Shown here: one piece after another, positions 1-64,000 of the stretch
Numbering within the stretch: the stretch's first letter is position 1
Layout of the letters: every line of letters begins with the position of its first letter
IMG/VR virus record: IMGVR_UViG_3300031951_000015
Location: 96,001 to 160,000 of that record
Length of the DNA stretch: 64,000 bases
Direction: 5' to 3' (one strand)
From: a virus
Translations under genes and position numbers: made by a program
Notes under the pieces: generated by a model
Database searches by the model: none
What the model was told of the DNA's origin: nothing
What the model saw: the letters and a program-made list of their open reading frames with translations, nothing else

Positions 1-1277
1 TCAACATCAAAATGATGACATAGTTCTTTAATCATATATAGACCACTTGTTTCAGGGTCAAATTCTTTTGCATTTGATTGAGTGATTTTTGGAAAGTTGC
101 ATTCAATGATATCACCAGCTTTTAGATTTGTATTTGACGGTACAACAATATTAACAACCTGAGTAAACAATGTGTTATATCTCATGAGTGATTGTGATTG
201 ATAATCTATTGGATCTGCATTTAGATTTTTAGATACATCTTTTTCCATTGTTCCAACATCTAAAATTCCAGTGATAATTCTAGTTGGAATATCTCCAAGA
301 GTTTGACTTGAATTATTATCTAATCTTGGAAGATTAAATGATTTTCTTCCAAGATTACTTGTTTTTCGATCATAATTACTTTGTTTGAATACTTCTTTAC
401 CTGGAGATGTGATTGTTCCATTTAATGGATTAAAGAAAATTCTATAATTTGCATAAGTTCCTAAACGAAGTTTTTCAAGTAAATTTTGATTTTTATCAAC
501 ATAGTAATTCAAAATTTTAAAATCATTATTTACTTTTTTATCATTCTCATCATAAGATGTTTGAGATTCTGTATAAGTATAAGTTGCTTTTGGACTTTGT
601 TTCATTAGTTCATCAAGAGATCTAAATTGAAACCCATCTTGAGTTTGATAGAAGACAAAACCAGCAGTAGCACTTCCAGAACTTTCAGGAACTGCTTTTG
701 ATGCTAACCAAACTAAAACTGTAAATGGTTTTCTTAGATTGCCAATGAAACCATATTTGTTAGATGAAGGATTTATTGTTCCTAATTTATTTGTTTTTAA
801 TGTATCCCTTAAAATTGCCGATACAGAATCACTAATTCTTAAAGAAGTTGGAAATTTTTTAGAAACTCTTACTGTTTCATTCGTGATTGCTTCTCTTGAT
901 ACTAAATGCAAAGTAAATGTTTCTCTGTTTGTTTCAGATATTACATCAGTGATGCTTGAAACATAAAAATAGTCATCTGCTTTCTTAGAAAAATTTAATC
1001 CTGGATTTGTTGCTGAGTTGCCAGCGATATTTAAAGAAACCCTTTCTCCCCCACGAAGAGGAAGACCATTATAAATTGACTGCTTATCCCCACTTTTACC
1101 ATCTGCTGGTGTGATAACATTTCCATTATCAATGACTTTAAGTTTTGCAGTGATTGTTGGTGAAAAAATATCTTCATAATACTCAAATAAAATAGCACCA
1201 GTTATTAGATCAATCGTTCTTGATCCGTCATTTGATTCTAAAATAAGTTCATTGTATAAGGACTTTTTAATTGACAT
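1..1277 (-). CDS. baseplate hub / gp27-like tail protein (3' end runs off the window)
   Basis: Not in the ORF track. ATG at 1275-1277 overlaps the upstream stop (TAATG). Translation begins MSIKKSLYNELILESNDGSRTIDL...EYYEDIFSPTITAKL...GLPLRGGE, resembling cyanophage hub proteins. Confidence 0.6.
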   Translation of the reverse strand, partial: MSIKKSLYNELILESNDGSRTIDLITGAILFEYYEDIFSPTITAKLKVIDNGNVITPADGKSGDKQSIYNGLPLRGGERVSLNIAGNSATNPGLNFSKKADDYFYVSSITDVISETNRETFTLHLVSREAITNETVRVSKKFPTSLRISDSVSAILRDTLKTNKLGTINPSSNKYGFIGNLRKPFTVLVWLASKAVPESSGSATAGFVFYQTQDGFQFRSLDELMKQSPKATYTYTESQTSYDENDKKVNNDFKILNYYVDKNQNLLEKLRLGTYANYRIFFNPLNGTITSPGKEVFKQSNYDRKTSNLGRKSFNLPRLDNNSSQTLGDIPTRIITGILDVGTMEKDVSKNLNADPIDYQSQSLMRYNTLFTQVVNIVVPSNTNLKAGDIIECNFPKITQSNAKEFDPETSGLYMIKELCHHFDV

Positions 1278-3205
1278 TATAGATACGCCAGATCGAGCAA
1301 GAGTTTGTTCTTAATAAAATTATTTAACAGTTTAAATTCGGTGATTGTTGGAGTAACTGTAGGTTGTTGAGATGGGTATGATACTTGTGGTGCTTGTGCC
1401 TGTGGTTGTGTATCATCAATGAATATTATTTGTGATCCTTTTCTTTCGGGAGTCATTGCCGCTGGTTGTCCCATTCGTGAAGATGGGAAAGAAATTTGTG
1501 CGGGTGGAGTACTAGGTTGTGATGTTATTGCTCCAGGTTTAGCATATTTTAAAGGGTGTCTTTTTAACCAGGATCCTGGATCTTCAAAAGAAGTAAACTG
1601 CCCATTACTTTGTGGAGGATTATTTGAGATTTCCCAGTGTAAATGTGGTCCAGTTGATTCACCTGTGCTTCCAACATAACCCATCAAAGTTCCCTGATTA
1701 ATAACTTGTCCAACACTTACAGAAGGACGATTTCTCATATGACCAAAGAAATGATATGCACCATACATATCATCTTGCCAAACAACCCAGTTTCCGTAAC
1801 CAGCAGAAGATGCAGTTCCATCTATACCAATATGAGTTACTTTTCCAGGAAAATATGCATATAAAGGAGTTCCACTAGCAGCAGCAATATCATATCCTTT
1901 ATGTTGTTTTCCCCATCTCATTCCTTTTCCTGAGGTTATTGTTGCTCCAGAACCAGGTTTAAATGGACTATATGGAACACTTAAAGGTTTATTACCCATT
2001 GATGCACCACTTGTTCCAGTTACAGGTGTAAAACTTGTTGCTAAAGGAGTTTGTGGAGTAACCGATGGTTTTTGTGGTTGTCCTGATGAAGGTTTAAAGT
2101 TTTTAATAAATTGATTGTGTTTTCTTCTCCGTTCAGCATAAACTCCTTTAGATGGATTCTCCCATTGTATCATCCAGTCATCTGCCGCCTCTTCTGGAGT
2201 ATTAAACTGTTTTCTTAAATATAATGGAGTATTTGGATCATTCTTTATTGCAAAATCAACTTGTCCTTTCCAATTAGTTTTATAATCAGGAACTGCTTTT
2301 AAAAATGCGTTTTTTCTTGACGGAAAAGAATATTGAAATAATCCAACACCAGATTTTGTCCCACCTTTTTCAGTAACTCCAATTTGAAATCCACTTTCTC
2401 CTTGTATATTTGCCAAAATACCAAGTGCATGAATATGGGGCACTCCCAACTGTCTTAAATATGAATAAACTGCCTGAGGACTTACTGTTCCACTACTAGC
2501 AGTATCTTCTTCAGGAAACATAGTATCAGGTCTTTCTTCATCAAGAGCAGGTGCTTGTTCTCCGGTTTCTACAGATTCATTAAGTGGTGTGGTAAAAAGT
2601 CTGAATGTTTCTGTAATTTCATCACCTAAACCTTGAACTGCAAGATTAAGTTCATCAAAAGATTGTGCAACACTTCCCTCACTAAACGAATTAAAATCAA
2701 GTGTAATAATTGCATTGAATGAATTCTCTAAAACAGATCCAAATGATTTGATAATATTTTGCATATTACCGACCATATTATACATCGTTCTACCAAATAT
2801 CTGAATTCTAGTTACAAACTCTTGACCCATAAAAATCCAAGTCGGTAGATTTTCTACAATCCATCCAGCAGTTATAAATCCTAAAAATCCAACCAATCTC
2901 CCTAAAGGTCCCTTATCACTTCTCCCTGCAAAGGCAAGTCCTCTTGAAGGAGATGTTGATACTCTAGAAGATTCTAACTGATCCTCAATTTCTTGTCTTT
3001 TTGCTGCTTCTCTTCTTCTAGATTCAATAAGTTGAGTATTTGCAAATAATTCTCTTTTAACTCTAGTATTTGTCGCAATAATTTTAGAGATATTACTAAC
3101 AGAATCATTAACAGAAGAAACACTTCTCTTTGTTTCAAACAAAGATTTAGAAATATTGGTAATATTAATTGATGATGTTCTAAGTGAATCTGATATTGAT
3201 GCCAT
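1277..3205 (-). CDS. virion-associated muralytic protein: phage tail lysozyme domain plus M23 peptidase
   Basis: ALGILANIQGESGF..GVGLFQ..WENP (tail lysozyme-like); HKGYDIA and HLHWE (M23 HxxxD and HxH zinc motifs). Confidence 0.8.
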   Translation of the reverse strand: MASISDSLRTSSINITNISKSLFETKRSVSSVNDSVSNISKIIATNTRVKRELFANTQLIESRRREAAKRQEIEDQLESSRVSTSPSRGLAFAGRSDKGPLGRLVGFLGFITAGWIVENLPTWIFMGQEFVTRIQIFGRTMYNMVGNMQNIIKSFGSVLENSFNAIITLDFNSFSEGSVAQSFDELNLAVQGLGDEITETFRLFTTPLNESVETGEQAPALDEERPDTMFPEEDTASSGTVSPQAVYSYLRQLGVPHIHALGILANIQGESGFQIGVTEKGGTKSGVGLFQYSFPSRKNAFLKAVPDYKTNWKGQVDFAIKNDPNTPLYLRKQFNTPEEAADDWMIQWENPSKGVYAERRRKHNQFIKNFKPSSGQPQKPSVTPQTPLATSFTPVTGTSGASMGNKPLSVPYSPFKPGSGATITSGKGMRWGKQHKGYDIAAASGTPLYAYFPGKVTHIGIDGTASSAGYGNWVVWQDDMYGAYHFFGHMRNRPSVSVGQVINQGTLMGYVGSTGESTGPHLHWEISNNPPQSNGQFTSFEDPGSWLKRHPLKYAKPGAITSQPSTPPAQISFPSSRMGQPAAMTPERKGSQIIFIDDTQPQAQAPQVSYPSQQPTVTPTITEFKLLNNFIKNKLLLDLAYL

Positions 3206-3206
3206 C

Positions 3207-4823
3207 TTATGTTACCACATTATAATTTAACTGAGAATATAAAACATAAAAATTATCAGGATTTGCAGAGTTAATCAAAGGAACATCAGATAATGCTCCA
3301 CTTGTCAATGGAACATTTGCTTGTTGATTAGCATTATTTGATGATTTAATCATTGTTATTGATGGTTGTGGTTCTGGCAACTGACCAACCTGTGTTGGTG
3401 GTTTTGCAGGTGGTGTAACTTCTGCTGGAGATGCTACAACAGCATCTGGCAATCTCATTTCGGACCAATTGTATCCTTTAGATGCTGCCCAAGATTTTGC
3501 TTGTTGCTTTTCTTCTGGAGTCATTTTACTCCATGCATCTTCAATTCTCCCTCTTGCAAAGGGATTATTTCTATATTGCCATGCCTGTTCAAATTTTGAA
3601 ACCATTTCTGGACTTGGAGCAGATGGCATCATGGTAGTTTGTGGTTGCACTGCAGCAGGAGCAGGTGCTGGTGCGGCCGCAGGTGCAGGTTCTGCTGCTG
3701 GTTTTGGAGATTCTTTTGGTTTTTCTTCTGCTGCTGGTTTTAGAGATTCTTTAGGTTTTTCTTCTGTTAAAATTCTAGTATTTGTTTCAGTTTTTCCAAA
3801 AAACTTATCATAAATTTCTTTTCCAAACTTTTGACCTGGACCATATGCAAGAGCACCAGAAATAAGTCCTGTTCCTGGAATAGGTATTAAAGATCCTAAA
3901 CCAAAAGCGGCAGCAGAAGTAATCATACCGCTCGTGGCACCTGCAACTGCTCTGGCAGGATTTTCTCCTCCAGCAATGTCAAGTCCTGTCATCAATGCAC
4001 CAATTGCAATATTACTTCTTACATTAAGACCACTACCAGGTTTTGGTCCAGCAGGTTTTGGTCCAGCAGGCTTTGGACCGCCAATACGAGGGAGTAATGC
4101 TGCTGCAATTGCTAAAGGTTTTGCAATTAATAATCTTGTTAATCCAAAAGCAATTCTACCAATTGTATTTTTAACAATCGAAAATCCTGCACGAATTGCT
4201 AGTAAACCACCACCAATGATTGCAAGATTTTTAATAATATTAAATTTAATATTATTAAAGAGACTTGTATTCTTATCTTCAGATGCTTGTATTGCTTGGA
4301 CAACTTGATTTGTTAACCAACCACCAAATAAAATTCCAAGTGCAGCACCAATTCTACCAAAGACATCATCTACCTTTGGAGTTAATTTCTGAACTGGAGT
4401 AACAAGAGCATTTTGTATCTTTTGCTCTAATTCATTCTCTTTACCAATTCTAACTTGTTGTTCTGCTAATCTTCTTTCTTTCTCTTGTTCTGCTCTTGTT
4501 CTAGATATTTCTTCAGCATTATCTTGTTGGAGAAGTGTTGCAATGCTTGCAAGACCTGTTCCTAACTTACCAATATCAGATCTTAATGCTTGAATATTAG
4601 AATTAAATCCTAAGAGTGCTTGCTCTTGAGACTGAATCACTCTAACATTCTGGTTATCAATTTCTCTTTTTCTATTTTCAGATTCTATTAATTGATTTCT
4701 GAAAACAGATTGATCAATTATTGATTTCTTTAAAAGTGCATTTCTAACTTCTTGAGACAGAGGAGATCCCGTGCCTGGATCTATTCCAGATCTACCAACT
4801 TTTTCGGGATCTAACTCAGCCAT
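3207..4823 (-). CDS. tape-measure-like / ejected virion protein
   Basis: Coiled-coil N-terminus, Gly/Ala hydrophobic helices, Pro-rich tail; lies directly downstream of gp26/gp51. Confidence 0.5.
   Translation of the reverse strand: MAELDPEKVGRSGIDPGTGSPLSQEVRNALLKKSIIDQSVFRNQLIESENRKREIDNQNVRVIQSQEQALLGFNSNIQALRSDIGKLGTGLASIATLLQQDNAEEISRTRAEQEKERRLAEQQVRIGKENELEQKIQNALVTPVQKLTPKVDDVFGRIGAALGILFGGWLTNQVVQAIQASEDKNTSLFNNIKFNIIKNLAIIGGGLLAIRAGFSIVKNTIGRIAFGLTRLLIAKPLAIAAALLPRIGGPKPAGPKPAGPKPGSGLNVRSNIAIGALMTGLDIAGGENPARAVAGATSGMITSAAAFGLGSLIPIPGTGLISGALAYGPGQKFGKEIYDKFFGKTETNTRILTEEKPKESLKPAAEEKPKESPKPAAEPAPAAAPAPAPAAVQPQTTMMPSAPSPEMVSKFEQAWQYRNNPFARGRIEDAWSKMTPEEKQQAKSWAASKGYNWSEMRLPDAVVASPAEVTPPAKPPTQVGQLPEPQPSITMIKSSNNANQQANVPLTSGALSDVPLINSANPDNFYVLYSQLNYNVVT
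3690..3765. repeat. 36-bp tandem duplication (EEKPKESxKPAA)
   Basis: ttctgctgctggttttXgagattcttt.ggtttttc occurs twice in tandem. Confidence 0.7.
4039..4079. repeat. 15-bp tandem repeat (GPKPA)
   Basis: ggttttggtccagca twice, plus a degenerate third copy. Confidence 0.75.
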
Positions 4824-4989
4824 TTGTGTTGTTCTTTAAGTTTTCTTCTTCAATATATTGTTTGAGAAGAGCAATATAAACTTCCCTTTCCCAAGGTATA
4901 AGATTTTCTATTTCTGTCAATGAATATTTATGGTGTTGAACAAGAGAAAAGTTAGTTTTATAATATGACTCAAGATTTTCATGAGCCAT
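4816..4989 (-). CDS. gp51: gp51-like baseplate hub assembly chaperone (possibly the frameshifted extension of gp26)
   Basis: 57 aa, below the track cutoff: MAHENLESYYKTNFSLVQHHKYSLTEIENLIPWEREVYIALLKQYIEEE. Confidence 0.8.
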   Translation of the reverse strand: MAHENLESYYKTNFSLVQHHKYSLTEIENLIPWEREVYIALLKQYIEEENLKNNTNG

Positions 4990-4991
4990 TC

Positions 4992-5711
4992 CTAAGCGAA
5001 AAAACTTGATAACCCTTCCAGTAATACTTCACTCTCAACTCCAGTATTTGGATTCTTGACTTTAAGTGTATGAGAAAGTTTAGGCATCGTTGCAAAAAAC
5101 TTTTCAACTTCTTTGAATTGCTTTGAACTTAACTGATCAATAAATTCAGAAAGTTCTTTTGCTGTGCAATCAGATGCTGACCAAGATTCTTCTTCATTAT
5201 AAACTTGTTCCACACAAGACATAATCAAATCAAAAGTATCATCAACACTCATGTTAAAGTCATTTCCAAAGTTTGTTTTGATAAACTCTTTCATTGATGG
5301 ATACTTCATTCTAAGAGTTAGATTAGAATCTAATTTAATATCTCTAGAATGTTCTTCATTTACACTAATTTTAATATCATCAAGATTAATGCTGATTGGA
5401 ACTTGTGTTTGACCATCATCAGGACAAGTAATTAAAACATCAACATTTTCACCAACAGACTTTCCACGAATATTAAGAAACAAATATTCAATATCAAAGG
5501 TTGCAAGTTGATCAACCTTAATTCCTTTTGTTAAAATACAATTGCTAATGACATTTTTAACAGCATCAGCAATTTGTTTTGAGTCTTCACTCTCCATTGC
5601 AATAATCAAGATCTTTTCTTCTTTTACAAGAAAAGGGCGATATTTGATTTCTTTTTTAAGAGATGGAATTTCTAAACTATAAGACGGAGTTACAACAGTG
5701 GGTAATGGCAT
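4992..5711 (-). CDS. gp26: gp26-like baseplate hub subunit/chaperone
   Basis: MPLP..IKYRPFLVKEEKILIIA..FDIEYLFLNIRGKSVGE..CPDD. Confidence 0.85.
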   Translation of the reverse strand: MPLPTVVTPSYSLEIPSLKKEIKYRPFLVKEEKILIIAMESEDSKQIADAVKNVISNCILTKGIKVDQLATFDIEYLFLNIRGKSVGENVDVLITCPDDGQTQVPISINLDDIKISVNEEHSRDIKLDSNLTLRMKYPSMKEFIKTNFGNDFNMSVDDTFDLIMSCVEQVYNEEESWSASDCTAKELSEFIDQLSSKQFKEVEKFFATMPKLSHTLKVKNPNTGVESEVLLEGLSSFFA

Positions 5712-5738
5712 ATTCACCTACAAATCAGATAAAATTAT

Positions 5739-6557
5739 TTATCTATACTTTTGCAGATCCGTCCCGTAAAGAGACTCATATAAAGTTTGACCAGCAGGTA
5801 ACAATTCTACACCATTTGAAGGAATAGATCCAGGAGATCTTGGAACTAATCTTGGTTTTGGATCTCTTTGTGGTTGTTGTGGAGGTTGCCCGACTTCGTT
5901 ATTATTATCAATATTCTCAAAAATATCTTTACTATAAGATTTACCAACTACATAACGCTCAATTTTAAATGTTGCTTGCATAGACATCACGTTTGATTGT
6001 GAGTATGAAACTGGAATTGATGCAATATTATAAGGATACAAACCGATAAAAGTATATTCCAATTCTCTCTTATAATCACGATCAAATTTAATAATACGAG
6101 TGCGATTTGATTTGTAATATTCCGGATACTGCATTCTAGTAAAATATCCTTGATCAACATTATTATTGATTGGATTTAATTGACTATCAATTGGATTAGT
6201 AGATCCACTTGCGATGAATTCCATCCAATGTTCAAGAAACTTCAAGGTTTTATAATTTTTATCGACATAAAATTCTAGACTAATATCTTGATAGACTCTA
6301 CGATGAGCAAAATTTTCTGTGATTCCAATATAGTTTCCAGAAACTTCTGCTACTGAAAGTTGTGTTGTTGGAAGAGCAGCATTATTACATAAAAGTCCAA
6401 CATCTTCTGCAATGAATCGACGATCAATTCCTTTTCTACTTAGATAAGATAATAATTGTGGAGGAAGACCACCAAACTTTACTTCATAATGAGAAGTTTG
6501 AGCAAGGTTAGTGAATAATGGTTTTATATCCGATATTCTACGGGGTCTAACTGCCAC
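5739..6557 (-). CDS. tail tube-like protein (gp54/gp19 fold)
   Basis: LCNNAALP..FAHRRVYQDISLEFYVD..FLEHWM..YTFIGLYP; GTG start. Confidence 0.7.
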   Translation of the reverse strand: MAVRPRRISDIKPLFTNLAQTSHYEVKFGGLPPQLLSYLSRKGIDRRFIAEDVGLLCNNAALPTTQLSVAEVSGNYIGITENFAHRRVYQDISLEFYVDKNYKTLKFLEHWMEFIASGSTNPIDSQLNPINNNVDQGYFTRMQYPEYYKSNRTRIIKFDRDYKRELEYTFIGLYPYNIASIPVSYSQSNVMSMQATFKIERYVVGKSYSKDIFENIDNNNEVGQPPQQPQRDPKPRLVPRSPGSIPSNGVELLPAGQTLYESLYGTDLQKYR

Positions 6558-6559
6558 TC

Positions 6560-6596
6560 TAAATACCTTATATGAGTCTTATAGTATAAGTATTTA
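6560..6596. promoter_or_regulatory. two opposed T4-type late promoters
   Basis: TAAATA on + (6560-6565) and on - (6591-6596) between the divergent genes. Confidence 0.6.
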
Positions 6597-6597
6597 G

Positions 6598-7035
6598 ATG
6601 TCATACAAAGGAAAATATAAACCATCATTTCCAGATAAGTATCGTGGAGATGTTACAAATATCATATATCGTTCTTTATGGGAAAGAAAATTTTGCACTT
6701 ATTGCGATCTAAATGAAAATATAATTGAATGGCAATCTGAAGAAAAAGCGATTCCCTACCGTTCTCCAGTGGACGGGAAGATACATCGTTACTTTCCAGA
6801 TTTTCTTATTAAAGTCAAAGAATCGAATGGGTCAATCAAAAAATATATGATTGAGATTAAACCATCAAAGCAAACGGTTCCTCCTATCAAACCTCAAAGA
6901 CAAACGAAGAGATATATCAGTGAGGTTTATGAGTATGCTAAAAATCAATCAAAGTGGGAAGCAGCAAAAGAATGGTGTGCTGATCGTGGATATGAGTTCA
7001 AAATCATCACAGAACACGAACTAGGTATCAAGTAA
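6598..7035 (+). CDS. gp4: head completion nuclease (T4 gp4-like, TnsA fold)
   Basis: YRSLWERKF..HRYFPDF..IEIKP..NQSKWEAA. Confidence 0.9.
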   Translation: MSYKGKYKPSFPDKYRGDVTNIIYRSLWERKFCTYCDLNENIIEWQSEEKAIPYRSPVDGKIHRYFPDFLIKVKESNGSIKKYMIEIKPSKQTVPPIKPQRQTKRYISEVYEYAKNQSKWEAAKEWCADRGYEFKIITEHELGIK

Positions 7036-7631
7036 TGGCACTCACAGGATACGAAAAACCATTAGATCAATATAACCAAAAAGAATTAGTAGAAATTGCT
7101 AAAGAATATAATCCTTATTATCAGACAGCAAGTGGAAAGGGAAAACTTGCAGGATATGAAAGATTAACTAAGCAACAACTGATTAATATTATTAAAGTTG
7201 ATATTGATTATATTGAAGCAAATCCAAAACTTCCTAGAAGAGTTAAAGGTCCCACTTATAGTAAAAGTAAATCAAAAAGTCTTACTGAGTTAAAAGAATC
7301 TTTATTAGGAGTAGAAACCCCCGATGAGCTCATGAATGAAATATTATCCAGACTTAGTGGAAGTGAAACACCTCTTCCACCTGCTCCTGGAAGATATTAT
7401 ACTTATGTTTATTATGCTAAAACTCCAAGAATTCTTTATGATCGATACCCATTAATTATTGTTGATAGTTTATTACCAAAAGGATTTAGAGGTTTTAATT
7501 TTCATCTTGGAAAATATAGACAATACAATACTCAAGATGGAGATCGATTAGTTAGCGGATTATATGAATTGAGCAGAGATGAATTTTCAATTTTACTAAG
7601 AATTCCCTACGGAAAAATAATTCAAAACTAA
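7035..7631 (+). CDS. DNA end protector gp2-like protein with N-terminal extension
   Basis: GRYYTYVYYAKT..YDRYPLI..GFRGFNFH. Confidence 0.65.
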   Translation: MALTGYEKPLDQYNQKELVEIAKEYNPYYQTASGKGKLAGYERLTKQQLINIIKVDIDYIEANPKLPRRVKGPTYSKSKSKSLTELKESLLGVETPDELMNEILSRLSGSETPLPPAPGRYYTYVYYAKTPRILYDRYPLIIVDSLLPKGFRGFNFHLGKYRQYNTQDGDRLVSGLYELSRDEFSILLRIPYGKIIQN

Positions 7632-7654
7632 CAATAAATAGTTAGAAAAAATAA

Positions 7655-8548
7655 ATGGCAGATTACTTCCGATATCCGATTAAAAATATTGGAAATCAAG
7701 ACGACTATTTTAAGATTCAGGTGATTGAATATAAAGCACCTGGTCTTAATTTAACGGGTGGTTTTGCATTAAGAACAACAGAAGAAGCATTAAATCAATC
7801 TGGAAATATCAAAAATTCTCTGGCAACAATTATACTTCCAATGCCAGCAAATATTCAAGACAATAATGCTGCAGATTGGACATCTGGAACTATGAATCCA
7901 GTTCAAGCAACTCTTGCTGCAGGTGGAAATAGTGCTATATTAAGTTCCAATCTTGTAGGATCGGTTGGGGAATCAATTACAAAAGCATTTGGAAATATTA
8001 CTGAAGCCATAAAATCTGGAGAAGGTCAAAAAGCAACTGCAGCAGGTGCAGCAGGTGCAGCAATGGCGGCAGCATTAGGTCAAGGAGATATTAATTCAAT
8101 TATTTCCAGAGCAACTGGACAAATTTTTAATCAAAACGTTGAACTACTATTTAATGGTGTAACTCTTCGCCCAGCATATCAATTTTCTTTTGATATGGTC
8201 CCAAGATCTCAAAAAGAGTCTGAAATGATTAAAAATATTATTAGAATATTCAAAAAGAATATGACTCCTCGAAAAGGGACACCAGACCAAAATGGTGGTG
8301 GTTTATTTGTTAAAGCACCAAATGTATTTAAGTTAGAATATATGAGTGGTGGAAAGCAGCATCCATTCTTACATCGTTTTAAACCATGTGCTTTAACACA
8401 AATAAGTATTAATTATAATGGTTCTTCACAATATGCAACATATGCTGATGCAACTCCTGTTCATATGCAAATGACGTTACAATTCCAAGAACTGTCTCCA
8501 ATTTACAATGAAGATTACAAAGAAACCGATATTGGAGTTGGTTACTAA
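7655..8548 (+). CDS. gp48: baseplate tail tube cap gp48
   Basis: ILPMP..NQNVELLFNG..FSFDMVPRS..KPCALT..LQFQEL. Confidence 0.85.
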   Translation: MADYFRYPIKNIGNQDDYFKIQVIEYKAPGLNLTGGFALRTTEEALNQSGNIKNSLATIILPMPANIQDNNAADWTSGTMNPVQATLAAGGNSAILSSNLVGSVGESITKAFGNITEAIKSGEGQKATAAGAAGAAMAAALGQGDINSIISRATGQIFNQNVELLFNGVTLRPAYQFSFDMVPRSQKESEMIKNIIRIFKKNMTPRKGTPDQNGGGLFVKAPNVFKLEYMSGGKQHPFLHRFKPCALTQISINYNGSSQYATYADATPVHMQMTLQFQELSPIYNEDYKETDIGVGY

Positions 8549-9198
8549 TGTCTTATTTTAGAACACTACCAAACTTAGAATATCAATCATTCTTATCAGA
8601 TAAGACTTCTGTTGATGAGTATTTAACTGTAAAAAACTTATTCCGTAGAGTCAAACTTCGTGATGACTTACAAAATGTTTTTACAGTTTTTGACAAATAT
8701 CAAATCATTGATGGTGCTCGACCAGATACTATTGCGGAAGAACTTTATGGTAGTTCGCAATATGATTGGGTTATTTTAATTACTGCAGGAATTACTAGAG
8801 TTAGAGATCAATGGCCGCTGTCTGATGCACAAGTTTATGATTATGCAGAGTCAATTTATGGTGCAGATTTAAATTCAATTCATCATTATGAAACAACGGA
8901 AGTCAAAGATTCTGAAGATCGTTTAATTCTTCCAGCAGGTAAAGTTGTTGATGTTGACTTTACAATTCCAAAACCAGGAGATCCAACTGCATCTTTAAAT
9001 CCAGTTGTTGGTATTTCAAACTATGAGTATGAAGTTCTAAAAAACAATGACAAAAGAACCATTTATGTTCTCAAACCAGTTTATTTGCAACAAGTTTTAA
9101 ATGATGTAAGAAAGGAGATGACTTATGATCAATCATCTCAGTATGTTAATGATAAAGTAATTAGAACTGAGAACACAAGAGCGTCAAGTCCACAATAA
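8548..9198 (+). CDS. gp53: baseplate wedge gp53
   Basis: MSYFR..KNLFRR..RPDTIAEELYG..DWVIL..HHYET. Confidence 0.85.
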   Translation: MSYFRTLPNLEYQSFLSDKTSVDEYLTVKNLFRRVKLRDDLQNVFTVFDKYQIIDGARPDTIAEELYGSSQYDWVILITAGITRVRDQWPLSDAQVYDYAESIYGADLNSIHHYETTEVKDSEDRLILPAGKVVDVDFTIPKPGDPTASLNPVVGISNYEYEVLKNNDKRTIYVLKPVYLQQVLNDVRKEMTYDQSSQYVNDKVIRTENTRASSPQ

Positions 9199-9774
9199 TT
9201 TTAATTTCTTATCAAAAACCATCACATATCGGTGTTTGCGGGAGCGTTCTTTCCATTCTCCTGCAGCACCTTTAACTTTGCCTCTAGAGTGTTTAGTTCC
9301 GTCTGCATAATAGAAATCTTTCTTTGGATCTGAAAGTCCGCAATATTTAAAATTACAAGCGCGATAGATTGTACCATTGTGGAAATCACTATCAGCGTAA
9401 GAGATGATTGCTTTAACTTCAGTATCCTTCCGTAACTGTCTAATCGATCTTGAAACAAACCAAGAAGTGATATTATGCTCGGTTCCTTGTGTTTCGGGGT
9501 GTATGCAAAGACGGGAAAGTTCAAAGAGTCCTTCTTGTTCATTCCGTTCTAATCCAAATGCTCCTTTTGCAATTTCAGGTACAGGAAGTCCAGTAAAGAT
9601 ACAGACTCCCTGAATACCACCAATATTCAACGGGCAAAAGTCATTGCCCTTATAAAGACCGTAGTTGTAACCTGACTTAAAGGATTTGGAAAAGTCCTTA
9701 AGATAATGAAACCGCAGAAGTAACTCTGCGGCTTCGGATTTACTTACACGGTCAATGTAGTAATCTGTTTTCAA
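9184..9774 (-). CDS. Mom-like GNAT DNA-modification protein
   Basis: FHYL..ELSRL..SWFVSRS..ISYAD..HNGTIYRACNF. Confidence 0.75.
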   Translation of the reverse strand: MKTDYYIDRVSKSEAAELLLRFHYLKDFSKSFKSGYNYGLYKGNDFCPLNIGGIQGVCIFTGLPVPEIAKGAFGLERNEQEGLFELSRLCIHPETQGTEHNITSWFVSRSIRQLRKDTEVKAIISYADSDFHNGTIYRACNFKYCGLSDPKKDFYYADGTKHSRGKVKGAAGEWKERSRKHRYVMVFDKKLKLLWT

Positions 9775-10694
9775 TCTTCGGCAAGACGGGCGAAATACGA
9801 CAACGCATCATCATCGTCATCCTCCACAGGTGCCGCAGCACGGCGAGTAGGTTGAAGATTGTTGAGTTCACTGCGAAGATCTTCATCAAGGTCTTTCACA
9901 GGACCACGAGTATTATCCTCATCAAACTCTTCAGGGTCCTGATAGCGAGGAGTGCCTTTGGTGCCAAGCACATAGTCCAGACGCTTCTTCAAATCATCAT
10001 AAGACTTGAACTGATCGGCAGCAACGAGTTCAGCAAGCGAATACTGCTTTTTCCAGATTGCTTCCATTGCGTCATCGTCGTCCAGAAGAGGGGCAGATGC
10101 AGCAAACTCAGAGGAGTCATAGTTACGATAACCAGCAACGTTCTTTGCCTTCAGTTTGAAGTTGGCACCTTGCCAGAAGTCAAATGGATCAATTGCTTCC
10201 TCATCTTCAAACTCAGGTTGCATTGCAGCGGTAAGTTTATCAAAGATCTTCTTACCATACTTGAACAGGAAGACCTTACCTTCGTTGGCGGGGTTCGCAG
10301 GGTCCTTCACCACGTAGATGTTGGAGATATAAGTCAGTTTACGCTTTTGCTTACGTGCCAGTTCTTTACCAGCATCAGTGCCGTTGTTCCACAGTTCGGA
10401 GTTCAGTTCGGACACAGGATCCTTCTGATTCAAAGTGGTGAGACTGTTTTCAATATACCAACCACCAGAACCCTGAAATGCGTGACTGTAGAGTTTCACG
10501 AACGGCAGGTCTTCACCGTTAGGAGCAGGGAGGAAACGGATCACGGCATAACCATTATTTGCTTTGTCGCATTCTAATTTCCAGAAGCGTTCATCACTAG
10601 AACCGCTACTAGTATTCATTTTTTCTACTTCTTTGACCAATTTGGCAGTAAGATTGCCCAGCTTGGACTGTTTTTTAAGGTCGGAAAACGACAT
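9771..10694 (-). CDS. gp32: single-stranded DNA-binding protein gp32
   Basis: GYAVIRFLP..WYIENSLTT..GKKIFDK..DPFDFWQGANF, acidic tail. Start trimmed to MSFSDL after a GAGG RBS. Confidence 0.95.
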   Translation of the reverse strand: MSFSDLKKQSKLGNLTAKLVKEVEKMNTSSGSSDERFWKLECDKANNGYAVIRFLPAPNGEDLPFVKLYSHAFQGSGGWYIENSLTTLNQKDPVSELNSELWNNGTDAGKELARKQKRKLTYISNIYVVKDPANPANEGKVFLFKYGKKIFDKLTAAMQPEFEDEEAIDPFDFWQGANFKLKAKNVAGYRNYDSSEFAASAPLLDDDDAMEAIWKKQYSLAELVAADQFKSYDDLKKRLDYVLGTKGTPRYQDPEEFDEDNTRGPVKDLDEDLRSELNNLQPTRRAAAPVEDDDDDALSYFARLAED

Positions 10695-10738
10695 TTGGAT
10701 TACCTCGGATAGTTTGGATTCGGGGGATTTACTTAGAT

Positions 10739-10767
10739 AGTATAGCGAAGATTGAATCACCTGTCAA
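10739..10767 (-). promoter_or_regulatory. sigma70-type promoter of gp32
   Basis: TTGACA-N17-TATACT. Confidence 0.75.
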
Positions 10768-11089
10768 TATATTGCTTGAGTGATTCAATGGTCTTGTTCA
10801 TACTACTGAATAAAACTTGCATATCAGTCTCTGGTGGGAAACCCATCAAGGCAACTGACTTGCGTAGGTTCTCTTTCATTTCAACCGCTTGAGGGTCGTC
10901 TGAAAGGGACAACCTAGTATACATCACTCTCTGCTTTTCTAGCAAGAGCTCAAGTTTCTCAATGTGCTCCAATTTGGTCTCACGGGACATTCCACCGAAA
11001 GTTAAAATACTTCCGTAGATTTCTTCTTGTAACTTGTTAATTTCTTTCAGTTCTTCCTGAATAATATCAGAATCGAAAAAGCTACTCAT
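10757..11089 (-). CDS. DUF1825-like cyanobacterial/cyanophage protein
   Basis: FFDSDIIQEE..RLSLSDDP. Confidence 0.7.
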   Translation of the reverse strand: MSSFFDSDIIQEELKEINKLQEEIYGSILTFGGMSRETKLEHIEKLELLLEKQRVMYTRLSLSDDPQAVEMKENLRKSVALMGFPPETDMQVLFSSMNKTIESLKQYIDR

Positions 11090-11678
11090 CTATAATGTCC
11101 CTTAAAATTTTCTTGTAATTGAACACGTCAATATTTAGAAATGGTTTATACTTTGAAATTTTCAAACTGACGGTTTCCCACACTGGGTCCAGGAGTTGCT
11201 TATCAAAGGTCTTCCCGAACAGGAATATTCTATCCCATATAGTAAAGGTTTCTATACTAATCTTCCCGCTCAGGAACTTTTTTAGAATGACTGGATGTTG
11301 CTTTGAAGCATCAAGAACCTGCTTTAAGTTGCTTTCAGACAACATATCTTCCGATTCTTGCTTGAAGATATAAGACAAACTTTGCTGGCGTCTCATCCAG
11401 TCAGCATAAGTTCTCTCACCCGAATTGATGATCTCACCGATCCAGAGATTACCAGGCGTGTCTGATGCTACAAAGTTTGATACTAGAAAATCTACAATTT
11501 CCTTGTCCGAAAATTTGCGACTCGTGCGTTCGAAGAAATACTTATCTTTGCGTCGATTAAAGGACGTTATACTCGCACGAGTCTTCGCACCGTACTTAAA
11601 GAAGTCGTATTTTGGATTTGTAAAATGATTTTTGAGTGACAGATAATGTTGATAAGTTTCAAAGGGTGTCACGGTCAT
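11082..11678 (-). CDS. gp59: helicase loader gp59
   Basis: YLSLKNHF..YDFFKY..RKDKYFF. Start trimmed to MTVTPF. Confidence 0.85.
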   Translation of the reverse strand: MTVTPFETYQHYLSLKNHFTNPKYDFFKYGAKTRASITSFNRRKDKYFFERTSRKFSDKEIVDFLVSNFVASDTPGNLWIGEIINSGERTYADWMRRQQSLSYIFKQESEDMLSESNLKQVLDASKQHPVILKKFLSGKISIETFTIWDRIFLFGKTFDKQLLDPVWETVSLKISKYKPFLNIDVFNYKKILRDIIDE

Positions 11679-11935
11679 AGAGGCAGTTTTGCTTTCGAAG
11701 TTCGCTTCATAAAGTTCAAACGGGTTGCATCCCATTTGAGTCGCTCTTTCAGAGGTTTTGAAATGAGTTTTGTTACTGATTCTACTTCAAGACTATTGAT
11801 TTCACAATAGTGAACGATTGCGTCAATATAGTTGAAGTTTTCTTCTGCAACAATCTTTTCAATCTCAAGAGCAAACTTAGAAGGAGTTAAAAACTTATTT
11901 TCGATTGCCTGTTCCAGTTCTTTATTTGGTTCCAT
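11675..11935 (-). CDS. gp33: late transcription coactivator gp33
   Basis: FALEIEKIV..YIDAIVHYCE..LISKPLKERL..LNF. Confidence 0.85.
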   Translation of the reverse strand: MEPNKELEQAIENKFLTPSKFALEIEKIVAEENFNYIDAIVHYCEINSLEVESVTKLISKPLKERLKWDATRLNFMKRTSKAKLPL

Positions 11936-12602
11936 AGAGTTCCAGTTTATCTCTAACAAACTTTCTAATGTATTCTGTGAGAAGTTTGATGTACTTTGAT
12001 TTGTTTCTTTCTTCATAAACGACGCATTCTCCATTTTCACAAGCCATAATGATTACAAGTTTTTTGACTGAAATACCAGTCAGTTCGTATAGCATACATC
12101 CGTAAGCCATACATTGAACAAAGTAGTGTTCGATCCACTCTCGTGGTTTTGGTTTTTTAGAAGTTTTAAAGTCAATTATTGCTAACTCGCCGTCATATTC
12201 AGCGATACAATCAACTGTCCCAGCAATACCTAATTGCTTACTATATAGGGACCCTTCTAGGGCGTAAATATTATTTATGCGATTGAGTTCTGTTTTGGAG
12301 ATTTTAAAGAGAAAATCTGATAGAGGTTGAACTTTTGGTAGGGTTTCATTTTTGAGGTGATGCTCAACAAGCGTGTGCATATCAGTTCCACGACTTGTTG
12401 CCGCTTTTGTAATACGATCTGCTTCTTCGTTACCAACTTTCTTACGCCAGTTAACAAAGATCTCCTTATTAAAATGACTGGTCACCGAAGTAATGGAGAC
12501 CAGTCTTAGAAGTTCTTCTTCATCAGGTACAGAATAATAACGAACACCATCTATAGTTTCCCGTTCAAGTTTCGGGAGATTCAATTCAACGTGATCAAAC
12601 AT
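11922..12602 (-). CDS. PD-(D/E)XK exonuclease
   Basis: SITSV..RGTDMH..AGTVDC..IIDFKT..QCMAY. Confidence 0.85.
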   Translation of the reverse strand: MFDHVELNLPKLERETIDGVRYYSVPDEEELLRLVSITSVTSHFNKEIFVNWRKKVGNEEADRITKAATSRGTDMHTLVEHHLKNETLPKVQPLSDFLFKISKTELNRINNIYALEGSLYSKQLGIAGTVDCIAEYDGELAIIDFKTSKKPKPREWIEHYFVQCMAYGCMLYELTGISVKKLVIIMACENGECVVYEERNKSKYIKLLTEYIRKFVRDKLELYGTK

Positions 12603-13360
12603 TAAAAACCTGCTTCCATTTTTGCAAGAATGTATTCTTTGACAAGTCCAGAACGAACAATATCATCTACACCAAACTCAATTATATCAAAGGATGGCAT
12701 TTTACGCAACACGGTCATAAAGTCTACAATACCATTGCGCTCATTTGTTTTCTGCAAGTCGGATTGTGATGCATCACCACAGAAACAAATTTTAGTGTTT
12801 TCACCAACACGAGTGATGATCGAATCAAGTTCGTGGAAGTTTAGGTTTTGGAATTCATCTACAATGATAATAGAGTTATCAAGAGTCGTTCCACGAAGGA
12901 AAGAAGTGGACCAGAACTTAATAGTTTCTTGTGACTTCAAGTTACCATAAAGCATTTCAAAGTCTGCATCAGAAGGCATCTGGAACATATACTTCACCAT
13001 ATTCTTATAAGGAATCTGGTAAATATCTGCCTTATCTTCATGAGATCCAGGAAGAAAACCAATCTCTCTTGTTGCAACTAATGAACGGACAAGATAGATT
13101 CTTTCGTAAGGAGATTGCTCATCCAGAACGTCTTGGAGAGCATTATAGAGTGTAATAAAGGTTTTACCAGTACCAGCACAACCATAGGCAACAATGTGTT
13201 TGCCATTGACATATGAATCAAACAAACGTTTTTGATTGTCTGTAAGAGGTTCAATATCAATTAGATACTCAGAACTTAACGGTTTTCTGCGCTTCATTTG
13301 TTTCGCAGTCAGACCAACTCCAATAGGTTGGTCACTGTTGCCTCTTTTTCTTCTTGCCAT
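12602..13360 (-). CDS. phoH: PhoH-family ATPase
   Basis: GCAGTGKT, GFLPG, RGTTL, VDEFQN, GDASQSD, DIVRSGLV. Confidence 0.95.
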   Translation of the reverse strand: MARRKRGNSDQPIGVGLTAKQMKRRKPLSSEYLIDIEPLTDNQKRLFDSYVNGKHIVAYGCAGTGKTFITLYNALQDVLDEQSPYERIYLVRSLVATREIGFLPGSHEDKADIYQIPYKNMVKYMFQMPSDADFEMLYGNLKSQETIKFWSTSFLRGTTLDNSIIIVDEFQNLNFHELDSIITRVGENTKICFCGDASQSDLQKTNERNGIVDFMTVLRKMPSFDIIEFGVDDIVRSGLVKEYILAKMEAGF

Positions 13361-13361
13361 A

Positions 13362-13610
13362 CTAGATTTTCTTTACTCGTGAACCAGGTGCTTTTGATGC
13401 TTTATGAAGAATGTCATTCCATCCAGGATTTTTTGCGACAAGTTTATCCTTCCACTCACCCACCTCACCAGGAGAAGGGCAAGTAGATGGATCAGACCAG
13501 TCACGAGTCCAGTCTGGATTATCATTCTTCCACTGATCCCAGTCGTGGACACTCATTTCCACTTCTTTCTGTTCACCAGTTTTTGTATTCACTACGGGGT
13601 ATGTGGCCAT
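13362..13610 (-). CDS. conserved cyanophage hypothetical protein
   Basis: MATYPV..GWNDIL..PGS; sits directly upstream of phoH. Confidence 0.7.
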   Translation of the reverse strand: MATYPVVNTKTGEQKEVEMSVHDWDQWKNDNPDWTRDWSDPSTCPSPGEVGEWKDKLVAKNPGWNDILHKASKAPGSRVKKI

Positions 13611-13648
13611 TGTTATAAATTCAAGATAATTTATTTAGAGTCATTAAA

Positions 13649-14401
13649 TTAAGGACTCAAACGAGCACGGTGTAGTCTCTTTTCTTCATAATATTTCCAA
13701 ACATTAGGTGCCCATTTTTGAAGTTCCGGAACCATAGCATCACAAAGTGCTTGAATTTCAATCTGAGCATCAAGTTTAGAACGAAGATCCATAAAGTGAA
13801 GAACAGAACGCAGATTGAAAGAAACTACAAAGTTCTGACGAATTGCCTGAGGGAGATAATCACGAATATGCTCTTCACACATACCTTCCATATAATACTT
13901 GGCATACTCCCCACACTCACTCAGAATGCGCTCTAACTTGCGTCGACGATGCTCTTGGGTCCATTCATACTTTTTACCTTTACGGTTGGTATAGAACCCC
14001 TCAGGGCGCACATAAAAGACTTCTTCAACATCAAGTTCACGATTAGCAACTTTCACAACTCTTTTTCCAGTATATCGTTGAGATTGAACATCCCAAGAAG
14101 TTCCAATACGATGAGTTCTTGCCTGAACAATTACATTATGAACAAATCCAGAAACTGAAAAGGTAATACCAGGATGTTCAATTGGACCCCAATGACCTCG
14201 TTCATTTGCTAAAAGTTGTTCAACAATCCATTCACCACATTCTATCGGTGATGGAACTTTAACTTCATGAATAGGAATCTCCGAATAATCACCCTTTCCT
14301 GCTTGCCAAATAACTTGCTCTGGAATTGGATAGCATTGGAGTTTTACAACTTGAAGTCTCTTATCAAGTTCAAGAAGATCGTTTGCTTTAATAGGTTTCA
14401 T
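13649..14401 (-). CDS. thyX: flavin-dependent thymidylate synthase
   Basis: GHWGPIEH, RTHRIGTSWDVQSQRY, NLRS..DLR..AQIEI. Confidence 0.92.
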   Translation of the reverse strand: MKPIKANDLLELDKRLQVVKLQCYPIPEQVIWQAGKGDYSEIPIHEVKVPSPIECGEWIVEQLLANERGHWGPIEHPGITFSVSGFVHNVIVQARTHRIGTSWDVQSQRYTGKRVVKVANRELDVEEVFYVRPEGFYTNRKGKKYEWTQEHRRRKLERILSECGEYAKYYMEGMCEEHIRDYLPQAIRQNFVVSFNLRSVLHFMDLRSKLDAQIEIQALCDAMVPELQKWAPNVWKYYEEKRLHRARLSP

Positions 14402-14586
14402 TTCTTACCAAATCCTTTTGAAAGTTTTCCTTCTAATTGTGCGAGTTCTTTCTTCACATCTCGCAGTTGTCCTTTCATCTCTATAATTTTTTCAGCAGTA
14501 TAAAGATGCTCTTGTTTAACTAATCGTTCCAGAAGTTTAACAAGTTTTTTTGCCCTACTAATCGGGGTATCCATCATCATCCTCAA
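14398..14586 (-). CDS. hypothetical protein
   Basis: Short coiled coil ending KGFGKK, coupled to thyX. Confidence 0.6.
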   Translation of the reverse strand: MRMMMDTPISRAKKLVKLLERLVKQEHLYTAEKIIEMKGQLRDVKKELAQLEGKLSKGFGKK

Positions 14587-14731
14587 AAATTTCGTCGTAG
14601 TCGTGCCGTAATCCTTTCTTTACTTCCTCATAGTTCAAGTAACTTTGAGTATCAGAATACACTTCTGCTTTCAAAGAGTCAACTAAGAGTTCCAGATTAC
14701 GGACGATGAGTTTGAGTTTGTCTTTGTCCAT
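14558..14731 (-). CDS. conserved hypothetical protein (57 aa)
   Basis: Manual translation MDKDKLKLIVRNLELLVDSLKAEVYSD...DDDGYPD. Confidence 0.65.
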   Translation of the reverse strand: MDKDKLKLIVRNLELLVDSLKAEVYSDTQSYLNYEEVKKGLRHDYDEIFEDDDGYPD

Positions 14732-14762
14732 AAGAAAATATTCTCTCGATTCATTTTACCAT

Positions 14763-14791
14763 AAAAAAAGGAGGGAATCAATCCCTCCTTT
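14763..14791 (-). terminator. rho-independent terminator
   Basis: AAAGGAGGGA-loop-TCCCTCCTTT followed by a U-tract. Confidence 0.8.
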
Positions 14792-14794
14792 GAA

Positions 14795-14893
14795 TTATTT
14801 TGCCGCTACCAGCGTAGCAAGAGATGCTTGTTTACGACGTTGCTCTTTTTGCTTTTGCTCTTTAATGAGTTGAAGGAAATTGAGTTTTTTCAT
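14795..14893 (-). CDS. 32-aa basic peptide
   Basis: MKKLNFLQLIKEQKQKEQRRKQASLATLVAAK; ATGA overlap and GGAGG upstream. Confidence 0.6.
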   Translation of the reverse strand: MKKLNFLQLIKEQKQKEQRRKQASLATLVAAK

Positions 14894-15027
14894 TTGTGCC
14901 CCTCCTTTACAAACTTAATACCACGATAGGTTTCGTTGTATTGTTGGGGTTGCTGCATCATCTGCTGTTGATATGCAATACGCTTTTCGGTATCGTATTC
15001 AACACCGCGATAAACTACTTTCGACAT
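14890..15027 (-). CDS. DUF4278-family small protein
   Basis: MSKVVYRGVEY...ETYRGIKF (two YRG motifs); AAGGAG RBS. Confidence 0.75.
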   Translation of the reverse strand: MSKVVYRGVEYDTEKRIAYQQQMMQQPQQYNETYRGIKFVKEGHK

Positions 15028-15057
15028 TGGTTTTCTCCTTAGTTTTTAGGTTAAAGA

Positions 15058-15285
15058 GCGTTCCTTCAGTCGGCTTTTGCGTCTACGAAGCAACCTTTTC
15101 TTGTAACTTGTTTAATCTCCCAAACAATATCATTCTTTTGTTGAGAAGTCAGTGTTTGGTTGATATTAACTTTACCAATCAAAAACTGTGCCTGTAAGCA
15201 AGTTAAGAAAAGTGCTTCCATAGATGAACGGCTTCGTTCCGAGTCGGCTTACTTCCGTTCGCTATTCGAAAATAGCGAATGAACG
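15058..15285 (-). ncRNA. tandem glutamine (glnA-class) riboswitch
   Basis: Aptamer 1: CGTTCA-ttcgctatt/aatagcgaa-CGGAAGTAAGCCGACTCGGAACG. Aptamer 2: CGTTCA-long P2-CGCAAAAGCCGACTGAAGGAACG. Lies upstream of a DUF4278 gene. Confidence 0.75.
15066..15221 (-). CDS. 51-aa ORF embedded in riboswitch aptamer 2
   Basis: MEALFLTCLQAQFLIGKVNINQTLTSQQKNDIVWEIKQVTRKGCFVDAKAD. Confidence 0.55.
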   Translation of the reverse strand: MEALFLTCLQAQFLIGKVNINQTLTSQQKNDIVWEIKQVTRKGCFVDAKAD

Positions 15286-15292
15286 TAAGGGT

Positions 15293-15345
15293 ATTATACC
15301 CTTGTTGATCGTATTTATCAACAATATTTTGTAATTTTTTATACA
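15293..15345 (-). promoter_or_regulatory. NtcA box with -10 element and late promoter
   Basis: TGTA-N8-TACA at 15330-15345; TAAATA at 15312-15317; TATAAT at 15293-15298. Confidence 0.55.
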
Positions 15346-15405
15346 GTTTTAGAAAACTTTAAGAATCAAAAATTTTGCCGGAAAATTTTCCCCCGATCTG
15401 GGAAA

Positions 15406-15759
15406 TCACTTCCGCTTTTTCTTTTGGGGTGCTTGATATCCCCAGAGTTTTGGATTGACTCTACCATGTCCGAAGTCAATACTCTTCAAGTTACTACGAA
15501 ACTTATCCCAGTACATATCAAATAGTTTGATACGCCCACCTCTGGTTAAATCAAAACAGATCTTATCATCTACAAGATACTTGATAATGTATGCATCATT
15601 CGGTGCATCTTTTGTACACACATCAGCATATGAACCATTCTCGATCAGAATATCACAACCGTATCGTGACTTACAAGTTTCCTTCTCTGCTGGTGTCCAA
15701 TGATCCATATGCTTTTTTGTGGTTTTTTCTCTCTCAATTACATCATTATGTTGACTCAT
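15406..15759 (-). CDS. hypothetical protein
   Basis: ORF; ..LFDMYWD..G..NPKLWG. Confidence 0.6.
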   Translation of the reverse strand: MSQHNDVIEREKTTKKHMDHWTPAEKETCKSRYGCDILIENGSYADVCTKDAPNDAYIIKYLVDDKICFDLTRGGRIKLFDMYWDKFRSNLKSIDFGHGRVNPKLWGYQAPQKKKRK

Positions 15760-15761
15760 AT

Positions 15762-16394
15762 TCAGGAACGACCTCCCCAAATAATATCGGGATATGCTTC
15801 CGAAACAACTTCTTTGGTGATTTTATATTTTGTTTCCAGATTCTTATCCTTTACAAGGCAGATGATTTCTGCTTCAAGTGGATGAAGACCTTGAAGTAGA
15901 TTAATGAACATTGTTTCTCTACGAAGAGAACTCAGTCCATCATTTCCACCTTTGATGAAATTATAAAACTTTGAATATTCTTTACGAATAGAAGAACGTC
16001 CCTGATCTTGTGACCCAAGTGAATTAGAACCAAGTTCTTCCATCTTACCGACTGCATCTGCAATCTTCTCACTCAAAGTTCCTTTGAAAGAGTCCATCTC
16101 ATCGACAGCAGCATAAGGGACATCACCAGGAGGAAGTGCTGATGTAATAGTTTCGTCAAAGTTCCAAATGAACAATGCTTTTAGTGCAGGATGAGCATAC
16201 TTTTGAAGTACCTCCACCTTCTTTGCGTTGCTTCTTTGTTTTGAAGCGGCATTGAAAATCTCAAAGATAAAAGGATTTGCAGGAAGTTCTGGAATGGATT
16301 CTGCAATTACCGTTGCTTTTGGTGCCGCTGGTTTTTTGGTGGCAGTCGTTTTAGTCTTAGTCGTCGCTGCCGTCGTCTTCTTCGTTGTCGTCAT
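15762..16394 (-). CDS. conserved T4-like hypothetical protein
   Basis: WNFD..LPPGDVPY..RRETMFINLLQGLHPLEAE. Confidence 0.7.
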   Translation of the reverse strand: MTTTKKTTAATTKTKTTATKKPAAPKATVIAESIPELPANPFIFEIFNAASKQRSNAKKVEVLQKYAHPALKALFIWNFDETITSALPPGDVPYAAVDEMDSFKGTLSEKIADAVGKMEELGSNSLGSQDQGRSSIRKEYSKFYNFIKGGNDGLSSLRRETMFINLLQGLHPLEAEIICLVKDKNLETKYKITKEVVSEAYPDIIWGGRS

Positions 16395-16587
16395 AATAGT
16401 TCTCAAAATTAAATGCAATTACTTCGTCAGGTATAAGATTTCCTTGGGAGTCAAACATTTCCGGATGAGGTCTTGGAATTTCCCGATAGTTCATCATATA
16501 TTCTCTTGCTACCCAACCACCTATAAGTCCCACTATAAGAAATAAAACGGTTAGGAATGAACCGAATACTAGACTAACTGCTAACAT
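16357..16587 (-). CDS. small membrane protein
   Basis: TM helix followed by HPEMFD..G. Confidence 0.65.
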   Translation of the reverse strand: MLAVSLVFGSFLTVLFLIVGLIGGWVAREYMMNYREIPRPHPEMFDSQGNLIPDEVIAFNFENYYDDNEEDDGSDD

Positions 16588-16825
16588 TTCTTTTTCTCCG
16601 GGAAACTACTTTTTTCTTCCTTGAATGAAAGGAAAATTCAAAATAGATAGTTACTTCCCGATTGAAGAAGCAAACCATCTTTTCAAAAATGATATGGAAT
16701 GGGTGTGTTTGCTTCTTTTTGCCTCCATTAAGTATGAGTTCAACACCACGATTAAAGTGGTCTTCCTTTTTATTTAGGGTCTCATCAGACGATTTGGTTC
16801 TCTTTGAGGAATTTGATTGTGTCAA
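16574..16825 (-). CDS. hypothetical protein
   Basis: ORF in operon context. Confidence 0.5.
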   Translation of the reverse strand: MTQSNSSKRTKSSDETLNKKEDHFNRGVELILNGGKKKQTHPFHIIFEKMVCFFNREVTIYFEFSFHSRKKKVVSRRKRNVSS

Positions 16826-17021
16826 CGCATCCTCCTAACTTTTTATCATTACAAATTACTTGTGGAAATGTAGATCCTTCACCAAACTCTGCGTAAAATT
16901 CTTCTCTGGTAAAGTCTTGGTTTAAAGTATACATCACATACTTCTGTTCTGTCAAGTCCAATACTTGTTTGACCTTATCGCAGTATGGACAACCTGGTTT
17001 CGAATAAACTGTGAAATTCAT
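16785..17021 (-). CDS. glutaredoxin (NrdC-like)
   Basis: CPYC, TFPQV, LGG. Confidence 0.92.
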   Translation of the reverse strand: MNFTVYSKPGCPYCDKVKQVLDLTEQKYVMYTLNQDFTREEFYAEFGEGSTFPQVICNDKKLGGCVDTIKFLKENQIV

Positions 17022-17122
17022 ATGTGTCGTTTTGTTTTTATTATATAGAAGTTTATGGGAATGCAAAAATTTTGCGAAATATATTTAATTTTATCCGAAT
17101 TTAAAATATTATACTATCATAT

Positions 17123-17686
17123 TCATATGATATTAAAAGATAAACTAATTTTTTCTCTATCAGTAGGTCGAGTTGCATGAAAAGTTGAACTCATAAAAAT
17201 CAATATTCTTCCATCTAAAGTTTCATAATTATAATTTTCGAAAGAATTATTATCTTGGAAATTTGGTAGTATTGGTTGATGATCTACAATTGGTGACTTT
17301 ACGTAAAAATCTGCCAGTCCACTACCAATTATATAAACAACCCCAGATAATAAAGAATTGTGATGAATGTGAGTTTCTTGATACATACCTGGTTGATAAT
17401 AATTTAACCAACTACTTTTAATTTGATATGATTGATTCATATCAAATTTCATATATTTACAATATTCCTTTATTGATTCTTCTACTGATTTTTTTACTCT
17501 ATAAAAATCAGGTAATTCTAAAATGTTACTATTATTTTTTATAGTAGAAATGCACTTCGATTGAAATGCATAGTCTCCCTGTTCAAAACATATTCTTTTT
17601 GCTATGATTTTTATGCTTTCGCTGATAAGTTTTGGATTATCTTTTTTATAAATGATTGTAGGAAACAATGTATCAAAGTTACTCAT
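17123..17686 (-). CDS. putative 2OG-Fe(II) oxygenase
   Basis: LFPT..SWLN..HIH..LSGVVY..IF.S..H..ISLSFN. Confidence 0.8.
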   Translation of the reverse strand: MSNFDTLFPTIIYKKDNPKLISESIKIIAKRICFEQGDYAFQSKCISTIKNNSNILELPDFYRVKKSVEESIKEYCKYMKFDMNQSYQIKSSWLNYYQPGMYQETHIHHNSLLSGVVYIIGSGLADFYVKSPIVDHQPILPNFQDNNSFENYNYETLDGRILIFMSSTFHATRPTDREKISLSFNII

Positions 17687-17727
17687 AAAATAAAAATCAT
17701 AGCATCAATTTATTAGATATGCAAGAT

Positions 17728-19143
17728 TTATCTTAGTTGGTAACCATTGATTGTAAATCCATATTGAGCACCACTACTATCTCCTATTAAACCAGTGTTT
17801 CCTCCATTTGATCCGCTGATAACCATTGTAAACGAAGATATGGTTTTTATCTCTCCAAGATTTGTCTTTCCTTGATAATCTGGAGTGTAAATGTAGGGGA
17901 ATTGAGTCCCAGATACATCGTTGATATAGAAATAACCAGGTTTTGGTGCTGTTGCTGGACCATTACCAGTAATCCAAGAAACTTTCAATGCCTGGGCACA
18001 CATGGGTGTTGCCAAAGCAAATCTCCAAGCAATAGTTGTCCAACCAGATGATATTTCATAATATCCACCAGCTAGATTAGTTGCACTCCCACCCCAAGCA
18101 GTAAATGGACCACCATTTATTGAATACGTTATACTACTACCAGGAATAGGTCCAGTTGCAGTGGTGCATGATAGTGGTGAATCTGTTCCAGTTAGATAAG
18201 CAACAATAACTCTCCCAGATCCCCCACTACCTCCGGAACCGCCACCACCACCGCCACCAGATCCGGTGTTTGCAACTCCGTTACCACCGGTGCCGCCATG
18301 ATTTCCTACGCCACCGCCACCAGATCCACCACTAGAACTTCCTACCCTAGATGCACCTCCGCCGCCGCCAGCAAAAAATTGAGAAGTTGGAGAGAAAAAT
18401 GGAGTTGCGTTTAACCAAGAAATAGGTGTTGTAGGAAGACCTGCGCCACCAACACCAGGTTGATCTGGTTGTCCTTGGATTCCTGCCCCACCAGCACCTC
18501 CTCCTCCACCACCTCCGAACCCGGGACCCCCTGAAGAGGAGGGTCCACCTTGATTTCCCAATCCGAAGATATTAGAATTAGTGGGTAATGCTGGATTGTT
18601 AACTTGATTTAATGGAGATATTGAATTGCCATATGTTCCACCAGGAGAACCACCTTGAGTTGTAAGTGGACTTGGTGTGTAATTTAATCCTCTACCTCCC
18701 CCCTGAGCAACCCAATCAGGTCCAAAAGTTGAATTGCTACCATTTGAACCAGGTGAATTAGATAATGATCCTGAACCTCCAGCACCTCCTCCTCCCACAA
18801 CAACATCATATGATCCTGAGGTTAAAGTTAAAGGTGCAATTATTACACCACCCGCACCGCCACCAGCTTGTCCACCATCACCAGGAGGATTATAAGAACC
18901 GCCACCACCACCTCCAATCAGTAATATATATGCTGCTTTTGGACCTCCAGTGGTTACAAAAGGATTTGGACCAGAACTGGCAAAATCATGATATGTATAA
19001 CTTCCTACCGTTGTTTTTGTTCCACCAGTTGCAGAAAAAGGTCCACCACCGACAGCACCACCAACAGGTGCTACATACCTCTTTCTTCCAAATCCGAAAG
19101 AAAATCCACCCCCACCACCAGTTCTTGATAAAATAGGACTCAT
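17728..19143 (-). CDS. glycine-rich (polyglycine-II) fibre tip/adhesin with extra C-terminal domain
   Basis: ATGG..YHDF..GGGGG repeats..NTGSGGGG..GGSGRVIVAY. Confidence 0.7.
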   Translation of the reverse strand: MSPILSRTGGGGGFSFGFGRKRYVAPVGGAVGGGPFSATGGTKTTVGSYTYHDFASSGPNPFVTTGGPKAAYILLIGGGGGGSYNPPGDGGQAGGGAGGVIIAPLTLTSGSYDVVVGGGGAGGSGSLSNSPGSNGSNSTFGPDWVAQGGGRGLNYTPSPLTTQGGSPGGTYGNSISPLNQVNNPALPTNSNIFGLGNQGGPSSSGGPGFGGGGGGGAGGAGIQGQPDQPGVGGAGLPTTPISWLNATPFFSPTSQFFAGGGGGASRVGSSSGGSGGGGVGNHGGTGGNGVANTGSGGGGGGGSGGSGGSGRVIVAYLTGTDSPLSCTTATGPIPGSSITYSINGGPFTAWGGSATNLAGGYYEISSGWTTIAWRFALATPMCAQALKVSWITGNGPATAPKPGYFYINDVSGTQFPYIYTPDYQGKTNLGEIKTISSFTMVISGSNGGNTGLIGDSSGAQYGFTINGYQLR

Positions 19144-20045
19144 CTGTAACCTCCATTAACTACACCCATCAAGTAATAATTTGCTGTTGTACTTGCAGAA
19201 CCAACAGTATTAATACCAGTGAAACTATAAATATCCATTCCACTTGTAGTTGTTACACCAGAGATTGCATTTGCTAATGAACCACCAGCCCAACGAATGG
19301 TAGCATTAAATCCATTAAGAGTAACAGCAGTACAAGATCTTGCCGTGCCTGTCTGATTTACAAATACATTGAAAGTGATTGTATGACTATCAAAATCACT
19401 TGAAGTTGGAATGCCAACAACTGCGAGTGTAATATCTCCTGTTGGATTAGTTGTTAATCCAATGTTTGATGATGCTCCGTTGTAAGTTAAAGTAACTGTA
19501 TTTCCATTTGTAATTATATGCTTTTCTGCAACACTGATAAATCTAGTTTCAGTAGTTGCCCAAGCAACATTAGTTTCAAATCCTTTTTTAGTATTATTAT
19601 AAGTTAGTGTTTTATTTGTTGTACCATAAATCTGAATACCATCACCATCTGCTTGTGCATCAGTTGTATTTCCAGAACCAATGCCAACTAATGGATCTGT
19701 GATTTCTAAATTGGTTGTATTGATTATAGTTTGAGTACCATTTACAGTCAAATTTGTAAATGTTGCTGCCGATCCTGTGATATTTCCTACTGTAATATTT
19801 GGAGATCCAGAAAGTCCGGTAGCGTTGCCAGTTACATTACCTGTGAGGTTTCCAGTTACATTACCTGTGACATTACCAGATACATTGCCTGCGAGAGTTC
19901 CAGTTACATTACCAGTTACATCGCCAGTGAAACTAGTAGCAGTTACAACACCAGTGACACTAAACCCATCGGCAATACCATTTGGAAATCTAGGTCCACC
20001 AGTTCCTAATCTATCAACAAGTTTATCAGCTCTAATCCTGGACAT
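19140..20045 (-). CDS. tail fibre adapter protein
   Basis: MSRIRAD N-terminus, GNVT repeats, C-terminal ..NGGYR domain. Confidence 0.7.
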   Translation of the reverse strand: MSRIRADKLVDRLGTGGPRFPNGIADGFSVTGVVTATSFTGDVTGNVTGTLAGNVSGNVTGNVTGNLTGNVTGNATGLSGSPNITVGNITGSAATFTNLTVNGTQTIINTTNLEITDPLVGIGSGNTTDAQADGDGIQIYGTTNKTLTYNNTKKGFETNVAWATTETRFISVAEKHIITNGNTVTLTYNGASSNIGLTTNPTGDITLAVVGIPTSSDFDSHTITFNVFVNQTGTARSCTAVTLNGFNATIRWAGGSLANAISGVTTTSGMDIYSFTGINTVGSASTTANYYLMGVVNGGYR

Positions 20046-20147
20046 TAAACTATCCTTCTACCAGTATTATCTGTATTTATTATACAATGAAGTTAGTTGT
20101 ATGAGTTTATATCATAAACACTCTTGTTTAGAATGTTATATTAGATT

Positions 20148-21056
20148 TTATATAGTATATCTAATAATTACAATACCCGGACCTCCTGCGCCACCGACAC
20201 CAGGAGGGTTCCAAGAATGTCCTCCTCCACCACCTCCAGTGTTTGGAGTTCCTGGACTTGCATCTCCAGGATCACCAAATCCATTACCACCACCCCCAGA
20301 TCCACCCAGAGCAGCATCCGAATTATCTCCTGCGCCTCCACCACCACCAGCTCTTGTTATTGATGTTCCAGTAATACTTGATGTAACGCCATTTCCACCA
20401 CGTCCACAAGTAGTTGGACCTGATGCATCAAAACCGGCCGTACCGGCACCACCTCCTCCACCAGCAGCTCTACCACTAGCAGATCCACCACGATATCCTT
20501 GATTTGAAGTTCCGGAACCATAATTAGATCCGGCGTCTCCACCAGCACCCCCACCAGATCCACCATTAAATCCTGAAACACCTGGATAAGCACCTCCACC
20601 ACCTCCACCTGGTGAAGTGATAGTTGTAATATTAGGTCCCGAAATAGAAGAGGAATTCCCATTGCCGCCTCGTGTGGATTTATCTGTCGCTTTTATTCCC
20701 CCAGTTCCAACAGTAATGGTGTATGTAACACCAGCGGTAAATGTTGTTGTTGGTTCAGCAGACGCTCCACCACCAGAATTTTCACCCTGAACTGAAGATC
20801 TATAACCACCGGCACCGCCGCCGCCTCCCATACCACCACCACCAGCACCACCGCCACCAACAATAATCCACTCTGCACTAACGGTATTAGATACTTGGAA
20901 ATTATAATATGGTGCTGGTTGACCTACAACAAAGCTATGTATTTTCCAACTACCGAATGTAGTAATATCACCACCAGAGGCGGAAAAAATACCACCACCA
21001 GAGGGTGCATCAACTCTACCAAACCCAAATGCTCTTCCAGTAAAAATCGGTGCCAT
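20148..21056 (-). CDS. glycine-rich fibre tip/adhesin
   Basis: MAPIF.., Gly blocks, GGPGIVIIRY. Confidence 0.7.
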   Translation of the reverse strand: MAPIFTGRAFGFGRVDAPSGGGIFSASGGDITTFGSWKIHSFVVGQPAPYYNFQVSNTVSAEWIIVGGGGAGGGGMGGGGGAGGYRSSVQGENSGGGASAEPTTTFTAGVTYTITVGTGGIKATDKSTRGGNGNSSSISGPNITTITSPGGGGGGAYPGVSGFNGGSGGGAGGDAGSNYGSGTSNQGYRGGSASGRAAGGGGGAGTAGFDASGPTTCGRGGNGVTSSITGTSITRAGGGGGAGDNSDAALGGSGGGGNGFGDPGDASPGTPNTGGGGGGHSWNPPGVGGAGGPGIVIIRYTI

Positions 21057-21060
21057 ACTA

Positions 21061-21966
21061 TCAGACTCCTACGTTACCTTGTCTAAATCCCCCGTTCTTT
21101 GTTGCATAAACCTGGTAACTTGTTGCAGTTGTATTCGTACCTCCAGTATAATGCACAAAGAACGAAACAAAATCTCTATCATTTGGAGTTGAAGATAGAG
21201 TTACAGTTGTTCCAGAACCAACTAATGCTCTGGTTGAGATACCAGCAACTGTTGCTCCATTTTCATAACCAATCACAGTGCAGTTAATTCCAATACCAGT
21301 TGTTGCTGTTGTATTTCCAGTTCCTACTGGTGTTGATGACATCTGCGTAAAGATGCAAGTAATGGTTGTTCCATTTGCATTGCCAGTGAAGGCAGGCATA
21401 TTCTTGAAAGAAACAATACCAATATTTGCACCAGTTGGAATAGTGTAAGTATATGTCGTTGCGTTTCTTACATCTAATTCAAGAACAAGATTGTTTCCAC
21501 TATTATAAGTCGTCGCAGCAGCAACAGTTTCTAGAACACCCTTGAACTTATTAGGATCAGAATAAACAAAAGAACTACTACCTCTTTCCCAAGTTAAAGT
21601 CTTATCTCCTCCTGCTCCACCAAAAATTGTTAGTCCACCACCATCTGCCGTTGTATTTGATGCAGAGGTTGTAGTTCCGATACCAATGTTCTTATCTTCT
21701 ACTACCAGATTTACGGTATCAATAGTAGTAGTGGTTCCTTGAACTGTTAAGTCACCAGTTATCGTTGCGTTTCCAACAGTGATATTCGGAGTTCCAGTTA
21801 AACCCTGTGCATTGGTTGCAACTGATACAGTTCCTGTTACATTGCCAGTTAAATTTCCATCAAAACTAGTAGCAGTAATAACACCAGTAACGGTAGCACC
21901 ATTAGGGAAATTAGGTGCGCCGCTACCCTCCCTATTACGAATACTATCAGCTCTAAGTATAGACAT
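21061..21966 (-). CDS. tail fibre adapter protein
   Basis: MSILRAD.., VEDKNIGIG, ..NGGFR. Confidence 0.7.
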   Translation of the reverse strand: MSILRADSIRNREGSGAPNFPNGATVTGVITATSFDGNLTGNVTGTVSVATNAQGLTGTPNITVGNATITGDLTVQGTTTTIDTVNLVVEDKNIGIGTTTSASNTTADGGGLTIFGGAGGDKTLTWERGSSSFVYSDPNKFKGVLETVAAATTYNSGNNLVLELDVRNATTYTYTIPTGANIGIVSFKNMPAFTGNANGTTITCIFTQMSSTPVGTGNTTATTGIGINCTVIGYENGATVAGISTRALVGSGTTVTLSSTPNDRDFVSFFVHYTGGTNTTATSYQVYATKNGGFRQGNVGV

Positions 21967-21997
21967 TAACTTATTCCGAGACCAATTTTACTTGTAT

Positions 21998-22630
21998 TTA
22001 TATCTGAAAGGCGTTGATAACCAATTCACAATTAGGTCCAAGTATCAGACTCTTTGTATCCGCAACAACAACAGATTTTCTTGCAACCGTAACTGTTGAA
22101 GATGTTGAACCTGCAAGTGTCTTATCTTCGGTTACGTCAAGAACATTTTGTATTTCAATAAATCCAGTGTCAAAAGTTCCATCACCAATTGTCAATCCAT
22201 TCGGAAAGTTTGGAGCACCAGTTCCTACCTTGTTTGTAAAGTTATCTGCACGAACTCTTCCACCAGTTCCTGAAAGAAGACTAATACCGCTAGTACTAAT
22301 ACCAAGAACATCTGGAATAAATTCATCACCATCAGAAACTATGAAGTCCGCACCTTCTTCAACTGCAAGATCAACATATTGAGTATATGCAACATTTGAA
22401 GAATCTGGAACAGTGACAGTTGATGTTTGCCCGATGCTTAAAACTTCGTTTGTATAATAAATTTTACTCAGAGGACTTGCCTGATCTTGACTTATAGCAG
22501 TTCCTAAACCAGCAGATGTTATACCATCAAGATTTGATCCATCACCATAAAATGCGGTAGCAGTAATGATACCAACAATCAGTTGATTACCATCACCAAT
22601 ACCAGGTCCAAGTACTTTTGTGAATGACAT
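21998..22630 (-). CDS. fibre connector protein
   Basis: GIITATAFYGDGSNL; internal GRVRADNF..GAPNFPNG. Confidence 0.6.
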   Translation of the reverse strand: MSFTKVLGPGIGDGNQLIVGIITATAFYGDGSNLDGITSAGLGTAISQDQASPLSKIYYTNEVLSIGQTSTVTVPDSSNVAYTQYVDLAVEEGADFIVSDGDEFIPDVLGISTSGISLLSGTGGRVRADNFTNKVGTGAPNFPNGLTIGDGTFDTGFIEIQNVLDVTEDKTLAGSTSSTVTVARKSVVVADTKSLILGPNCELVINAFQI

Positions 22631-22661
22631 TGGAAGTTTTTAGGTATTTATATTGTTATTA

Positions 22662-23459
22662 CTACCTAATTAACAAATCAAATTCTAAACATCTATGGCA
22701 TATTTGATCTGAAACATTTACTTTATATTTCCTTTTTCGAATACCCTTTGTGTCAATTTTGTGAAGATTATTACCAAGAAAATTATCAGAGTATTCAACT
22801 CCATTAATATTTAACTGTTTTATTTTTTTATAGTTATGACTGTAATGAGGGATATTTAAAAAATCATATATTCTTTCCACTTCTTTTTGAGGATTGTTCA
22901 CAAAATCATCATAGCCAATCAGTATATGAATATTATTTTGTGGATCTATTTTGTTAAGTGTATTGATGGATAATATCTGCTGAACCAACTGCCCATGAGG
23001 ATTAAAAATAAATTCAAATTTTTGTTCCACAGTTCCATTATTAGTATTTCTATTAATAAAGTTATTTGGATTTTTATCAGACCAGTCTACCCAAGATTTA
23101 AAAATATCAAGAGTATTTCTAACAAGACAAACTATTTTTATTTCATTTGGGCAATATTTTTGAAGTAAAGAAAAATTAGCAGGAGTTCCCCAAGCAGATC
23201 TATCAATAACATAATCAACATTCCATTTAGAATAATATGAAGATATTATACTTTCCATCACAGAATCATAAGATTTTTCATCTGGAAAATTTTTATACGC
23301 TACATCAGTATCTTTCCAACTATCAAGTTTAAAAAGAATTTCTGATACTAAACTATTTCCAGATACACCTATTTTTTTATTTTGATTTAAAATACATGAC
23401 AAAATAGTGTTTCCTGCTCTCGGCATACCCGAAAGAAAATAATACTTTTTACAACTCAT
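22662..23459 (-). CDS. sulfotransferase
   Basis: SGMPRAGNT (5'-PSB loop), LVRN..S, IYDFL. Confidence 0.8.
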   Translation of the reverse strand: MSCKKYYFLSGMPRAGNTILSCILNQNKKIGVSGNSLVSEILFKLDSWKDTDVAYKNFPDEKSYDSVMESIISSYYSKWNVDYVIDRSAWGTPANFSLLQKYCPNEIKIVCLVRNTLDIFKSWVDWSDKNPNNFINRNTNNGTVEQKFEFIFNPHGQLVQQILSINTLNKIDPQNNIHILIGYDDFVNNPQKEVERIYDFLNIPHYSHNYKKIKQLNINGVEYSDNFLGNNLHKIDTKGIRKRKYKVNVSDQICHRCLEFDLLIR

Positions 23460-23491
23460 TGAAAATAGAATTTTATAATATTATATCACAC

Positions 23492-24508
23492 TTATGAAGG
23501 ATATCTGACGATGACTATTCCTGCTCCACCATTTCCACCACCTGCGGGACCATTTGGATGTCTTCCAGCGCCACCACCACCAGTTCCATAAACTCCTGGA
23601 TTTCCACTAGCTGAACCACCACCACCTAATCCACCAGCCCCTGTTCTATTTGTACCTGTGCTACTATATACACCTCCTCCTCCACCACCACCATAGTAAC
23701 CTGATGCGCCTACGGCAGGAATAAAAGCAGGTTGTTCAGGAGCAGGTATTGCCGGTCCAATGATAGGTCCAGGAAAATCTCCAAATGCAACTCCAATACC
23801 ACCATCACCACCACCAGGATCATTTCCAGGAGTAGAAACACCAGCTGCACCTGCGCCTCCACCGCCAGAAGTGCCATACCCACCAGTTGGAACAGAAAAT
23901 CCACCAGGATTTCCATAGTCAGTTAATGCTGGATTAGTTCCTGGTTGTGTTGCCTGACCAGATGCAGGCGCTGGATCTCCTCCAGATGATCCACCACCAG
24001 ATCCTCCTGGTTGTCCAAAATTATGACCGGGTCCAGCATCGTAATAATTGGATCCAGCTCCACCACCACCTTTTGCCAGTACATAGTTTGGTTGACCAAA
24101 TATTGGAACTCCGGGAGTTCCAAAGTAACTATTTCCACCAGGACTTCCCTGAGGAACTTGTGGAGCAACTGCGACAGGACCATAACCCTTTGTGCCTGGT
24201 GCGCCAACTTGAACTGGATATATTCCAGCAGCTAAAGTTTTGGATGCACCATAAACAACACCGCCAGCTCCACCGCCAGCACCATAATAGTTACCACCTC
24301 CTCCACCACCAGCAACAACTAAAATATTGACAACCTTAGGAGATGGTAATGAAAAACTAGTAGAATTTGGATAAGTAAAAACATGATAAGTATACCCATT
24401 TCCTGGAGTTAATATTGTACCTCCAGTTGCCGAACCACCACTAGAAACAGCAGAAGAACTAAAACTCATTCCGAGTTTGTCAGCAATTCTAGAAAGTAAA
24501 GGTGCCAT
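23492..24508 (-). CDS. glycine-rich fibre tip/adhesin
   Basis: MAPLL.., YHVFT, VVAGGGGGG, GIVIVRY. Confidence 0.7.
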   Translation of the reverse strand: MAPLLSRIADKLGMSFSSSAVSSGGSATGGTILTPGNGYTYHVFTYPNSTSFSLPSPKVVNILVVAGGGGGGNYYGAGGGAGGVVYGASKTLAAGIYPVQVGAPGTKGYGPVAVAPQVPQGSPGGNSYFGTPGVPIFGQPNYVLAKGGGGAGSNYYDAGPGHNFGQPGGSGGGSSGGDPAPASGQATQPGTNPALTDYGNPGGFSVPTGGYGTSGGGGAGAAGVSTPGNDPGGGDGGIGVAFGDFPGPIIGPAIPAPEQPAFIPAVGASGYYGGGGGGGVYSSTGTNRTGAGGLGGGGSASGNPGVYGTGGGGAGRHPNGPAGGGNGGAGIVIVRYPS

Positions 24509-24509
24509 A

Positions 24510-25295
24510 TCAATAGAATCTATAATTTCCGTTTGCGCTTCCCGTGACAGTATAACTTGTTATAGCACCATCACCGACAGTATCTATACCAACAAAGTTA
24601 TAATAATCAATACAAGAAGTATTACCTGCGGATACAGTTCCAGATGCCCAACGAATTGTTCTTTGAGTTCCGTTGAAGAAAATACTGGAGCAAGCATATC
24701 CAGTTGAACCCTGATTTATAATTACCGTTAAACTAATTACTTTATTACTAAAATTAGTTGTGGGAATATTATTTACATGCAAGGAAATTGGACCAGATGG
24801 TGATCTTACAATTCCAATGTTTCCTTCTCCCGCACTAAAATCAATTGTTACTGATGTTGCAGTTCCTACTTTAATCTCCTCTGCAACTGATTTAAATCTT
24901 GTCTCATCAGGAATTAGAGTTGTTAGGGTAGTGACTCCGGAATTAACCACAATACCACCAGCAGTAACTCTAACACCAGTCCTTGCTGTGACTAACCCAA
25001 CCGAGTCAATATTAGTTACGTCTTCATAAGTTAAAGTTCCACCTACCGAAACATTACCACTGAAAGTTGCAGTGGTTCCAGTTACATTTCCAACAGTAAT
25101 ATTGGGAGTTCCTGATAGTCCAGTAGCACTACCAGTTAGATTTCCACTAAAAGTCGTGGCGGTTACAATGCCAGTGAGGTTAATACTACCAGCACCAGAG
25201 ATCGTACCAGTGGAAGGAACTGTTGCACCATAGGTTAGTTCAGGTGCGCCAGTTGCATTTTTATTTACTAGTTGATCCGATCTAAGCCTAGACAT
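24510..25295 (-). CDS. tail fibre adapter protein
   Basis: MSRLRSD.., LTYEDVTNIDSVG, ..NGNYR. Confidence 0.7.
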   Translation of the reverse strand: MSRLRSDQLVNKNATGAPELTYGATVPSTGTISGAGSINLTGIVTATTFSGNLTGSATGLSGTPNITVGNVTGTTATFSGNVSVGGTLTYEDVTNIDSVGLVTARTGVRVTAGGIVVNSGVTTLTTLIPDETRFKSVAEEIKVGTATSVTIDFSAGEGNIGIVRSPSGPISLHVNNIPTTNFSNKVISLTVIINQGSTGYACSSIFFNGTQRTIRWASGTVSAGNTSCIDYYNFVGIDTVGDGAITSYTVTGSANGNYRFY

Positions 25296-25325
25296 TAAAT
25301 TATCCTAGTACCAATTTAACTGTAT

Positions 25326-26861
25326 TTATATGTTCAATTCATATACATCAATTATAAAATCATCACTATCAAGAATTAAGTCATATGGAGATTCAATTTT
25401 AACTTCTTGATATTTCACAAAAGTAACGTTATGTCCTACCTTTGGGGCAACAGTTGAAGTAGCACCTACACTTATCACTGTTGGCATACTGATGACTTCA
25501 CCCAAGAATGATCCACTACCAGTAGCAAGAGTCTCTTCACCACCTCCAATCTGTCCAGTTAATGAAGTATTGATTATCAAGTTATCAATTGTTGAATCCA
25601 GAATTGTATTCTGAACGACAGAACTATTGATGACAACATCTACAATATCACCAGCAATCGCAGGTTCTGCAAGAGTAATTGTTGTGCTATTAGTTTCAGT
25701 AAAGTCCGTTGCAGATAAACGAACACCGTTCAGATATACATCAACATATCCAGTATTATAAGAATTAGTTAAACTGAATACTGTTCTTGATGAACTAACA
25801 TTAAAGGTTTCTTTGTAAATGACACCAGATGCACCTCCACCAGAACCAGAGATAGTAACTTCAACAGTATTTCCAACCTGACGAATACTATTTCCAGATC
25901 CAACAAAGTTAATGGTTCTTACCGTACCAATCCCAAGGCCACCAGATTGAATTGCAACAACTGGATCACTCTCAATAATTGTAACTGGTCCAACTCTTCC
26001 ATAGAAAGAAGTTACATCACTATTGACTGGACTTGAAAATCCAATGTGACGAACTTGAATTTGAGTTCCTGCTGGTGGAGCACCAGTAAATGCAAGTACG
26101 GTATCATAAACAGAATAAGCACGAGTTCCATTATTATCTGATGCGTGCTGAACAACACCATCAATTGTGACTACAACACTTGCACTATTGGGAACTGACT
26201 GTGAAAGTGTAAAGTCAGTTGTGACTCCATCACCAGAGAAATTATCAAGTTTATTATCACTAATATCAAAGGTTGCCAGTGATTCGGCAATCACATATCC
26301 CCAAAAGATTTCTGATGATGTCGGTGCAGTCGCAAACTTAATATTACCACCAGCATCAATTGCAAATCCAGAACTTAAAGATAATAATTTATTTGGTTGC
26401 TGAATAACACCATTAATGGAGATTTGAAGTTGTGCGGCATCAGTGATTCTACAATGAGTTCCATTGTCTCTTGTAGGACGGAATGATGTATTGACTCCAT
26501 CAAAAGCAACATTCAGTGTATGTGCAGAACCAGTACCGACTAATGTTAGATTTCTTACAATATTATTCGTGGCATTTGATGCAGAGTCTGCCAGACTAAT
26601 GTTGTCTCGATCATACTTAATAATATAATAAGCGTTTCCACTTGTTAATCCACCAATACTAGTGCCACCACCATTGGTATATGTAACTCTTTGCCCAGTT
26701 ACAAAACGGTGTTCTAGAATTTTTATCGTATTATTTCCAACCGATACAATGCTAGAAGATGATCCATCAATCGTTGCGGTATATGATGAGATATCATCGA
26801 GTATTTTAAAGTTACTTGCAGTATCACCAGTGACGTGGTAATTTCCGATGTATGGGGACAT
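25326..26861 (-). CDS. virion structural / fibre base protein
   Basis: MSPYIG, FDG..F, INGVIQQP, GDG.TTDFTL, VDVYLNGVRL repeats. Confidence 0.65.
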   Translation of the reverse strand: MSPYIGNYHVTGDTASNFKILDDISSYTATIDGSSSSIVSVGNNTIKILEHRFVTGQRVTYTNGGGTSIGGLTSGNAYYIIKYDRDNISLADSASNATNNIVRNLTLVGTGSAHTLNVAFDGVNTSFRPTRDNGTHCRITDAAQLQISINGVIQQPNKLLSLSSGFAIDAGGNIKFATAPTSSEIFWGYVIAESLATFDISDNKLDNFSGDGVTTDFTLSQSVPNSASVVVTIDGVVQHASDNNGTRAYSVYDTVLAFTGAPPAGTQIQVRHIGFSSPVNSDVTSFYGRVGPVTIIESDPVVAIQSGGLGIGTVRTINFVGSGNSIRQVGNTVEVTISGSGGGASGVIYKETFNVSSSRTVFSLTNSYNTGYVDVYLNGVRLSATDFTETNSTTITLAEPAIAGDIVDVVINSSVVQNTILDSTIDNLIINTSLTGQIGGGEETLATGSGSFLGEVISMPTVISVGATSTVAPKVGHNVTFVKYQEVKIESPYDLILDSDDFIIDVYELNI

Positions 26862-26887
26862 CTAATTTTGAGGTGCTTTCCTTGTTA

Positions 26888-27514
26888 TTATTTATTGGTT
26901 TGTTTAGACCATCTTTTATTGGCAGCATCACTTAATTTTTTTCTTGTTTCCTCTGTAATATTGCAAATACGTCCCAATACAAGTCCTTCAGATAGTTTTT
27001 CTTGAACTTTTATTCTCATTATTCTATGATTCTTTTTTGTTTTTGGGTCATACATCCAAACTAAATCCAGTTTTTTAAGTGTTTGTTTTCTTTTTATTGA
27101 ACTTTCTTCTGTAAAAACTTGAAGTGCTCTTGCTCTTCTAATCTTCTCTCTTGCACTTTCATTTAGAAAAAATTTACCTTTTTTAACTTTACTCATTTTT
27201 TCTTTTGTTTCTTGAGATGTAACTGCACCCTCTCTCGTAAATTTAGTCGAAGTTTGTTTTGCCCTATTAGCAAAATGTGAGTTAAGAGCAATATCATAAA
27301 AATTATGCAACTTTATTTCTGCACGAATTGCATCCTTTCTTGTTTTAAACGTTTCGATAATTACTTTTTGAGTGGGATTAAATGTTTTATCGTGAAATGA
27401 TCCAAAATAGTTTATATCTTGTTCCGGTAAGCAATTGCAACTTCTACACCCAATATACCCCCTACCCCACTCTTCATAAGAATAATAGGTATAATGATAC
27501 TTCTTATTAGACAT
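26888..27514 (-). mobile_element. free-standing GIY-YIG-like homing endonuclease with NUMOD3 repeats
   Basis: YTY..GYIG.R..YFGS..AE..N; SQETKEKMS and TEETRKKLS. Confidence 0.75.
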
Positions 27515-27549
27515 TTCTTTACCATTAGGACCGCATATGTATTTATATT

Positions 27550-27600
27550 AAAAAGGAGGGACTTACACCCTCCTCCTGATAAGATTGCGGTCCATCAGGT
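27550..27600 (-). ncRNA. putative small antisense RNA 1
   Basis: Own TAAATA promoter, CCTGAT/ATCAGG hairpin and terminator; loop complementary to the downstream 5' UTR. Confidence 0.5.
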
Positions 27601-27615
27601 ATTAATATTTATCAT

Positions 27616-27640
27616 AAAAAAAGAGGGGTAGAACCCCTCA
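27616..27640 (-). terminator. rho-independent terminator
   Basis: GAGGGG-TTCTA-CCCCTC followed by TTTTTTT. Confidence 0.8.
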
Positions 27641-27645
27641 GTTTA

Positions 27646-28056
27646 TCATTCACCTGCTGGTGGTTCGGGAGTAAAGAGATCCCAAGCACCTGCTTCTTCA
27701 TCCCAACGATAAAATGAACGTGCTTCAATCTCCGCCTCGGTGAGTGCAGGAGCAGGTCCTACTGGTGATTCCCAATCAGCAGTTTCTTCATTCAGAATCC
27801 ACGAAGCAAATGGTTGTGGTGGAATGAAAGCATCAAGAGTTTCATTGTAAGAGTAACCAATACCTGCATAGCGAACTCTCATATTGTTATTGTATGAGGT
27901 TTGCTTCCAGTTGGTATCAGCACCTAGGAGTTTCTTACAAAATGCAACTCCGATTTCTTCTACTTCTACTCCATTAGAATCAGAAGTATCTTCGTTACTC
28001 ACAACAATGACTTGAGTAACAACGTTGTTTTCATCTAGTTGTGCAAAATGTGCCAT
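27646..28056 (-). CDS. conserved fibre-associated hypothetical protein
   Basis: MAHFAQL..WKQTSYN..YAGIG..FIPPQPFASW. Confidence 0.7.
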   Translation of the reverse strand: MAHFAQLDENNVVTQVIVVSNEDTSDSNGVEVEEIGVAFCKKLLGADTNWKQTSYNNNMRVRYAGIGYSYNETLDAFIPPQPFASWILNEETADWESPVGPAPALTEAEIEARSFYRWDEEAGAWDLFTPEPPAGE

Positions 28057-28160
28057 CGTTTTCTTATATGAATGATTATGACTGTGAAAGTATTTATTAT
28101 ACTATAAGTTTAGTATCCTGAAAAGTCAGATATGAATATTTATTGGAGTTGTTAAGCATT

Positions 28161-30152
28161 TTATGAAGGATATGCGATGAGAACGATACCAGAACCACCT
28201 TTACCACCATTTCCAGATACTGGTGTGTCTGTAGAAGCTCTCCATCCATTTCCACCTCCTCCACCTCCTCCTGTGTGAAGTTTTCCATCTTGACCACTTC
28301 TTCCATAAGATCTAACAACTCCTGGTGTTGTTTGACCAGCCCCACCACCTCCGCTACCACCAGCAGATCCTACTACGCTCGTCGGATATCCACTGCCGCC
28401 GCCTCCGCCACCAAACCAGAATCCACCTGGTGTTGGTGCGGCCGCTCCACCATATCCTCCTGGATCGCCATAAGCAGAACCTGGATCTCTAAAAGAAGGT
28501 GGTGCCTGTATTCCATATCCACCAGCACCACTACTTATATTTGGAGAAGTTCCATTAGAACCAACTGCTCCCGCACCACCTCCACCAGCACCTTCATAAG
28601 GTCCAGAATTTCCGCCATTATTTCCATATTGTATTATTCCAGGAATTCCTGGGTTTTGTGATGGTTGAGATGCTGGTCCAGGAACAGCAGTGTAGTGAGA
28701 TCCTCCACCAGAACCACCAGTTGACGCATTTCCAGCACTACCACCACCTTTACCACCACCTTTTGCTGTTACTGTTGTTGGTCCAGGATAAGATAAAGTT
28801 GTATCAGATCCAGTAGATTCCGCTCCACCTCCAGCACCTACAGTAATAGATAACGCATTTGGAGATCCTGTAGAAACAGTAAATGCTGGATTATAAACTA
28901 TTCCACCAGCTCCACCACCACCACCTGCGCCTATGCCAGTATTACCAACTCCTCCTCCACCTCCACCAGCAACAATCATGTATTCAATATTTAAAGGAGA
29001 ACCTGATACATTTGTAAAAGTTCCTGTTGCCAAGAAAGTATGAATTGTTTTATTATTATAAAAACTTACAATACCTCCTGTTGCTTTTATAGATGAGATT
29101 GATTTTAGATATCTTACTACTACAATACCAGATCCACCATTTCCAGCTACTATACCATCAGCACCAGAAGCTCCTCCTGCTCCAGTATATTGATCTCCAT
29201 TGTATGGTTGGGGACTTTCCCCACCACCACCAGCACCGCCACCAAATGGTGCATTTCCTGGATAATTTTCTCCACCTCCGCCACCACCATAATATCCACT
29301 ATGGGGTGCTAGAGCAGGTACACCAATCAGTGGTCCATTAAATTCTGAAAATTGAATTCCATTTCCACCAAATCCTTGAGATACTGGCGCTGCATTAGCA
29401 CTGTCATTATGCGATCCACCAGCCTCTGCGGCACCACCGCCGCCAGATCCATCTCCCGGATTTGGTCCAATTGGAGCTCCACCGGGACTTCCATAATTTA
29501 TCCATCCTGATGGTGCTGTTGGATGTGTTTGTGATGGTTGAGTTCCAGTAGCTAAAACATTTGAATAATTACCTCCATATCCACCACCGCCTCCACCAGA
29601 ACCACCAGGACTTCCAGCAATTCCAAAATATCCACCACCACCACCACCTTTTGCAGTTAATCCACCAAAAGTACTATCCGAACCATTCTGACCAATATTA
29701 GGAGAACTAATTCCACCAGCACCTCCACCTCCAACAGAAACCGGAATTGTAAGTGGATATGGTCCGGATGATACATTATATGTTGCGTGCCTAACAACAC
29801 CACCAGCACCGCCGCCACCGCTACCATTTCCTACAGGAACTGCAGTTTTTCCCCCACCTCCACCACCTGCAACAACTAAAACATCAATAAAACCTGGATG
29901 TTGTGGTGATATGGATTCTATGATAAAAGTGCTAGGTCCAACAGTTGAGGTGAATGTGTGATATGCATAATTATTTCCTGGTTCTAATCCATTAATATCT
30001 CCACCAGTTGCAGCGATAAGTGGTGGTGGAGGAGGAATATTTGGTCCAGCATTTGCACCACCACCACGAATAAAAGATTTACGGAAGTACTCTAATAAGT
30101 GCCCGTCGCTTCTATTATTTTGCGTTGTATTCTTAGAACTTCTTGCACCCAT
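28161..30152 (-). CDS. double glycine-rich domain fibre tip
   Basis: Two ATGG..HTF..GSGIV modules. Confidence 0.7.
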   Translation of the reverse strand: MGARSSKNTTQNNRSDGHLLEYFRKSFIRGGGANAGPNIPPPPPLIAATGGDINGLEPGNNYAYHTFTSTVGPSTFIIESISPQHPGFIDVLVVAGGGGGGKTAVPVGNGSGGGGAGGVVRHATYNVSSGPYPLTIPVSVGGGGAGGISSPNIGQNGSDSTFGGLTAKGGGGGGYFGIAGSPGGSGGGGGGYGGNYSNVLATGTQPSQTHPTAPSGWINYGSPGGAPIGPNPGDGSGGGGAAEAGGSHNDSANAAPVSQGFGGNGIQFSEFNGPLIGVPALAPHSGYYGGGGGGENYPGNAPFGGGAGGGGESPQPYNGDQYTGAGGASGADGIVAGNGGSGIVVVRYLKSISSIKATGGIVSFYNNKTIHTFLATGTFTNVSGSPLNIEYMIVAGGGGGGVGNTGIGAGGGGGAGGIVYNPAFTVSTGSPNALSITVGAGGGAESTGSDTTLSYPGPTTVTAKGGGKGGGSAGNASTGGSGGGSHYTAVPGPASQPSQNPGIPGIIQYGNNGGNSGPYEGAGGGGAGAVGSNGTSPNISSGAGGYGIQAPPSFRDPGSAYGDPGGYGGAAAPTPGGFWFGGGGGGSGYPTSVVGSAGGSGGGGAGQTTPGVVRSYGRSGQDGKLHTGGGGGGGNGWRASTDTPVSGNGGKGGSGIVLIAYPS

Positions 30153-30167
30153 TATACTTACCTCTTA

Positions 30168-30575
30168 TCAGATGTCTGTATCACCGAGAATTTGATAGTT
30201 GATAGCACTACCAATACCTGCTCCTCCAACCACGTTCGCTGGTTGTGTAACTTCTACAACAATCTTTTCTTGGTTTGTAAGAACCAGTGGATAGTTCATT
30301 TCAAAGAAGAAAGTTTCGTTTGCATTTAGATCTACTCTTGCCAATCTATATGCCGTCTGCCCAACACCAGAAACCGTAACGCTACTTGGGTAAACGTAGA
30401 GTGATGAAGTAGCAGTTGAAAGTCCAGTGTTGTGCATTACCACACCACGAAGATAGGTGGTTGATGCAATACCAACACCACCAGCAGTTGCAGTGGTTCC
30501 TACAGTTAAAATACCTACTGTATTAATGCCAGTAACTGCCTGAATACCTAATAATTTAGTTCTTTTGAGTGCCAT
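30168..30575 (-). CDS. small beta-rich fibre connector
   Basis: ..YPLVLT..EKIVV; lies between shaft and tip genes. Confidence 0.55.
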   Translation of the reverse strand: MALKRTKLLGIQAVTGINTVGILTVGTTATAGGVGIASTTYLRGVVMHNTGLSTATSSLYVYPSSVTVSGVGQTAYRLARVDLNANETFFFEMNYPLVLTNQEKIVVEVTQPANVVGGAGIGSAINYQILGDTDI

Positions 30576-30597
30576 CGGTATATACTTTTTAAGTTAT

Positions 30598-31221
30598 TTA
30601 GTTAAACAGTGCGGCGTCAAGTTCATTAAAATCTCCACCTCCACCACCAGACACTGGAAGGTTTGTCAGATTAGCGCCAGATCCAACAAAACTTGTTGCG
30701 TACATAGTTCCAGTAACTGTCGCACCAACTCCCAAAGTTTCAAACTTCTTACTGTTATCATGATAAAGTTCGGCGGAACCATTGCCAACAAACTTCGCCA
30801 TTGTTTCACCAGTTGAATGGTGTTGAATAATGACGTTAGTGGAACCAGAAAGATATAGATCTCCTGCTCCAGTATCCTCCACATAACTATTGGTTCCATC
30901 ATGATAGATTCTTAAATCATCACTATCACCAAAGTTTGCTTTAACATTATCACCAAGATTAATATCTTGAGCAAATGTTGAGATACCAGAAACAGAAAGA
31001 CCAGTAACTGTGATACTAGGTGATCCAGTTAAACCAGTTGCATTTCCACTGAATGTACCACTGAATCCACCGCTAAATGTAGTGGCGGTAATAATTCCGG
31101 AAGAGTTTATATTTCCTACACTACTAATCCCAGAACCCCCAAGATCAAGATTGTCTCCTACTTGGAGTTCTTGAAGTTGTCCAGCACTTGGATTATAAAT
31201 CAGCGGATATCTATTCGCCAT
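30598..31221 (-). CDS. short tail fibre shaft protein
   Basis: FGDSDDLRIYHDG, ELYHDNSKKFET. Confidence 0.65.
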   Translation of the reverse strand: MANRYPLIYNPSAGQLQELQVGDNLDLGGSGISSVGNINSSGIITATTFSGGFSGTFSGNATGLTGSPSITVTGLSVSGISTFAQDINLGDNVKANFGDSDDLRIYHDGTNSYVEDTGAGDLYLSGSTNVIIQHHSTGETMAKFVGNGSAELYHDNSKKFETLGVGATVTGTMYATSFVGSGANLTNLPVSGGGGGDFNELDAALFN

Positions 31222-31246
31222 TATATCTGAATAGTCTTTGGATTAT

Positions 31247-31648
31247 TTATGCTACATTGAAAGAGATGAATCCCTTTGTTCCGTCTCTTCGAAGGACTCC
31301 AAGTTGCTCTCCATTTAATGCAAGTGTTGCTGCACTAGTTCTAGTTCCAATCGTTAAACTTGTAAGTGCAGTCGTATTTAATGTAGTTCCAAGAACTATA
31401 CAATAAAAATTTGATGTTGCATCAGGTGGCGAAGCAAACGTGATTTGATTTTCTTGAACAACAAAAGACTTGATAGGTTCTTGAATAACACCATCAAGTG
31501 AAAGAAGTAGAGTATAAGCGTTTGATGTAAAAAATGGAGAACCACCAAGCGTGAGATTAAATGTTACCTTACTTCCATCAAACTCATCAGAGATATCATC
31601 AAGTTTGAGATAGGGGCCCGTTGCTTGGGGTCTTCCGATATATGCCAT
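31247..31648 (-). CDS. virion structural protein
   Basis: MAYIG..LDDIS..FDG..LDGVIQEP..FASPP. Confidence 0.65.
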   Translation of the reverse strand: MAYIGRPQATGPYLKLDDISDEFDGSKVTFNLTLGGSPFFTSNAYTLLLSLDGVIQEPIKSFVVQENQITFASPPDATSNFYCIVLGTTLNTTALTSLTIGTRTSAATLALNGEQLGVLRRDGTKGFISFNVA

Positions 31649-31665
31649 TGAGGGTTTTTAGATAT

Positions 31666-32772
31666 TTATGATGCCAAGTATCGAACAATAACTATTCCAG
31701 ATCCTCCGTTAGCTGTTGGAGCAGTAAATGTAGTATATTGACCTCCACCTCCGCCACCTCCGGTATAAACTACACCGTTGTTCCCATTTCCACCTTGTGC
31801 TGATACAGCACCACCGCCAGTTCCGGGTCCACCAGGTCCTCCTCCACCAGGTCCCCCAGATCCACCGGTGGATCTACCGCCAGCACCTCCTCCTCCACCA
31901 AAAAGACCAGTTGGTCCCACTGCGGATGTCCATGCCGTTCTTTCTGGAGAAGGTATAGCAGGAGCAATAATAGGTGCAGGAAAACCTGGAAATGGTTGTC
32001 CAGCTCCACCAGCAGCAGATGATACTCCACCAGACCCTACACCACCAGCTCCACCTCCACTGTTAGAAAATGGATCGCCTGGTTGAGCATTTCCACCAAT
32101 ATTTCCATATTGGTTAAAACCAGTCTTTCCGATATATGCGGTATTTTGTGTCGGTTGCAGTGCTACAGAAAGTCCATTAACATATGGTGAATAACTATTC
32201 AATCCACCACCACTACCACCATCAATAGTAAATCCTGGTACTGGAGAAGCATCAAAATTTCCCCCTCCTCCACCACCCTTTGCAAGTAAGTAACCTGGAG
32301 TTGAATTTACACCAAATGTGGTATCAGATCCACGACCACCACTAGGTCCAGTAGCAGGGGTTGTTGTAGTTGTTCCAGATCCACCACCTCCGACAGATAC
32401 TGGATATGGAGAACCACTAGCAACAAGATATTGTGTATGATGAACAATTCCTCCTGCACCTCCGCCTGCACCAAGAGGAGCACCAGCACCTCCACCACCA
32501 GCAACCATCAGTAATTCTATATATCCAGATCCTGGATTTGTTTTTGTAAATACGTGAGGACCATTGCCAATAAAAACATGATAAACATATCCATTTCCAG
32601 AAGAAACAGATGGTATAATAGTTCCACCAGTTGCAGTTACAGGGCTTAAAATAATTGGCCAGTTTCCATCTTGTTGAATATACTCTTGCTGAATTAAATC
32701 CCAAATACCTTTGTTTCCGGGAGAATCAGATTGAGGTGCTGGACCAATGTAACTCGCAATTCTTTTAGACAT
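31666..32772 (-). CDS. glycine-rich fibre tip/adhesin
   Basis: GIWDL..WP leader; Gly blocks; GGSGIVIVRY. Confidence 0.7.
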   Translation of the reverse strand: MSKRIASYIGPAPQSDSPGNKGIWDLIQQEYIQQDGNWPIILSPVTATGGTIIPSVSSGNGYVYHVFIGNGPHVFTKTNPGSGYIELLMVAGGGGAGAPLGAGGGAGGIVHHTQYLVASGSPYPVSVGGGGSGTTTTTPATGPSGGRGSDTTFGVNSTPGYLLAKGGGGGGNFDASPVPGFTIDGGSGGGLNSYSPYVNGLSVALQPTQNTAYIGKTGFNQYGNIGGNAQPGDPFSNSGGGAGGVGSGGVSSAAGGAGQPFPGFPAPIIAPAIPSPERTAWTSAVGPTGLFGGGGGAGGRSTGGSGGPGGGGPGGPGTGGGAVSAQGGNGNNGVVYTGGGGGGGQYTTFTAPTANGGSGIVIVRYLAS

Positions 32773-32800
32773 TTAACTTTCCCAAAAACTTTAAAAATTA

Positions 32801-33175
32801 TTATAGAATTTCATCATAAGAGCAGTAAATATCAATACCATTTGCACTACCAGCGGTTACACCAAGAGACCTATTTTCTTCAAGATAAACTGGATTTTCC
32901 TTACCAACAACAATAAGAGATGCTGCTGCTGGAACAGGAATAAGATATGCTAACGAAGTAGATGTTCCTGCTCCGGCAGCTTGATTATGATATTTAATTG
33001 TCACATTAACTGCTGTTGATCCATTGACATTTATTGCAGTAAGATTGTTTATTTTTAAGAGCTTACCACTTGATGCCGCATTAGATAAAAAAACAGTGTG
33101 AGCTGTTGTTGCAATACCGACATTTGTAGAAAGACCAATTACTGTCCCTATACCAAGAAGATTTGGATTTGCCAT
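32801..33175 (-). CDS. small beta-rich fibre connector
   Basis: MANPN..KINN..NVNG..VYLEE..SYDEI. Confidence 0.6.
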   Translation of the reverse strand: MANPNLLGIGTVIGLSTNVGIATTAHTVFLSNAASSGKLLKINNLTAINVNGSTAVNVTIKYHNQAAGAGTSTSLAYLIPVPAAASLIVVGKENPVYLEENRSLGVTAGSANGIDIYCSYDEIL

Positions 33176-33193
33176 CTTATCTTTTTTGATTAT

Positions 33194-33658
33194 TTATGAG
33201 AAAAGGTGATTATAAGTATAAACTTTGCCAGCATCAAAAGCGACAATTCCTGTTAGATTTGAACCATCACCATAATAAGTAACAATTCCAGAAGAACCAA
33301 CTGTTGCACCTGTTCCAACTGGAGTTATTTTTACATTAGCAATCGTAGAAACACCACTAGCATTTACACTTTGAAAACTAAAAGAATTAGTAACATTTAA
33401 TTGTCCGGTGGTAATAATACCAGTAGTATTAAAGTTAGCAGAACCAGTTACACTTAATCCACCAGTAACCGTAATGTTACCAGTTATGTTCGCGCCAGAA
33501 GAAAAGGTTGTAACACCAGCAATGGAAGTTGCTCCACCAACAACAAAGTTACCATTATTTGTCAGAGTTTTTCCAGATGGAATATTCAGACCCTGACTAT
33601 AGACAGGTGCCGCAGTTCCGTCTGCACTTACAATATTATCAACTCTAAGTTCTGACAT
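33194..33658 (-). CDS. short fibre adapter
   Basis: MSELRVDNI..YYGDGSNLTG. Confidence 0.65.
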   Translation of the reverse strand: MSELRVDNIVSADGTAAPVYSQGLNIPSGKTLTNNGNFVVGGATSIAGVTTFSSGANITGNITVTGGLSVTGSANFNTTGIITTGQLNVTNSFSFQSVNASGVSTIANVKITPVGTGATVGSSGIVTYYGDGSNLTGIVAFDAGKVYTYNHLFS

Positions 33659-33681
33659 CTTGTCTTATACTTTCTAGTTAT

Positions 33682-33945
33682 TTATGAAACTGTGTGTGGT
33701 AAATTAGAAGGATTAATAATCAAATGCTTACCACTGCCTATTGTAACACTAACACCAGAACTAACATTCATATGTGTTCTTTCAAGAGTAATAATAGAGT
33801 CTTCTGCACCAGAGTTTGATGTATTGAAGTCTATGTTTTCACTTACAATGAGTGCAGTTTTAGGTACATAAGTAAACTCATCAGCACCACTGACAGCAGT
33901 ATTGATACCGATTTGAACTCTTGATGTATCTCTTGCTCTTGTCAT
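33682..33945 (-). CDS. small fibre connector
   Basis: MTRARD..VSSGVSVTIGSG..LII. Confidence 0.6.
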   Translation of the reverse strand: MTRARDTSRVQIGINTAVSGADEFTYVPKTALIVSENIDFNTSNSGAEDSIITLERTHMNVSSGVSVTIGSGKHLIINPSNLPHTVS

Positions 33946-33962
33946 TGGGAGTTTTTAGATAT

Positions 33963-35840
33963 TTATGTTGGGTATGCAATAAGAACGATACCGGAACCAC
34001 CTTTGCCACCAGACCGTAGAGCTGGTCCAGGAGCACCAGTTGCTCCACCGCCGCCAGAACCTGTGTTCTCTAATGCATTTGCACCATCTTGTCCATTAGG
34101 TCCCATACCACCATTTCCTGCTCCGGCAAAAGGACCACCAGGTCCACCACCAATACCTCCCGCGTTTGGTCCAATCCAGACACCACCACCACCACCACCA
34201 GCAAACCAATAACCACCTCCACCTGGACCAGGAGCTCCTACTGTTGATGCAGGATTTCTAAATGATGGTGGTGCTTGCAGTCCTATACCACCAAAACCTC
34301 CCGCTATTGGAGATGAAGGAGAAGGTCCTGCACCACCGACACCGCCGGCTCCACCTCCTCCACCTGCTGGATATCCAGGAGAACCACTACCACCAGAACC
34401 ACCAGCGTTTCCATACTCTATTGCTCCTGGATTTGTTGCCGGTTGTGCTGCTGTCGCTGCTGTTCCGCCATCTCCCGCACCACCAGAAGAACCGCCAGTA
34501 TTAGATCCTGTACCAGGCCAACCTGCTCCACCAGCACCACCACGATATGCAACATATGGTCCAGAAGGATGCGTTACTGTGGTATCAGCACCGTCAGTTC
34601 CTCTGTTGGTTGGACTAGATCCTCTTGGAGCAACACCACCGGCACCAACAGTAATCGTATAAGTTGCTGGTGATGGAAATCCTAATCCAGGATGATAAAC
34701 AACACCACCTGCACCACCACCGCCACCTGATGCAAAGTTAGTTGGGTTAGTGTCCGGACCACCAGAACCACCACCTGCTACGATGAATACTTCTGCTGTT
34801 GGGATTGCTGTTGTGGTTTGGAAAGTTCCAGAACTCGTAAAGGTATGAATGGTCTTACCATTATAATAACTGATAGCACCACCAGTTGCTTTTGCGGTTC
34901 CAGAAGATGTAGGAAGAGCATAACGGACGATTACGATTCCCGAACCACCAGAACCACCTATCCAAGTGCCTCCACCAGGATTTCTACTAGCTCCACCTCC
35001 ACCACCTCCGGTAGAATAAGTTCCAGAAATACCATTACTATTTGCAGTCGGTCCACCAGCACCTCCGCCTCCATCACCTCCTGGGGCCCCAGCACCACCA
35101 AATCTTCCACCTCCACCACCTCCAGCATACATTATTGGATTTGTGGGTCCATACGCATAAACATTTGAAGAACCATCTCCACCATATCCTTGACCATCTG
35201 TATTTCCTGTTTCTCCTGCACCACCACCGCCGCCGCCAATAGATCCTTGACCAGATCCACCACCACCATTATTTCCTTGTCCGGGAGCGGGTGAAGGAAA
35301 CAGTGGAGAGGTTGGTGAATACACATTTCCACTTCCTGCACTTCCAGATACTCCTCCTCCACCACCAGATCCTCCGGAAATTCCAGGTCGGATAGGAGCG
35401 GACGGAGGGCCAGCACCACCACCGCCGCCGCCAGCTGCTGTAAAGGAAAATAGAGAAGTATCTCCACCATTAGATCCTTGGACTGCAACTCCTCCAGCCC
35501 CACCAGCACCAATAACTATTGGATAAGATCCAAGTGATAGTGAACTTGTAGATGTTTTAAATCCACCGGCTCCACCACCACCAGTATCATCAGCATCTGT
35601 TCCACCTCCACCACCACCTCCAGCAACAACAAGGTATTCAACAGTGCCTGATCCAGAAGTAACTGTGAGAGCTCCAGATGAAGTGAAGATATGTGCTCTA
35701 TAAAATGTTCCAGAAACTTCGTAATCACTAATCACACCACCTGTTGCAGTGATAGGTCCGCCAGCAGAACCAGCAGAAATAACAGCACCAATACCAAACT
35801 GTTTTACAATCGATGCCAGAGAAGTAACGATAGGAGCCAT
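33963..35840 (-). CDS. double glycine-rich domain fibre tip
   Basis: MAPIV.., two Gly-rich modules, GSGIVLIAYP. Confidence 0.7.
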   Translation of the reverse strand: MAPIVTSLASIVKQFGIGAVISAGSAGGPITATGGVISDYEVSGTFYRAHIFTSSGALTVTSGSGTVEYLVVAGGGGGGGTDADDTGGGGAGGFKTSTSSLSLGSYPIVIGAGGAGGVAVQGSNGGDTSLFSFTAAGGGGGGAGPPSAPIRPGISGGSGGGGGVSGSAGSGNVYSPTSPLFPSPAPGQGNNGGGGSGQGSIGGGGGGAGETGNTDGQGYGGDGSSNVYAYGPTNPIMYAGGGGGGRFGGAGAPGGDGGGGAGGPTANSNGISGTYSTGGGGGGASRNPGGGTWIGGSGGSGIVIVRYALPTSSGTAKATGGAISYYNGKTIHTFTSSGTFQTTTAIPTAEVFIVAGGGSGGPDTNPTNFASGGGGGAGGVVYHPGLGFPSPATYTITVGAGGVAPRGSSPTNRGTDGADTTVTHPSGPYVAYRGGAGGAGWPGTGSNTGGSSGGAGDGGTAATAAQPATNPGAIEYGNAGGSGGSGSPGYPAGGGGGAGGVGGAGPSPSSPIAGGFGGIGLQAPPSFRNPASTVGAPGPGGGGYWFAGGGGGGVWIGPNAGGIGGGPGGPFAGAGNGGMGPNGQDGANALENTGSGGGGATGAPGPALRSGGKGGSGIVLIAYPT

Positions 35841-35843
35841 AAA

Positions 35844-36536
35844 TCAGTACCTTCTATATCCGCCGCTTACGTTTGAGAGTAACTTGTAGTTAAGTGTTGA
35901 TGCCGCAGAACCAACAGTATTAATACCAGTAAAGTTAAAGACATCATAACCAGTGGTGCTTGCCGTTGCTACCGTTCCCGAAACATATGCAATATGAGTC
36001 TGCAATCCAGCAGTTGCATTTGCACCAAAAGCAACACCATTCAGAGTTACGTTTGTGCAACCATAAGCAGTTGCACCTTGCTGAACAATGACCGCAAATG
36101 AGATTGCACGATTATCAAAAGAACTATCAGTTGGAATACCAGTTACATTGAGTGTGATAGGTCCTGTTGGGTTTGTGCAGATCGCAACATTACCACCACC
36201 AGTATTGTAGACAAGACTTACAGTATTACCACTGACCAGAGTGGTTTTATCCGCAATAGATGAAAGTCTTGTATCAGTTAGTGTTGAAATACCAGTGTTA
36301 TTAACACCAGAAACAGAAATACTTGGAGAACCAGTTAGTCCTTGTGCATTGGTTGCCAGTGTTGCTGCTGATGCAGTTCCTGTTAAGTTACCTGTGACAT
36401 TGCCAGTGAGGTTTCCAGTAACATTACCACTAAAAGTTGTGGCAGTTACAACACCAGTAACAACAGCACCGTTTGGCAAAGACGGTGCTGTTCCTGATAC
36501 TCTACCAGTTATGGAATCAACACTTAATTGCGACAT
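35844..36536 (-). CDS. tail fibre adapter protein
   Basis: MSQLSVD.., TNPTGPITL, ..GGYR. Confidence 0.7.
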   Translation of the reverse strand: MSQLSVDSITGRVSGTAPSLPNGAVVTGVVTATTFSGNVTGNLTGNVTGNLTGTASAATLATNAQGLTGSPSISVSGVNNTGISTLTDTRLSSIADKTTLVSGNTVSLVYNTGGGNVAICTNPTGPITLNVTGIPTDSSFDNRAISFAVIVQQGATAYGCTNVTLNGVAFGANATAGLQTHIAYVSGTVATASTTGYDVFNFTGINTVGSAASTLNYKLLSNVSGGYRRY

Positions 36537-36569
36537 CTCTTTACGCTACTTTTCAGTTATTTATGCTAT

Positions 36570-36824
36570 TCAAGTGCCAACTGATCTTTCAAATTCTGTT
36601 CCTTCCTGAACCATTCCATCACCATCGGCATCAATTGGATTTGGATTATATCCTTCGTTCTTTACAACAGAACCACCAAACTCGTAGAGTTCAGTGGTTG
36701 CCTCACTTTTTAGTGAATAAAGTTTACGATCATCAAAGTTAGTTGACCAACGCTTATCACCTTGATAATAAATGACCTGTTGATTTCCTTGAATACTTTG
36801 AACTTTCTTTATAAAGTATGCCAT
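36570..36824 (-). CDS. hypothetical protein with DxDxDG motif
   Basis: DADGDG near the C-terminus. Confidence 0.55.
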   Translation of the reverse strand: MAYFIKKVQSIQGNQQVIYYQGDKRWSTNFDDRKLYSLKSEATTELYEFGGSVVKNEGYNPNPIDADGDGMVQEGTEFERSVGT

Positions 36825-36839
36825 CTTTACAAATGATTT

Positions 36840-37394
36840 TCAACTATTTATTGCTTGATGGTCTGGAAGTTTAGGAAGTAAATCAAACGCAATGATTGTT
36901 CTTTGTTTTCTCGATTGATTGGGATGAACGAAGTGTAAAGTATAAGAAGGAACAATAAACAGTGTTCCTTCTTTTACATCTTGTGGATGTGCAAGAGTTG
37001 TTGTATCAGTTCTCGGATCTTGCCAAGGTGCTACAAAGCAAGTAGGAGTATGATGTTTCGAATCATACTCCACATAAAGAACACCAGAGAATCCCCAACT
37101 TTTATGGTTGTGAACTGTCTGATGATCTCCTTGTTTATATCTCACTGCCCAACAATCAGTCATACTACAAGTTACTTGTGCTTCCTGACAGAACTCAAAC
37201 AGTTGAGGTCTGATGAGGTCTTGGAAGTAATGTAGGTATGACTTTTTATTTGTTTGGCGATCAGTCTCAAAAGTTTGAAGAGTGGTTCTTACAAACTTTT
37301 GAGAGTTGATTCTGTTGAGAAGTCCACGGCGCTTAAAGTCCCAGTCGTCTATTTGGTATTGGTATGATGGATATTCAAAGAGTGGTGCTTTCAT
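36840..37394 (-). CDS. putative 2OG-Fe(II) oxygenase
   Basis: W..Y..HNH..SGVLY..P..LHFV..R.IIAF. Confidence 0.8.
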   Translation of the reverse strand: MKAPLFEYPSYQYQIDDWDFKRRGLLNRINSQKFVRTTLQTFETDRQTNKKSYLHYFQDLIRPQLFEFCQEAQVTCSMTDCWAVRYKQGDHQTVHNHKSWGFSGVLYVEYDSKHHTPTCFVAPWQDPRTDTTTLAHPQDVKEGTLFIVPSYTLHFVHPNQSRKQRTIIAFDLLPKLPDHQAINS

Positions 37395-38182
37395 ACTGGC
37401 AATCTCCAACCACGATGATGATCTACTTCAAATCTTGATAATCTTTGCATCTGTCTTTTACTCAATCCAAAATCTTTACAATGTTCATCAATATCATCAA
37501 CTTTTACAATATTATTATCTGGCGATAAGAAATAATAAGTTTTCAATCTTGCTTTTCGGCATAACTCCCTTTGCTCATCGCTCATAATCAAGTTTGGTCT
37601 AATCGTATTTGTTATTTTAGCAGTCCAACCTTTATAATGATTTCTCTTTCCCATACAAACATAACACATAGTAGGGTTGTGTAAGTTATGTTCTAAACAA
37701 AAACTTTTCAAACTTTGAGTAATATATTCTTTACCATTTGGATCTGTAATCAAATATTCATAAACAAACTTTGTTTTTCGCATCTTATCAACGTGTTCTT
37801 TTTTGGATTTCACACCACGACACCTATCACCAACAGCATTACCAACTCTTATTTTTAATCCTTCATAAAGACGTGAGTTGCAATAATATTCTTTATCACC
37901 ACTTTTATGATGATTCATTTTCCAAAAAGCGTGAGTCATCTTTATTGTTTTTGGATGCTTTTCTCCATACCTTTTGATAAATGCTTTTTCTAATAGAGAG
38001 TGAGCAATATAATGTTCTCTGGCAGTCAAATATACAATCCTTTTGTTCCCTTCTGTTGTCTGCCCATAAAGAGATCTTGGAAAAACGTGATGTCCTTCCA
38101 CATACATTTTCACATTTCTTTTGTTGTAACCTCTTTTCTCTGCGTTTCGTATAAGGTTACAGTAAGTCCTTAGGTAGTTCAT
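37391..38182 (-). mobile_element. free-standing HNH homing endonuclease
   Basis: EGHHVFP..LTAREHYIAH..NSRLYE plus C-terminal DNA-binding repeats (HYKGW, HHRGW); inserted within the oxygenase operon. Confidence 0.8.
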
Positions 38183-38214
38183 AACTGCTCTTTGGTTGGT
38201 GACGTACTATTTAT

Positions 38215-38272
38215 GCAAGAAAAGGGCACCAGAGCGCCCCATTCTACCTGAAATGTGTCACCAACCCAGGCA
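38215..38272 (-). ncRNA. putative small antisense RNA 2
   Basis: Same architecture as 27550-27600; 10-nt complement to the HNH 5' UTR. Confidence 0.5.
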
Positions 38273-38284
38273 CTTATATTTAGG

Positions 38285-39013
38285 TCACCGGGCACGGTCC
38301 CAGGCGCAATGTGCCCTCTGCCCATCTTGTAACACGTAGTGAAAAAATATTTGATGGTAGTACAACTGTTCTTGATTTTTACCAAATAGTTTTTTACCTT
38401 TTCTATTAAGTCCTGGCATTGGATCACGCCAATGAGGTCTGGAACAACCTTTATAAACCATTCCATCACCAGGTTTCAGAATCACTGAACGATTCTCACC
38501 AGGAACTAATACCTGTGTCTTCTTTTTATCTGCATAAGTATCTGGTGTTTTAATCCAGATCGGCCAGTCAGCATCTTCACCAGTTAGATTAGTGCTGATA
38601 TGAACCGTTACAGAAATCTCACAAGCATCACGATCTGCGTGACGGGTAAGTTCTTGTCCTGGGAAATAATAACGATCATAATAATAGGTATTATAAAGTT
38701 TACGTCCCAATACTTCTTCCAGTTTCATACGAATACCACAATGGATTTGGCGATATTGTGGATGCCAATAACGAGCAAGAGAACCTTCAACTTGCATCTC
38801 AACTTCATGATGGGTGAACTGATCCATCTTTTTACCCCACCAGTTCAGTTGTCCACGCTCTTGTGGAACTGGATGATAGAGTTCCTCAGGATTCCACAAG
38901 TCTTTAATAACTAGATATCCATTCTTTTCAAAGGATTCGTTGTGAGTCCAGGCAGTACCTGTATTCATCCTTTCCTGCATCATCAGTTGCAGTTCTGTCA
39001 TTTGTTCTGCCAT
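38285..39013 (-). CDS. 2OG-Fe(II) oxygenase
   Basis: RHADRDACEISV..GD..Y.G..HWR..QIFFHY. Confidence 0.8.
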   Translation of the reverse strand: MAEQMTELQLMMQERMNTGTAWTHNESFEKNGYLVIKDLWNPEELYHPVPQERGQLNWWGKKMDQFTHHEVEMQVEGSLARYWHPQYRQIHCGIRMKLEEVLGRKLYNTYYYDRYYFPGQELTRHADRDACEISVTVHISTNLTGEDADWPIWIKTPDTYADKKKTQVLVPGENRSVILKPGDGMVYKGCSRPHWRDPMPGLNRKGKKLFGKNQEQLYYHQIFFHYVLQDGQRAHCAWDRAR

Positions 39014-39021
39014 TTTCTACC

Positions 39022-39642
39022 TCACTTCCAGCGTTTGCCAACCGTCCATCCAACAAGGGATTTACGGGTTCCTTTCGTAACTTTAAGAACTCTGTGCTGT
39101 GTGCGAGAATCAAACAGGATTACAGTGCCACGCTTACGAGGTGCAATATAACTATTACCTGCTTCATCAAGAAGTTGCAGGTTTCCACCTTCATAATCAT
39201 CGGGGTCGCTCAACTGAACCACGAAAGAAAGTTTCCGTACAAGTTCAACATTCTCATTCAGGAAGTCTTGTGCAAGACCTTCTTGACGATTACCAACACT
39301 TACGGGTTTGTATTGAGTTGCAAGTCCTGCGTCATTATGCCAACCATAAAACTGTCCCTCTTCATACTTTGTAAACTGCATTGATTCTCCATCAATACAG
39401 TGCAAGTCATAGAGGAAGTTCTCACGGTTTGCTCTTTGAATGTAATGCCATACGAATCCACCAACCCAATGTGTGGTAGGGATCCAAGCATTTTGTGAGT
39501 TTCGTTTATCTTTATTGAGTGCGTCTCCGTGCAGTCGGGAGTCCGCCATTTGCTCTTCGAACTTTTCTGTGAGATCTCGTTCGATAATATCTACTACGTC
39601 TTCTGGTAGATCACTGAAATACCAAATTGATTGAAATGCCAT
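39022..39642 (-). CDS. 2OG-Fe(II) prolyl-hydroxylase-like oxygenase
   Basis: WHND..RKLS..YEGG..FDS..HRV..R.SLVGW. Confidence 0.88.
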   Translation of the reverse strand: MAFQSIWYFSDLPEDVVDIIERDLTEKFEEQMADSRLHGDALNKDKRNSQNAWIPTTHWVGGFVWHYIQRANRENFLYDLHCIDGESMQFTKYEEGQFYGWHNDAGLATQYKPVSVGNRQEGLAQDFLNENVELVRKLSFVVQLSDPDDYEGGNLQLLDEAGNSYIAPRKRGTVILFDSRTQHRVLKVTKGTRKSLVGWTVGKRWK

Positions 39643-39665
39643 ATGTGAATAATGTATTCAGGTTT

Positions 39666-39694
39666 ATTATATATGAGATTGGTTAGAATGTCAA
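39666..39694 (-). promoter_or_regulatory. consensus sigma70 promoter of the oxygenase operon
   Basis: TTGACA-N17-TATAAT. Confidence 0.8.
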
Positions 39695-39711
39695 ATTACA
39701 GATTATACTTT

Positions 39712-40689
39712 TTACTCATACGGATTTGCATAAGAAAATCTAGTATTAAATTTCGATGAATTCCAAGCATATGTTCCATTATATACTCCACGATCAGCAA
39801 CCCCAACAGAAAAATTACTATTAATAGTTTGACCATAAGTATTGGTAGAATTTGCTCCCGATGTAGTAGTGGAAGCATCATTTCCTGTGCAGTTATAATT
39901 ATTACAATTACTACCACCAGTATAATTACTACCATTCCAAGTTCCCAAGTGAACACAATAATAAGAATCAGAAACTATTGCATCACTATTATCATAATGC
40001 ATAGTAAATAAATCATTAGTTTGATCTCTAGCTCCTACATTTTGTATTGGATTTTGAGCGATTTTAGAACTGGCATTAACACTTCTAAAAACACAATTAT
40101 AAAATCGACCCCTACTATTTGGAGCGTGAAATGCAGTCATATAATTAGTAGTTCTTGCAGTATCTCTAACTTTTTCTAATATAGCACCATAAATATCAGA
40201 TCTAGTAGTAGAATCACCAGCACTGATGTGGTGATCACGACCAGCACCAGAATTTCTAGCTCTTAAGAGAGTTTGTCCTGGTGCAGCAATAACTCTAAAA
40301 TAACTAGTACCATTATCAATGACACCAAGTTGACTAGTACTAGTATTCCAATCAATATAATGAAATCCTTTGATTACAATACATGAATTAGCAGCAAGTC
40401 CACTAGTGCCATCTACATTAAAAAGACTATAAAAAGTTCTTTTCGGTGCAGTAATAGAATTTCCAGAATTAGCATCATTTCCAAATTCAGAATCAACATA
40501 AATCATAGTATACCCAGCACTAGCACTAGAACTAATCAAAGTTTGATATGCATTTGGAAAATCTGAAAGGGAAAGTGCTCCGGCGACAGGTGATGCAGCA
40601 GCAGCACTAGCCTTACCAAACCCAAAACCACCTACACCCCTTGTGATACCTGTAAAGACAGGTGATTCTTTTTTATGATGTTCAAACAT
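39712..40689 (-). CDS. non-glycine-rich fibre tip (beta-helix-like)
   Basis: SPVFTG..GFGFG leader; IYVD..GNDANSG.S..PK.T. Confidence 0.55.
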   Translation of the reverse strand: MFEHHKKESPVFTGITRGVGGFGFGKASAAAASPVAGALSLSDFPNAYQTLISSSASAGYTMIYVDSEFGNDANSGNSITAPKRTFYSLFNVDGTSGLAANSCIVIKGFHYIDWNTSTSQLGVIDNGTSYFRVIAAPGQTLLRARNSGAGRDHHISAGDSTTRSDIYGAILEKVRDTARTTNYMTAFHAPNSRGRFYNCVFRSVNASSKIAQNPIQNVGARDQTNDLFTMHYDNSDAIVSDSYYCVHLGTWNGSNYTGGSNCNNYNCTGNDASTTTSGANSTNTYGQTINSNFSVGVADRGVYNGTYAWNSSKFNTRFSYANPYE

Positions 40690-40702
40690 TATTCAACCCT
40701 CC

Positions 40703-41659
40703 TTAAGGTCTTAAACCACCATATCTAAAACTACCATTGTTCGTGGCAAGAACATTATAGTTTCCAATTGTTCCAGTGCCACTTCCATTATAATGAATTG
40801 CAAAACTTACAATATCAATATCATTTGCAGTCGATGAAATTGTTATTGTTGATGCAGTAGCAACTCTTGCCGAAGTTGAGAATCCAGCAACATTATAAGG
40901 AGTAAGTCTAATATTAGTTCCAATACCAGTAGAACCAGTAGTATTACCAGTTCCAGTTGCGTTTTGTGTGAAGATAATCGTGAAGGTTGTTAAAGAGTTT
41001 TTTGTTGCAGGAAAGTCTCTTAATGAAACAATACCAACCTGCCCATTTGCAAGGTTATGAGTAAATACAGTTCCGTTCTGGGCATCACATTCTAATATAA
41101 TATTTGTAGTCCCAGCAATAGCAACGGTTGATGCAGTACTTACAGTTTCTACTGCACCCTTAATATCAACGGCATTACTGAACGCAAATGCATCAGAGTT
41201 GCTATTCCAAGTAAAAGTCTTATCTCCATCAGAACCACCAAAGATTGTCAGTCCAGCACCATCTGCGGTTGTATTAGATGGAGTTGACGTAGTTCCAATA
41301 CCAATGTTCTTATCTTCTACTACTAAATTAACAGTATCAATTGTTGTTGTGGTTCCATTAACAGACAGATTTCCGCCAACAGTTAGATCATTAAGAGTTA
41401 ATGTGCTAGTTACATTAAGATTAGAAGCAGTAATAACACCAGCAGTCGCATTAAGATTTCCAGTTACTGTTAGGTTACCAGTGTTAGTAAAGTTTCCACT
41501 ATTAGTAATATTACCAGAGTTAGTCAGGTTACCAGCATTCGTAATGCCACCGGTACTTGTAACAGAAACAATACCCGTCACCGCAAGAGTATTAGTTTCT
41601 GGAACCGTTACAACCGATCCAGTTCTTGATTTAATATTGTCTACTCTTAATGTTGACAT
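40703..41659 (-). CDS. tail fibre adapter protein
   Basis: MSTLRVDNI, GNxTN repeats, ..NGSFR. Confidence 0.7.
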   Translation of the reverse strand: MSTLRVDNIKSRTGSVVTVPETNTLAVTGIVSVTSTGGITNAGNLTNSGNITNSGNFTNTGNLTVTGNLNATAGVITASNLNVTSTLTLNDLTVGGNLSVNGTTTTIDTVNLVVEDKNIGIGTTSTPSNTTADGAGLTIFGGSDGDKTFTWNSNSDAFAFSNAVDIKGAVETVSTASTVAIAGTTNIILECDAQNGTVFTHNLANGQVGIVSLRDFPATKNSLTTFTIIFTQNATGTGNTTGSTGIGTNIRLTPYNVAGFSTSARVATASTITISSTANDIDIVSFAIHYNGSGTGTIGNYNVLATNNGSFRYGGLRP

Positions 41660-41686
41660 CTTGAACTTTCTTTTTAGTTATTTAGA

Positions 41687-41887
41687 TTAGTTTTCTTCTA
41701 TGATAAGGATGCACCCATCACCAATACTTAATATAGATCCCGTTTCAATATCAACTGTCGCATCTTCATCGTGAAGTATAAAGGAAGTTTTATATGGAAA
41801 TTCAATATCAATATTAGATTCTACCACATTTTTTTGTGTATTTCGAAAAGTATTATCAACAAAACCTAACTGAACTGGAATTGTCAT
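41687..41887 (-). CDS. small fibre connector
   Basis: Resembles the C-terminus of 41884-42327 (DATVDIETGSILSIG). Confidence 0.6.
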   Translation of the reverse strand: MTIPVQLGFVDNTFRNTQKNVVESNIDIEFPYKTSFILHDEDATVDIETGSILSIGDGCILIIEEN

Positions 41888-42327
41888 ACATCCACAATAC
41901 TGAAGAATACTCCACTTCCAACACTTAATGTTGAACCTGATTCAATATCAACAGTTACATCTGGATCAGCATAAATCAAGGCAGTCTTGTTTGGTAGTTC
42001 AAGATCAATGTTAGAGTCTATCACATTCTTATAAGCAAATACTGTGGAATCATAAACAACTGACGCTCCACCACCACCACCAGAAATACTAATATCAACT
42101 CTGTTATTGTGAACAGTAATTGTATTTCCGGTTCCAATAAAGTTTAGCGCAGTTATAATGCCACTATGAATTGCAGTACCACCAGAGTAAATACCAATCG
42201 CCTGAATACCACCAGTTGCAGTTACAACACCAGAAAAAGTTGCTTGAGTGCCATCTATCTGCCCATCAAAATTTAATGGACTATCAAGACCTTTTCCATC
42301 AACCTTTGTAAGTCTTTCTAATGCCAT
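41884..42327 (-). CDS. fibre connector
   Basis: ALNFIGTG..VDISISG; DVTVDIESGSTLSVG. Confidence 0.6.
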   Translation of the reverse strand: MALERLTKVDGKGLDSPLNFDGQIDGTQATFSGVVTATGGIQAIGIYSGGTAIHSGIITALNFIGTGNTITVHNNRVDISISGGGGGASVVYDSTVFAYKNVIDSNIDLELPNKTALIYADPDVTVDIESGSTLSVGSGVFFSIVDV

Positions 42328-42335
42328 AATGCCTC

Positions 42336-42695
42336 CTAGAATAGACCAAGAACATTAGTTTTAACTGTGGTTCCAGCAGAAATATGTATTGTAGAACCTG
42401 CGGAAATTGTGATATTTTTTGCTCTCACAAAAGCAACATTTCCTTGTGCATCAGTTGCAGTTATAGTCTTTATACCACAACTTGCCCCACCAAGAGTGAG
42501 AGTTATTGGTGTTGCAAAAACCTGATTTAATCCACAGTCTTGTCCAACAGCATCAGCAAATCCACTTACACCAGTTAAACTAGATCCATCGCCACTGAAA
42601 GATGTGGCGGTTATAATACCTGTGGAATTAATATTATTGACTTGATAATCTTCACCTGGTTTAATTACACCTTGTGTAATTTTAGTGAGTGCCAT
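42336..42695 (-). CDS. fibre connector
   Basis: MALTKI..GIITATSFSGDGS. Confidence 0.6.
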   Translation of the reverse strand: MALTKITQGVIKPGEDYQVNNINSTGIITATSFSGDGSSLTGVSGFADAVGQDCGLNQVFATPITLTLGGASCGIKTITATDAQGNVAFVRAKNITISAGSTIHISAGTTVKTNVLGLF

Positions 42696-42696
42696 A

Positions 42697-43023
42697 TCAG
42701 GTCATCTCCAAAATAGTCAGAGCAACATCAAGACTATTATTTGTATCGCTAATAACCGTTAAGGTATCCGTAGCTTCTAATACTACTTTATTTCCTTGCA
42801 TAAACTCCAAAGAAGATCCTTGTGGAATCGGAACATTTTTAAGAAGTTTAATACTTTCTTGACTGACTCTGCTGACTCCTACGCCAACATTAATGCCAGA
42901 CCCAGATACATTAGCAAGCGTGATTCCGATTACTGTCGTGGTAGTCGCCGCAGGAACAGTATAAACCGAAACCGTAGTGACTCCTACGTTTGCCTTCGTT
43001 TTGAGTTTAAAAGTATTAGCCAT
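42697..43023 (-). CDS. small beta-rich connector
   Basis: MANTFK..YTVP..LAN..KVVLE..D..LE. Confidence 0.65.
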   Translation of the reverse strand: MANTFKLKTKANVGVTTVSVYTVPAATTTTVIGITLANVSGSGINVGVGVSRVSQESIKLLKNVPIPQGSSLEFMQGNKVVLEATDTLTVISDTNNSLDVALTILEMT

Positions 43024-43028
43024 TTATA

Positions 43029-43661
43029 TCATCCGAATGCAATTGAGAGTCTAACTGCTTCATCGAGAATGTTGTTTCCACCAACTCTGATCGCTGTTGA
43101 ACTATTTATATCTCCATTCACATCCAGTTTATACGCTGGTGCAGCACTTCCGATCCCCACAGAACCAGTTTGAGTATCATATACAAATCTATCAGTTTGA
43201 GTAGAAACTCCAATAATTGAAGTGCTTGCTCCACCAACAAAAGCAATATCCTGAATTCGTGGAGTAAATACTGTTGATATACTTAAAGATCCACCACCAG
43301 AAGCAGAAGCAGCGGCAATTGCAGTAAAGTCAACAACAATTGTAGATCCATAACCAGTAATACTGATTCCAGTTCCTACAAAATTAATATCAGTAAATCC
43401 AACACCAATTCTATTGGTAACAATTCCAGACTGTGGATTTACTTGATCAGATCCTACACCAACACCAGCAACAAATAACTGACCATTTTTATAAAGGTCA
43501 CGTGTGAAGTTTATGTCACCATAAACGTCAAGTTTATATTGGGGATTGGTTGTTCCAATACCAACATAGGGAGTCGCAGTTGTAGCAATTCCAATATTTC
43601 TGCTGGAATCATCTACACTTATAAATGAACCTAGTTGCGATAACTCCCTATTATTTGCCAT
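43029..43661 (-). CDS. fibre shaft protein
   Basis: VGIGTTNP.YKLDV.GDIN twice; ends LSIAFG. Confidence 0.65.
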   Translation of the reverse strand: MANNRELSQLGSFISVDDSSRNIGIATTATPYVGIGTTNPQYKLDVYGDINFTRDLYKNGQLFVAGVGVGSDQVNPQSGIVTNRIGVGFTDINFVGTGISITGYGSTIVVDFTAIAAASASGGGSLSISTVFTPRIQDIAFVGGASTSIIGVSTQTDRFVYDTQTGSVGIGSAAPAYKLDVNGDINSSTAIRVGGNNILDEAVRLSIAFG

Positions 43662-43731
43662 CTTATAAGATTTCTCTTGTAGTTAGTCTTTATCTATAAT
43701 ATTTATCCTCACAAATTTCAGGCGAACAGTA

Positions 43732-44496
43732 TTATTCCAAATAAGTAACCTTTACCACAATTAACCCAGGTGATCCTGGACCACCAGGAGCACCACCAGA
43801 AGTATTACCATCATATTCTGCACCACCGCCACCGCCGCCACCACCAGCGCCATATCCAGTACCACCAGCACCACCTGTTCCACCATAACGAAATGCATTT
43901 CCACCAGCACTTGTAACTGTATATCCTGTTCCACCAGTTGTTCCAGATGTAGTTGGGATTGATGGTAAATTTTGTGCGGGTAAAGATCCATTTGATGAAA
44001 AATAAACTCCACCTGCTCCACCAATACCACCCTTTCCAGCAAATCCATCTCCTGGTGGAGATCCATCAGTACCTTTTGGATATGCAGTAATTGTGTAATC
44101 ACTAAAAACATCTCTGACTGGTTGTGGAATTGTTAATAGAGTTCCACTTGGTCCAGGATTAGGTCCAGAAATTGGTGTTGGATAATTTGATCCCACGGAT
44201 ATAGGAACTGGACTAGATCCTGTTTGATTCAATAAAACGCTAACAAATCCACTCGATCCACCAGCACCACCTTGTCCACCATTTGATGAGTATGATATTC
44301 CAGGTTGTCCTGCACTACCTCCACTACCAGCAGTAATACTAAAATAATCGACACTTTGCACCTGTGGAATAGATGCCAAGTCAAGAGTTCCTGGTGAAGT
44401 AAATTGAAAATATTTCTTTAACAGTCTACGTTGTGTTCTCTTTACAGGTTTTCCAATTCCTCTATTGAATCCAACTCTTGAAAATATTGGAGACAT
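43732..44496 (-). CDS. glycine-rich fibre tip
   Basis: MSPIFS.., GYGAGGGGG, GLIVV. Confidence 0.65.
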   Translation of the reverse strand: MSPIFSRVGFNRGIGKPVKRTQRRLLKKYFQFTSPGTLDLASIPQVQSVDYFSITAGSGGSAGQPGISYSSNGGQGGAGGSSGFVSVLLNQTGSSPVPISVGSNYPTPISGPNPGPSGTLLTIPQPVRDVFSDYTITAYPKGTDGSPPGDGFAGKGGIGGAGGVYFSSNGSLPAQNLPSIPTTSGTTGGTGYTVTSAGGNAFRYGGTGGAGGTGYGAGGGGGGGGAEYDGNTSGGAPGGPGSPGLIVVKVTYLE

Positions 44497-44498
44497 AA

Positions 44499-46067
44499 TT
44501 AACGATAACCTCCATTGACAACACCAAGAATATCATAGTTTGCAGTGCTGCTGGCAGATCCAATAGTGTTAATGCCGGTAAAACTATAAATGTCGTAACC
44601 ACTTGTTGTCGTTACACCAGAAATAGATTCTAATAGAGATCCACCAAACCATTTAATTGTTTTTGATACACCGTTCAGTGTTATTGCAGTACAACTTCTT
44701 GCAACTCCAGTTTGATTTACAAAAACACTAAACGTAATAACGTGATTATCAAAATCAGAAGTTGTAGGAATACCTGTGACTGCTAATGTAATATTGCCAG
44801 TTGGATTGGTTGCAAATCCAATATTAGCGCCATTTGAATTATAAACTAAACTTACAGTGTTTCCATCTGCTCTTGTAAGTTTTTCGGCAACATTTACAAA
44901 TCTCAATTCATTTGGAATGATTAATGAAGATCCACTAACTTCTAATACATGACCCATCAAGGAATGCACTGTGCATTGATAATACAAAGAACTTGGTGTC
45001 GCTTCTGTTACAAATATTTCAGTGTATGCTCCTATACTTCCAGCAGTTCCGTTTGTAGTTACATTAGTTGAGTATAATGTATTTCTATTTGCATCCAAGT
45101 AAAATCTAAATGGGTGTCCAGAGTTTGAAGAGTCTGATTGATCAAAACGATAAGTTTTACCTGGAAGTAGTGTTAAAAATGGTGACTCTATACCATTCAA
45201 ATAATATCCATTACCAGATCCACTTCCATAATAACGATGATTTGTTGTCTTCGAAGCAACCGTGACAGTATAAGTTAAAGTGGTTGAACTTGCCGCTCCA
45301 ACCAAAGATTTATATCCTGATAGTTGTTCTGCTGTCGCAATGCCACTTACATTAATACTAGTGGATTGTATTTGAGTTAGTGTTGAAACACCAGAAGTTA
45401 CAACCAATCCACCCGAATCAATTCTTACACCAGTTCTAGCAGTTACAAGTCCAATAGAATCAATATTTGTTACATCTTCATATGTCAATGTTCCAGCAAT
45501 ACTTACATTGCCACTGAAAGAAGCACTAGTAGCAGTTAAAAATCCAGAAACATTTAAATTATTTGTAGAAGTATCCCCTGTGATAGAAACCCCAGAACTA
45601 GTGGTTTCAATCTTTTTAGAATTATCATAATAAAGTTCTACTGATCCCCCACCTAGGAATCTTGCAAAAGTGTCATTTGTTGAGTGTTGTTTGAAATCAA
45701 TATCAGATCCAGATACAATAAGAGATCCCGATCCAGTATCCTCAATATATGAGTTTGATCCATTATTATAAATTCTTAAATCATTATTGTCGCCAATATT
45801 TAAATTATATCCGTTTCTAACTTGAACTGCACCATCAAATGTAGAAACACCAGTTACTCTTAAACTAGTTGCAGATACTGCTCCACCAACAACTGATGAA
45901 GATACACCACTAACATTAGCATATGTAGCAATTCCAGATGATGCAACAATCCCTGTTAGTTGACTTCCACTACCTACAAAAGAAGTTGCAGTTACAATTC
46001 CACCACTTATTGTGACGCCAGTTCCTACTTCGAGTCCATTTTTGACTCTAAAATTCTGATTAGCCAA
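44499..46067 (-). CDS. tail fibre adapter with cupredoxin-like insert
   Basis: FRVKNGL N-terminus (TTG start); YRFDQSDSSNSGHPFRF..YYQCTVHSLMG; ..NGGYR. Confidence 0.7.
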   Translation of the reverse strand: MANQNFRVKNGLEVGTGVTISGGIVTATSFVGSGSQLTGIVASSGIATYANVSGVSSSVVGGAVSATSLRVTGVSTFDGAVQVRNGYNLNIGDNNDLRIYNNGSNSYIEDTGSGSLIVSGSDIDFKQHSTNDTFARFLGGGSVELYYDNSKKIETTSSGVSITGDTSTNNLNVSGFLTATSASFSGNVSIAGTLTYEDVTNIDSIGLVTARTGVRIDSGGLVVTSGVSTLTQIQSTSINVSGIATAEQLSGYKSLVGAASSTTLTYTVTVASKTTNHRYYGSGSGNGYYLNGIESPFLTLLPGKTYRFDQSDSSNSGHPFRFYLDANRNTLYSTNVTTNGTAGSIGAYTEIFVTEATPSSLYYQCTVHSLMGHVLEVSGSSLIIPNELRFVNVAEKLTRADGNTVSLVYNSNGANIGFATNPTGNITLAVTGIPTTSDFDNHVITFSVFVNQTGVARSCTAITLNGVSKTIKWFGGSLLESISGVTTTSGYDIYSFTGINTIGSASSTANYDILGVVNGGYR

Positions 46068-46099
46068 GGTTCACTATCCCCTTAGTTTTTAGATATTTA

Positions 46100-49000
46100 T
46101 CAGACCTTAATTGCCGTGAACTTAATCTTATAGTTTGTTGCAATTGCTGCTGATGGAGTTACAAGTAAACGAATGTTTCCACCAGAGATGTCAACATCAA
46201 ATGTTCCAAGTGAATCTATTGTAAAGACTGTTCCATACTCAGTGTTATATGCAATCAGACCGTCATGAATAACAAGTAACTTTGTTAGATGATATTTTAA
46301 TCCTTGTGTTGCCTGAATAGTGTATTCAACTGAACGATATGTTGAAGATGATAGCGTATGAATTGCAGTCTGAGATGTTGTTGATGTTGTTGCAGTTACC
46401 GTGTAATCATTAACCCAATTAGAACCATTATATGTAAGATTTTCACCTGCCGCTGGTGGAAGATTTAAAGCAACATCAGAAAGTTCATCTAGGACTGATG
46501 CGCCACCACCACCACCGCCACCACCAACACTAGTCGTATTGTAAGAAACAAACTCAACAATATCATTAACAAAAGCAGGAGAACTCAGAGTAATTGTAGT
46601 TCCGTTTGTTGCAGTATACTCACTTGAAGTTAACTTAACACCATTAACAAATACATCAAGGAAGTTTACATTATAAGCAAAACTAAATGATGTTTGACCA
46701 TCTGTTGCAACATTGGTTTGGGTGGTTCTTAAAGTTGGGAATGTTGCCCAAGTAACACCAACACCAGTTGATTGTAAATATTGACCAGAGAATCCTGTTG
46801 TAGTTCCTGTGCTTATCGCACCAGTGAATGTAGAAACACCAGAAACACTTAATTGTGTAGGAGCAAAATTAGTTCCACTTAAAGTATTTGTGGATGAGTT
46901 ATAAACTAAATCGGAGTTCGTTGCCGATTGAGTCATTGTGCCAGTTGTCTGGCTGGTTAATACTAATCTCTGAGTTCCAGATGCGGCATTTAATGTAGAT
47001 CCAGTGTTAGCAAGATTTGAACCATCACCATAGAATGCAGTTGCACTTATGATACCAGTTGCTGGATATGCGGTAATTGCAGATCCAATATTGACAATAT
47101 TATTAAATGTTGAAACACCAGTTACATTTAATGTAGTTGCACTAGCAACTCCAAGAGAACTTGTACCAGTAACAGTGATGTTGCGAACTGTTGCTTCATC
47201 AAATACAAGATCATTTTGAATGTATAGGTTTCCACCGACATAAAGATCACTACTAAATGTACCTACACCAATAAATGTTGAAAGACCAGAAACACTAAGT
47301 TGATTGGAGAATAGTGATGTAGAAGTTGTAACTCCTAATGTGGTAATTCCAGTATTAACTACTAGAGAATCAAATGTAGGAGTATCTGATAAGCGAACAG
47401 TTGCAATACCATTTGGTTGTGGGTCTGCTGTCGCAATAATATTACTTCCTACAAAATCAAGAGTTGTAATACTTCCAGCAGTTCCTACAACAGATCCTTC
47501 ATCTTTAACAATAAATCCGTTTAGGATATTATTAACAGAGAAGATACCTGGAACTTCTGCCCAAGTCCAACCACCTGCACCATCCGCCTTTGCAAGATAT
47601 TCAGATCCACCAAAGTCAGTTCCATCAGGAGTCAGTTTTGGAGCATGAAGAGTTGCTAATGTCGAAACACCAGAAACACTTAACTGGTTTCCAAAAATGG
47701 TTGAATTACTTGTAGTAATTCCAATGAATGTCGAAACACCAGAAACACTCAGTTGATTTGTGAAGAGTGTTTGTGTTGTAGTGGCACCAGATCCGAGTGT
47801 TGTAATTCCACTGATAATAACATCACCAATGACCTGCAATTTAGCAGTTGGATTTGTTGAACCAATACCAAGATTGCCACTGGAAGGAACGTATCCAACC
47901 TCCGTATCAGCAATACCAATTGAAGTAACACCAATATTATTTGCAAAAGTTGGATAAACTGGTGATGCAGATAAGACCTGATTAACAACATTAAATGCAT
48001 TAACACCAAAAAGGTTCGAACCATCTCCATAATATTTGATGGTTGTAACACCAGGATTTGATGATGTAATAATTCCAGATGAAATTGTTACTCCATCAAT
48101 AGTTCCAATACCACTAATATTAATTTGTGGTGCTTGAATGGTATCATAAACTGTTATGCCATATCCAGTTGTTTCAAGACGCTTAACATTATTGTGATAT
48201 AATTCAACAGCACCATTGTTTATAAAGCGTGCTTGATATTCACCCTGGGCAACATTATATACGTCAACACCTACACCATCAGATGCAAGAACAAGACTTC
48301 CAACACCAGTTTCTCTTAGATAACTATTGGATCCATCGTGGAAAATTTGTAAGTCATTACCATCACCAAAATTAAGAACATCAGTATCACCAAAGTATGC
48401 ATTTCCTCTAAATGTTGCTACACCAGCAATTTCTATATTTTTGGTATAGAGTTGTCCAGTAGTTGTGAATCCAAGAGTTGTAGTGTCAGTTACCGTTGCA
48501 TTACGGGCAGTAAACTCATCAAAGAATAGATCATCTTTAATATAGAGATCACCACCAACATAAAGATCTCCACCAGTAGTCGTAATACCACCAGCGGAAG
48601 AGAGAGTTGTGAGACCAGTTACATTCAGATCATTTGGAATGAGAACTGTTGGGGTGGATGTTGTAGTGAAGTTAATCGCTTGATATCCTTGCCCATTATT
48701 AATACTTGAAGCACCAATGGTTCCTTGGAATGCTACATTTCCAGATCCATTGTAAATGTAGAATGAGTTAGTTCCATCTGCTGCCTGAATAAAACCACTG
48801 CTAGGTCTAAAAGTATTTGCAGTGATAATACCAGTTGCATTTACGCTGATTGCTGATACAACACCAACAGTTGTCAGTCCAGCGACATTCAGATTTCCAG
48901 TAATTGTTGCATTGCGAGCAGTAAACTCATCAAATACTAAGTCATCTTTTACATATAAGTCCCCACCAACATAAAGGTCTCCACCAGTTGTTGTGATACC

Positions 49001-50851
49001 ACCAAGAGATGCAAGAGTTGAAACACCAGTTACATTCAGTTGCTGAGATTGTAAAGTTCCAAAGATAGTTGCACCATAACCAGTAGTTTCAACACGTTTT
49101 ACACCGTCATGATATAAATCAACTGATCCATTATAAGTTGCACCTATTAATTTTTCAAAAAGATTTGATGAATATACTTCAAAATTATTGGAAGTAATTC
49201 TAAGTCCAGTACTATAATCTCTTATATAATTTAATCCACCACCAACATTAGCATGATAAATCTGTAAATCATTACTATCACCAAAGTGTAAAGTATCTCC
49301 ATCACCAAAATATCCATTACTTTGGAATATGACATTACTTTGGAAAGTAGAAATGCCAGAAACATTCAACTGATCAGTAATATCAATCGTGCCAGCATTG
49401 GAATTAAGTATTAGATTTCCAGTGCTGGTATCAATCGTGTTATCATCAGCAATACCAATACGAATATTATCAATTGTTGCTCCACCATTTGCATCAAGAA
49501 GTCCAGTGAATGTGGATACTCCTACAACTTCTAAATTATTTGAAAGAGTAACTTGGCCAGCAATATCCGCTCCACCATTTGCATCAAGAAGTCCAGTGAA
49601 TGTAGAGACTCCTGAAACTTCTAAATTATTTGAAAGAGTAACTTGATCTACAAGTGTAACTTGACCACTAATATTTGCTCCACCATTTGCATCAAGAAGT
49701 CCAGCAAAGGTAGTAACACCACTAATGTTGACATTATCAAGTTCAGTTTGTCCAGTTACATCAATGCCACCATTAGAATCAATAAGTCCAGTGAATGTGG
49801 ATACTCCAACAACACTCAGATCACCTGAAAGAACTGCATTTCTAGCGTTAATCTCATCAGCGAAGATATCATCAGCAACATAAAGATCCGCACCAACGTA
49901 AAAATCAGTACCAGTGGTTGTGATACCAGAAAGAGTTGAAACACCAGTTACATTTAAATTCTGCGATACATTAATATTAGGAGTATTGATCGTATCATCA
50001 GTAAACTGAATATCCCTAACAGCAAAGCGAACACCATTAGGAACTAACGTTGAACCAATACCAACCGCATAGTTGAACATCCATGCATCGGTTGTTCCAA
50101 ACCCATAAGAGTTTGCAGCAACCCACATCAATTGCTTATAAGTTTTGGGTAGTGTGCTAAATCCAGCAAGAGTTAGATCAACTAATGGAGAACCTTCGGT
50201 CGATGCAATCGCAATACCACCGTGATTTGCAGTTACATCATTTGAAATATCTTGCCCAAAAGCATCAGTCGTAACACCAAGAGTTATCTCTTTATCAAAT
50301 ACTTTTAAGTCTGCTGCTGTAATAACTGTTGCAGTTCCACCAATACTGAGGTTTCCTTCAATACGAACATTATTGTGGAAGACTGCCTGAGTATCGTAAA
50401 CATCAAAACCTGTCTGAACATTCAGGTTATTAATTGTGGCAATACCACTTACATTTAAATTATCAAGTTCAGTTTGTCCAGTTACATCTAATCCACCATT
50501 AGCATTGACTTGACCAGTAAGTGTTGAAATACCGGATGCTAAAAGATTTCTAGTAACAACATCGGCACCAACAGTTGCACCACCACTGATGCTAACCCCA
50601 CCAACATATAACTGATTTGCAACATATAAGTCATCACCAAATGTTCCGACACCAACAAATGTAGATGCACCACCTACATTTACATCACCAGTAATATTTG
50701 TAGATCCAACAACAAATAGTGAATGTTGTTGTGCATTGGTTGTCCCAATACCAACCTTCCCAATCGTCTGTAAGACTGTGCGGTTCTCGGTAACTGATGT
50801 AATACCAAGATTAAGATTCTGTTGTCTGCCGCTCTTATATGGTTGGGACAT
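46100..50851 (-). CDS. long tail fibre protein
   Basis: 1583 aa with many LxVxGVSTF and DLYVGG repeats. Confidence 0.75.
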   Translation of the reverse strand: MSQPYKSGRQQNLNLGITSVTENRTVLQTIGKVGIGTTNAQQHSLFVVGSTNITGDVNVGGASTFVGVGTFGDDLYVANQLYVGGVSISGGATVGADVVTRNLLASGISTLTGQVNANGGLDVTGQTELDNLNVSGIATINNLNVQTGFDVYDTQAVFHNNVRIEGNLSIGGTATVITAADLKVFDKEITLGVTTDAFGQDISNDVTANHGGIAIASTEGSPLVDLTLAGFSTLPKTYKQLMWVAANSYGFGTTDAWMFNYAVGIGSTLVPNGVRFAVRDIQFTDDTINTPNINVSQNLNVTGVSTLSGITTTGTDFYVGADLYVADDIFADEINARNAVLSGDLSVVGVSTFTGLIDSNGGIDVTGQTELDNVNISGVTTFAGLLDANGGANISGQVTLVDQVTLSNNLEVSGVSTFTGLLDANGGADIAGQVTLSNNLEVVGVSTFTGLLDANGGATIDNIRIGIADDNTIDTSTGNLILNSNAGTIDITDQLNVSGISTFQSNVIFQSNGYFGDGDTLHFGDSNDLQIYHANVGGGLNYIRDYSTGLRITSNNFEVYSSNLFEKLIGATYNGSVDLYHDGVKRVETTGYGATIFGTLQSQQLNVTGVSTLASLGGITTTGGDLYVGGDLYVKDDLVFDEFTARNATITGNLNVAGLTTVGVVSAISVNATGIITANTFRPSSGFIQAADGTNSFYIYNGSGNVAFQGTIGASSINNGQGYQAINFTTTSTPTVLIPNDLNVTGLTTLSSAGGITTTGGDLYVGGDLYIKDDLFFDEFTARNATVTDTTTLGFTTTGQLYTKNIEIAGVATFRGNAYFGDTDVLNFGDGNDLQIFHDGSNSYLRETGVGSLVLASDGVGVDVYNVAQGEYQARFINNGAVELYHNNVKRLETTGYGITVYDTIQAPQINISGIGTIDGVTISSGIITSSNPGVTTIKYYGDGSNLFGVNAFNVVNQVLSASPVYPTFANNIGVTSIGIADTEVGYVPSSGNLGIGSTNPTAKLQVIGDVIISGITTLGSGATTTQTLFTNQLSVSGVSTFIGITTSNSTIFGNQLSVSGVSTLATLHAPKLTPDGTDFGGSEYLAKADGAGGWTWAEVPGIFSVNNILNGFIVKDEGSVVGTAGSITTLDFVGSNIIATADPQPNGIATVRLSDTPTFDSLVVNTGITTLGVTTSTSLFSNQLSVSGLSTFIGVGTFSSDLYVGGNLYIQNDLVFDEATVRNITVTGTSSLGVASATTLNVTGVSTFNNIVNIGSAITAYPATGIISATAFYGDGSNLANTGSTLNAASGTQRLVLTSQTTGTMTQSATNSDLVYNSSTNTLSGTNFAPTQLSVSGVSTFTGAISTGTTTGFSGQYLQSTGVGVTWATFPTLRTTQTNVATDGQTSFSFAYNVNFLDVFVNGVKLTSSEYTATNGTTITLSSPAFVNDIVEFVSYNTTSVGGGGGGGGASVLDELSDVALNLPPAAGENLTYNGSNWVNDYTVTATTSTTSQTAIHTLSSSTYRSVEYTIQATQGLKYHLTKLLVIHDGLIAYNTEYGTVFTIDSLGTFDVDISGGNIRLLVTPSAAIATNYKIKFTAIKV
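49478..49800. repeat. intragenic direct repeats (FTGLLDANGGA)
   Basis: tccaccatttgcatcaagaagtccag near 49481, 49571 and 49680; degenerate fourth copy near 49770. Confidence 0.75.
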
Positions 50852-50859
50852 TTCTGATA

Positions 50860-51189
50860 TTAGTTAAGAGTTTCTAGGATGCTTCCGATGAATTTAATAT
50901 TGGTGGCACTATTCGAACTAATCTGAATAGAATCACCACTTTCAAGAATCAATTTACCAAATAATAAATTACTAGAATCATTTGCTGGTATTGGTAGATC
51001 TTTTACAATTTCAGTAGTTACCGAAGATCTTTTATGAGAAAAAGAAACGGTATGCGTATCAGATCCAATATTTGCTGCCTGTGCTAGCAAAATAATTCCA
51101 CTGTATCCGACAGGTGCAGTATAAATTCCGACAGTATTAACACCAACAACTTGTGTAATAGTCTGATATACGTTTAATGGTAATGGCAT
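50860..51189 (-). CDS. small beta-rich connector
   Basis: YTAP..AAN..GKLILE.GD..LE; paralog of 42697-43023. Confidence 0.65.
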   Translation of the reverse strand: MPLPLNVYQTITQVVGVNTVGIYTAPVGYSGIILLAQAANIGSDTHTVSFSHKRSSVTTEIVKDLPIPANDSSNLLFGKLILESGDSIQISSNSATNIKFIGSILETLN

Positions 51190-51190
51190 T

Positions 51191-53062
51191 TTAATCTCCT
51201 CCTAATGCGAGTATAAATGGTGTCATTGTGGCAAACAAACTCTTAGAATAGAACGTACCAGAAATCGTTCCTGTAACTTGGTTAATCTGAACACCATCAC
51301 CAATTCGGAAATTTCCTGATTGATCAGTGCTTGTATAAACAACTAGTCCACCATTTCTCGCATCAGTCTCATTTTCTTGAATAGGAACACCACCTTGTGC
51401 AGGTAAGCAAGAATTTATATTTGTTCCAGAACCAATATACTCAAAAGAATGTCCAGAAGCTAATACTCTACTTTGCTTAAAGAATGGAACTGTTGTTCCT
51501 ACACCAACATTATATGGAATATTTTCATTCAATGTAACTGTACATATTCCAGATGATATTGGAGTAGATCTGACTATTGAATAGTAAGTTGGAAGCAACT
51601 CTGCCGTACCCGTTGCTGTATTTATTCCAACATCAGGAGCGGAGAAAGTAACAGTTGGTGTTGAAGTATAACCTCTACCATTGGATACCATTTCAATATT
51701 TGTAACTGATCCACCAACCAATTCTGCAACAGCAGTGGCAGTAACACCCCAATCATTTCCAGTGCTTGGATCTCCAATCGTAATAGTTGGAGTAGAGTTA
51801 TATCCACTTCCAGGATTTGTAATATTAATATCATTAACAGTATAATATAAATTCTCAACATAAACGACCTGACCATCAAAAGGTCTTATGATATCGACTG
51901 CAACTGTACCTCCACCAACATAAGTATGAGGAAGAGTTGATGCCCCAACATAAGCAGAGAAACTATTTGCTGCACCAACAGAATCAACAGTAAATACATA
52001 TCCATAATTTCCAGTAGGATATGTCAACGTACCTGGTCCTGATGGGCAAGTAAATCCAAGACCAGCAATTGTTACGCCCATTCCAACACTTAGATTGTGA
52101 TCGGCGTTTGTTGTGATCGTTAAAAGTCCAGTTGTATTATTATAAGTTGCAGTTTGAACTCCAAGTGTTGGAGTTGATAGATCTAAAATAAGAGTATCGG
52201 AACCTGCATTTAGTGATGAGGTTATAATTCCAGTGTATTGTTTTGCACCAACACCATCAGCAACAAGAGCATAATTACCAAACGAAGCGTTAGAGTTTGT
52301 CAGATCACAAGCAGCGCCTGATCCACAATATACAGCAATATCATCACAAATTGTGAACAGAGAAACTAATTGAGCATATCCACTGTTTGTGATTGAGACT
52401 CCAATACCACCTTGATTATATTGAGTATAAGAGTCAACAACCATTGACTTCAATGGACCAATTGCTTTTGATCCGTCAATCTTCATTCCGATACTATTTG
52501 GAATAAAGTTTGTACAATTCTGAATGTATGGTGACTGTGCAAAATATTTGATTTCATTTGGATCAAATGCAAAAATTGCCTTACCTGGATTCAGTGTTCC
52601 ACTGTAAGACATTTCTGCAACATAGTTTCCAGGAGAAACGTAAAACAGATCTTGGTTTGCATTAGTAGGAACAACAGTGACTTCTCTTAAACTGTCACCG
52701 ACAATACTAACCTGTGGTCCGATTGTAATTGGATTATCTTCTGTATAAGTTCCAGCAGATACTTTGACAACTGTTCCTGGAATCGTTGACGCAATTGCTA
52801 CTGCTGCTTTAATCGTTGCCTTTGCATCACCTAATTTCTTACCTGTGTTTGTATCGTTTCCGTCTTTTGTTACGTAGAGAATATTTGTAACGGAAACACC
52901 CGAACCGACTCTGACTACATCCGTTCCAATACCAGGACGTGCTCTAAGTGTAAAAAGATCAGCATCAAAAGTATTAAGAGCTAATTCACCTAGTTGTAAA
53001 TCTGTTACCGCTGGCACCTTTCCGGGCACAGCAGATCTTTTAATTCTAAACGGAGTCGCCAT
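51191..53062 (-). CDS. tail fibre/spike protein with beta-helix domain
   Basis: IKRSAVPGKVP..GELALN; YV..GNDTN.G; SPYIQNCT; TSTDQ.GNFRIG; ends LALGG. Confidence 0.65.
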   Translation of the reverse strand: MATPFRIKRSAVPGKVPAVTDLQLGELALNTFDADLFTLRARPGIGTDVVRVGSGVSVTNILYVTKDGNDTNTGKKLGDAKATIKAAVAIASTIPGTVVKVSAGTYTEDNPITIGPQVSIVGDSLREVTVVPTNANQDLFYVSPGNYVAEMSYSGTLNPGKAIFAFDPNEIKYFAQSPYIQNCTNFIPNSIGMKIDGSKAIGPLKSMVVDSYTQYNQGGIGVSITNSGYAQLVSLFTICDDIAVYCGSGAACDLTNSNASFGNYALVADGVGAKQYTGIITSSLNAGSDTLILDLSTPTLGVQTATYNNTTGLLTITTNADHNLSVGMGVTIAGLGFTCPSGPGTLTYPTGNYGYVFTVDSVGAANSFSAYVGASTLPHTYVGGGTVAVDIIRPFDGQVVYVENLYYTVNDINITNPGSGYNSTPTITIGDPSTGNDWGVTATAVAELVGGSVTNIEMVSNGRGYTSTPTVTFSAPDVGINTATGTAELLPTYYSIVRSTPISSGICTVTLNENIPYNVGVGTTVPFFKQSRVLASGHSFEYIGSGTNINSCLPAQGGVPIQENETDARNGGLVVYTSTDQSGNFRIGDGVQINQVTGTISGTFYSKSLFATMTPFILALGGD

Positions 53063-53119
53063 CTATTCGCATTCGGTATTTACCAAAATCAGCAGTATAT
53101 ACTGCTTTCATTTATTTAT

Positions 53120-53491
53120 TCAAGATGCATTATTCCTTCTGGGACGATAGGCAAATAGATTCGTAGGAGGATCTGGTTTCATCCATTCTTCTATTTTATT
53201 CAATCTATCTTCACTATAAAAATCTTGCTGAACATACCACAACTTCCAGTACTCGTGCCCCTTCGATTGATTGCAATCGTGGCAGCAGCATACTACATTT
53301 TTTGTAAAGTCTGCACCACCTTTGGATTGGGGGACAATATGATCAATTGTGAGTTTCTCTTCCGACCCACAATAGGCACATTGATGTCCCCATTCTTCTT
53401 TTATATTTTGCCTCCACATTCGTTTCGCCTCACCAGAACTTGTTACATGTAAATTAAACAAGTATTCTTTTGGAGAATGTAGAGGTCCCAT
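53120..53491 (-). CDS. HNH endonuclease (McrA-like)
   Basis: CAYC..TIDHIVP..GG..NVV.CC..CN.SK. Confidence 0.88.
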   Translation of the reverse strand: MGPLHSPKEYLFNLHVTSSGEAKRMWRQNIKEEWGHQCAYCGSEEKLTIDHIVPQSKGGADFTKNVVCCCHDCNQSKGHEYWKLWYVQQDFYSEDRLNKIEEWMKPDPPTNLFAYRPRRNNAS

Positions 53492-53494
53492 AAG

Positions 53495-53695
53495 TTATTG
53501 CAACTTATCTGTATTTATCTTTTTACAAGCACCTCTTGCCCAAGCACGACTTAAACTATTCACGTAAGAACACGCTTTTTGTTTCTTTCCACAATACGGA
53601 CATTCCGCGTCTGGGGGATCTACAATGTATCCATCAGGCGTATACATCCTTTTCTTTTTTTGATTCTCAGATTGTTTTCTTTTTCGATGATTCAT
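53495..53695 (-). CDS. small Cys-rich hypothetical protein
   Basis: CPYC..C..C. Confidence 0.55.
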   Translation of the reverse strand: MNHRKRKQSENQKKKRMYTPDGYIVDPPDAECPYCGKKQKACSYVNSLSRAWARGACKKINTDKLQ

Positions 53696-54006
53696 ATAAT
53701 CACAGGTTGCCCTTGACCTTCAGGAAGTTTGATCTGAGGCAGTTGATTAATTTTGTCAACCATCCATTCTTCCTGATGTTGCTTATAAGGTTCTGTATTG
53801 ATTGCTATTTCATTAGTTGGTAGTGCTTTGGGCATTTCAATGTCAATTACTGGACTCATCAGGGTTTTGTTTTTTACAATCTCACGATTTGGTCCGTCTA
53901 GATGCATCATCATTCTTGCATCTTCAAAATTACCACAATCACAAATTTTTTTATGAGTTCTTCTTTCTCTTACTGTGAAATAATCTTCACTGTTGTACTT
54001 GTTCAT
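53692..54006 (-). CDS. hypothetical protein
   Basis: ORF in operon context. Confidence 0.55.
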   Translation of the reverse strand: MNKYNSEDYFTVRERRTHKKICDCGNFEDARMMMHLDGPNREIVKNKTLMSPVIDIEMPKALPTNEIAINTEPYKQHQEEWMVDKINQLPQIKLPEGQGQPVII

Positions 54007-54115
54007 TGTCTTGTTCCTTTTCCGTATTATACTCTCTTTTCATCGGCCTGTAAAGTTGGGGCCAAGTGTCCTGAATGATTTCTGCAAGTTTATAAGGTGT
54101 TTCTGATGTAATCAT
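53987..54115 (-). CDS. 42-aa hypothetical protein
   Basis: MITSETPYKLAEIIQDTWPQLYRP.. Confidence 0.55.
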   Translation of the reverse strand: MITSETPYKLAEIIQDTWPQLYRPMKREYNTEKEQDNEQVQQ

Positions 54116-54186
54116 AAGTCTTGTAATACTGATAATATAAACATAAAAAATCCAAATGCTATGAATGAAAAAAGCATAAAGAACAT
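54112..54186 (-). CDS. 24-aa hydrophobic peptide
   Basis: MFFMLFSFIAFGFFMFILSVLQDL; ATGA overlap with the next ORF. Confidence 0.4.
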   Translation of the reverse strand: MFFMLFSFIAFGFFMFILSVLQDL

Positions 54187-54211
54187 AAAAAAAGGAGTTC
54201 GGAGAACTCCC
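54187..54211 (-). terminator. psbD terminator
   Basis: GGAGTTC-TCC-GAACTCC followed by T7. Confidence 0.75.
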
Positions 54212-54220
54212 TTATTTATT

Positions 54221-55282
54221 TTAGAGTGCGTTTCCTCTGGGAAGAACCTCTTCTGGAAAAACAAATCGTTCGTGGGGTTGATCTACTGGAGCCATCCAAG
54301 CACGAATGCCCTCGTTGAGCAGTATATTTTTAGAATAAAAAGTTTCAAATTCCGGATCCTCCGCAGCACGAATCTCCTGACTTACAAAGTCATAAGCCCT
54401 CAAATTCAAACCCAAACCGATAATACCAATAGAAGAAGTCCACAAACCCATAACAGGAACAAAGAGCATAAAGAAGTGAAGCCAACGCTTATTACTAAAA
54501 GCAATTCCAAAGATTTGCGACCAGTAACGGTTAGCAGTAACCATTGAATAGGTTTCCTCTTCTTGTGTGGGTTCAAACCCTTTGAAAGTATTTGAAGCAT
54601 CACCATCTTCATAAAGTGTGTTTTCTACAGTTGCTCCGTGAATCGCACAGAGCAGTGCTCCACCCAGTATACCAGCAACTCCCATCATATGGAAGGGGTT
54701 GAGGGTCCAGTTGTGGAAACCTTGTAGGAAGAGCAGGAAACGGAAGATCGCTGCCACACCAAAGGAAGGAGCGAAGAACCAGCTGGATTGCCCCAGAGGA
54801 TACATCAGGAAGACGCTCACGAAGACTGCAATGGGTCCAGAGAAGGCAATCGCATTGTAGGGTCTGATGCCCACCAGGCGGGCGATCTCGAACTGACGCA
54901 ACATGAATCCAATCAGGCTGAAAGCCCCGTGGAGCGCCACAAAAGGCCAGAGTCCCCCAAGTTGGCACCACCTGACGAAATCCCCTTGAGACTCAGGACC
55001 CCAAAGTAGAAGAAGAGAATGACCCATAGCATCTGCAGGCGTTGACACAGCAGCCGTAAGGAAATTAGCCCCTTCAAGATAACTAGACGCCAACCCGTGG
55101 GTGTACCAGCTCGTAACAAACGTTGTGCCAGTAAGCCAGCCACCAAGGGCAAGATAAGCAGTGGGAAAAAGTAATAGTCCAGACCAACCCACAAATACAA
55201 AGCGATCTCGTTTAAGCCAGTCATCCAGGACATCGAACCATCCTCGTTGCGAAATTGGTTGTGAAAGAGTAGAAGAAGTCAT
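54221..55282 (-). CDS. psbD: photosystem II D2 protein
   Basis: [27 protein letters not shown]. Confidence 0.98.
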
Positions 55283-55302
55283 AACCTCCTATGTATTTCT
55301 CA

Positions 55303-55336
55303 TATTTATCTTAACATTACTTCACAAAGAGGTCAA
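55303..55336 (-). promoter_or_regulatory. psbD dual promoter
   Basis: TTGACC-N17-TAAGAT overlapping a late TAAATA. Confidence 0.65.
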
Positions 55337-55349
55337 TGAGTATTAGTAC

Positions 55350-55472
55350 TCATCCCCAATAAATTACTGAAAGAGTGAAGACGACAAACACAATAACTGT
55401 AAAACCCATCATACCTACTCCTGCCCAGATAACCCAGTCTTCCATAGGTTCGTGTTGATTATTATGAGACAT
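55350..55472 (-). CDS. 40-aa single-TM protein
   Basis: MSHNNQHEPMEDWVIWAGVGMMGFTVIVFVVFTLSVIYWG. Confidence 0.55.
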   Translation of the reverse strand: MSHNNQHEPMEDWVIWAGVGMMGFTVIVFVVFTLSVIYWG

Positions 55473-55977
55473 TGGTTTCGTGTTTTTCCAAATATGAGTG
55501 AAGGTCCTTCAAATGTTCCGTTGCTTGTTTCCAGTCACCATCAAACCTTTCATTCAGGAGGTCATACATTTTAGTAGCACTATCACTAGTCATTCCGTTT
55601 TGGGACATATGAGTCACAAAGTCTTGTTTGTTCATAATTAAAAATAGTAGAATTGTAATTTTTGTTTTTCTTCTTTCACCCATATGAGGAAAGATAGATT
55701 TTAATAGAGAAGGAAGACGTATTTTGCCATTACATCCAACTCTGTAAAGTAACTTACGATTGCCCCTTTTGTCTTGATAAGTTCTAACACTCTTGGATTG
55801 AAATAAAGATGCTACTCTATAAACAACATCCTTATCAGTCATTTGAAGGTGAACGTATGGGTCATAATAAAATTTTACGTCACCCGTAGATTTGAGTGTG
55901 TATTTTCTTTTATTATACCCAAAGTGTCCTTCACCTTCAAGTATTCCTGCCAACCAAGCAGCATCAATATCAGACAT
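55462..55977 (-). mobile_element. single-motif LAGLIDADG-like homing endonuclease
   Basis: AWLAGILEGEGHF..LQMTD..SIFPHM..RK. Confidence 0.7.
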
Positions 55978-56004
55978 AAAAAAGAGGGGTGTTTATTCCC
56001 CTCT
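55978..56004 (-). terminator. psbA terminator
   Basis: AGAGGGG-loop-CCCCTCT followed by a T-tract. Confidence 0.75.
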
Positions 56005-56030
56005 CATTATACTAGGTTTTTCCTAATAAA

Positions 56031-57110
56031 TCAACCGATGGTTGGAGCAGTCAGAGCAACAGGAGTGTTCTGTGCAGCAGCGAGGTCCAACGGAAAATTG
56101 TGGGCGTTACGTTCATGCATAACTTCCATTCCGAGTCCTGCACGATTGAGTACATCAGCCCAGGTATTAAGTACACGACCTTGTGAGTCAATGATGCTCT
56201 GGTTAAAGTTGAAGCCATTCAAATTGAAGGCCATAGTGCTCACACCAAGAGCAGTGAACCAGATGCCTACAACAGGCCAGCTAGCAAGGAAGAAGTGCAG
56301 CGAACGGGAGTTATTAAAGGAGGCATATTGAAAAATAAGGCGTCCAAAATAACCGTGAGCAGCAACGATGTTATAGGTCTCTTCTTCTTGACCGAACTTG
56401 TAACCATAGTTCTGTGACTCTTGCTCAGTGGTTTCACGAACCAGTGAGGAAGTAACCAGAGAACCGTGCATAGCACTGAACAGAGAACCACCGAAGACAC
56501 CAGCAACACCAAGCATGTGGAAGGGGTGCATCAGGATGTTGTGCTCTGCCTGGAACACAAGCATGTAGTTGAAAGTACCAGAGATACCCAGAGGCATTGC
56601 ATCAGAGAAAGAACCTTGACCGAAAGGATAGACCAGGAACACTGCGCTAGCAGCAGCAACAGGTGCCGAGTAGGCAACACAAATCCAAGGACGCATACCA
56701 AGACGGTAAGAAAGTTCCCACTCACGACCCATATAAGCATAGATGCCGATGAGGAAGTGGAATACAACAAGTTGGAAAGGACCACCGTTGTAGAGCCACT
56801 CATCCAGGGAAGCAGCTTCCCAGATGGGATAAAAGTGCAGTCCAATAGCGTTGGACGAAGGGATAACAGCACCAGAGATGATGTTGTTTCCGTACATCAG
56901 AGAACCAGCAACGGGTTCACGGATGCCATCGATGTCCACAGGAGGAGCAGCGATGAACGCAACAATGAAACAGATGGTAGCAGCGAGAAGGGTTGGAATC
57001 ATTAGAGTTCCGAACCAACCAACATACAAACGATTGTCGGTTGAAGTGACCCACTGACAGAACTGTTCCCAAGTATTTGATTGTCGTTGTTGTGCAATTG
57101 AAGCAGTCAT
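56031..57110 (-). CDS. psbA: photosystem II D1 protein (no intron)
   Basis: [22 protein letters not shown]. Confidence 0.99.
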
Positions 57111-57114
57111 TGTT

Positions 57115-57230
57115 TTTAAAAGAGTAGTAAGACCATCAGGGAAATGGTGGAGTTACTATTCCCCAGTCACCCTCAGACTGGGTATGAGAGACGTTCTTAT
57201 ACACCCATAGGTCTCGGTTAACGGGTGTTT
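57115..57230 (-). ncRNA. structured psbA leader (PhotoRC-II-like)
   Basis: Stems ACACCC/GGGTGT, CCCAGTC/GACTGGG and ACCAT/ATGGT plus a GAGAC/GTCTC pairing, directly upstream of phage psbA. Confidence 0.65.
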
Positions 57231-57273
57231 AACAATGTAACGAATTATGAGAGATCCGTAACATTTGTTTACC

Positions 57274-57307
57274 TATTTATCATACTACGGTTTGCCGTCC
57301 GTGTCAA
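57274..57307 (-). promoter_or_regulatory. psbA dual promoter
   Basis: TTGACA-N17-TATGAT overlapping TAAATA. Confidence 0.75.
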
Positions 57308-57468
57308 GCCTTTTCGGGAAAATTTTTCCAAGTGACCCCAGTATTTTTAAGTTCTTCGTCAAGGTTCTTTATCTTTTTATCCAAATCTTTTGATGGTTTA
57401 GAATACTTGATAGCTTTTTTAAAAATTCCCATTAAGTATTAACGTCTTTTTACCTTATCAAGTATTTA

Positions 57469-57633
57469 TTATACCCTATATTCATCAATCTTGTCTAAAA
57501 CTTTATTGAGATATTGATGTGCTAACCACTTTGGATCATATCCGGATTTGTTCATCCACTCTTTATCCAGGTCATTTTTTATTTTAAGAACTTCACATTT
57601 TATTATATCCTTTGTCAACTGTCCTCTTGGCAT
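57469..57633 (-). CDS. 54-aa hypothetical protein
   Basis: MPRGQLTK..KWLAHQYLNKVLDKIDEY. Confidence 0.6.
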   Translation of the reverse strand: MPRGQLTKDIIKCEVLKIKNDLDKEWMNKSGYDPKWLAHQYLNKVLDKIDEYRV

Positions 57634-57691
57634 AATACTAAAAAACTCTGCTCAATATTTAGAGCAGAGTTTCAAGTTATCTCTTATTATT

Positions 57692-58219
57692 TCAGACTTG
57701 TGCGGTTTCCCTCACAGTTGACTTCACGTAATCGAGAACCATTTCTGGAGTAGTCGCTTCGTAAGGGTCGGTGTCGGCATTGTCCCGTTGCCCCTCCTCA
57801 ACGAATAGTTTCTCGATGATTCCGTTATCCACGACCGCAGCATAACGCCAAGAGCGACTGCCGAAACCAAGGTTAGACTTAGTGACGAGCATACCCATAG
57901 AACGTGTGAAATATGCATTACCGTCTGGAATGAGTTTTACTTTCTCAATGTTCTGGTCTTGCGCCCAAGCATTCATCACAAACCCATCATTAACAGAGAT
58001 GCAGTAAATAGCATCGATGCCACTACCAATAAAGTCGTCGTATTTCTCTTCGAATCCAGGTAACTGATAGGCACTGCAAGTAGGAGTGAAAGCACCAGGC
58101 AGGCTAAAAATGACCACACGCTTTCCATTGAATAGATCAGCAGTTGTTCTATTTACAAACTCACCAGACTCACGAAACACAAACTCGACCTGAGGAACTT
58201 GATATTGTTCTTTACGCAT
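57692..58219 (-). CDS. type II peroxiredoxin
   Basis: LPGAFTPTCS, SVND.FVM.AW, RSWRY. Start trimmed to follow GGAGG. Confidence 0.92.
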   Translation of the reverse strand: MRKEQYQVPQVEFVFRESGEFVNRTTADLFNGKRVVIFSLPGAFTPTCSAYQLPGFEEKYDDFIGSGIDAIYCISVNDGFVMNAWAQDQNIEKVKLIPDGNAYFTRSMGMLVTKSNLGFGSRSWRYAAVVDNGIIEKLFVEEGQRDNADTDPYEATTPEMVLDYVKSTVRETAQV

Positions 58220-58230
58220 TTTAACCTCCA

Positions 58231-58350
58231 TCAGAACACGCCGGGAATGATTTGCCCAGTAGCGAGATAGGAACCCATAGCTGCTACGATTCCGATCATC
58301 GCTGCCCATCCATTAATACGTTCTGCCTTTTCAGTAAAAATTTTGTTCAT
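58231..58350 (-). CDS. hli: high-light inducible protein
   Basis: AERINGWAAMIG..TGQIIPGVF. Confidence 0.92.
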   Translation of the reverse strand: MNKIFTEKAERINGWAAMIGIVAAMGSYLATGQIIPGVF

Positions 58351-58361
58351 TGTTTTTCTCC

Positions 58362-58550
58362 TTATTTTACTTTGGAATAGATAGATGTCTCACCATAATC
58401 ACGGTGAATTTTATACCCAACAACTGCACCCTTCGTATTCATCAAAGCAGGCATAAAAGCAATTGTAAAAAATACTGCTGGTGCTCCAATAAAGAGAGCA
58501 GCAACAATCACATAATAAGTCAGCAGTTCAATTAGAGAGTGTTCCATCAT
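58362..58550 (-). CDS. small membrane protein
   Basis: One TM helix; ..NTKG..VGY. Confidence 0.6.
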   Translation of the reverse strand: MMEHSLIELLTYYVIVAALFIGAPAVFFTIAFMPALMNTKGAVVGYKIHRDYGETSIYSKVK

Positions 58551-58806
58551 AGGGGTGTTGTTGTTTTAGTTCAGGATTTGGTTGCGAAGGAACAACAGGG
58601 TTCCTTGACTTGTTTTTAATTACGATGAAAGCATCGTTTTGATAAGACACGGTTCCAAATGGTTTTGCCCATTTTGGATTTGCATTTGGACTGGTAGCAG
58701 TTCCTGTTACTGCTACTCCACCAATTTCAACAGAGATGTCGTCATCTGCATCCCATTCAAGTTTTTCAAGGGCAATAGCAAATTGCCCCAACATTCCAGC
58801 GGTCAC
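58528..58806 (-). CDS. conserved cyanophage hypothetical protein
   Basis: [22 protein letters not shown]. Confidence 0.65.
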
Positions 58807-59096
58807 AGATTCTCTTCCTGCTCAGTGAGGATTACACAATCACTGGTGGGATATGCTACACAGGTAAGCACCCAACCATCGGCAATCTGATCGTCATCCA
58901 GGAAAGACTGCTCCTCATTATCCACAGTACCACTAATCAGTTTACCAGCACAAGCAGAGCAAGCACCTGCCTTACAGGATGAAGGGAGGTCAACACCTGC
59001 CTCTTCTGCTGCTTCAAGAATGTATTGATCATCAGGACACTGGATAGTAGTCTCAGTGCCATCGGGGGTTTGGAGCGTAACGTTATAGACGGTCAT
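58803..59096 (-). CDS. petF: plant-type [2Fe-2S] ferredoxin
   Basis: [12 protein letters not shown]. Confidence 0.95.
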
Positions 59097-59182
59097 TAGT
59101 AAGTCTCACAAAGTTTTTCTACGGATGCTGCCAACAAAACGAAGAAGGCAACGGATGTCATTGTAAAGAAGATTGAAGTCAT
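59096..59182 (-). CDS. 28-aa hydrophobic peptide
   Basis: [28 protein letters not shown]; TAATG-coupled to petF. Confidence 0.5.
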
Positions 59183-59191
59183 TGTCAACCC

Positions 59192-59386
59192 TTAGAAGAT
59201 CCCGAAGAAGAAGTTGCCAGTGAGAGCATAAGAAATGACCCCAGCAACAATGCCGACCATAGCCCAGCGTCCATTTGTGCGCTCCTTAATTTCGTTGGGA
59301 GTCATCATCCCATAGTTCTCATAGTACATAACGGGTTCTTTGGCAAACATATTTTGTTGCCCGTACTCATTAGTTGTTACAGTCAT
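59192..59386 (-). CDS. hli: high-light inducible protein
   Basis: NMFAKEP..ERTNGRWAMVG. Confidence 0.9.
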   Translation of the reverse strand: MTVTTNEYGQQNMFAKEPVMYYENYGMMTPNEIKERTNGRWAMVGIVAGVISYALTGNFFFGIF

Positions 59387-59413
59387 TGTAAATTCGTTAA
59401 GAATTGTTACACA

Positions 59414-59442
59414 ATTATATAGCAAAAATAAAGGGGTGTCAA
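59414..59442 (-). promoter_or_regulatory. consensus sigma70 promoter of the hli-petF-prx operon
   Basis: TTGACA-N17-TATAAT. Confidence 0.8.
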
Positions 59443-59486
59443 GCACCCCTTTGTTCGGATATCATAACATTTTTAAGTATAAATGC

Positions 59487-60284
59487 TTACTGTTTATCCT
59501 CAACTCCAGGAGGAAGTCTACCAAGATAAGGATTATAGTCAAAAAATTGATTCCAGTCTGAAATATTTGCAGACTCATTTCTCCAAAACTGCCACAGACC
59601 ATCATGACTGCTACGATGAAATACATCTACGTGAATGTCATGAATATCAGATCCCAAATCAATCTTATACAAGAACAGTGGGATAGCAAAAGTATTTCCA
59701 GAGTTATAGATCAAATCATCTGCCACAGCACGAGGTTTGACTCCTTGATCGAGTTTATACTTATCACCACGACAATGAAGACGAATTAACTTTTCAGCGT
59801 GGTGCCTAGTAATCATATAACAGGCAGTTGAAAAATCATTTACAAATCTTTTATGCATCTGAACATGAACAGATGCAGGATTAATGATTGCCAATTGGAT
59901 TACATCATAATCATAAGGGATTTTTGCATAGAAATCTTTCCAAGAAAATCCCCAATGTGCAACTGTACTAATATCACAATCATCTTCCATCATTAATGCA
60001 CAAGGAGCATCAGAGGTTTCCAACCAATGCTTCATTGCTTTTAGATGTGAAGTTACACATCCAACTTCACCAGATGACATCATATCTGGGTAACGTCCTT
60101 TCAGAATGTCACCAAGATCTTTGTCATCTCTACCATCATAAGCAGAAATTCGTTCATAGTTTTCAATTTCCCAATACTTAAATTGGTCTTCCATAAACTT
60201 TGCCCTATCTGGTTTTTCATCCAGATTGATGTAGTAAATTGGTGGAAGATTTTTAAGTTTATATGCTGATTTGTTTTTGTCCAT
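59487..60284 (-). CDS. glycosyltransferase family 25
   Basis: YINLD..R..AYDG..GC..SH..EDD. Confidence 0.85.
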   Translation of the reverse strand: MDKNKSAYKLKNLPPIYYINLDEKPDRAKFMEDQFKYWEIENYERISAYDGRDDKDLGDILKGRYPDMMSSGEVGCVTSHLKAMKHWLETSDAPCALMMEDDCDISTVAHWGFSWKDFYAKIPYDYDVIQLAIINPASVHVQMHKRFVNDFSTACYMITRHHAEKLIRLHCRGDKYKLDQGVKPRAVADDLIYNSGNTFAIPLFLYKIDLGSDIHDIHVDVFHRSSHDGLWQFWRNESANISDWNQFFDYNPYLGRLPPGVEDKQ

Positions 60285-61048
60285 TATTCAGAAAGAACGC
60301 TTTCTATAATTTGTTTAAATACTTTGGTTTTTCCAACAAGAGGATCATCTAATCCTCTCCAATTTGAATGCCAGTTAGTTGCTGCGCGATAGTGTAAAAA
60401 CTTTCCATCCAAATGGAGTTCCATATTATACCCACCAGCATCTTTCTGTAAATCAATATCATTATAATGAGTTGGATACTGAACATCAGTTTCCTTCATT
60501 TTGATTCCAGTTTTTTTGAAATACCAGTAGGTCATACCACCAACATCTGTCATATGACCTTCAACAATACCATCAGAAAAGTCAATATTCTTATCTTCAA
60601 TCTTAGGCATATTAAAGAACATAATACCATTCCACATATAGGTAACGTGCCCTCTTACCTGCGGAAGACCAGCAATAATAGCATCTTCCATATACTCAAC
60701 AATATTAAACTCATCAATAAGAAACATATCAGAGTCTAGGAAGAATACAACATCTTCATTATGATTCTTACGAATAATATTATTATAAGTCCACTGAACA
60801 GTATCTGCACATGCTTGTGCAGGATTCATAGCAGATGCCCTCGGAGGTTTTTTATAATACTTCAACCCATTTTCAAAACAAACAGACTGAAATTCAGATT
60901 CAGTAGATTCAATAATCGAATCATCTACAATATGAAACTGATATTCATTCTTCAAAAACTTTTTAAAAAGTCTTTGTTGAAGTTCAACAAAATCAGGTCG
61001 GTTAACAACAGAGGTAAAAATATGAATCATAGTTGTGCAGAAAGCCAA
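60284..61048 (-). CDS. putative GT-A glycosyltransferase
   Basis: IVDD, FLDSDMF, TDVGG, LHY. Confidence 0.55.
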   Translation of the reverse strand: MAFCTTMIHIFTSVVNRPDFVELQQRLFKKFLKNEYQFHIVDDSIIESTESEFQSVCFENGLKYYKKPPRASAMNPAQACADTVQWTYNNIIRKNHNEDVVFFLDSDMFLIDEFNIVEYMEDAIIAGLPQVRGHVTYMWNGIMFFNMPKIEDKNIDFSDGIVEGHMTDVGGMTYWYFKKTGIKMKETDVQYPTHYNDIDLQKDAGGYNMELHLDGKFLHYRAATNWHSNWRGLDDPLVGKTKVFKQIIESVLSE

Positions 61049-61926
61049 TCTTCAAGTTTCATTGACGGTTCCCAACCAAAAGTCTTACGAAGTTTTTGAT
61101 TGTTTGCAAGACTCACTCTCGCTTCACCAGGACGAGGGGCAATATTTAATGTTTCATGATCAAACATTCTTGCAATCTGATTGATCGAATAGTTGTTTCC
61201 AGTTCCAACATTATATACCTGTCCAAATGCTTCTGGATCTGGGTTTGAAATTGCTGCCATAATATTTGCCTTCACAACATCACCAACGTAAGTAAAGTCA
61301 CGACGTTGATTTCCATCACCAACGATTGTTAGAGGTTCTCCTGCTGCCCTCTGACGCATAAAAATACCAATCACGGGAGCATACTGTCCACGCAGAGGTT
61401 GACGCTCACCATAAACGTTGAAATAACGGAAGCACACAGTTTGGAGACCAAACAAATCCGTGTACATCTTACACAGTTTCTCACCATTTACCTTAGAAAC
61501 TGAATATGGATTCAGACAATCATCAGGTTGCGTTTCAATATTCGGAGTTTGATTCAGTCCATATCCAGAAGATGTGGAAGAATACATCACACGCTTTACG
61601 CCAGCTTCACGAGCACATTGAAGAACTGTCACAGTACCAACGGAGTTAATACTGACTGCTTCAATTGGGTTTTCGATAGCAGGTTGAATCCGTGCCTCTG
61701 CTGCAATATGAAACACATAATCTACTCCATCATAGAGTGGACGTGTGTTTTCATAGTCACGGATATCGTACTTATAGTTTTGTGCCTTATCATTCCAATA
61801 AAATTGATCGTGGGCATCAGAATACTCGTTATCAATCACAACAACCTCGTGACCCATTTCAAGTAAACGGTCTACAAGGTTTGAACCAATAAATCCAGCA
61901 CCACCAGTAACTAGTGATTTAGTCAT
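61027..61926 (-). CDS. NAD-dependent sugar epimerase/dehydratase
   Basis: TGGAGFIG, YSVSK, RYFNVYG. Confidence 0.92.
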   Translation of the reverse strand: MTKSLVTGGAGFIGSNLVDRLLEMGHEVVVIDNEYSDAHDQFYWNDKAQNYKYDIRDYENTRPLYDGVDYVFHIAAEARIQPAIENPIEAVSINSVGTVTVLQCAREAGVKRVMYSSTSSGYGLNQTPNIETQPDDCLNPYSVSKVNGEKLCKMYTDLFGLQTVCFRYFNVYGERQPLRGQYAPVIGIFMRQRAAGEPLTIVGDGNQRRDFTYVGDVVKANIMAAISNPDPEAFGQVYNVGTGNNYSINQIARMFDHETLNIAPRPGEARVSLANNQKLRKTFGWEPSMKLEDWLSAQL

Positions 61927-62567
61927 ACAACTCTCTCAGGTAAAAAGTAATTCTTATTATAATTAAAGCACTCCTCAGTAGGATAGCTTGTCAAAGGATT
62001 CACAGTACCGTGATATCCACTTGTTTGATAGAAGAATGGATCATCAAATGCGTAAACATTGAACCAACGCTGTATCTCAGCAAATCCAATATCTTGATAA
62101 TCTTCAATGATATATCCAGCATGATGACATACCCTCTGGCACATTCTAACATATTCATCGGTTAGATACAAGATAGAATGTCCACCAAGCATATTATATG
62201 TCCGATACAGATCATCCTTGATATGTTCGTATTGTACATAAGGTCCAGAATGCCCATTCATTCTACCCCAGGATGAAATACCAAGATAAACTGCATCAGC
62301 ATCATCGGGAACTTCAATCTCAGGGCGAAAGTTTTTGATCATACAATCATCTTCAAACAAAACGAATGGAGGATCAATTTCTTGCAACCCTTTAAAATGA
62401 GCAGCAGAGCATCCAGCAACAGGGCAATCTGGGCGAGGAATACCCTCAACACGAATGATAGTCTTGAACCCACACTCTTTGAGAATTTTTTGCATATTCT
62501 CATTTTTTTCAGTGTGCTGTTCAAGATTCATATAAACAGCAGGAATTTCTCTAAGATCTAAGTTCAT
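61923..62567 (-). CDS. GT25-like glycosyltransferase
   Basis: YMNL..GC..H..FEDD..YLG. Confidence 0.65.
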   Translation of the reverse strand: MNLDLREIPAVYMNLEQHTEKNENMQKILKECGFKTIIRVEGIPRPDCPVAGCSAAHFKGLQEIDPPFVLFEDDCMIKNFRPEIEVPDDADAVYLGISSWGRMNGHSGPYVQYEHIKDDLYRTYNMLGGHSILYLTDEYVRMCQRVCHHAGYIIEDYQDIGFAEIQRWFNVYAFDDPFFYQTSGYHGTVNPLTSYPTEECFNYNKNYFLPERVV

Positions 62568-63246
62568 TATGATTCTTTTTTAAAGCAATGATTTTGGGTT
62601 CATAAGGATACTCAGGATTATTCATCTGTTCCTCAGCAAAACAATATGAAGGAGTCAAACTAAGGGTAGGAGGATTATCGATCAGGTATCGATTCATTTG
62701 AGATTCATCGTGCCAAAGAGCAATAACTCCATTTTCAAGATCTCGATTCACGCGGTCAGCAATAACCTCCGCCATTTCAAGGAATCTCTTGGTTGATCCA
62801 CCATTGAAACCACCAGCATAATAATTCTCACCTTCTTCACCATATGGAACATATGCTAGAGAATTAGGATTTCTATCATAAGTTCTTTCTTCTTTCTTAT
62901 GAAAAGATTGATAAGGATGCATTGTGGCAACAAGATCACTTAGAACCTCATCACCAACCTTATCAACCAAACCCATATCAACATCAAAGTAGAAACAATA
63001 ATCAAACTGAGAAATAAAATCTTTTTCCCTAATAAAGTAATTATACCTTTTCAAAGTTGGCATCGGCCAAGGTTCATGATCAATCTGACAAACTCTTACA
63101 TTATCAGATGTTTCTACTTCATGATCGGTAAAAAGTAGACAATTAATTTCATGCCCATTAAGAAAATTCTCCTCGATATTATCAAGAAGTCTTTCAACAA
63201 ACTGAATGTATTTGTTTGTTGCAATAGTCAGAATACAAATTTTCAT
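62551..63246 (-). CDS. glycosyltransferase family 6
   Basis: IATNKY..FTD..DVD..HP..YYAGGFNGG..WHDES..N. Confidence 0.85.
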   Translation of the reverse strand: MKICILTIATNKYIQFVERLLDNIEENFLNGHEINCLLFTDHEVETSDNVRVCQIDHEPWPMPTLKRYNYFIREKDFISQFDYCFYFDVDMGLVDKVGDEVLSDLVATMHPYQSFHKKEERTYDRNPNSLAYVPYGEEGENYYAGGFNGGSTKRFLEMAEVIADRVNRDLENGVIALWHDESQMNRYLIDNPPTLSLTPSYCFAEEQMNNPEYPYEPKIIALKKNHNELRS

Positions 63247-63863
63247 TTATTTTTAATGTAAAGTGCATCACCCCACTTATACCAAGTTTCTGGCCAATGA
63301 GTTTCGACTCTTTCAAATCCATACTCACTTAAAAACTCATCCAATTCTTCAACCATAGGAATTCCTTCATACATTTCCCCACGATTGACTTCACAATACA
63401 CATAATCAATTTGTTGAAGAGTTTTTTGTCCTCCTCTAAAAACTTCTAGTTCATATCCCTGAACATCAATATTGATGAAATTTGATTCTCCAATATCAAA
63501 TGTATCAAGAGTATCAACTTCAACTTCTTCAGTTCCATCAAAAGACACATCTGGATGATGTTCCAGATGTTCTTTTGGTTTTAAAATAGAACTACTCTGT
63601 GCTTCATTGCTACTTAGATACATCGTAGCAGTTCCTTTCTTACTACCAAGGGCAACCTGATATCCCTGAATGTCAGCGTTTACATTCTGAAGGCGTTGAG
63701 AAAGAATGTCAAAGTTTTCAGAAAGTGGTTCAAAAACAGTTATCTTCTGAATACCATTATCAACATACTCTTGAATTTCTTCACCATAGTGAGCACCAAT
63801 ATGAACAACACCTTTAATGTTCATATTATATTTTCTTCGCAGGTTGGTAAAACTTATTAGCAT
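63243..63863 (-). CDS. FkbM-family methyltransferase
   Basis: HIGAH.G..FEP..IDVQGYELEV..EV. Confidence 0.88.
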   Translation of the reverse strand: MLISFTNLRRKYNMNIKGVVHIGAHYGEEIQEYVDNGIQKITVFEPLSENFDILSQRLQNVNADIQGYQVALGSKKGTATMYLSSNEAQSSSILKPKEHLEHHPDVSFDGTEEVEVDTLDTFDIGESNFINIDVQGYELEVFRGGQKTLQQIDYVYCEVNRGEMYEGIPMVEELDEFLSEYGFERVETHWPETWYKWGDALYIKNK

Positions 63864-63864
63864 T

Positions 63865-64000
63865 TTATTTTGAAATTGTTTTAGCGATTTGATTCAGGGT
63901 TCCATCCCAAGTCAAGTACTTATCATAGACCATTCTACCATATTCAAGATAATTTTCATACTCACCAGTTTCCAAAAGATGATCAACAATACTTGGAATA
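63865..64000 (-). CDS. partial CDS (C-terminus only), possibly a glycosyltransferase
   Basis: Open frame ..YLEYGRMVYDKYLTWDG..; function inferred from context only. Confidence 0.4.
   Translation of the reverse strand, partial: IPSIVDHLLETGEYENYLEYGRMVYDKYLTWDGTLNQIAKTISK

Follow-up and report, generated by a model that had tools for sequence, protein, structure and literature searches.

A conserved small-protein gene nested within a glutamine-I-type riboswitch variant of cyanophages

Riboswitch aptamers are treated as non-coding RNA. In the solved aptamer of the glutamine-I class, the junction residue G23 forms a ligand-dependent Watson-Crick linchpin with C60, just after helix P1 (PMC11477058, PMC6212724), and in the gifB leader glutamine activates translation: the C that follows P1 is captured and the adjacent anti-RBS helix melts (PMC6212724). 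Tandem arrangements were surveyed by Sherlock et al. (2022), who listed 157 glutamine doublets and 4 triplets; the tandems were taken as independent and pseudo-cooperative, and cases with intervening ORFs were excluded (PMC9481103). Here a cyanophage locus is described in which two units of the glutamine-I type precede one gene, and in which the P2 arm of the second unit encodes a protein.

The window, i.e. the whole stretch of DNA that was analysed, comprises 64,000 nt of IMG/VR record IMGVR_UViG_3300031951_000015 (positions 96,001 to 160,000); all coordinates refer to the window, and the element and the features described below are located on its minus strand. The source record of 174,667 bases belongs to a T4-like cyanophage; among cultured phages, the closest to it are Synechococcus myoviruses (Kyanoviridae) from fresh water and estuaries. 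A PhotoRC-II RNA is also present in the window, where it is the sole Rfam match at the gathering threshold. In minus-strand order, a promoter is followed by the two glutamine-I-type units, by a gene for a putative DUF4278 (IF17-like) protein, and by a 32-codon ORF that precedes a terminator. The sigma-70-type promoter (15293..15321) has the elements TTGATA and TATAAT, separated by a 17-nt spacer, with 11 of 12 matches, and the transcript should start approximately 1-3 nt before the first CGUUC (no. 1; 15281..15285). The expression platform (15035..15057) consists of the anti-SD (C)UCUUUA and the SD UAAGGAG, which form a 7-bp hairpin of -4.5 kcal/mol. The downstream gene (14890..15027) encodes a protein of 45 residues with YRG motifs, which scores 19.8 bits against Pfam DUF4278 (E 1e-3), below the cut-off of 25.3, and matches phrog_5049 at 5e-12. 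The 32-codon ORF (within 14767..14893) has an ATGA overlap with the DUF4278 stop and is followed by an intrinsic terminator (14767..14791).

In the second unit the P2 arm extends over about 140 nt and contains an intact ORF of 51 codons. The original prediction, made from this DNA alone, is borne out in its basic observations: CGTTCA is present at 15225-15230, the frame at 15066-15221 is free of stops over 51 codons, starting from an ATG (15219-15221) inside TCTATGG, and its TGA (15066-15068) is situated in the aptamer core, in the junction before GGAACG. The AUG was said to be buried at the base of P2, and it does start at P2b position 4, within UCUAU (15220..15224), which forms the 5′ side of the P2b base. 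This start lies 5 nt past CGUUC no. 2, immediately after the proposed inner hairpin (15226..15239; GAACG no. 1, linker AAGC, CGUUC no. 2). The stop codon lies 3 nt before the 3′ strand of the outer P1 and 38 nt upstream of the DUF4278 AUG. There is no obvious SD upstream of the nested AUG. The 3′ half of the second unit has the composition GTAGA CGCAAA AGCCGACT GAAG GAACG and ends at 15059. The 173-nt element shows a closing stem of 28 pairs and an energy of -41.6 kcal/mol (z = -2.96 relative to dinucleotide shuffles, with 0 of 200 shuffles reaching this stability). The predicted stem of about 25 bp is thus found in the window, but the long stem is lineage-specific, and over 135 loci nothing of it beyond the 5-bp base of P2 is shared by all.

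The same locus occurs without the ORF in phage S-CREM1, where the second unit consists of CGUUCA, a 22-nt hairpin and then ACGCAAACGCCGACUGAAGGAACGC; the sole difference in the window is the replacement of this hairpin by UCUAU, the ORF and GUAGA. The S-CREM1 region was annotated as a glnA riboswitch by its authors, and the published 44-bit match spans both units. In S-SRM01, DSL-LC02 and DSL-LC03 an ORF is located at the same place, annotated as a hypothetical protein in two of them; that of S-SRM01 reads on into the UAA of the anti-SD. A protein-guided scan of viral contigs revealed 35 further loci, all of which have CGTTCATCT-ATG and end with ..DAKAD-stop. Among 120 stretches listed from a scan of viral contigs with the 3′ half, at least 68 elements are split by an insert, at least 47 are simple and at least 5 truncated. 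Within these listed matches the ATG of all 68 split elements follows the first base of CGTTCA by 9-11 nt, all 68 contain an intact ORF of 49-66 codons, and in 67 of the 68 the UGA of the core serves as the stop. After later scans the number of distinct split loci is 135, and in all of these the AUG is found at P2 position 4, 5 or 6. The tandem type is found in cyanophages and was not found in cultured cyanobacterial genomes. Only 9 occurrences of the 3′ half are present in 185,579 species genomes, all on MAG or single-cell contigs assigned to unrelated phyla, and these most likely represent phage DNA. A tblastn search of cultured phages, which is insensitive with such short queries, returned only S-SRM01, DSL-LC02, DSL-LC03 and one marine single-cell virus.

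Judged by its pattern of variation, the nested ORF (15066..15221; 51 codons followed by UGA) is a real, conserved gene. In 30 distinct close homologues the entropies of the three codon positions over codons 4-44 are 0.61, 0.38 and 1.14. The dN/dS comparison that had been proposed as a check yields a median of 0.17 over 341 sequence pairs, with values below 0.5 in 98.5% of these. The stops or frameshifts in homologues that had been named as evidence to the contrary do not occur, as the frame is intact in all 68 split elements; length differences preserve the reading frame, and residues C8 and C44 are invariant. The proteins diverge to 22-25% identity with that of the window, yet they can be aligned from end to end. 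The nested protein of the window matches phrog_504 with an E-value of 1.6e-4, as do 44 of 48 diverse aligned nested ORFs (best E 5e-25), and a profile search with the family retrieves 853 protein clusters, all named hypothetical. AlphaFold2, supplied with a 47-sequence alignment, predicts a two-helix hairpin (pLDDT 85, pTM 0.62) with helices at residues 8-20 and 26-39, in which the N- and C-termini are placed side by side. With this protein, Foldseek finds nothing in the PDB at E below 3, Pfam yields no family and the ESM Atlas yields hypothetical proteins only. A leader peptide of the mgtL type, for which one would expect a very short ORF, a product lacking any conserved fold and a role for translation alone, does not agree with the length of 49-66 codons, the dN/dS of 0.17, the invariant cysteines and the pLDDT of 85. 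It could also be argued that the frame is untranslated and that the insert is a long structured RNA arm, as there is no clear SD and the insert of the window folds as a long stem. Such an arm would not be expected to vary with a three-base periodicity and a low dN/dS, to accept only frame-keeping indels, to retain two cysteines despite variable third positions or to give a confident predicted protein fold, and this explanation is barely credible.

Around the gene the RNA fold is, to judge from covariation and codon choice, under selection. The base of P2b consists of 5 bp, formed in the window by UCUAU and the 3′ strand GUAGA (15082..15086), which also codes for Val46 and the beginning of Asp47. 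In the 135 distinct loci this base covaries, its strands being separated by 140-200 nt of coding sequence, with variants such as UCUAU/AUAGA, UCCUU/AAGGA, UCCUC/GAGGA and UCCCA/UGGGA. Pair 3 is U:A in 101 loci, C:G in 30 and U:G in 4; pair 4 is A:U in 88, C:G in 16, U:A in 7 and U:G in 11; pair 5 is U:A in 81, A:U in 22, U:G in 12 and C:G in 2. In total 95.4% of the cells of the base are paired, compared to 79.9 +/- 1.3% in 1000 shuffles (shuffle maximum 85.5%), and three positions covary. The covariation that had been proposed as a further check of the original prediction is therefore present in the 5-bp base, where it exceeds the shuffles in 135 loci. The compensatory changes that it envisaged for the long stem did not emerge, as covariation of the long P2b stem in the close-homologue alignment is no higher than in shuffle controls; on that alignment 84% of the cells of the window's long stem are paired, compared to approximately 44% with slid partners. 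The ends are paired in each of the 135 inserts; a closing stem of 5 or more pairs is found in 99% of them and one of 15 or more in 38%. In codons 46-51 and 1-3 the third base hardly changes (entropy ~0.08), and codons 46-51 double as the inner junction, P3b and J3/1b; by this measure the ends of the protein are dictated by the RNA. With natural codons the folding energy is lower than after synonymous resampling for all 30 sequences (mean z = -1.96), which are related and do not amount to 30 independent trials; the pairing probability of the P2 base is 0.80 with natural and 0.60 with resampled codons. RNAalifold applied to 30 close homologues keeps P1 and little else, a result which reflects alignment limits and coding conservation and is not evidence against P2.

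As far as can be read from its sequence, the element is a real and conserved variant of the glutamine-I type of riboswitch, for which glutamine binding is predicted. In a search of the window with Rfam model RF01739 the first unit, at 31.2 bits, falls short of the 35-bit cut-off and the second goes undetected; ORF-less relatives score 33.5-35.4 bits. Our own covariance model of the interlocked tandem (R1) did not span the 229-nt element, matching the first unit only and skipping the interior. Several traits of RF01739 can nevertheless be traced. The CGUUC/GAACG helix P1 and the P2 hairpin directly after CGUUCA are present, with P1 invariant in 183-189 loci. The E-loop, comprising AGUA in J2/3 and GAA in J3/1, is complete only when both units are combined, since the first unit contributes AGUA through its J2/3, the second contributes GAA(G) through its J3/1, and neither unit has both. 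The linchpin is found between the units. The base X1, which is the second G of the canonical glutamine-I junction J2/3a (CGGAAGUA, 15250..15257), pairs with Y2, the C at 15058 that closes the segment composed of J3/1b (GAAG), GAACG no. 2 and Y2 itself (15058..15067), in 189 of 189 distinct tandems, as G:C in 136 and as C:G in 53, with zero exceptions. Similarly, X2, the second C of the second-unit junction J2/3b (CGCAAA, 15076..15081), is paired with Y1, the base after the first GGAACG, as C:G in 177 of the 189 tandems; in the window the combination is C.A.

Within one unit the linchpin partners are G.G and C.C in the majority class. In 43 ORF-less tandems the within-unit linchpins match in only 14-16% and the within-unit closing pair of P3 in 60%, and the pair at the end of P3a and P3b is U:A in 26, G:C in 11 and A:U in 6. 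Strand P3a (15242..15249) has the sequence AGCCGACU, identical to that of its partner P3b (15068..15075), and over 183 loci the last base of P3a and the first of P3b are always paired (U:A 148, G:C 16, A:U 17, U:G 2). In addition, P2a and P2b covary in the ORF-less tandem alignment, and the minimum free energy folds of an ORF-less tandem and of the 229-nt element of the window join the first CGUUC to the last GAACG. The pairing of linchpins and P3 between the units implies an outer CGUUC/GAACG helix and an inner hairpin GAACG-AAGC-CGUUC, and the covariation indicates that the two units are interlocked and not placed side by side. The original picture of a second aptamer is therefore retained in part: the ORF does reside in the P2 arm of a glutamine unit, but the CGUUC at 15226-15230 and the GAACG at 15059-15063 are probably not paired with each other, as covariation places linchpins and P3 between units. 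No P1 variants that would tell a swapped from an unswapped P1 were found in the 183-189 loci, apparent ones being spurious matches inside ORFs. Because both strands are invariant, the partner in the inner hairpin is assigned from neighbouring covarying pairs, and the strand swap rests on few covarying positions, which perhaps represent three or four independent events.

The simplest reading of these data is a fully nested fold, with an outer P1, a shared P3 duplex and an inner hairpin that carries P2b. The outer core would be composed of CGUUC no. 1 as the 5′ strand of P1, P2a, CGGAAGUA, the P3 duplex of both AGCCGACU strands, GAAG, GAACG no. 2 and the G:C linchpin. The inner core, enclosed by the P3 duplex, would comprise the hairpin of GAACG no. 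1 and CGUUC no. 2, P2b and the junction CGCAAA. P2b would close around the 51-codon gene, the last six codons and stop of which would provide the inner junction, P3b and J3/1b.

The first unit can be split as well. Its P2a hairpin (15258..15279) is short in the window, and in other phages this arm contains an ORF of 66-69 codons, with no obvious relation to the P2b ORF, opened by CGUUCAUCCU-AUG and encoding a hydrophobic N-terminus and two conserved cysteines. The unit is split in 27 of the 112 contexts with a 3′ half of the first-unit type. The stop of the P2a ORF precedes the junction by approximately 13-16 nt and is followed closely by the P2 strand AUAGGA. In 183 distinct tandem loci all four combinations are observed: an ORF in P2b only (86), in neither arm (43), in both arms (34) and in P2a only (20). 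A comparison of the P2a and P2b ORF families with hhalign gives a probability of 28%, with the cysteines aligned. Short P2 hairpins are also seen to swap between the arms.

An AUG in the base of P2 and a stop in the core mean that a translating ribosome must unwind the aptamer, so that folding and nested translation would exclude each other; this mutual exclusion had been anticipated, and it follows as a strong structural inference from ribosome footprint and helicase activity. From known footprints, an initiating ribosome would need CGUUC no. 2 and the P2b base in single-stranded form, an elongating ribosome would unwind P2b, the inner junction and P3, and a ribosome at the stop would cover GGAACGC, at the cost of the outer P1 and the linchpin. 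At high glutamine the fold would be locked, hiding the nested AUG and switching the nested gene off, and the C after the outer P1 would be captured, which would free the DUF4278 SD in the manner put forward for gifB. When glutamine is low, the nested gene would be translated, the sensor would be held open and DUF4278 would be off. The direction of the DUF4278 switch is inferred here from the work on gifB (PMC6212724). The pairing probability of the SD is 0.76, a value not clearly above the 0.63 of shuffled controls. Taken together, we consider a two-site glutamine-I-type riboswitch with one coding P2 arm, interlocked units and a reciprocal toggle the best explanation, and a rather probable one. 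Its more specific form, a ribosome-gated switch with two outputs, in which the locked aptamer silences the P2 gene and opens the IF17-like SD and nested translation erases the sensor, is proposed more tentatively. If it holds, a single 0.55-kb transcript would yield different small proteins depending on host glutamine, one when it is low and the other when it is high.

The main rival is a positive relay, in which glutamine controls nested initiation and ribosomes finishing the nested gene open the anti-SD hairpin, so that both proteins rise together. The nested stop is indeed only 38 nt from the DUF4278 AUG, a terminating ribosome would unwind GGAACGC beside the anti-SD, the ORF of S-SRM01 runs into the anti-SD UAA, and the downstream 32-codon ORF is likewise coupled through its ATGA overlap. 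The S-SRM01 arrangement fits positive coupling better than a toggle. However, from known footprint sizes the mRNA channel of a ribosome with UGA in its A site would reach only to about the first anti-SD base, ORF-less phages regulate the same DUF4278 platform without an upstream ORF, and activation by glutamine is hard to see if the glutamine-bound core hides the nested AUG. We regard such a relay as unlikely. Second among the rivals, and somewhat less likely again, is that the ORF is a passenger cassette: the distal part of P2 would tolerate any insert and would have been colonised by small phage genes, as loops of group I introns have been by homing-endonuclease genes, the switch would work only on untranslated RNAs and no regulatory link would exist. 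The variable presence of ORFs in both arms, in all four combinations, and the swapping of short P2 hairpins between arms would agree with this, and the identical flanks, CGUUCA and ACG, would make recombination easier. It is difficult to reconcile with an AUG that always occupies P2 position 4-6, with a codon choice that favours RNA structure and with the absence of a separate SD or spacer even at 25% protein identity; moreover, in P2b ORFs the C-terminus and the stop are encoded by the aptamer core itself, and P2a ORFs stop approximately 13-16 nt before the core.

It may also be asked whether the insertion simply destroyed the second unit, leaving its halves as relics and the first unit alone to sense glutamine, as the below-cut-off Rfam match to the first unit only in the window might suggest. 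Both halves are invariant in 135 loci, though, while the protein diverges to ~25% identity, synonymous sites hardly vary in the 3′ half, the covariation of P2 spans the insert, and the first unit alone would be without the GAA strand of the E-loop and without a Watson-Crick linchpin; a broken second aptamer is accordingly most improbable.

The original prediction also noted no described riboswitch with a gene nested in its aptamer, and a full-text literature search (with Ames and Breaker 2011 and Ren et al. 2015 outside its scope) agrees with this: it returned no gene inside a glutamine aptamer or inside any other riboswitch aptamer, nor an interlocked reading of glutamine tandems. The nested-gene architecture therefore appears to be undescribed. 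Surveys drop tandems with intervening ORFs (PMC9481103) and short-window covariance models miss them, so that a widespread architecture has been left unannotated. If the interpretation is correct, the core of a ligand-binding RNA can also be an mRNA coding region, with the ribosome as a second input to the switch, and what is read as two independent switches would, at least in the tandem glutamine riboswitches of cyanophages, be a single interlocked sensor with two sites. It would also tie phrog_504, an abundant family of small cyanophage proteins, to host nitrogen status and to IF17-like regulators of glutamine synthetase, and would provide the first testable context for this family.

Of the described systems, the glutamine-I riboswitch RF01739 of the Synechocystis gifB/IF17 leader (PMC6212724) is similar in its CGUUC/GAACG P1, with P2 following CGUUCA, in the junctions CGGAAGUA and GAAG, which form the E-loop, in the G:C linchpin by P1, and in the downstream gene, a DUF4278 candidate in the phage, with an anti-SD that adjoins the linchpin C. 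Unlike that riboswitch, the phage element has a P2 arm of 140 nt which encodes a conserved protein, and its canonical junction strands are split between two interlocking units. With the tandem glutamine riboswitches of Sherlock et al. 2022 (PMC9481103) it shares two units arranged head to tail before one gene; in contrast to those tandems, covariation supports pairing between the phage units, and ORFs are located inside the units. The inner unit resembles glutamine-II (Downstream-peptide motif, RF01704; PMC6698751) in its CGCA junction and in a C:G linchpin like C19:G41, and the first unit of phage P-TIM68 scores 28.8 bits on RF01704, for which the cut-off is 33. However, a P2 pseudoknot helix enclosing GGAACG, as in glutamine-II, was not found in the phage element, and the equivalent of P1 in the inner unit is closed by a 3-4-nt loop, which amounts to a circular permutation.

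Similarities also extend to RNAs of other types. For the Mg2+-sensing mgtA leader of Salmonella, Park et al. (2010) reportedly found that translation of mgtL decides which RNA structure forms, mgtL being said to be a 17-codon sensor peptide without a function of its own. The phage locus likewise has an ORF inside a ligand-sensing leader, but this ORF encodes a conserved, foldable protein and is located inside the aptamer itself. Group I introns carry homing-endonuclease ORFs in peripheral loops. In both systems a protein gene resides in a helix loop of a functional RNA, with the helix closing across the ORF, and the presence of the ORF varies between relatives. In contrast to these introns, the RNA that hosts the phage gene is a ligand sensor in a 5′ leader and not a ribozyme, and the protein is a helical hairpin of 50-70 residues with two cysteines and not a nuclease. 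Furthermore, the phage ORF starts in the helix itself, and that of the second unit ends in the conserved core.

In other cyanophages (L011:1237-1490, L036, L039, L069, L160 and ∼27 further viral loci), a different ORF, of 66–69 codons, is nested in the first aptamer unit, within its P2 arm (P2a). This ORF encodes two conserved cysteines and a hydrophobic N-terminus, and its AUG lies within CGUUCAUCCUAUG, at a distance of ∼12 nt from the predicted start of transcription. In some cyanophages, ORFs are present in P2a and in the P2 arm of the second unit (P2b) together. The hairpin UUCGCUAU..AUAGCGAA, which forms P2a in the window (15258-15279), is found as P2b in most tandems lacking a nested ORF (alignment A6, e.g., locus L210), and is back in the P2a position in loci L180 and L243. 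Judged from these sequences, the P2 arms behave like cassettes that are swapped between the two aptamer units, with the identical flanks (CGUUCA and ACG) perhaps serving as the sites of recombination.

Directly upstream of the −35 hexamer lies an NtcA-type GTA-N8-TAC sequence motif (TGTA-N8-TACA, 15330-15345, minus strand), centred ∼51 nt away from the likely start of transcription, a greater distance than is usual for an activating site. At the other end of the locus, a basic ORF of 32 codons (14795-14893, minus strand) overlaps the DUF4278 stop codon through an ATGA and has the terminator at its end. It weakly matches phrog_545 (E 0.05), and may give the operon a second, coupled small protein. 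The window also contains a PhotoRC-II RNA (57148-57240, minus strand; 78.8 bits, cut-off 39), which is an ordinary cyanophage cis-regulatory RNA.

Among species genomes, the 3′ half of the phage-type aptamer occurs in only nine (contigs L260-L268), all of them MAG or single-cell contigs. Their assigned taxa are unrelated at the phylum level, and include Acetobacteraceae, Dehalococcoidia, Bacteroidota and Prochlorococcus single cells. Because one of the nine, at 189,106 bases, is identical in size to an IMG/VR phage contig, these contigs probably represent phage DNA that was binned together with cellular sequence.

The first unit of P-TIM68 (L005:941-994), which belongs to the class with a C:G linchpin (the Watson-Crick pair between the junction base and the base after P1), scores on the glutamine-II model (28.8 bits, cut-off 33) rather than on the glutamine-I model. 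Features of both described glutamine riboswitch classes are combined in the phage tandems.

Follow-up and report, generated by a model that had tools for sequence, protein, structure and literature searches.

The chief selfish elements of T4-like phages are homing endonucleases, whose restraint is known from a few coliphage and Aeromonas-phage cases. For I-TevI, I-TevII, I-TevIII and segB of T4, as well as for mobE of Aeromonas phage Aeh1, a late promoter lies within a hairpin that acts as a translational mask of the endonuclease gene, and in the case of Aeh1 mobE additional layers of control (terminators, processing) are known (PMC2988022). Deletion of the I-TevI hairpin had no effect on viability (Edgell et al., PMC2988022). 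In 2009, Dassa et al. described TATAAATA hairpins that contain two motifs complementary to each other and precede free-standing endonucleases in cyanophage-like metagenomic "fractured gene" loci; as presented in their main text, the hairpin was kept at one locus after loss of the endonuclease, and, with Aeh1 mobE as the analogue, it was discussed as one regulatory hairpin (PMC2677866).

Other compact regulatory elements have been described in T4-like phages and cyanophages. The PeSL cassettes of T4-like phages consist of a terminator stem-loop and an early promoter and were proposed as recombination sites (PMC2839356, PMC4122927), and the 2014 paper on PeSLs makes no mention of cyanophages or late promoters (PMC4122927). 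CfrI of cyanophage S-PM2 is described as a cis-antisense RNA of about 225 nt that runs on the opposite strand across the psbA/F-CphI junction (PMC12197685).

The window analyzed here is a stretch of 64,000 nucleotides from a T4-like cyanophage (positions 96,001 to 160,000 of IMG/VR record IMGVR_UViG_3300031951_000015). On its minus strand, at 27.6 kb, a cassette of about 100 bases runs in the order P1, hairpin 1, G+C-rich hairpin 2 with a run of five T, P2, X′ and the ATG of an endonuclease gene (Table 1), and cassettes of this kind are located ahead of cyanophage homing-endonuclease-like genes. The 5′ arm and the loop of hairpin 1 double as the 5′ strand of a long-range mask. The original prediction, made from the letters of the window, had placed these elements on the minus strand, and every one of its coordinates was correct on re-checking; its reading of the loop 8-mer X as the exact complement of the predicted 5′ end of the nuclease mRNA was confirmed as well.

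Table 1. Positions in the window of the two cassettes, of the gene behind the first and of the upstream terminator
Feature	Position	Strand	Details
Intrinsic terminator of the upstream gene, GAGGGG ttcta CCCCTC + T7	27639-27616 (stem 27639-27623)	-	serves the 136-aa gene 28056..27646
P1, gATAAATA, late-promoter-like	27613-27606 (TAAATA 27611-27606)	-	conserved 5′ edge of the cassette; 6 nt ahead of hairpin 1
Hairpin 1	27599-27575	-	CCTGAT 27599-27594; 13-nt loop GGACCGCAATCTT 27593-27581; ATCAGG 27580-27575
X, 8-mer of the hairpin 1 loop, GGACCGCA	27593-27586	-	exact complement of 27535-27528
Hairpin 2 + T5, nested, intrinsic-terminator-like	27573-27550	-	GGAGGG 27573-27568; 7-nt loop 27567-27561; CCCTCC 27560-27555; T5 27554-27550
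P2, consensus late promoter, TATAAATA	27547-27540	-	predicted start G at 27534, from the T4 rule
X′, loop target, TGCGGTCC	27535-27528	-	at the predicted 5′ end of the late mRNA; 4-base spacer after P2
GGTA at the Shine-Dalgarno position (-9 to -6)	27523-27520	-	pairs with TACC 27601-27598 in the read-through fold
Endonuclease ATG	27514	-	thirteen bases 3′ of X′
208-aa homing-endonuclease-like gene	27514..26888	-	GIY-YIG-like N-terminus, NUMOD3-like motif
Second cassette	38284..38180	-	ccTAAATA 38284-38277; hairpin 1 38270-38247; X = GGTTGGTGAC 38266-38257
Second cassette, 3′ part	about 38240-38180	-	terminator-like hairpin about 38240-38212; CATAAATA 38215-38208; X′ 38203-38194; ATG 38182

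The terminator that precedes P1 is part of the invaded backbone and lies outside the cassette, and the Bellamy homologue of the 136-aa gene is likewise followed by a comparable terminator. A simple terminator scan listed this upstream element, and hairpin 2 was absent from its list; read directly from the letters, hairpin 2 consists of a stem of 6 bp, a loop of 7 nt and T5. A decayed cassette remnant lies upstream of the 136-aa gene (28144-28116, minus strand) and reads AATAAATA, 6 nt and the mini-hairpin TCTGA-cttt-TCAGG, with the loop deleted and hairpin 2 missing. The late promoter of the 136-aa gene (AATAAATA, 28098-28091, minus strand) stands 3′ of this remnant. The equivalent site of L057, a related contig, keeps both hairpins and P1 intact (about 847-910), without a target or an endonuclease. 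The remnant in the window suggests the site of a lost endonuclease.

The 208-aa ORF behind the 27.6-kb cassette matches phrog_314 "homing endonuclease" (E 2.6e-13), with a NUMOD3 match just below the Pfam threshold, and a PDB sequence search with this protein returned no matches. It has homologues in S-PM2 and others; the S-PM2 homologue is without a cassette and overlaps the stop codon of the gene before it. The 263-aa ORF that begins at 38182 is of the HNH type and matches PHROG homing/HNH endonuclease families. A protein-based locus search returned no loci for the HNH nuclease and only three for the GIY-like nuclease. As judged from their matches to PHROG homing/HNH families, the genes behind the cassettes are predicted homing endonucleases of both GIY-YIG-like and HNH-like types. 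In S-SRM01 (L001, NC_070963), the annotated GTG start of the "homing endonuclease" gp297 (2528) lies inside the terminator hairpin, beside an AGGAGG-like arm, and the family alignment moves the start to an ATG downstream of TAGAGTAGAA (2474 vs. the annotated 2528). Such a GTG start within the hairpin is probably a recurrent annotation error due to the Shine-Dalgarno-like hairpin arm.

The same layout had been proposed ahead of the unrelated nuclease at 38182, and it is indeed found there with a different loop/target pair of 10 nt. Scanning of the whole genome (174.7 kb) revealed a third cassette, which lies outside the window and has a pair of 11 nt, and each of the three cassettes has its own loop/target pair. 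When 20000 shuffled leaders were examined for each copy, the complement was obtained by chance in 137 (8 nt at 27.6 kb), 5 (10 nt at 38182) and 1 (11 nt in the third copy). A fourth endonuclease-type gene of the genome (L160; late promoter at genome position 76120, minus strand) has a plain hairpin around its late promoter, without P1, hairpin 1 or terminator: a 12-nt complement, TAAGTCTTGGCG / CGCCAAGACTTA, flanks TATAAATA and ends 2 nt before the ATG.

In the empty sites of Bellamy and S-SM2, the two genes that flank the 38.2-kb insert overlap by ATGA, and the insert sits precisely at their junction. These empty sites contain no promoter and the insert starts two bases before TAAATA, so that P1 belongs to the mobile unit. 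The candidate explanation that P1 is the host's own late promoter is possible at 27.6 kb, according to the Bellamy comparison, and was rejected at 38.2 kb, where the empty site is promoterless. At its other end, the HNH gene recreates the ATGA stop/start overlap with the downstream gene, by which the insert preserves the translational coupling of the invaded operon. The final 30 nt or so of the HNH endonuclease gene resemble the final 30 nt or so of the upstream 242-aa gene (37391-37420 / 38285-38345, minus strand).

Homologous cassettes were collected by two IMG/VR pattern scans, which took hairpin 2 and the P2/Shine-Dalgarno half, respectively, as their anchor, together with a covariance model. 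Since both scans were anchored outside the loop, a match between loop and target was not presupposed. The search yielded 124 cassettes (121 distinct) on uncultured cyanophage contigs and in Synechococcus phage S-SRM01, the sole named or cultured phage found with a cassette. The S-SRM01 cassette is about 83% identical to that of the window, and its loop and target are wholly different yet mutually complementary. In an Rfam scan of the region, the best matches fell far below the gathering scores. The family comprises about 41 loop/target specificity classes and precedes at least 10 N-terminal families of endonucleases, GIY-YIG-like and HNH-like included. More than one endonuclease family is paired with the same X class in 14 out of 39 classes, and X′ therefore does not track the enzyme. 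The proposal that the module travels with nucleases is supported.

Single contigs carry up to six or more cassettes. On contig L068 (IMGVR_UViG_3300007735_000887), at least six are found within 14 kb in a dense array of endonuclease units. Many cassettes begin a few bases past the 3′ end of a tRNA gene (e.g., on contigs L005, L021, L024, L025, L033 and L047), and tRNA gene ends seem to be a favored insertion point. The 3′ ends of the endonuclease units are heterogeneous, for which reason late promoters on both flanks of the unit were rejected; boxes resembling sigma-70 promoters are confined to the 3′ ends of some of the endonuclease genes. Three individual copies deserve mention. The cassette at 12251-12350 of L016 has the loop of one class and the target of another, with 3 mismatches, and looks recombinant; at 796-905 of L050 pairing is kept solely by G-U wobbles, plus one A-C mismatch; and at 8876-8998 of L008 both P2 and the target have decayed and the ORF is broken. 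The cassettes resemble PeSLs in being short conserved composite regulatory motifs that are reused with variable genes at many loci. Their promoters, in contrast, are of the late type instead of the early sigma-70 type, and the cited accounts of PeSLs describe no self-complementary loop/leader logic.

The long-range helix is the best supported feature of the family. In the minimum-free-energy fold of the read-through RNA of the window copy, X pairs with X′ and UACC with GGUA, and z-scores of the read-through folds lie between -3.6 and -5.2 for three cassettes. In most family members the extension on the Shine-Dalgarno side is continuous with X:X′; the helix of S-SRM01 measures 17 bp and spans the Shine-Dalgarno sequence, and that of the 38.2-kb copy extends to the AUG. 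The mask of the 27.6-kb copy is among the weakest of the family (8 bp, a 4×4 internal loop and 4 bp, -16.5 kcal/mol), and its Shine-Dalgarno sequence is covered by the 4-bp GGUA:UACC segment alone. Because the complementarity continues into the Shine-Dalgarno region, transcripts entering from upstream would mask their own ribosome site. Between the two strands of the mask lies the late promoter TATAAATA, a motif that is nearly invariant in the family and whose predicted start is at X′; the leader that begins at P2 is unstructured (-4 kcal/mol, z 0.1).

Covariation of loop and target across homologous cassettes had been put forward as a check of the original prediction, and it is massive in the X/X′ columns. 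In an unfitted MAFFT alignment of 37 cassettes, 8 of the 16 helix pairs had changed on both sides, with a covariation score of 0.315 compared to at most 0.045 in slid controls. Covariation is seen at all 22 pairs of the model-fitted alignment (121 distinct cassettes), in which 97.7% of the cells are paired; the unfitted result is the safer one, as a model-fitted alignment is biased towards structure. Energies of arm/leader duplexes average -23.6 kcal/mol for cognate and -10.5 kcal/mol for non-cognate combinations. One position of the helix is dominated by G-U (83 cells in the 121-cassette alignment) and some variants stay paired through wobbles alone, which points to pairing in the sense-strand RNA and not in DNA. 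The helix also takes in one U immediately ahead of each predicted start, that of P1 and that of P2, and both bases are conserved and covarying. As these bases fall outside the predicted transcripts and would be carried only by RNA begun further upstream, they indicate selection on pairing in cis, with the proviso that the starts follow from the T4 rule and may be off by a base.

The element had originally been set apart from the cis hairpins of T4. This distinction is not borne out, given that the complementarity spans the Shine-Dalgarno region and that the cis helix is the minimum-free-energy structure of the read-through RNA. A helix with conserved, covarying pairs, some of them probably positioned just ahead of where the P1 and P2 transcripts begin, makes the cassette first of all a T4-type cis mask, and masking in cis very probably operates. 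To this extent the logic is known: it is that of T4 I-TevI, segB and Aeh1 mobE, and it was already noted in the form of hairpins in cyanophage-like loci by Dassa et al. in 2009. Judged by their description, those hairpins probably belong to the same family as the cassette. Common to the masks of T4 and Aeh1 and to the cassette are a helix over the ribosome-binding site of upstream transcripts, a late promoter positioned so as to leave late transcripts without the inhibitory strand, and a homing endonuclease as the target gene.

Beyond this design, three features of the family are new here, namely a selected local hairpin 1, a terminator-like hairpin nested in the mask, and an insert-borne TAAATA core at fixed spacing. 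As to the first, positions 1, 4 and 5 of the 5′ arm of hairpin 1 change jointly with their local partner in the 3′ arm and with their partner on the Shine-Dalgarno side. In the triplets (5′ arm/local/Shine-Dalgarno side), C/G/G becomes U/A/A, G/C/U becomes A/U/U, and A/U/U becomes either U/A/A or G/U/C. Such three-way covariation implies that the local hairpin is also under selection, and a 5′ arm with two maintained alternative partners implies a two-state RNA. Hairpin 2 occurs in 64 distinct sequences among 105 cassettes, always as a G+C-rich stem followed by a T run, which is usually 4-5 nt long and shortened to 3 nt in 21 of the 105. Free sequence combined with a constant stem and T run suggests that hairpin 2 behaves like an intrinsic terminator.

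The TAAATA core of P1 is present in 118 of the 121 distinct cassettes, preceded by A or C, and its spacing to hairpin 1 is 6 nt in 114 of them. Immediately upstream of the core the information content is close to zero, and the first two promoter positions of P1 are systematically unlike those of the consensus P2. Genome-wide, NATAAATA occurs 58 times on the coding strand vs. 8 times on the other and NCTAAATA 18 vs. 3 times, in most cases just upstream of ORFs. The promoter-like and terminator-like elements that had been proposed to bracket a candidate RNA of about 50 nt are thus conserved in the family. Unlike the T4 and Aeh1 masks, the cassette has its masking strand in a selected local hairpin with the variable complement in the loop, a complete intrinsic-terminator-like hairpin nested between the strands, and a second late-promoter core at a fixed distance of 6 nt before the masking strand. 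It also differs from them in being a single sequence family, in which about 41 loop/target pairs are interchangeable and which is common to at least 10 families of endonucleases. The loci of Dassa et al. share the ecological and phage setting of the cassette, whereas their main text does not describe an upstream promoter core, a nested terminator, an alternative hairpin, covariation classes or a small RNA (PMC2677866).

We consider it likely that the cassette is a portable two-state RNA leader of free-standing homing endonuclease genes in T4-like cyanophages. This reading is based on how the cassette is built, on covariation in each of the two alternative helices, on the conserved P1 and on the module's portability; the transcription starts, termination, translational repression and trans action are what we infer. 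In the closed state, which would act in cis, transcripts begun upstream of P2 would pair UAC, the 5′ arm of hairpin 1 and loop X with X′ and the Shine-Dalgarno region. This pairing, which reaches the AUG in some copies, would block translation of the nuclease, and the nested terminator (hairpin 2 with its U-run) would stop most of these transcripts. In the open state, transcripts from P2 would begin at X′, lack the masking strand and be translatable late. The sub-consensus P1 at the 5′ edge, together with the terminator, would most likely yield an RNA of about 50 nt in which hairpin 1, showing X, is followed by hairpin 2. By pairing in trans with transcripts from P2, this RNA could dampen synthesis of the nuclease.

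The strongest alternative, which we hold to be rather unlikely, is a T4-type translational mask with a terminator and nothing more. P1 would then be non-working or inconsequential, hairpin 1 would serve folding kinetics or the 3′-end stability of the upstream mRNA, and there would be no functional small RNA. Everything that a cis mask requires is present and covarying, and the conserved pairs just outside the predicted P1 and P2 transcripts fit this explanation. The same can be said of the endonuclease at 76120 in the same genome, whose simple hairpin and late promoter do without P1 or terminator, of the orphan 5′ halves that lack a cognate target and are mostly decayed, and of the X/X′ columns, whose variability is not in excess. 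What it leaves unexplained is the retention of TAAATA at fixed spacing in nearly all cassettes while the first two promoter positions and the neighboring bases drift, the import of a promoter into a promoterless site, and those compensatory changes in the 3′ arm of hairpin 1 that are useful to the local stem alone. P1 and the 3′ arm are selected though needless for masking in cis, and an RNA of about 50 nt would explain both.

The two-state reading accordingly includes a discrete RNA, made likely by the selected hairpin 1, the nested terminator and the fixed, insert-borne P1 core; on balance, these features favor the view that the RNA from P1 to the terminator is made. Whether it would act in trans is a separate matter. 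Pairing with the P2 leader in trans is thermodynamically favorable (ddG -7.0 and -11.9 kcal/mol). A search of 1.6 Mb of related DNA turned up only orphan 5′ halves that have no cognate target and are mostly decayed, and no intact copy standing alone with its target at a distance. Cassettes on one contig shared a loop class in none of 17 pairs, which agrees with the 0.6 expected by chance. The X/X′ columns are about as variable as neutral spacers and not more so, which means that nothing in them demands specificity in trans. A trans function of the small RNA is conceivable, and we regard it as tentative.

The c4 RNA of phages P1 and P7 and the CI RNA of P4 are small structured RNAs encoded on the same strand upstream of their target, and their loops pair with the ribosome-binding region of the downstream gene. 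They are processed from a longer transcript and set lysogenic immunity; from one related element to another, their loop and target vary in concert, and this creates specificity classes. The cassette shares with them the same-strand leader position and the co-varying complementarity to the target, and it differs in that its putative RNA would have its own promoter and terminator, in a lytic phage, with a selfish nuclease gene as target. The antisense nature of c4, which regulates ant, has been documented (PMC8201110). CfrI is likewise linked to a cyanophage homing endonuclease gene (F-CphI), but it is described as an opposite-strand RNA of about 225 nt, in contrast to the candidate same-strand cassette RNA of about 50 nt. 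A genuine same-strand antisense RNA with about 41 exchangeable loop addresses, acting in trans on the late nuclease mRNA and possibly on the matching cassette of a co-infecting phage, may exist, a possibility that we regard as a minority expectation.

A stronger version of this idea makes the trans antisense RNA the key product, an antitoxin-like silencer of the nuclease for which pairing in cis is incidental. The conservation of P1, hairpin 1 and terminator, the display of X in a loop, the favorable trans duplex and the many loop/target classes agree with it. It is nevertheless improbable, as the cis helix is the minimum-free-energy structure and includes bases probably missing from the P1 RNA or the P2 mRNA, the function of promoter and terminator is putative, and both RNAs would appear at the same late time. 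There is also no sign of host toxicity, of RNAs that differ in stability or of addiction, by which type I toxin-antitoxin systems are defined, and the label "antitoxin" is an analogy only.

A small RNA that acts positively is very improbable. In this case hairpin 1 would stay closed and its loop X would kiss the 5′ end of the late mRNA and shield it from 5′-end-dependent decay, in line with the position of X′ exactly at the predicted 5′ end of the P2 transcript and with the selection of hairpin 1 as a stable stem; the conserved complementarity of the 5′ arm to the Shine-Dalgarno region, however, suits a repressor and would be useless to a protector. Finally, the absence of any RNA function can be dismissed with near certainty: although a single 8-mer match can arise by chance, as the shuffled leaders illustrate, and I-TevI binds an operator over its own late promoter (PMC2988022), chance complements, operator or nuclease target-site mimicry and a DNA-level inverted repeat or cruciform are rejected by the covariation of about 41 different complementary pairs in 121 cassettes, by the G-U pairs, which are the commonest at one position and would be A-C mismatches on the other strand, and by the X classes shared among endonuclease families.

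With the two-state leader as the likely reading, one compact RNA module that is absent from Rfam serves at least 10 endonuclease families in many uncultured cyanophages, with textbook-quality covariation for two mutually exclusive folds. Its 41 or so matched loop/target pairs form a natural library for testing the T4 masking model. In practical terms, the cassette corrects gene starts where a GTG has been misplaced inside the terminator hairpin, and it flags endonuclease insertions and their remnants. It also raises the checkable possibility of a phage-encoded same-strand antisense RNA. If such an RNA, with its loop addresses, does act in trans, it would add an RNA-based layer of specificity or immunity to the competition between homing endonucleases and phage genomes.

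Follow-up and report, generated by a model that had tools for sequence, protein, structure and literature searches.

Among the selfish genes of large phages, homing endonucleases are the main ones; to our knowledge, how they are held in check is understood in a few T-even cases only. In the closest described systems a late promoter lies inside an inhibitory hairpin, as reported for T4 e, soc, I-TevI and segB and for Aeh1 mobE (PMC3014915, PMC2988022). Within the whole group of these masks (T4 e, soc, 49, I-TevI/II/III and segB; Aeh1 mobE), a strand of the RNA from further upstream base-pairs with the region of translation initiation, the late promoter is located between the two strands, only late transcripts are translatable, and homing endonuclease genes are among those to which the masks are attached.

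The module analysed here, cassette A, is predicted to share these traits, and the gene that it precedes is itself a MobE homologue. It differs from the T-even masks in four respects: its 5' strand is presented in the loop of a small hairpin of its own, an intrinsic terminator is predicted within the long-range loop, a second late-promoter motif stands ahead of the whole module, and the helix abuts the ribosome site with no full cover of it.

Marine metagenomes have also yielded hairpins that contain TATAAATA, are built from two complementary motifs and lie 5' of free-standing endonuclease genes (Dassa et al. 2009, PMC2677866). The likeness lies in the kind of gene (phage endonucleases from the environment, GIY-YIG and others), in a late-promoter motif in a 5' UTR hairpin, and in loci where the 3' end of the endonuclease gene overlaps the next gene; the text of that paper reports no upstream promoter, internal terminator, loop display or set of many alternative cognate pairs (PMC2677866). 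Finally, StxS is a short regulatory RNA arising from a phage late promoter that is followed immediately by a terminator (PMC7547250). The same succession of late promoter and terminator is predicted to give a short RNA in the cassette, whereas StxS depends on lambdoid PR' antitermination, acts on host targets and has no cognate downstream leader (PMC7547250).

Layout of the module ahead of a MobE-like gene

The source genome, a single contig of 174,667 bp, belongs to a T4-like cyanophage; the window is the whole stretch of 64,000 nucleotides that was analysed. Cassette A lies in a locus with 2OG-Fe(II) oxygenase genes on both sides. All the elements named in the first-pass annotation of this locus were recovered at their positions on the minus strand, and the features considered below are the following.

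38277-38284, minus strand: P1, late-promoter-like motif CCTAAATA, with TAAATA at 38277-38282 (sequence)
38247-38270, minus strand: local hairpin, with CCTG at 38267-38270, a 16-nt loop at 38251-38266 and CAGG at 38247-38250 (sequence and predicted fold)
38257-38266, minus strand: anti-leader in the loop, GGTTGGTGAC, exact reverse complement of 38194-38203 (10 of 10 positions)
38217-38245, minus strand: predicted intrinsic terminator, with an A-rich flank, a 7-bp GC-rich stem and 4-nt loop at 38223-38240, and a T-rich run (terminator scan and fold)
38217-38271, minus strand: predicted RNA of about 55 nt from P1, starting at G38271 (sixth nucleotide after the motif) and ending in the terminator T-run
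38208-38215, minus strand: P2, late-promoter-like motif CATAAATA for the nuclease mRNA, with TAAATA at 38208-38213 (sequence)
38194-38203, minus strand: target, the first 10 nt or so of the predicted P2 transcript, pairing with the loop and beginning 4 nt after the P2 TAAATA
38180-38193, minus strand: leader with the Shine-Dalgarno-like AAAGAG at 38188-38193 and the ATG at 38180-38182 (sequence)
37391-38182, minus strand: MobE-like HNH homing endonuclease gene, 263 aa (PHROG matches; tblastn to Aeh1 MobE and T-even mobE)
27515-27613, minus strand: sister cassette B, ahead of a GIY-YIG/NUMOD3 endonuclease gene at 26888-27514 (covariance-model score 79.8 bits)

The TAAATA of P1 is found 2 nt past the stop codon of the upstream gene (38285-38287). 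The motif NATAAATA is the accepted cyanomyovirus late promoter (PMC2984593). Throughout the source genome, the coding strand carries 58 ATAAATA sites and the opposite strand 8, and a long ORF starts 10-60 nt 3' of 37 of the 58 coding-strand sites, against 3 expected; judged by this sequence context, the behaviour of ATAAATA in the genome is promoter-like. A different type of element, a perfect sigma-70 consensus (TTGACA, 17 nt, TATAAT), maps to 39666-39694 on the minus strand, ahead of the 2OG-Fe(II) oxygenase gene at 39022-39642, and is probably an early promoter.

As the first-pass annotation had indicated, the loop of cassette A is exactly complementary to its own leader over 10 nt, and the target lies 4 nt past the second promoter. 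The chance expectation of a 10-nt complement in such short intervals is about 1e-4. The target sequence of cassette A is single in the genome and the arm sequences are found nowhere else; likewise, no other phage target of the loops was detected in the genome, each target being unique to its own cassette. P2 is placed between the loop strand and the target strand in cassette A and in every family member, so that late transcripts starting there would lack the 5' strand.

Specifically, the protein encoded downstream matches phrog_655 at 1e-20 and phrog_2081 at 8e-17, and Aeh1 MobE aligns with it at 32% identity over residues 1-186 (3e-18, tblastn), while no Pfam HNH model scored above threshold on the nuclease. 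The phrog_655 and Aeh1 MobE matches uphold the earlier naming of the gene as an HNH nuclease, and by homology the product of 37391-38182 is a MobE-family HNH homing endonuclease. The exact protein occurs in metagenome assemblies only; close relatives of it were not found in IMG/VR, and a megablast search with the locus gave no match among isolate phages. At its 3' end, the nuclease gene shares an ATGA (37391-37394, minus strand) with the 2OG-Fe(II) oxygenase gene that comes next, the stop codon of the former overlapping the ATG of the latter, and a GGAG is located inside the nuclease gene, 9-12 nt 5' of that ATG.

Copies of the element and covariation of its strands

Cassette B, which the first-pass annotation had placed at 27512 and considered to be built on the same scaffold, has the same layout with an 8-nt complement, and carries an additional terminator immediately 5' of its P1. 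The scaffold pattern occurs in the window at cassettes A and B and at no other place. A genome scan that required only a TAAATA and, behind it, a stretch able to pair with any sequence 5' of it yielded two more loci; a third copy of the same type is found at genome position 66390, ahead of a GIY-YIG-like gene, and a simpler relative at position 76118. Near the latter (L128, genome 75400-76300, minus strand), and also at L033, L090, L097 and L106, we observed a second scaffold, composed of a conserved two-tier hairpin with the anti-leader in its loop, then TATAAATA, and a 12-nt target directly before CAATG. This second scaffold has no clear terminator and mostly no P1, and it precedes an HNH/AP2-like gene at L128 and GIY-YIG genes at the other loci.

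When cassettes A and B were compared with isolates by blastn, Synechococcus phage S-SRM01 was the sole match, with three copies (at 17955, 48435 and 192423 of NC_070963), each ahead of an annotated endonuclease gene. At one of them (L122:1545-2246; NC_070963 192466-193167), the annotated homing endonuclease CDS starts inside the cassette, and an ATG follows the conserved leader about 53 nt downstream of the annotated start; therefore, the start given in the record is probably wrong.

The succession of P1, hairpin, terminator, P2 and leader was detected in at least 118 stretches in IMG/VR by a scan with the scaffold pattern. This pattern fixed P1, P2 and the CCTG/CRGG stem, and conservation of P1 and of the stem was thus judged on 19 copies found independently; P2 is also present in copies retrieved through protein or neighbour-gene searches. 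Of the 127 pattern matches listed, 104 have a complement that begins about 4 nt past P2 and is exact over 8 nt or more, and in most of the remaining matches listed the complement is broken by a single G-U or mismatch. The matches listed comprise 103 distinct copies and about 66 different helices; by the 9-nt core, 40 helix types are present in the 93 copies with a complete gene. Relatives of the GIY-YIG protein in IMG/VR carry a cassette with the same or a different loop, each matched by its own leader, and across the family the median score of cognate loop/leader pairs is 24.5, against 10 for non-cognate ones.

Covariation was assessed on a MAFFT alignment of the 103 distinct copies, which was not fitted to any structure. 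Compensatory changes are seen in all 11 helix pairs, with 89% of the cells paired, and the covariation score is 0.493, compared to 0.171 for shuffled alignments (0 of 500 reach the observed value) and at most 0.124 when the strands are slid. RNAalifold, unaided, picks the same loop-leader helix. The sequences of the local stem and of the terminator stem also vary between copies while their pairing is kept. Wobble pairs add little to this picture: about four independent G-U events stand against one A-C mismatch, and most of the G-U pairs derive from one conserved position. A covariance model built from the same alignment found, in the window, cassettes A and B only, and it also retrieved the third genome copy, locus L003 and new copies in independently collected loci.

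On this evidence, the complementarity of loop and leader, like the pairing in the local and terminator stems, is maintained by selection; a chance origin of the pattern was considered and is ruled out by the covariation statistics. The first-pass annotation had supposed a general modular element with cognate loop/leader pairs, and the frequency of the complement and the covariation of every helix pair bear this out; with the downstream genes and the complementarity tabulated, the pattern scan found both cognate complements and an enrichment of nucleases. As a separate observation, in L049, L080 and L092 a second, perfect 13-nt copy of the target is present in the 3' end of the upstream ORF, about 95 nt 5' of P1 (the cassette of L049 lies at position 3490); judging from its sequence, it may be the relic of an older cassette or an additional pairing site.

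In the Rfam search of the whole window, only a PhotoRC-II RNA reached its gathering score, at another site (57148-57240, minus strand; 78.8 bits, against a gathering score of 39). Over cassettes A and B, at E-values up to 10, the best scores were 10-20 bits against thresholds of 35-229, and the element fits no Rfam family, a match that had initially been considered possible. A full-text literature search for the P1-hairpin-terminator-P2 layout gave no description either. In conclusion, the initial view that the system is undescribed stands, within the literature searched, as regards the composite layout, but not as regards the principle, which elaborates the hairpin control of T4 and Aeh1 (PMC3014915, PMC2988022).

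Association with nuclease genes and with a mobile insert

The 93 distinct downstream proteins among the matches listed fall largely into two homing endonuclease families, phrog_314 (69 of 93) and phrog_655 (31 of 93); NUMOD3 domains are found in 47 of them and GIY-YIG domains in 17, and TnpB accounts for 2. A variant cassette, in L105, has another TnpB-like gene behind it. These TnpB/OrfB_IS605 genes (behind the cassettes at L074:134-251 and L083:3847-3963, on one 243-kb IMG/VR contig, and in L105) encode proteins of about 398 aa starting with MHLKAYK. From their position behind the cassette, it appears that the module serves RNA-guided transposon nucleases besides homing endonucleases. The element is thus strongly enriched ahead of nucleases and is shared across unrelated families (GIY-YIG, HNH and a few TnpB), in agreement with the original suggestion.

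This distribution bears on the hypothesis, raised in the first-pass annotation, that the 10-nt arms are inverted DNA sites bound by the DNA-binding domain of the nuclease. There is a parallel for it, as I-TevI represses its own late promoter through a homing-site-like operator (PMC2988022), and each arm of the cassette lies just 3' of a promoter motif. However, a nuclease-specific sequence, which marks an I-TevI-type operator, is not what we found: nucleases with no relation to each other (GIY-YIG types, another family and TnpB) have one and the same helix type ahead of them, and several helix types occur within 12 of 19 protein clusters defined at 60% identity or more. In addition, the arms, 45-55 bp apart, vary freely while their complementarity stays, in several copies the pairing is kept only through G-U, and the arm sequences are unique in the genome. 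With helix types common to unrelated nucleases and differing among near-identical ones, a DNA operator is disfavoured and we regard it as very improbable; pairing between RNA strands is the reading followed below.

The insertion site of cassette A can be compared with its empty form. The gene upstream of cassette A is joined to its next neighbour by an ATGA overlap, with zero intergenic DNA, in about 35 of 80 relatives, and in six other relatives a GIY-YIG cassette is found at that junction, beginning right at the stop codon, from which its P1 is sometimes built. The stop codon of the window nuclease recreates the ATGA overlap that joins the flanking genes in endonuclease-free phages. Since the endonuclease-free relatives have no intergenic DNA at this point, the whole unit from P1 to the nuclease gene reads as a mobile insert and, on this comparison of junctions, the module belongs to it.

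Orphan units consisting of P1, hairpin and terminator, with no P2, target or nuclease, were observed at L191:842-953, L134:846-959 and L164:858-955; a sigma-70-like promoter and then a 2OG-Fe(II) oxygenase gene come after each of them. The partial degeneration of loop and P1 gives these units the look of remnants left after endonuclease loss, which argues against a role independent of the nuclease. No such remnant was found at the equivalent site of the window (39630-39830).

Proposed masking in cis and the predicted short RNA

We propose that mobile homing-endonuclease cassettes of T4-like cyanophages have in this element their 5' control module, acting by RNA pairing in cis and, in addition, through a probable trans-acting RNA; for this reading taken as a whole, we put the chances for and against at about equal. 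The late promoter P1 would start an RNA exactly at the base of the short hairpin, whose large loop would display the 8-13-nt anti-leader, and the intrinsic terminator would follow directly. The late promoter P2 would start the nuclease mRNA, with its first 10 nt or so being the complement of the loop and ending 11-13 nt before the AUG. Read-through, whether it comes from P1 or from genes further upstream, would produce transcripts containing both halves; in these, the two halves would pair and the helix would extend into the Shine-Dalgarno-like AGAG, blocking initiation. Transcripts started at P2, without the 5' half, would be translatable, and the nuclease would consequently be made late and at a low level. 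The terminated RNA of about 55 nt would probably bind, in trans, the 5' terminus of the P2 transcript and damp translation further. The firing of P1 and P2 as promoters, the stability of the small RNA left by termination, the direction of the effect and the action in trans are all points that we infer from the sequence.

As regards the cis arm, the full RNA from P1 to the ATG of cassette A folds at a predicted -38.9 kcal/mol (z -3.4), with a long-range helix over the AGAG, and in the predicted fold of cassette B the helix extends over GGUA; the conserved UAG of UAGAG pairs with the helix in many copies. The target helix itself appears to abut the Shine-Dalgarno-like motif, which it does not fully cover, and in cassette A the extension over the AGAG is a feature of the predicted fold. 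Plain hairpins with TATAAATA in the loop and covering the ATG occur in the same phages. Perfect hairpins of this plain kind, of 11-21 bp and with the start codon in or beside the 3' strand, were noted at L096, L102, L104/L116, L105 and L059, and they correspond to the classical T4/Aeh1 design, coexisting with the composite cassette in one phage group. Since two overlapping genes are separated by the insert, read-through is to be expected. Judging from the folds and by analogy, pairing most likely masks the translation start in cis, and we consider this mask the firm core of the proposal because the folds contain the long helix, simple relatives exist and T4 and Aeh1 provide the precedent. One point counts against it: a helix of 10-13 bp within a loop of 13-19 nt is topologically strained unless the local stem opens.

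The trans arm depends on a short RNA, for which the following indications were obtained. The predicted RNA of about 55 nt forms two hairpins (-25.5 kcal/mol, z -4.1). In each of the 19 copies retrieved by searches that did not demand P1, this motif lies 5-6 nt ahead of the hairpin; it was also seen in 11 of 11 terminator-bearing copies examined, against at most one of about ten simple or D-type hairpins with no terminator. The predicted first base is the purine at the base of the local stem in 11 of 11 variant copies, and the local stem covaries. These sequence features, together with the additional terminator 5' of P1 in cassette B, make a separate P1 transcription unit likely. Moreover, the three cognate pairs found in the genome are predicted to gain -12.0, -7.6 and -17.4 kcal/mol on cofolding, compared to 0 to -2.5 for non-cognate ones, so that pairing in trans is thermodynamically plausible according to the model. 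In view of the way in which P1 is kept, the RNA running from P1 to the terminator would probably act in trans.

A comparable arrangement is known from IS10 RNA-OUT/RNA-IN and from type I toxin-antitoxin systems, in which a small, stable, terminator-ended RNA carries a hairpin loop complementary to the extreme 5' end of an mRNA. RNA-OUT and the type I antitoxin RNAs limit the translation of a selfish or toxic gene and travel with that gene; they are transcribed from the opposite strand or divergently. The cassette shares with them a complement to the 5' leader of its target, displayed in a loop and kept by covariation. It differs in that regulator and target stand in tandem on the same strand, and in that its RNA is a predicted one; being located upstream on the same strand, the regulator could also act in cis by read-through. 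We put forward only tentatively, and with slightly less than an even chance of being right, the idea that each mobile nuclease cassette carries a reprogrammable, same-strand tandem antisense small RNA, with dozens of orthogonal specificities, working as a trans antitoxin-like brake, which would be the first such family in T4-like phages. A point against the proposal as a whole is that, should both promoters fire together, a constant brake would bring no evident gain over a weaker promoter.

The same features can be read as a mask working in cis only, as in T4. In that case pairing would matter in read-through transcripts alone, P1 and the terminator would provide insulation of P2 or interference over it, and the short RNA would be an inert by-product. 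This is the sole mechanism with experimental precedent (e, I-TevI and Aeh1 mobE; PMC3014915, PMC2988022), and it agrees with the long helix in the full-length predicted folds, with the simple hairpins devoid of P1 and terminator in the same phages, and with the split of an overlapping gene pair, for the downstream member of which read-through transcripts must exist. Between the end of the terminator T-run and P2 there are 2-8 nt, a spacing that suits interference. However, it leaves unexplained why P1 is held at 5-6 nt from the hairpin base (19 of 19), sometimes rebuilt from a stop codon, and why it occurs only alongside a terminator; furthermore, the local stem competes with the long helix and is nevertheless kept by compensatory change. 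On balance, we judge a purely cis-acting mask rather unlikely.

The short RNA might instead have a positive effect, shielding the 5' end of the P2 mRNA from RNase E or RNase J, or opening an inhibitory fold of the leader. It has been reported that RNA duplexes shield the mRNAs of cyanophages against the RNase E of the host, which counts for such a role, as does the position of the target at the very 5' end of the predicted P2 transcript, stopping 11-13 nt before the AUG. Against this, the P2 leaders on their own are nearly unstructured (predicted -4 to -7 kcal/mol), so that there would be nothing for the short RNA to open, and in many copies the helix runs into the UAG of UAGAG, which argues for masking. 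An activating or protective RNA is accordingly improbable in our estimation, and the masking mechanism, with a damping short RNA added to it, is the one that we retain.

With regard to annotation, the module is absent from Rfam and one S-SRM01 endonuclease CDS is annotated as starting inside it. More generally, cyanophage endonucleases and some TnpB genes appear to travel with a compact, self-contained expression controller, whose specificity helix has been rewritten repeatedly. In the T4 literature, a trans-acting regulatory small RNA has not been characterised (PMC3014915). Should the short RNA exist and work in trans, that gap in T4 biology would be filled (PMC3014915), and the family would offer many natural orthogonal RNA-RNA pairs, that is, a library of riboregulators.
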